Source of the DNA: a virus
Lineage: Duplodnaviria; Heunggongvirae; Uroviricota; Caudoviricetes
Strand: one strand, 5' to 3'
Virus record (IMG/VR): IMGVR_UViG_2711768040_000012
Length of the DNA: 10,122 nucleotides
Part shown: in pieces, positions 1-10,122 of the stretch
How positions within the stretch are numbered: position 1 is the first letter of the stretch
Layout of the letters: every line of letters begins with the position of its first letter
Notes under the pieces: generated by a model
Seen by the model: only the letters and a program-made list of their open reading frames with translations
What the model was told of the DNA's origin: nothing
Database searches by the model: none
Translations under genes and position numbers: made by a program

Positions 1-234
1 ATGAAATCAAAAGACACCCTAAAGTGGTTCCCTGCGCAGCTTCCTGAAGTAAGAATTATCCTAGGGGATGCTGTAGTGGAAGTAGCAAAACAGGGAAGAC
101 CTATCAATACCAGAACATTGCTTGATTACATTGAAGGAAACATAAAGAAAAAATCATGGCTGGATAACAAAGAATTATTACAAACAGCGATATCAGTTCT
201 TAAAGACAACCAAAATTTAAATGGTAAAATGTAA
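1..234 (+). CDS. ynaE: YnaE/YdfK-family small prophage protein (cold-shock-inducible family), 77 aa
   Basis: Complete ORF, ATG at 1-3 and TAA at 232-234. Translation MKSKDTLKWFPAQLPEVRIILGDAVVEVAKQGRPINTRTLLDYIEGNIKKKSWLDNKELLQTAISVLKDNQNLNGKM is recognised from memory as the 77-aa YnaE (Rac) / YdfK (Qin) protein that sits upstream of pin in E. coli K-12 prophages. The ynaE versus ydfK assignment is uncertain. Confidence 0.8.
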   Translation: MKSKDTLKWFPAQLPEVRIILGDAVVEVAKQGRPINTRTLLDYIEGNIKKKSWLDNKELLQTAISVLKDNQNLNGKM

Positions 235-550
235 TATAATAAACTTACTTTTTTATCATTTTTCCACTTTAACAACATTTTGCTCCACTTTTCCACGACC
301 AAACAACTTGAAATCTGGTTAAAATAACACGCAACACTATTCTTCTTCCTTGAGTCCGCCCGGAACTCGAAAAACAAACCGAGTTAAAGCCATTTTTCAC
401 AAAATCGATTTTGGGTCTCACCAAAATTACGGGGTTGCATACGCATTCGTTTATTTTCGAACGTGTACATACAAATATGCACAAAAATAATCATAATTAT
501 TTTCTGAGATGCATTATGATATGAACACCAATTTCGTATAGAGTCTCACT
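235..550 (+). promoter_or_regulatory. AT-rich intergenic region upstream of pin, presumed to hold the pin promoter/operator
   Basis: 316-bp non-coding, AT-rich spacer between two same-strand genes. Contains direct repeats of TTTCCAC/TCCACTTT (261-296) and an imperfect palindrome TGTACATA-caaa-TATGCACA (464-483) about 70 bp upstream of the pin ATG. No clean sigma70 -35/-10 pair could be assigned by eye. Confidence 0.3.
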
Positions 551-1141
551 ATGTCTCAAATTTTTGCTTACTGTCGGATATCAACGCTGGATCAGACCAC
601 CGAAAATCAACGCCGGGAAATCGAAAGTGCAGGTTTTAAAATCAAACCTCAGCAAATAATCGAAGAACACATTAGCGGCTCAGCAGCAACCAGTGAGCGT
701 CCTGGTTTTAACCGGTTGCTTGCTCGCCTGAAATGTGGTGATCAATTGATTGTGACAAAACTGGATCGCCTTGGTTGTAATGCAATGGATATCAGGAAAA
801 CAGTGGAACAACTGACCGAAACAGGTATCAGAGTGCATTGCTTAGCATTGGGGGGCATTGACCTGACCAGTCCAACAGGAAAAATGATGATGCAAGTAAT
901 TTCAGCAGTCGCTGAATTTGAACGAGACCTTTTACTTGAACGCACTCATTCCGGGATAGTAAGAGCCCGCGGCGCAGGGAAACGTTTTGGTCGACCACCT
1001 GTGTTAAATGAAGAACAGAAACAGGCGGTATTCGAACGAATTAAGTCAGGTGTAAGTATAAGTGCCATTGCCCGGGAATTCAAAACCTCGCGGCAAACCA
1101 TTTTAAGAGCCAAAGCAAAACTTCAGACACCTGACATATAA
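551..1141 (+). CDS. pinR: Serine recombinase, Pin/Gin/Hin/Cin-family DNA invertase, 196 aa
   Basis: Complete ORF, ATG 551 to TAA 1139-1141. N-terminal resolvase/invertase catalytic motif ([12 protein letters not shown], presumptive catalytic Ser11) and C-terminal helix-turn-helix ([21 protein letters not shown]). Recognised as essentially the Rac/Qin prophage invertase PinR/PinQ of E. coli K-12. Confidence 0.95.
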
Positions 1142-1238
1142 AAAATAATCTCGGTGTGAGATGCTTTACGTCTTCCAAGCCCCCTTCCTTGCCGTAAATG
1201 GAAAGATACATCTAATTATAGAATTTATATGTTTTACC

Positions 1239-1814
1239 CTACGGCAGTGCTGGCCATTCAATATCCTGTGCAGTTGACGTATCAACACGGTTCAGCAATA
1301 CCCGATACTTTTTCCATGCTTCCAGCAACGAGATTTCTTCCTCCGTTGCAATTTCCAGATCTGCAGCATCCTGAAGCGGCGCAATATGCTCGCTGGCTAC
1401 CTGCATCAGGCTGTTTTTTGTTTCTTCCGCCTCCCGGATCCGGAACAGTTTTTCTGCTTCCGTATCCTTCACCCAGGCTGTGCCGTTCCACTTCTGATAT
1501 TCCCCTCCCGGCGATAACCAGGTAACATTTTCCGGTAACGGACCGAGTTCAGAAATAAATAACGCGTCGCCGGAAGCCACGTCATAGACGGTTTTTCCCC
1601 GATGATCTTCAACGAGATGCCACGATGCCTCATCACTGTTGAAAACAGCCACGAAGCCAGCAGGAATATCTGGTGGTGCAATATCGGTACTGTTTGCTGG
1701 CAGACCTGTATGAGGCGGAATATATGCGTCACCTTCACCAATAAATTCATTAGTTCCGGCCAGCAGATTATAAATTTTTATGGTCCGTGGTTGTTCACTC
1801 ATTCTGAATGCCAT
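1239..1814 (-). CDS. tfa: Tail fibre assembly protein Tfa, 191 aa
   Basis: Complete minus-strand ORF, ATG at 1812-1814 and TAG at 1239-1241. Translation [24 protein letters not shown]...DIEWPALP is recognised as the TfaR/TfaQ/lambda Tfa family. Its ATG overlaps the stf stop by one base (TAATG), suggesting translational coupling. Confidence 0.92.
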
Positions 1815-4800
1815 TATGCAAGCCTCACAATATAGTTAAATGCGATGTTTTTGACGGTGTTTTCCGCGTTACCAGCAGCGTTAACGGTGATGGTGTGTCC
1901 ATGTGAACCAATCGCAACGGAGTGCGTATGAGCACCAATACCGACAGTATGCGCGTGTGCACCTGCAGATGCTGCTGTGCCGGACAGTGAATGGCTATGA
2001 TTACCATCTGTACTGGTATTCGCTAACCACCCCGTAGACATACCTACTGAGCCTTGTACACCCCAGGTATTTTGACCTGAGCTTGTATAACCATATTGAT
2101 AAGTATCTTTAAAAACACTGGGGTTAAATCGACGGCCATCTCTATGGCTGTGATTACCAGCTGCATTCGTGCTGCCACTTAAACTATGGGTATGCGCACC
2201 AGTGTTATTCGTGGATTTAGTGCCGTAATCAAACGACGATGTGGTTTTCGTCCCCAAATCCGTACTGGATACGCTGGCGCTGTGGGTGTGTGATTTAATG
2301 CCGTCCTGTTCCTGAGACAATACGGCCCGACCACTGGCGGGCTTGCCCTTAATCGTCCAGCCACGCATATCAGGGATCACGCCTGACGGATAAGCGGCTG
2401 CAAGTTTCGGGTATGCAGATTTGTCAAAAGTCTGCCCCTGCATCAGGGCATAACCAGACGGAACGGTATCTGATGGCCACGGGATTGGTGCGCCGACTGG
2501 GTAGCTTTCTGGTGGAAGATTTTTCGAGGTATAAACTTCTGCCCAGTCTTCCTCAAAACCATAGCCATCTCTTGAGGAACGGTAGAACAGACCTCCATTT
2601 CTGTAATGTGCCTTCATCTGCAAGGTCCGGCAACTTCCGACTCCGGTATAGAAGTTAACCAGAATATAGGTGTCGCCAGAGCGGGTGACATTGTAAGCGC
2701 CTGATTCGGCATTCCAGGGAACGCCACCATCCGCATCGGCATATGTATCCGTTGCCCTTCTGGCAAAAGCAGCCACATGCGCGGCGGTTAAAGTAATATC
2801 TTTGGAACCATCAAACTCAACACCAGAAACCCGTCTTGGCGTTTGCAGCTTTGTTGCTGTTAATGCATTACCGTTCAGACTTGCGGACAGTTTGGTTCCA
2901 ATAACCAGTTCGCCGGTTGCGTTATCAATAGCAAACGGTCTTAATGTATTCCAGCCACCATAAACATCACCTTGATTGGTAAGCAGCAGGTAAGTTTTAG
3001 CGCCATCATTACGCCATAATGCCCCATACTCCCCACCTATCATTCGAATCTGATTACCACCACACGCTACAATTTCGTCTGTGGCAAAAAGTTTTTTGCA
3101 CGACAAGTTATCGTTAACGATTAACGAATGAGACTCATAAAAACCACGCCCACTCTTAAAATCAAGGATAACGTCCGCCGCGATACATTCAGTCGCCGGA
3201 TTTGTTGCCCCAAACTTATAGGTCGTATCATTAACAACGAGATCAGCACCAGGTGCGGATATTGACAGGCCATCTTCGATAAACGCAAAAACAGGGAAAG
3301 CAGCGCCATCAACATAGAACACAGAGCGCAAATCATCGCCCTTATTACTCATCATTATTGAGTGGATGGCTCGTTCATTGTTTTGATATTGCCAGAACAT
3401 TCCATAAGCATAACGCCCCCTGTCAGTCCAGCCACCAGGCATAACAAATCCGTTAAACTCGCAGTTATTCATCGGATCGCCTGCGGTTCGCGTTGCCGTG
3501 GTGATAATGACCCTTGATGCCAGTTCGCTTACTGAGCCAGCAGAACGCATAACAACAACAGGGTAATATTTTCCAGATGTTGCACCTGCAGGAGCGTTAA
3601 CCCGCACATAACGCATACCACGCTTATCAGCAAAGTCTGTTTTACTGACCGCGTTAATGTTGTTCAGGAAGCGTCCCTTATCGGGTATATCAGCGCCGTT
3701 CTGGTCTTTCTGCAGACGTTTCTCTGCATTGTCATAGGCTGATTTTACTGCCTTTGGCGTTGCCGCCAGCGTTTCAGACGTCCTCAAGCGCCACGGCGGA
3801 TGCAATATCCTCTGCCCGTTTTGCCGCTGTCTCGGCGCGCGTTGCCGCGGATTCCGCCGTACTTTTGCTCTGTGCTGCCGCCGTCGCACTGCCAGCTGCC
3901 TCTGTCGCCTTCGTGGATGCTGTCGTGGCGCTGACCTTCGCTGCGGACGCTTGTCTGGTCGCCTCATCTTTTGAAGCAGACGCCGATGATGCCGATGACG
4001 CCGCCGAACTGGCGGACGATGCGGCAGCCGTTTTTGAGGATTCTGCGCTGGTTTCCGACGCTTTCGCGTTCGTCTCGGATGTCTTCGCTGCGGAAGCAGA
4101 CCTCGCTGCTGCGCTGGCCTGTTCAGTGGCTTCGCCAGCCTTCGTTGTGGCTGTTGAAGCAGACGATGCGGCACTTTCTGCCGATTTTCCGGCGGCGGTG
4201 GCACTGGCTGAGGCCTGCCCGGCACTTGTTGACGCGGCACTGGCAGACGACGCAGCCGCTGTTTTTGAGCCTGCCGCAGCCGAGGCGCTCTGTCCCGCTG
4301 CCGTTTCAGAAGACCTGGCGTTTGTCTCAGACGTCTTTGCCGCCTTCGCGGAATTGCCTGCCGCCGTTGCCGAGGAAGCGGCACTACTGGCGCTTGATGA
4401 TGCGTTCGTTTCTGATGATTTCGCTGCCTCTTTTGAGGCCGCCGCATCCCGGGCTGAGGTGGCTGCTTCTGACGCCTTCGTGGTCGCGGCGGATGCAGAA
4501 GTGGCTGCTGATTGTTGTGACGCTGCCGCATTCGTTTCTGACGTTTTCGCCGCAGCGGCACTGGTAGCTGCCGCGCTTTTTGAGGACTCTGCAGCAGCAG
4601 CACTTTTCGATGCTTCACTGGCCTTTGTTGATGCCGTTCCTGCGCTGGAAGATGCTGACTGAGCCGACGACGCGGCCTGTCCGGCTGACGTGCTGGCTGC
4701 GCGTGCTGAGCCTGCAGCATCAGTCGCATGGGTTGCCGCCTCACGGGCTGATGTGCCGGCATCGCCGGCTGACTTCTTCGCGGCTGCCGTGTTCTGTGCC

Positions 4801-5159
4801 ACCGCGGACGCGTTACGCGCCACCTCTTCCACCATCAGTTCAAAACGGCGCAGTGCCTCAGGACGGGCATCATCCTCCGTCATGGCACCGAGAAAATCAT
4901 TCAGCGTACCGGGTCGGGAATCTTCATACACGGTGATGGTCCCGGCATGTGACGGCGGGAATCCCTCCACCAACAGAATAACGCTGTACTGCCCGTACTC
5001 AACGTCCATGCTGTAACGCCCGGCTTCATCCGGATTTTCTGAGGCCAGCGTGTTCACCACCACCGTGGTGCTGTTACGTTTTGCTTTCAGCTGGATTGTG
5101 CAGTTCTGTACCGGTTTTCCTGTGCCGTCTTTCAGTACACCTGAAATCTTTACTGCCAT
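1814..5159 (-). pseudogene. stf: Side tail fibre protein Stf, disrupted by a frameshift near 3774-3782 (N-terminal fragment 3774-5159; C-terminal homologous part about 1814-3781 in another frame)
   Basis: N-terminal frame starts at ATG 5157-5159 (MAVKISGVLKDGTGKPVQNCTIQLKA..., lambda Stf-like; the track's 5165 start is an upstream GTG) and stops at TGA 3774-3776 after ...[17 protein letters not shown] second frame carries the rest of the fibre from [23 protein letters not shown] to the C-terminal ...[18 protein letters not shown], stop TAA 1814-1816. The track's 982-aa ORF (1814-4762) is this C-terminal part fused to an Arg/Pro/Gln-rich alternative-frame read of the Ala-rich repeats. Confidence 0.8.
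3777..4830 (-). repeat. Ala/Ser/Thr-rich low-complexity tandem-repeat stalk region inside stf
   Basis: About 350 codons dominated by A, S, T, K, E with recurring units such as AAKTSETNA(R/A/K)SSET and SAASSA. The matching DNA shows degenerate direct repeats of about 27 nt, e.g. gcgttcgtctcggatgtcttcgc near 4067, gcgtttgtctcagacgtctttgc near 4318, gcattcgtttctgacgttttcgc near 4528 (plus strand). The GC-rich repeat keeps several frames open, which produces the artefactual overlapping ORFs. Confidence 0.7.
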
Positions 5160-5167
5160 ATTCACCC

Positions 5168-5200
5168 CACAAAAAAGCCCGCCTGAACCGGCGGGCTGTC
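5168..5200 (-). terminator. Rho-independent terminator downstream of lom (minus strand), immediately upstream of the stf start
   Basis: Minus-strand RNA forms an 8-bp GC-rich stem (AGCCCGCC / GGCGGGCU, loop GGUUCA) at 5176-5197, followed by UUUUUU (5171-5176), then GUGGGGUGAAU and the stf ATG. Confidence 0.6.
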
Positions 5201-5223
5201 ATAACACTGTGTTACCTGGCTAA

Positions 5224-5823
5224 TCAGAATTTATAACCGACACCCACGATGAAACCGTCAGTGCGCCAGTCACCACTGCCGGAGCCTTCATAAGCAATAT
5301 CAATGGCCACGGATTCGGTCGGGTTAAACTGCACGCCAGCCCCCCACGCCAGAGACGTGTTGCTGTGGCGACCGTCATCACTTCCGGTCAGCACATCGTG
5401 CTTTTTCCCCTTGTTGTCAGTTACGCGAAGATAATCCCCGGAGAAAGTCGACACACGGCTGTAAGCTACACCCGCCATCGCATACGCGCTGAACCATTCA
5501 TTCACGCGCACAGACGGCCCCGCCATTACGCTGAACCAGCGGTTACGAACGGAATCTTCATGCCAGCGGGTATCGCTGTAACGGGTCAGCTGGCGATTCT
5601 TGTCTCCTGCATAGCTGAATGACGTCACCAGCCCCAGTGTGTCCGTAAACTCATAACGGTATTTCACGTTAATCCCGTTCAGATCATCACTGCCGGGGAC
5701 GTTCGTCGAGGCATGAAGATACCCCGCGCTCAGCGTGGACTGATGTTCAGACGCCCATGCAGGCGCACCGGATACGGCCAGACAAATGGCTGCGGACAAA
5801 ATTGCTGCACAAACTTTACGCAT
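5224..5823 (-). CDS. lom: Lom outer-membrane protein (Ail/OmpX/PagC/Lom family), 199 aa
   Basis: Complete ORF, ATG 5821-5823 and TGA 5224-5226. N-terminal signal peptide MRKVCAAILSAAICLAVSGAPAWA and a C-terminal ...GFIVGVGYKF beta-barrel terminal motif ending in Phe. Near-identical to lambda Lom as recalled. Upstream GAGAGG Shine-Dalgarno. Confidence 0.95.
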   Translation of the reverse strand: MRKVCAAILSAAICLAVSGAPAWASEHQSTLSAGYLHASTNVPGSDDLNGINVKYRYEFTDTLGLVTSFSYAGDKNRQLTRYSDTRWHEDSVRNRWFSVMAGPSVRVNEWFSAYAMAGVAYSRVSTFSGDYLRVTDNKGKKHDVLTGSDDGRHSNTSLAWGAGVQFNPTESVAIDIAYEGSGSGDWRTDGFIVGVGYKF

Positions 5824-5844
5824 AATTACCTCTCGCTTTTCTGC

Positions 5845-5875
5845 AATAAAAAAGGCGTCATTCCTGACGCTCTTT
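5845..5875 (-). terminator. Stem-loop with flanking U-runs between J and lom, likely intrinsic terminator for J transcription (possibly bidirectional)
   Basis: Stem GCGTCA (5855-5860), loop TTCC, stem TGACGC (5865-5870). On the minus strand it is followed by UUUUUUAUU (complement of 5846-5854); on the plus strand it is followed by TCTTTATT. Confidence 0.55.
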
Positions 5876-5893
5876 ATTGGGGTTATAAATATT

Positions 5894-8800
5894 TCAACGA
5901 ATACTGATGCCGGAAGCGGCTTTTTTGGTCACAATCACCGTACAGTCGGTGATATTGCCTGCCCCCTGATTGCCTTTCTGGAAAATCTTAAACTCCAGAG
6001 TGACGCTTCCCCTGCCACTCGGCATATCAATAACTGCACTGTAACTACCGGGAATGGCCCCTTTAGTTTCTCTGGATGCGATTAATACGCCGTTTTTGCG
6101 AACTTCAAAACCATAACCCGTGTATCGCGTGCCTCCTGGGTTATTTCCGCTCCCCGGATCGTCATACGCTATACCGTTAAAAATAATGGGCGGAATAATA
6201 ATCTGGCGGTCAAAGTTATGATCATCGCTGATGGTGACTGTAACCGTACCGTTTGGTGTTTCCGTGTTACCCCACGTACCGACTTTTTTCGGGAAGGCTT
6301 TTGATACAGCTTTAACGAAATCTCCTCTGACCTGGGTCGCCTCCAGCATGCCCTTAATCGTACAGTTCTGGTTAATCGTGACATTGTTGAGCGTTCCTGA
6401 GTTCGCATTCACACTGCCACTGATATCCGCATTTTTCGCCGTCAGTCTCCCGTCTGATGTCAGGGAAAATGCCGGAGGATTACCGCCGCTGGTAATGGTG
6501 GGGGCCGTCAGGCGTTTCAGGAACACTTCATTCATGAATATCTGATCGCCCTGACCAACAAACATCGGCTTTGTGTTGCCATTCGCAGGATTAATCATCG
6601 CAATCCTGTCTGCTGCCAGCAGCACCTGACTCTGCATGCCGTCAGGGGTGTTCTCAATACCGGCACCGATACCCGCAATATAAAGGCGTCCGTCCTGCAT
6701 CTGCTGCAGCTTCACTGCCCACATGCTGTTCAGGTTATTATTTGTATCAACCTGAACCTTCTGTATCTGCTGGATCGCTGCACTCTGGTCTTCCAGTTTC
6801 TTATTGACGGTCTGTGTTATTTCATTGCTGACATCCGTTATGGACGTCCTGATTTCAGTCAGGTCAGGCGCAAGCTGACCGTTATCAATCTGCGTCCACA
6901 GCTCCTGAGCCAGATGGGTTTTCCCTATCTCGCCTTTGAAAAAATCCAGATAGCCTGATGCATCATCACTCGGCTGACCGACAGCCTCCACGAATGCCGA
7001 TTTGCCAACGGTGTTCACACTGCGAACGTAAAAATAATAATCATGGCCCGGTTTGATATTGATACTGGCGGCTATCCAGTACAGTGCCGTACCAAGATAA
7101 CGCGCGCTGGTTTCAACCTGCCTGATATCCGCAATCCGTTTTTCCGAGAACCAGAACTCAAACTGTACCGTCGGGTCATAAACCGCAAGATGCGGCGTGG
7201 CGGTTATCTGAAAATAGCCCGGCGTCAGCTCAATCCGCGACGGCGCTGCCGGTGCGGCAATCCGGAACGATACCGACGCCGGATCGCCCTGCTGCCCCCA
7301 CGCATTTACTGCCCGGACTGTCAGCCTGTAGTTCCCCAGAGCCAGTTGTGTGAAGCGGTAAGTGGTTTCCGTCGTCCGGGCCGTGCTGACCAGCCGCTCA
7401 CGGCCGTCATCCGCTGCCACGGTCAGGCGAAGCAGGAAGCTCACGCCCTTCACCACCTTCGGCGTGTCCCAGCGCGCCAGCACCTGGTATTCCCCGCTGT
7501 CTGCGGTGACTTCGGCGGTCAGGTGCTGCACCGCTGGCGGCGTGACACCATTCACCGTGCCGCTCTGGTCGCCGTCAAAGTGCGCCCCGTTATCCACGAT
7601 GGCTTCTTTTTCCGGTACATGCTGCACGGCGGTGATGGCATACGTGCCGTCGTCGTTATCACGGATACTCACGCAGCGGAACAGGCGCTGGCGCAGCGTC
7701 GGCAGCTTCAGCCCCCACACGCTGTATTCAGCAACGCCGTCAGGAACACGGCTCACTTTCACCTTCACGCCGTCGGTGACGGACTGAACCTCCACGCTGA
7801 CCGGATTGCCACTTCCGTCAACCAGGCTTATCAGCGTGGTACCGGAGGATGGCAGAGTGATTTCACGGTCGAGCGTCAGCGTCCGGGTCTGGCTGTTTAC
7901 CGCCAGCACGCGCCCGCCGGTGCTGATACCGGCATAGTCATCATCGCAGATTTCAATGACATCGCCCGGTACATGGCGAAGCCCTTCAGCACCCACGCTG
8001 AAATCCACGGTCTGCGTCTCCAGCAGTTCCGTTTTAATCAGCCACAGCCCGGCGCGGTGTGCCTGCCCCCGGCTGGTACAGCCAAAGGCATCCATCTTCG
8101 TGACATTACGACCGTAACGGGCAATGGCCTGCGTATCTTCAACAAGCTCTGTCGCCGTCTCCCAGCCGTTGTTCGGGTCAATCCAGTTCACCTCAACGGC
8201 ATTATGGCGGTCCTTCAGGGCGCTGAAACTGTAGCGGAACGGCGCGCCATCATCCGGCATCACCACATTACTGCGGTTATAGGTCCACACCTTATCCGAC
8301 GGTCGGTCCTGCACGAACGTCAGCGTCTGCCCGTTCCATACCGGCATACAGCGCATCGCAGAGCAGAAATCACTGAGCACATCCCACGCCTTGCGCTGTG
8401 TGGTCAGGTACGCATTACAGGTGATGCGCGGCTCCGTGCCGCCAAAACCGTCCGGCACCGACTGATCGCAATGCTGGCCGATGACATACAGCGCCCATTT
8501 GTCCACATCCGCCGCACCAAGACGTTTCCCCATGCCGTAGCGCGGATGGGTCAGCATATCCCACAGACACCAGGCCATGTTGTTGCTGTATGCTGGCTTA
8601 AACGTTCCGTCCCAGATACCGCTGTATTGCCGCGTCTGCGGGTTATAGTTCGACGGCACCTGCAGAATACGCCCGCGCAGATGATAATTACGGCTCACCT
8701 GCTGGCTGCCGAACTGCTCCGAGTCCACCTGCACGCCGACCAGTGCCGTGTTCGGGTAGCCCTGTTTCACATCGATGATTTCGGTGTATGACGACCAGAG

Positions 8801-9391
8801 CGTTTTGTTCTGCAGCTGGTCTGTGGTGCTGTCCGGCGTCATCCTGCGCATCCGGATATTAAACGGGCGCGGCGGCAGGTTATCCACCACAACCGAGGCC
8901 AGATACTGTGAGGTGGTTTTGCCCTTAATGGTGATGTCTTTTTCCGTCACCCAGCCACCGTTACGTTGTATCTGAACCAGCAGGCGGACTTCCGATGGAT
9001 TCCTGTCCCCCTTTGAGGTGGTTTCCACCAGTGCCTGCACGCCGAAAGTAAAACGCAGACGGTCAATGTTTGCCGACGTGATGGTCCGGGTGATCGGCGT
9101 GTCGTATTTCACTTCCGTACCCAGCACCGTCTCGGAGCCAGAGGATTCAAATCCCTCCGGCGGTGTCTGCTCCTGCTCACCGGCCCGGAACACCACCGTT
9201 ACACCGGAGATATTGGTATTCCCCTCACTGTCCAGCACTGGCGTACTGTTCAGCAGCACGCTTTTTAATCCATCCACCGGACCTTCAATCGGCCCTTCGC
9301 TGATGGCATCGATCACACTCAGCAACTGCGTGGACTTCAGGTTGTCCTTCGCTTCGCGCGGAGTATGCCCCTTACTGCTGCCTTTACCCAT
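5894..9391 (-). CDS. J: Tail tip / host-specificity protein J (central tail fibre), 1165 aa
   Basis: Complete ORF, ATG 9389-9391 (GAGG Shine-Dalgarno 5 nt upstream) and TGA 5894-5896. First roughly 820 residues ([45 protein letters not shown]...) are near-identical to lambda gpJ as recalled. The C-terminal roughly 340 residues are diverged and about 33 aa longer than lambda's 1132-aa protein. Confidence 0.95.
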
Positions 9392-9412
9392 TCCTCACGC
9401 TCCATAAACGAC

Positions 9413-9433
9413 AAAACCGCCCGGAGGCGGTTT
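9413..9433 (-). other. Perfect 8-bp GC-rich stem-loop in the I-J intergenic spacer
   Basis: AAACCGCC (9414-9421), loop CGGA, GGCGGTTT (9426-9433), perfectly self-complementary. Lies in the 59-nt gap between the I stop and the J start. The flanking U content on the minus-strand transcript is only moderate, so terminator function is uncertain. Confidence 0.35.
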
Positions 9434-9450
9434 CACATAAACGTTTTTCA

Positions 9451-10122
9451 TCAGCGACCAATCACCACAACCTGACCACCGTCCCCTTCGTCTGCCGTGC
9501 TGATCTCCTGAGAAACCACACGTGATCCCACGCGCATTTCACCGTACAGAACGGGCAGAACATTGCCCTGGGCAACCATGTTATCCAGTGAGGAGAAATA
9601 GGTGTTTTGTTTGCCGTTATCCGTTGTCTGTGTACGGGGAGTTCTGGCTTTCGGTGCCAGCATCTGGGCCACACCACCGAGCACCATACTGGCACCGAGA
9701 GAAAACAGGATGCCGGTCATACCACCGGCCCCAATGGCTTCCCCCCACGCTGCAAGGGTGGCTCCGGCAGTAAAGAATGATCCGGCAATGGCGGCTGCTC
9801 CCAGGACAATCTGGAATACACCACCAGACTTGGCCCCGGCGACTCTGGGAACAATATGAATCACAGCGCCATCAGGCAGAGTCTCATGTAACTGCGCCGT
9901 TAACCCGGACGTGCTGACGTCCCGCCCGGCAATCCGTACCTGATACCAGCCGTCGCTCAGTTTCTGACGAAACGCCGGGAGCTGTGTGGCCAGTGCGCGG
10001 ATGGCTTCAGCCCCCGTTTTCACACGAAGGTCGATGCGGCGGCCAAATCGTTGCAAATCCCCGTAAAGGCAGATGCGCGCCATGCCCGGTGACGCCAGAG
10101 GGAGTGTGTGCGTCGCTGCCAT
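9451..10122 (-). CDS. I: Tail tip assembly protein I, 223 aa
   Basis: Minus-strand ORF with ATG at 10120-10122 (window edge) and TGA at 9451-9453. Translation MAATHTLPLASPGMARICLYGDLQRFGRRIDLRVKTGAEAIRALATQLPAFRQKLSDGWYQVRIAGRD...GQVVVIGR matches lambda gpI as recalled, including the Gly/Ala-rich hydrophobic central segment. Confidence 0.95.
   Translation of the reverse strand: MAATHTLPLASPGMARICLYGDLQRFGRRIDLRVKTGAEAIRALATQLPAFRQKLSDGWYQVRIAGRDVSTSGLTAQLHETLPDGAVIHIVPRVAGAKSGGVFQIVLGAAAIAGSFFTAGATLAAWGEAIGAGGMTGILFSLGASMVLGGVAQMLAPKARTPRTQTTDNGKQNTYFSSLDNMVAQGNVLPVLYGEMRVGSRVVSQEISTADEGDGGQVVVIGR

Follow-up and report, generated by a model that had tools for sequence, protein, structure and literature searches.

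The closest described counterparts of the gene analyzed here are PinQ (b1545, Qin prophage) and PinR (b1374, Rac prophage) of E. coli K-12. Kirigo et al. (NAR 2025; PMC12529663) reported that overproduction of PinQ or PinR leads to more inversion of the e14 P segment, a 1797-bp stretch whose inversion, as measured by qPCR, rose from 26% with the empty vector to 88% with PinQ. According to the same study, the inverted P segment encodes a chimeric StfE2 that blocks T2 adsorption, cells that outlive T2 on lawns overproducing PinQ have their P segment in the inverted orientation, the effect of PinQ depends on stfP, stfE and e14, and T2 induces PinQ (PMC12529663). The paper rests a new class of phage defence on PinQ as an active invertase. 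The Din family of invertases, represented by Gin of Mu, Cin of P1, PinE of e14 and Hin, is like PinQ in size, fold and C-terminal helix–turn–helix (HTH), and PinQ likewise adjoins tail fibre genes; in P1, the Fis-dependent recombinational enhancer, which lies in the 5' part of such invertase genes, is annotated at codons 7-30 of cin. Systems of this family have an adjoining invertible segment between two inverted crossover sites of 26 bp (core AAACC-NN-GGTTT), with two alternative fibre C-termini and tfa genes in opposite orientation and with both orientations of the segment occurring among strains. Resolvases (TnpR) are also encoded by Tn3-family elements, which are bounded by a terminal inverted repeat (IR) of ~38 bp of the GGGG...TAAG type.

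The window, by which we mean the whole 10,122-nucleotide stretch of DNA analyzed, comes from an E. coli lambdoid prophage of the Qin/Rac type, of which it forms the right arm. Its plus strand carries a ydfK/ynaE-type cold-shock gene of 77 aa (1-234), annotated ydfK at E. coli loci that are 99.9-100% identical and without a match in Pfam or NCBIfam, and, beyond a spacer at 235-452, the pin gene (551-1141), which encodes a 196-aa small serine recombinase with Resolvase (2.5e-36) and HTH_7 (2e-11) domains and the codon for Ser11 at 581-583. The minus strand carries tfa (1239-1814; tail fibre assembly, 191 aa, Caudo_TAP 9.6e-43, annotated tfaQ/tfaR in matching genomes), stf (side tail fibre), which is split in two frames (3774-5165 and 1814-~3790) and has a 53-bp frameshifting deletion, lom (5224-5823), J (5894-9391) and a tail assembly gene (9451-10122) that continues past the window end. 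The protein encoded at 551-1141 is 100% identical to K-12 PinQ and 99% identical to PinR, so the gene is already known and what we revise is its origin. The K-12 neighbourhoods match as well, with ynfT/ynaM, ydfK/ynaE, pin, tfa and stf in place and the prophage end beside ydfJ or ttcA; the prophage arm is fuller here (J, lom and a full-length stf region), stfQ being truncated in K-12 Qin. Positions 1-1900 (ydfK-pin-tfa) are 99.9% identical to loci annotated ydfK-pinQ-tfaQ; of 5426 complete E. coli genomes, 2058 cover at least 80% of this stretch, which places this locus among the commonest prophage modules of the species. As the initial annotation had described, pin converges on a single tfa/stf pair across a 97-bp spacer (1142-1238), and the list of open reading frames, with its one Caudo_TAP frame and a single 3' end of stf, contains neither a second tfa nor an alternative stf end. 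The gene on which pin converges, tfa, is a neighbour that takes part in no switch. Rfam gave no match within 235-1238, and a terminator scan of the pin-tfa spacer found none.

The absence of a complete crossover site, at first judged by eye, was put on a quantitative footing with a half-site position weight matrix (PWM) built from Mu gix (gixL/R), P1 cixL and e14 pixL/R, with which both strands were scanned. A full Din-type site is absent from the window, where the best score is 10.5 bits as against 27.5-29.9 bits for true sites and 9.1±2.3 bits for shuffle maxima. The best half-site in the window (11.9 bits) is at shuffle level (11.4±1.4 bits), and no crossover site or half-site rises above chance anywhere across the window, the inside of stf included; nor did the scan find a crossover site in the spacer 235-452. 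The half-site-like AAAAACAAACCGAG that the initial annotation had placed at 376-392 in this spacer lies at 370-383 and falls outside the ten best half-site scores. Another candidate half-site, GTCTTCCAAGCC at 1170-1181, stands after the pin stop codon, where P1 has cixL; it was unranked in the PWM scan and is part of the transposon IR described below. Inverted repeats across the whole window amount to chance-level pairs, none of them convincingly flanking tfa/stf. Because the site preference of the PinQ clade differs from Din sites, the Din-based PWM is not fully adequate for this clade; with a half-site PWM of the clade itself, the top matches likewise fail to pair up around tfa/stf. The orientation of tfa-stf in genomes was assessed with a synthetic query that joins 1-1184 to 1185-3000 in the inverted orientation, and of which a flipped genome should cover well over 61% in one place. 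The inverted query was at least 80% covered in none of the 5426 complete E. coli genomes, and its best coverage among the matches listed was 61%; the natural order reached 80% in 1327 genomes. Published BLAST searches found inversions in e14 only, and none in Rac or Qin (PMC12529663).

The placement of the gene in the Pin family is wrong, as PinQ is 35-38% identical to PinE, Gin and Cin, whereas these three are 75-82% identical to one another. The best matches among solved structures are Gin (1.6e-29, 106 bits) and gamma-delta resolvase (8.9e-23, 84 bits), and these scores put PinQ roughly between the invertase and resolvase groups. Gamma-delta resolvase, together with that of Tn3 the textbook member of its family, is only distantly similar to PinQ, and since PinQ scores somewhat better against Gin, sequence alone gives no placement with the classical resolvases. 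NCBIfam returned no specific family above cut-off. Our assignment to the transposon resolvases is made because of genomic context, res and IR.

Plasmid copies were first seen by BLAST as hits of 83% DNA identity restricted to window positions ~495-1180. Aligned with plasmid pOkiPb01710_1, the window forms one continuous block of ~710 bp (471-1180) that is 82% identical to transposon coordinates 3098-3809 and spans the distal res, tnpR and the right terminal inverted repeat. The plasmid element is a complete 3.8-kb Tn3-family transposon, with terminal inverted repeats of 53 nt at 96% complementarity (GGGGTCCGCTTGGAAAACGGAAAATATCCCACGCTAAG...), a 994-aa transposase containing DDE_Tnp_Tn3 (3.9e-146) and DUF4158, and a 160-bp divergent intergenic region between tnpA and a tnpR of 196 aa. 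Transposon TnpR proteins are the closest full-length relatives of PinQ, that of the plasmid element at 83% protein identity and with non-coding homology on both sides of the gene. The nearest TnpR belongs to an unnamed tnpA-res-tnpR element of 3.8 kb found on E. coli plasmids (e.g. NZ_AP042667.1 and NZ_CP012499.1) and in Shewanella baltica, and the tnpR of the plasmid element matches pinQ in length (196 aa) and in the recognition helix (S/T-RQTILR) at 82% DNA identity. The complete element is present in 57 E. coli genomes, and relatives occur on 1868 plasmid records. Relatives at 77-84% identity stand 160 bp from a divergent Tn3 transposase gene in E. coli, Klebsiella, Shewanella and Hafnia; three of these proteins (P0091, P0072 and P0116, 77-79% identical) are encoded 160 bp from the divergent 994-aa transposase at 12 of the 15 loci inspected, which come from Klebsiella, Shewanella and Hafnia. 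The element is mobile, since Shewanella has several copies per genome in different flanks. More distant homologues, at 60-70% identity in Mycoavidus and Rhodobacterales, have no phage context and uninformative surroundings. The name 'pin' has steered annotation: public databases list Tn3-family plasmid resolvases as 'putative DNA-invertase from lambdoid prophage Rac'.

Four copies of the transposon were aligned between tnpA and tnpR, where two dimer-type subsites of res are conserved. Subsite A of these copies reads TGACCGAAA-N8-TTTCGGACA (26 bp; the right half is also written TTTCGKACA), their subsite B TGTCCGAAA-N14-TTTCGKAYA (32 bp), and an extra TTTCGTAC half-site lies beside the ribosome-binding site (RBS). 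These half-sites resemble the gamma-delta res motif (type TGTCCGAAA); they also share with Din sites a broadly similar pattern, T-x-T-C-C-x-AAACC, and subsite A has the same 26-bp geometry as gix, cix and pix. On the plus strand of the window, the alignment identifies a decayed distal res together with the tnpR (here pin) promoter and RBS at 453-550. This region contains the right half of subsite A, TTTCGAACG (455-463), a relic of subsite B, TGCACAAAA...TTTCTGAGA (478-509), a -10-like TATGAT (515-520) and the last half-site, TTTCGTATA (532-540). Among the columns invariant in the transposon copies, the window keeps 28 of 32 in the promoter/RBS, 14 of 19 in subsite B and 10 of 19 in subsite A, whose left half is gone, and in the spacer 235-452 it keeps 6 of 22, which is the chance level. 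As retention drops to chance left of subsite A, the prophage res is truncated as well as decayed. Transposon homology is absent from the spacer, to the right of which the local alignment begins, at 471; a permissive alignment left of that position gave nothing convincing save the half-site TTTCGAACG, the only plausible homology there.

On the other side of the gene, homology runs unbroken from tnpR up to 1180 and includes a relic of the right terminal inverted repeat on the plus strand at 1150-1184 (CTCGGTGTGAGATGCTTTACGTCTTCCAAGC, a 3-bp gap and CCCC). The relic keeps 27 of 38 positions, having 8 substitutions and a 3-bp deletion. The IR is the same in the E. coli plasmid and Shewanella baltica copies, whose flanks diverge directly past the terminal CCCC; position 1184 is accordingly the transposon end, and what follows is prophage DNA. 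The stretch from there to the tfa stop codon (1185-1238) is absent from the transposon, and tfa-stf modules that lack pin have sequence in common with the window only from about 1248-1252 onward. A second prophage lineage (P0009, locus L026), 16% divergent, has the same pin-tfa junction, relic res and relic IR, so the insertion is old. The ydfK/ynaE-type gene (1-234), which adjoins pin on the side of the prophage end, lies outside the transposon relic.

We conclude that the gene at 551-1141, pinQ, is very probably a stranded tnpR of the Tn3 family that was never part of a tail-fibre switch and that is probably catalytically impaired. A Tn3-family transposon would have inserted about 55 bp downstream of tfa, near the prophage end, and would then have lost tnpA, the terminal repeat on the left and that half of the presumed crossover subsite which faces tnpA. 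What would survive is tnpR, with the decayed right IR (1150-1184) on one side and, on the other, the tnpR promoter and the part of res next to it (about 453-550). The suggestion that the gene may be a relic was therefore right in kind and wrong in source: the relic is of a Tn3-family transposon, with part of res, tnpR and the right IR, and not of an inversion system. The resolvase ancestry accounts for the long-standing lack of an invertible segment, since a gene that descends from a transposon and not from a tail-fibre switch comes with no second tfa and no pair of crossover sites. Compared with Tn3-family TnpR, PinQ is prophage-borne, has Cys in place of Arg71, and its locus is without transposase, left IR and complete res; compared with Din systems, it lacks invertible segment, crossover sites and the catalytic Arg, and its flanks are transposon-derived. 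The open-access papers that we searched mention neither the transposon origin nor the Arg-to-Cys change.

The recombinase had been taken to look intact. This holds for Tyr7, Arg9, Ser11 and the HTH, as well as for R73, the Arg of LDRLG; it does not hold for the conserved catalytic Arg at the end of DRLGR, which is Cys76. The motif LDRLGR(N/S) reads LDRLGCN in the prophage protein, and the Cys76 codon is TGT (776-778, plus strand), as opposed to CGT in the transposon copies, at the position of Arg71 of Tn3/gamma-delta resolvase. Arg occupies position 76 in 115 of 121 family representatives; Cys stands there in the other six, namely the query, four clusters at >=98% identity and the P0009 lineage. 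Cys76 is found in all 13 readable prophage-type copies and Arg in every transposon or other relative, and the CGT-to-TGT change was fixed in the prophage lineage. In Tn3 resolvase, R71 is grouped with Y6, R8, S10, D36 and R68 as crucial catalytic residues (PMC2794168; see also PMC4499144). The R71A and R71K mutants failed to resolve in vivo and recombined to no detectable extent in vitro, with cleavage rates about 0.0007-0.0009 of the parent enzyme, i.e. roughly 1000-fold lower (PMC2794168). Extrapolating from these mutants, we infer that PinQ would be a poor catalyst or none.

Other origins and activities were weighed against the same evidence. The gene adjoins tail fibre genes, and its arrangement (pin -> <- tfa <- stf) equals that of P1 (cin -> cixL Sv' U' <- U <- Sv cixR <- Sc) minus Sv'-U', as would be expected of the remnant of a Mu/P1/e14-type inversion system that kept its invertase but had the segment with the second tfa and the alternative 3' end of stf deleted. 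We consider such a remnant very improbable. It is already contradicted by both flanks, which are homologous to a Tn3-family transposon (res and IR) and not to an inversion module, and it is further opposed by the 35-38% identity to Din invertases, by a window without crossover site or half-site above chance, and by closest relatives that are linked to Tn3 transposases and not to fibre genes. Even less credible is an inversion by PinQ of the tfa/stf 3' region next to it, or of its own promoter region, at sites unlike those of Gin, Cin and Pin. A Din-type PWM could miss sites for which the clade has a different preference; however, 0 of 5426 genomes have 1185-3000 inverted, as against 1327 with the natural order, and the lack of long inverted repeats, of paired clade-PWM matches around tfa/stf and of published BLAST inversions in Rac or Qin (PMC12529663) points the same way. 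The transposon origin has its own weak points. A transposase remnant was looked for by tblastn/blastn in the window and a further 9 kb past ydfK and not found, and no target-site duplication is left at the locus, either of which would have proved insertion; the transposon does not explain 235-452; and PinQ scores higher against Gin than against gamma-delta resolvase (106 and 84 bits).

A stronger competitor is that PinQ is an active invertase in trans, which binds the pix sites of e14 and itself inverts the 1.8-kb P segment to give StfE2. It is compatible with the transposon origin and clashes solely with the inferred loss of catalysis, against which the published rise from 26% to 88% argues for some activity, direct or indirect; deletion of pinQ also lowers inversion slightly (PMC12529663). 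Compared with TGWCCGAAACC, the consensus of the transposon res half-sites, the pix half-site TCTCCCAAACC agrees at 9 of 11 positions and scores 6.7 bits, in the top 0.08% of the background, and PinQ binding to pix is plausible on this sequence comparison; against this, in the register that matches better, the spacing between the two pix half-sites is 2 bp shorter than in subsite A (26 bp). Inversion in Table S4 of the same paper is 1.5% in the pinE deletion, where pinQ and pinR are present, 22% in the pinQ deletion and 30% in the wild type (PMC12529663), which means that inversion needs PinE; we saw no experiment in that paper on PinQ in a strain deleted for pinE. Together with Cys76, at the position where R71A and R71K abolish recombination by Tn3 resolvase, Table S4 is fitted at least as well by PinE as catalyst and PinQ as modulator as by PinQ as catalyst. 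The distribution of the two loci is also uneven. In separate counts, 170 genomes cover at least 80% of an e14-type P segment with pinE, a figure that undercounts inverted copies (about 380 records match at >=95% identity), as against 2058 for the pinQ module. As the P segment is rare and the pinQ module common, an e14-specific role cannot explain the distribution of pinQ. The proposal that the enzyme may act in trans is partly borne out by the published effect of PinQ or PinR overproduction, whereas Table S4, Cys76 and the rarity of the P segment oppose catalysis by PinQ or a general role of this kind, and on balance we regard an active trans invertase as rather unlikely.

A stranded, catalytically impaired resolvase need not be without function. 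For the two prophage lineages with Cys76, which differ at 35 non-synonymous and 26 synonymous sites, dN/dS is 0.38 (p = 7e-4 versus neutrality), compared with 0.15 between prophage and transposon copy and 0.10 between two transposon copies. A ratio below 1 shows that the protein still does something, and to that extent it counts against our reading; the relaxed purifying selection suggests that PinQ survives as a DNA-binding protein. It may repress its own expression at the relic res and promoter, or bind sites with a related shape, for instance the crossover sites of Din systems or the res of transposons that arrive in the cell. We tentatively entertain the idea that PinQ and PinR are exapted, catalytically disabled resolvases kept as sequence-specific DNA binders, which may bias PinE-catalysed inversion by binding pix or by mixing with PinE subunits; the published effect on the P segment would then arise in this way and not by PinQ catalysis. 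In a related way, PinQ may repress or hinder newly arriving Tn3-family transposons of its own clade by sitting on their res and promoter region. If the resolvase origin is true, the locus would be a clean example of a mobile-element enzyme retained by a prophage after the loss of its original job, and the missing catalytic Arg bears directly on the published mechanism of PinQ and makes it testable. Some pin copies (at loci L015 and L016) are frameshifted.

Using four transposon copies, we compared the presumed crossover subsite A within the transposon res. It is 26 bp long (12 + 2 + 12) at positions 7940-7965 of plasmid locus L024, and its equivalents were also located in L031, L034 and L041. 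This 26-bp geometry is the same as that of the Din invertase sites gix, cix and pix, whereas site I of Tn3/gamma-delta is 28 bp. The half-sites also end in AAACC, as they do in the Din sites. The length of subsite A and its AAACC ends hint at an intermediate position of this resolvase clade, between classical resolvases and invertases.

Exchange between transposon and prophage genes may also have occurred. The recombinases P0004, P0005 and P0008 are chimeric, with a transposon-type N-terminal half, carrying Arg at the catalytic position, joined to a PinQ-type C-terminal part or tail. This arrangement suggests that transposon copies on plasmids have undergone homologous recombination with pin genes of prophages, or else that short contigs were assembled into chimeras. 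Some prophage pin copies are decaying to pseudogenes, as seen from the frameshifts and stop codons in the second pin copies at 10001-10587 of L015 (Shigella flexneri) and L016 (E. coli ECGI0523).

In the 3' end of tfa, on which pin converges, mosaic breakpoints recur from one E. coli genome to another at window positions ~1248-1252 and ~1350-1361. Many E. coli prophages have tfa-stf in common with the window only from ~1250 on, and pin is absent from them; others have ydfK-pin in common with it but, of tfa, no more than the final ~110 bp, fused to a different tfa body. A match to Rfam family IS009 (RF02111), a small RNA candidate that came out of screens in E. coli, lies wholly inside the tfa coding sequence, in its 3' part (1273-1471, minus strand; 219.9 bits vs a gathering score of 117).

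Compared with locus L025 and K-12 stfR, a 53-bp deletion at 3781/3782 splits the minus-strand side tail fibre gene stf into two frames (3774-5165 and 1814-~3790), with loss of the conserved ASTTKKGIVQLSSATNST motif. Apart from this deletion, L025 is 98.6-100% identical. The split stf is either a pseudogene or an assembly error; if the frameshift is genuine, it resembles lambda PaPa, in which stf is likewise a pseudogene.

Public sources name plasmid Tn3-family resolvases of Klebsiella, Hafnia, Serratia and others (loci L023, L024 and L029-L043) 'putative DNA-invertase from lambdoid prophage Rac', which looks as if the name of K-12 pinR had been propagated by annotation. Proteins 99-100% identical to E. 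coli PinQ also occur on contigs of metagenome-assembled genomes from unrelated phyla, i.e. L002 (Draconibacterium), L003 (Caldithrix) and L005 (Alistipes); the likeliest explanation for these contigs is contamination with E. coli DNA or mis-binning.

Follow-up and report, generated by a model that had tools for sequence, protein, structure and literature searches.

The side tail fibre gene (stf) of the lambdoid prophage analysed here lacks exactly 53 nt at the end of its proximal shaft region, and the remaining sequence is divided between two reading frames. We regard this lesion as a real, private and recent 53-bp inactivating deletion in an stfR-type stf, which would leave the phage without side fibres, and we place the probability of this reading at about 0.7. 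Whether it proves to be a pseudogene of the ordinary kind, confined to one strain, or an error in the local assembly, the lesion is no new kind of feature.

Genomic context of the stf gene

The window, by which we mean the whole stretch of 10,122 nucleotides that was analysed, is an exact reverse-complement substring of the contig CXXD01000015.1 (96,365 bp) in the draft assembly GCA_001269005.1, and the exact J product is recorded on this single contig. Past the window, the contig continues into ynaM, uspF, ompN and ydbK, and its opposite end breaks within the prophage K gene. Judged from the sequence of these neighbours, the prophage is located at the Rac site of E. coli. The window is the tail-fibre end (I-J-lom-stf-tfa-pin-ynaE) of a lambdoid Rac-type prophage, and the J-lom-stf-tfa order expected of a lambda/Rac-type Stf is present according to the ORFs and Pfam matches, with the same order annotated in relatives. 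The features are as follows, with the basis for each in brackets.

10122-9451, minus strand: tail gene I, end part (ORF list; Pfam on public gene calls)
5894-9391, minus strand: J, central tail fibre or host specificity protein, 1165 aa, intact (ORF list; Pfam)
5224-5823, minus strand: lom (Ail/Lom outer-membrane protein), intact (ORF list; Pfam; comparison with a relative)
3774-5159, minus strand: stf N-terminal fragment, 461 codons plus a premature TGA (translation; Pfam; starts of homologues)
3781/3782 (or 3780/3781, one A being shared), minus strand: stf deletion junction, 53 nt absent (alignments; breakpoint analysis)
1814-3781, minus strand: stf C-terminal remnant in the +1 frame, 655 codons plus a stop, ending ...NYIVRLA (translation; Pfam)
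1239-1814, minus strand: tfa, tail fibre assembly chaperone, 191 aa, intact (ORF list; Caudo_TAP by Pfam on the public call)
551-1141, plus strand: pin-type serine invertase, intact, convergent with tfa (ORF list; comparison with a relative)
1-234, plus strand: YnaE/YdfK-type protein, 77 aa (ORF list; Pfam on public gene calls)

The start of tfa and the stop of stf overlap by one base. When the window was compared with E. coli Z0117EC0040, the closest complete genome, we observed a sharp mosaic boundary within J. Positions 1-7500 differ from this genome by 2 substitutions and the 53-nt gap, whereas positions 7514-10054, covering the N-terminal half of J and gene I, differ by 87 substitutions and one 1-nt intergenic indel (9438). 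The closest full-length matches (99.0-99.1%) are Qin-site prophages of other strains, flanked by ydfJ/ydfI. Since the window itself is from the Rac site, these near-identical Qin-site matches indicate that the J-lom-stf-tfa-pin modules are common to prophages at both sites.

The stf gene is divided between two reading frames

On the minus strand, stf begins with the ATG at 5159-5157, from which the frame opens with MAVKISGVLKDG and runs for 461 aa to ...AVALEDV and a TGA at 3776-3774. The continuation lies in the +1 frame of the same strand, where it begins with the ACG at 3781-3779 and stops at 1816-1814, and no single continuous ORF in the window connects the N-terminal domain with the receptor-binding tip. 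Because the TGA at 3776-3774 is followed by a continuation in the +1 frame, the window stf is, as far as its sequence can tell, a disrupted member of the Stf family, i.e., a pseudogene predicted to be no functional fibre gene, and, if the lesion is real, it should be marked as a pseudogene in annotation. The first-pass annotation had placed a frameshift exactly at the GIVQLSSATNS motif, with an N-terminal frame of 461 aa starting at 5159 and stopping at 3774-3776 and a continuation in another frame from about 3781. The frames and the alignment described below agree with this description, and its coordinates, peptides and length were all correct.

The 461-aa fragment has the same start as the RefSeq proteins of intact homologues. 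Its residues 1-134 match the entire phage_tail_N profile (PF08400; profile 1-134/134, E = 2.2e-72; Pfam), and the fragment holds the tail-attachment domain together with the Ala/Ser-rich proximal shaft. The C-terminal remnant, which matches the Z0117EC0040 Stf residue for residue over its C-terminal part, carries part of PF03406 (Phage_fiber_2), PF21446 (Gp34_trimer-like), PF07484 (Collar) and a His-rich distal tip according to Pfam. Only profile positions 17-41 of 42 of Phage_fiber_2 are left in the remnant, the first 16 being gone, and the window stf accordingly has no complete Phage_fiber_2 motif at the proximal shaft end. The remnant contains neither a start used by homologues nor an attachment domain.

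An exact look-up of the 461-aa fragment found no record, and the 691-aa C-terminal public call was found in GCA_001269005.1 only. The public calls skip the 461-aa fragment, and an antisense ORF of 245 aa is called instead (window ~3925-4662, plus strand). This ORF has no Pfam match and lies in an Ala/Ser-rich stretch of 60-63% GC with several open frames; the call resembles lambda orf206b in kind.

Intact homologues carry 53 additional nucleotides

We aligned the window at 3700-3850 with the corresponding regions of E. coli A1, phage Chlobot, K-12 MG1655 stfR and E. coli Z0117EC0040. The nucleotide alignment is interrupted once only, by a gap of exactly 53 nt (17 codons + 2 nt) in the window stf relative to the intact homologues, and the flanks of the gap are 100% identical in all four. 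The absent 53 nt are ATGCAAGTACGACGAAAAAGGGGATAGTACAGCTCAGCAGTGCGACCAACAGT. Their deletion takes out ASTTKKGIVQLSSATNS, with which the Phage_fiber_2 repeat (PF03406) begins, and shifts the frame by +1. Lambda stf also has the homologous segment, with few substitutions. Hereafter, GAGG/ACGTCTG denotes the deleted junction, the slash marking the breakpoint, and GGGGATAGTACAGCTCAGCAGTGCGACC is the sequence marking the version with the 53 nt. The loss had previously been estimated at about 17 codons plus a remainder, or 50-55 nt, and the alignment with lambda stf and K-12 stfR, proposed at the same time, has now defined it as 53 nt. The motif given there for homologues was also right, as read in K-12 StfR, Z0117EC0040, lambda and P2 H.

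A 601-nt query over the site matched ~1,250 E. coli records across most of its length, and the best 40 of these matches were all in two pieces, with a subject span of at least 654 nt. The lambdoid phages Chlobot, Kati, mEp332 and 2H10 gave two-piece matches as well, and all phage records spanning the site keep the 53 nt. If intact homologues also lacked the motif and read straight through, the split would have to be interpreted differently; none of the intact homologues compared is without the motif, and every one is a single ORF, including that of the close relative Z0117EC0040.

When the 53 nt are restored, an ORF of 3399 nt encoding 1132 aa emerges, with its sole stop at the end. The restored Stf differs from the Stf of Z0117EC0040 in one residue (G132S), corresponding to one nucleotide over the rest of the gene, and tfa (tfaQ in that genome), lom and pin have 0 amino-acid differences. 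The orthologues thus have extra sequence, and restoring it rebuilds the ORF, as is expected of a pseudogene. Because the rest of the gene is near-identical to that of the closest relative and 53 nt suffice to restore the full ORF, the lesion is specific and not a product of chance.

The deleted junction is found in a single assembly

We searched for the junction with a 40-mer centred on it, for which seeding was possible only by a junction-spanning 28-nt word. This 40-mer was absent from 5,426 complete E. coli genomes, ~1,250 of them with this allele across the site. Likewise, the exact 30-mer of the junction was absent from GTDB species representatives, IMG/VR and JGI metagenome contigs. Double annotations at this place do occur elsewhere: both NZ_CP103329.1 and phage ev099 have two proteins annotated under the stretch equivalent to window 3500-4100, labelled 'hypothetical protein' twice in the former and 'tail protein' and 'hypothetical protein' in the latter. 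These double annotations suggest independent stf disruptions in other strains or phages.

Breakpoints and rival explanations

Around the gap, the intact sequence reads GAGG/ATGC on the left and CAGT/ACGT on the right, with a single shared A. The sole notable direct repeat nearby is AGTACG, whose two copies are 45 nt apart and offset from the breakpoints by +5 and -3 nt. Slipped-strand deletion leaves one copy of a several-nucleotide direct repeat present at both breakpoints, and no such repeat was found. The first-pass annotation had read an ACG microhomology at the junction as a sign of slippage, which does not hold, since the intact sequence has no ACG at the left breakpoint and only the A is shared. 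Replication slippage between short direct repeats could invoke the 6-nt AGTACG repeat within or next to the deleted segment of intact genes; however, the endpoints miss this repeat, and slippage there would remove 45 nt in frame as against the 53 observed, which makes it a very improbable origin of the lesion. Because the breakpoints share 1 nt only, they point instead to illegitimate end-joining or breakage, and the deletion, if real, would be an illegitimate event nearly independent of microhomology. We also considered and rejected a hairpin-mediated deletion, as the DNA fold of the intact region gives small hairpins, none of which unites the breakpoints; the only inverted repeat there is 5 nt long and lies ~15 nt outside the breakpoints. 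A functional arrangement, in which the two frames are joined by a programmed +1 frameshift at GUC-UGA-A or the fibre segments are switched by an invertase, is more improbable still. It is true that the downstream frame is +1, that skipping one base at the stop would fuse the frames, that GAGG stands 2 nt upstream of GUC in what may be a superficial likeness to the prfB site, and that the pin invertase gene is adjacent. Yet the junction occurs in one assembly only, whereas every homologue is a single ORF. By the decoding rules, tRNA-Val is unable to re-pair on UCU after a +1 shift, and this failure of codon-anticodon re-pairing, together with the uniqueness of the junction, rules out programmed frameshifting. 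As for the invertase, the crossover core AAACCNNGGTTT was found nowhere in the window with up to one mismatch, which rejects invertase-mediated deletion or switching, and no alternative fibre or tfa segment lies beside pin, there being ~100 nt between tfa and pin. The window thus has no invertase-switched segment of the Mu G, P1 C or e14 P type.

The main competitor, unlikely but to be taken seriously, is an artefact of assembly or gap closure, in which the strain has an undamaged stf and the 53 nt dropped out during the joining of contig ends or the closure of a scaffold gap near sequence shared with other prophage fibre genes. Only one draft assembly has the junction, and its contig breaks off in the same prophage, inside the tail genes, as is typical of repeat-limited short-read assembly, and no second independent assembly or sister strain with the junction was found in the databases searched. 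The motif region and the next ~100 nt are conserved at the nucleotide level among many stf and P2-type H genes, and the motif region is present several times per genome in many E. coli strains (at as many as 6-7 places in one genome). Multi-copy regions of this kind are where short-read assemblies break and are then patched. Moreover, the lesion is the sole defect of an otherwise pristine gene and is in no other record, and deletions with almost no microhomology are less common in E. coli than repeat-mediated spontaneous ones. On the other hand, the 14-kb locus has no N, no other frameshift and no other coding indel, the only other indel relative to the reference being 1 nt in an intergenic, divergent stretch. 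The first-pass annotation had allowed for an assembly error in a GC-rich repeat context; the junction, however, lies outside all in-window repeats of at least 15 nt, which rejects a local repeat as the cause of a misassembly, and the Ala/Ser-rich repeats begin ~50 nt upstream of it. Without a repeat, and with breakpoints sharing 1 nt, collapse of the assembly graph is ruled out, and an artefact would have to stem from an uncommon error in gap closing. As a rule, a de Bruijn-graph assembly yields a novel, repeat-free junction only when reads span it; since no repeat could collapse into it, this junction would have required spanning reads in any graph-based assembly. We therefore favour a real deletion, which would be evolutionarily very recent because the gene is otherwise undamaged.

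Two further observations concern the neighbours of stf. With no switchable segment in the window, the pin invertase is left without a substrate segment, as in K-12 Rac. A search for Rfam RNA elements found none at the junction, and the only match in the window is IS009 (RF02111), a full-length match (219.9 bits, model 1-199/199) at window 1273-1471 on the minus strand, within the coding strand of tfa. Because this full-length match is wholly within the tfa coding region, the IS009 'sRNA' family seems to have been modelled on the sequence of a tail-fibre-assembly gene.

Predicted consequences of the deletion

With a real deletion of the ASTTKKGIVQLSSATNS codons and the resulting +1 shift, translation from the normal start would end two codons past the junction. 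The 461-aa product would retain the tail-binding domain and the proximal Ala/Ser-rich shaft and would be devoid of the hinge, the distal shaft, the Collar and the receptor-binding tip, while the 655-codon remainder would possess neither an attachment domain nor its own start. Expression of tfa, normally coupled to the end of stf, would probably be reduced: polarity is likely because tfa now follows ~1.96 kb of untranslated RNA. An induced phage would be expected to lack side fibres and to adsorb more slowly, relying on J alone as laboratory lambda does.

We assign only a marginal probability to the deletion being real and the gene nonetheless not dead, or its loss having been selected, as in laboratory lambda. 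Low-level +1 slippage at GAGG-AC-GUC-UGA-A or a restart at an in-frame TTG just upstream could in principle produce a fibre, and such a fibre would be 18 residues short within the conserved motif. Adsorbing quickly by means of side fibres can carry a cost, hence selection for their loss is possible. The deletion is of little importance beyond this strain. If real, it is a further case in which a lambdoid phage has independently lost its side tail fibres, in parallel with lambda PaPa, and any phage induced from the prophage would adsorb through J only. If it is an artefact, it provides a small example of a local draft-assembly error at a conserved multi-copy fibre motif.

Comparison with known side tail fibre genes

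The window stf is the same gene as stfR of K-12 Rac (1120 aa) and as the stf of 1132 aa found in Rac/Qin-type prophages of other E. coli, for example WP_072018383.1 in Z0117EC0040. In K-12 stfR and the stf of Z0117EC0040, the flanks of the lesion are nucleotide-identical to the window, and the N-terminal domain, the Ala/Ser-rich shaft and the C-terminal tip are shared. The lom-stf-tfa-pin-ynaE order is common to the window and its Rac/Qin-type relatives, and on the chromosome the window is found where Rac is, next to uspF-ompN-ydbK. Unlike K-12 Rac, in which lomR is interrupted by IS5 and J is missing, the window has intact J and lom; in contrast to K-12 stfR and its relatives, it is without the 53 nt, and its stf ORF is split. 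A more distant likeness exists to P2 H and other PF03406 fibres, which share the conserved block with stf at both the protein and the nucleotide level. The N-terminal part of P2 H differs from that of stf, P2 has a contractile tail, and the relationship is confined to the shared module.

The closest parallel to the lesion itself is stf of lambda PaPa (orf-401/orf-314), a homologous gene that has likewise fallen into two parts, an N-terminal one of ~400-460 aa and a C-terminal one that is out of frame. The two lesions are both located at the proximal shaft end or hinge, and the same phenotype is expected for both, namely that side fibres are absent and J alone mediates adsorption. The PaPa lesion is reportedly a single-base change, as Hendrix and Duda are said to have found in 1992. 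The window allele is not the PaPa allele, as the first-pass annotation had recognised in calling it a different lesion: lambda orf-401 keeps the whole motif and loses the frame from residue 396 (hinge), whereas the window deletion corresponds to lambda residues 356-372 at the proximal shaft end, ~25-40 codons upstream of the PaPa lesion. In the Ur-lambda fibre, the proximal coiled coil comprises residues 102-393 and the hinge residues 394-422 (PMC12617516). A frameshift has deprived laboratory lambda of its side fibres, which bind OmpC and make adsorption faster (PMC12617516). Set beside these systems, the lesion in the window stf represents a private allele that is new but belongs to a well-known kind, the pseudogenisation of prophage fibre genes.

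Follow-up and report, generated by a model that had tools for sequence, protein, structure and literature searches.

The tail-tip protein gpJ of phage lambda sets the frame for comparison here. In its C-terminal part, FNIII-1/2 are followed by an alpha-helical shaft, a beta-sheet prism known as the central straight fibre, and an Ig-like receptor-binding domain (RBD) that inserts four bottom loops into the receptor, LamB (PMC11101478). For Ur-lambda, the rigid part of gpJ resolved by cryo-EM comprises residues 1-807 (PMC12617516). Among lambdoid phages, 434 serves as the reference for OmpC use (PMC12502783; bioRxiv 10.1101/2022.09.30.509847), and for this receptor the passages concerned in both sources cite Hantke 1978. 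The hybrid lambda h434 imm21 was named for the host range of 434 (PMC9119081). Engineered lambda gpJ chimeras with natural C-termini have been redirected from LamB to OmpC (bioRxiv 10.1101/2022.09.30.509847).

We analyzed gene J in a viral DNA stretch of 10,122 nt (IMGVR_UViG_2711768040_000012), called the window below. The ORF list and translation revealed J as one unbroken reading frame of 1165 amino acids. The NCBIfam profile NF049904 (lambda_TipJ, curated cutoff 1950 bits) matched J with 2335 bits over its full length (aa 1-1165 on profile positions 1-1163). The Pfam domains occur in the order FNIII-A_GpJ (86-207), Phage-tail_3 (330-498), Ig_J (610-714), Ig_J_second (716-818), Phage_Tail_Tip (872-1000) and Ig_GpJ_C (1029-1164). 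This is the lambda-type order of hub, two FNIII/Ig domains, shaft, beta-prism tail-tip fibre and C-terminal Ig-like RBD. Among the ORFs of the window, a partial gene I lies upstream of J, and lom, stf, tfa, pinQ and ydfK lie downstream. Within the tail cluster, J sits between I on one side and lom and stf on the other, as in lambda. A 99.1% identical region of an E. coli chromosome is annotated in RefSeq as H-M-L-K-I-J-lom-stf-tfa-pin and forms the ydfJ/ynfT/ydfK end of a lambdoid prophage. By analogy with the lambda structures, we expect J to be a homotrimer that closes the tail tip and forms the central fibre. Opposite-strand ORFs within J (e.g., 6231-6545 and 7043-8791, plus strand) were treated as incidental frames in a GC-rich gene. 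Feature coordinates are collected in the table.

Table. Features of the window and modules of J (coordinates in the window).
Feature	Position	Strand	Remark
ydfK	1-234	+	window left end
pinQ (Pin-type recombinase)	551-1141	+	window left end
tfaQ	1239-1814	-	window left end
Gene J (tip attachment / host specificity protein), intact	5894-9391	-	1165 aa + stop; ORF list and translation
J aa 1-806: part shared with lambda, 434 and 21 (hub and two FNIII/Ig domains)	6974-9391	-	98% aa identity to each
J aa 807-960: shaft module of the phage-21 type (alpha-helical shaft, upper beta-prism of the central straight fibre)	6512-6973	-	96.8% aa identity to 21
J aa 836-866: holds the 28 residues that lambda and 434 J lack and phage 21 has	6794-6886	-	alignment gaps
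J aa 961-1000: conserved lower beta-prism island with the 21-type to 434-type crossover zone	6392-6511	-	90-95% aa identity to lambda, 434 and 21
J aa 1001-1165: 434-type RBD (Ig-like), putative OmpC binder	5897-6391	-	97.0% aa identity to 434

We aligned the J protein with J of lambda (NC_001416), 434 (OL657226) and 21 (OL657228) and took the domain names of the modules from the lambda gpJ structure (PMC11101478). The alignment divides J into segments with different closest relatives. Residues 1-806 are 98% identical to each of the three phages. Over aa 807-960, identity is 45% to lambda, 46% to 434 and 96.8% to phage 21, and the shaft DNA is 95.5% identical to that of 21 over 446 nt. J carries the same 28-residue insert as phage 21, which places it with the phage-21-type long shafts. 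The next 40 residues (aa 961-1000) are again conserved in all three (lambda 95%, 434 93%, 21 90%). The last 165 residues are 97.0% identical to 434 and 43.5% identical to 21. They have the same length as in 434 with zero indels, and the RBD DNA is 97.7% identical to that of 434 over 528 nt (93-100% per 90-nt window). Compared with lambda J aa 973-1132, the identity is 38.6% with several indels, so this is not the LamB-binding RBD type of lambda. A protein search left a clear gap between 434-type tips (at least 87% identity) and other tips (~52-57%).

Informative DNA sites located the change from one parental type to the other. In J nt 2400-2849, 200 of 210 such sites were 21-type and 10 were 434-type; in J nt 3000-3449, 205 of 207 were 434-type. 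The change occurs within J nt ~2865-2960 (window ~6432-6527), inside the conserved island, which is the pattern expected from homologous recombination in the linker aa 961-1000. The first breakpoint coincides exactly with the end of the rigid gpJ part of Ur-lambda at residue 807. Together with the layout of lambda gpJ, this identifies aa 807-960 as the shaft and upper prism and aa 1001-1165 as the RBD. Sequenced phages include all four pairings of shaft and RBD: lambda itself, 434 (lambda shaft, 434 RBD), 21 (21 shaft, its own RBD) and the type in the window. The shaft and the RBD therefore assort independently. Our preferred reading, to which we give a probability of about 0.8, is that J is a three-part mosaic produced by homologous recombination among lambdoid phages, with an OmpC-type 434 RBD and a lambda-like trigger.

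The mosaic J is not confined to the window. It was found at full length (3498 nt, 94.6-98.5% DNA identity) in PhiR42_1, phiSTEC1575-Stx2k, ev243, PhiR34_1, Kati, PhiR68_2, mEp332, ev099, Ayreon, cdtI and phi458, and the same mosaic occurs at 95-98.5% DNA identity in at least 15 sequenced phage records. In the first seven of these phages, the combined shaft and RBD DNA is 99.6-100% identical to that of the window, and the RBD DNA is 100% identical. The window J is thus nearly identical to the J of plaque-forming phages. Each module is also widespread on its own. Shaft DNA alone has matches in 70 phage records (phage 21, VT1-Sakai and 1717 among them), and RBD DNA alone in 74, including 434, 434B, mEp460, 2851 and many Stx1/Stx2c phages. 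Complete E. coli genomes were counted when one place covered at least 80% of the 1067-nt shaft-plus-RBD stretch, a length that must span both modules; 1164 of 5426 (~21%) qualified. Judged by these sequence matches, the variant is among the commonest J forms in E. coli, ordinary and already known.

Several lines of evidence point to the receptor. The J proteins of lambda and 434 are 38% identical in the RBD and 93-99% identical in all other segments. Since the two differ substantially only in the RBD and use LamB and OmpC, respectively, OmpC is the likely receptor of the window J. The hybrid lambda h434 imm21 has the same RBD type in the RBD DNA search, in which 434, 434B and this hybrid are 97.5-97.7% identical to the window. 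The homology thus suggests that the window J most likely binds the porin OmpC, as 434 does, rather than LamB. We found no receptor experiment on this J allele in the searchable literature, and a literature search for published receptor data on PhiR42_1, PhiR34_1, mEp332, phiSTEC1575-Stx2k, Kati, IdasGreatGrand and Chlobot, which carry the identical J, found none. Phage phi330, which uses OmpC and comes from an EHEC strain, was set aside as evidence for this allele: it has another RBD, reported to be 35-40% identical to that of 434 (PMC12502783).

The earlier note, made from the DNA alone, had described J as lambda-like for about 820 residues, diverging near GYLDFFKG, with conserved islands (MWAVK and two longer ones) and a diverged receptor-binding end marked by lower GC; it proposed a modular swap and a receptor other than LamB. 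Much of this agrees with our alignment. Identity to lambda is 98% up to about residue 806, GYLDFFKG occupies aa 813-820, and all the islands are present. The comparison with phages of known receptor places the C-terminus with 434, at 39% identity to lambda, and thereby supports a receptor other than LamB, as far as homology to the OmpC-using 434 allows. The end that was said to be diverged and receptor-binding is real in its last 165 residues, which are shorter than the ~200 (or ~345) given for it, and it consists of two modules, aa 807-960 and aa 1001-1165. The swap relative to lambda is borne out as well, but as two independently assorting swaps, the first of which concerns the shaft.

These results bear directly on the reading of the note, in which a single C-terminal receptor-binding module of ~345 residues was exchanged and the exchange is marked by a GC drop. 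It is true that identity to lambda drops from about residue 807 and that the 3' third of J is ~10 GC points below the 5' part. However, the 40-residue island, 90-95% conserved, divides the region; its halves have different closest relatives (phage 21 and 434) and occur separately in 21 and 434. Moreover, the first half is shaft and not RBD according to the lambda structure (PMC11101478). The GC argument does not help either. GC in the window J is 0.597 over nt 1-2160, 0.515 over nt 2161-2430 and 0.494 over the remainder from nt 2431, and the same three spans of lambda J give 0.592, 0.522 and 0.539. GC thus does step down across J, but from about J nt 2160 (window ~7230), which lies ~250-270 nt ahead of the first breakpoint and inside a stretch 91-99% identical to lambda; 434 and 21 have the same step in the same place. 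We therefore rejected the drop as a marker of the swap; the GC step is a general trait of the J gene. Because both segments assort independently, the single-module reading is already refuted, and we regard it as next to impossible. A further alternative is that J is a decaying relic of a cryptic Qin-type prophage with no adsorption function, which would make its receptor specificity moot. The window does lie at the ydfK-pinQ-tfaQ end of a prophage, and the adjoining stf has a 53-nt frameshifting deletion. On the other hand, J is a full-length frame with the length of J in isolated phages and 97-98.5% DNA identity to it, over the final 1 kb the identity reaches 99.6-100%, and a near-identical genome has the tail genes I, K, L, M and H upstream. 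Lambda PaPa still infects without Stf (PMC11101478, PMC12617516). We consider decay of J very unlikely.

The alternative that bears most closely on the receptor keeps the 434-type origin of the RBD and supposes that it has drifted to another or broader specificity, such as one OmpC allele only, OmpC together with OmpF or LamB, or another porin. Five RBD residues differ from 434: N1047 (D in 434), R1127 (G), I1136 (V), Q1138 (H) and G1143 (R). Three of these substitutions change charge. Small changes in this family can matter, as a single mutation lets J of phage 21 add OmpC use and further ones add OmpF (PMC11336670), and the gpJ variants A8 and 1A2 accept different OmpC alleles (bioRxiv 10.1101/2022.09.30.509847). 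In addition, the RBD of the OmpC-binding A8 gpJ is 82% identical to that of the LamB-using phage 21, and the two have different native receptors. From the one-mutation shift of phage 21 and this 82% identity, it follows that receptor calls by homology are not absolute in the gpJ family. Against drift in the window allele stands the 97% identity to 434 over the whole domain, without indels. R1127 is the residue of lambda, restored, in the conserved motif DMPxGRG. The documented changes by few mutations mostly add a receptor, with the native one kept at first, although later phage 21 isolates lost LamB or OmpC (PMC11336670). Finally, the identical allele occurs in phages recorded with the host E. 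coli K-12 MG1655, an OmpC expresser; these are PhiR34_1 and mEp332, whose DNA is 100% identical to the window in the RBD and 99.6-100% in the shaft. We judge such a drift unlikely and retain the reading of a three-part mosaic with an OmpC-type RBD.

We also modeled J aa 800-1165 as a monomer with AlphaFold2. The mean pLDDT was 56 and the model was poor outside the RBD; low confidence is expected for a monomer model of a trimeric fibre. The RBD was predicted as a beta-sandwich (pLDDT roughly 64-89). Low-confidence helices spanned aa 811-884, and a helix at the 28-residue insert had pLDDT below 60. The best PDB matches of the model in a fold search were the gpJ fibres 9wca, 8xck, 8xcj and 9wcb, in agreement with the sequence search. 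For the 28 extra residues, a count of hydrophobicity at heptad a/d positions showed no preferred coiled-coil register. Because of this and the low pLDDT of the helix, we dropped the idea that the insert forms four clean coiled-coil heptads; the model lends weak support to a helical character of the insert.

The structures of the lambda system suggest how such a protein may act. J, as a trimer, would supply the tail tip and central fibre of a lambda-type prophage. If it acts as lambda gpJ does in its solved complex with LamB, the bottom loops of its three Ig-like RBDs would dock on a porin trimer, which in this case, as in 434, would be OmpC. As the RBDs spread, the beta-prism would twist and the helical shaft would flip. 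The FNIII strings would be released and the tail tip opened so that DNA can be ejected. In this scheme, modeled on lambda, aa 807-960 would relay the trigger and would not itself bind the receptor. The lambda-like trigger mechanism is thus proposed for J by analogy.

It is conceivable, if improbable, that the two modules were tuned separately. The five RBD substitutions may set a different OmpC-allele range or allow a second porin, and the exchangeable 21-type shaft, longer by 28 aa, may tune the stand-off distance or the trigger threshold independently of the porin. If so, the shaft would be a separately selectable module of host range or defence evasion, instead of a passive spacer.

J also contains a segment known from antiphage defence. 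A peptide of lambda J (aa 902-933, with the trigger F924) is reported to activate HepS, a prophage-encoded abortive-infection nuclease (PMC13043305). The corresponding peptide is kept in the window J at aa 930-961 (window 6509-6604, minus strand), with 25 of 32 residues identical, and the trigger Phe is retained as F952 (6536-6538). Judging from this conservation, J would probably still trigger HepS.

We made further observations on the surroundings of J. The left end of the window is the ydfK-pinQ-tfaQ end of a lambdoid prophage; in the 99.1% identical genome it adjoins ynfT and a truncated ydfJ. A search of the window for inverted repeats flanking a pinQ-controlled invertible tail-fibre segment returned two weak ones (76-80% over 20-21 nt), none convincing, and we discarded the idea of such a segment. 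The side-tail-fibre gene stf (window 1814-5159, minus strand) is broken. Compared with the intact 1132-aa Stf of E. coli Z0117EC0040, it lacks 53 nt, which removes ...ASTTKKGIVQLSSATNST.... The junction is at ~3781 and the resulting stop at 3774-3776. As a result, the frame that starts at the ATG at 5159 ends with codon 462, which leaves the C-terminal two thirds out of frame. The deletion is reminiscent of the stf frameshift of lambda PaPa; the gene may be a true pseudogene, or the assembly may be at fault. The best complete-genome match, NZ_CP098211 (L005), measures 10176 nt against the 10122 nt of the window. The deletion in stf accounts for 53 of these 54 nt, which implies one more 1-nt indel elsewhere in the window. 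The 5' half of stf (window ~3750-4950) has 57-63% GC and a strong AT skew. It also contains direct repeats with spacings that are multiples of 21 nt (21, 252, 84 and 126), which fits a fibre shaft with a 7-residue period.

The scientific weight of the locus is low. This is textbook lambdoid mosaicism, in a gene with a C-terminal host-range module that geneticists have been swapping since the lambda h434 hybrids. What we add is the exact anatomy, with a 21-type shaft and a 434-type tip joined in the prism island, together with OmpC as the likely receptor and the removal of the GC argument. For annotation, the tail tip of this prophage can be described as 434-type and probably OmpC-dependent, not LamB-dependent. 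Lambda, 434, 21 and the window J form a four-way case in which shaft and tip recombine independently over a conserved beta-prism linker, which is useful for the engineering of gpJ chimeras.

Finally, we compared J with the known systems one by one. Lambda J (NP_040600; 8IYK, 8XCK, 8XCJ) shares the domain order, the hub and FNIII domains (98%), the beta-prism island (95%) and the neighbourhood I-J-lom-stf-tfa. However, its shaft is 45% identical and 28 aa shorter, and its RBD is 39% identical and binds LamB (PMC11101478). Phage 434 J resembles the window J in aa 1-806 (98%) and in an RBD of equal length without indels (97.0%), but differs by the lambda-type short shaft (46% over aa 807-960), which lacks the 28 extra residues, and by the five RBD substitutions. 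Phage 21 J (UMO75436, OL657228) matches in aa 1-806 (98%) and in the long shaft with its 28 extra residues (96.8%), whereas its RBD is 43.5% identical and its native receptor is LamB (PMC11336670). From the J proteins of the phages listed above from PhiR42_1 to phi458, the window J differs by scattered point changes only, most of them within its 5' two thirds. A8 gpJ 713 (PDB 9wca, closed; 9wcb, open with OmpC of E. coli EDL933) is the top solved structure both by sequence (E = 3.6e-105) and by fold search and, as the fibre of an OmpC-binding gpJ chimera, is alike in its overall nature. Its RBD is of another type, however, 82% identical to that of phage 21 and only 44% identical to that of the window. 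Its OmpC contacts are therefore not simply transferable to the window J, and we did not adopt 9wcb as a contact template. Since the A8 RBD is so much closer to that of the LamB-using phage 21 than to that of the window, OmpC use has arisen in at least two RBD types of J.
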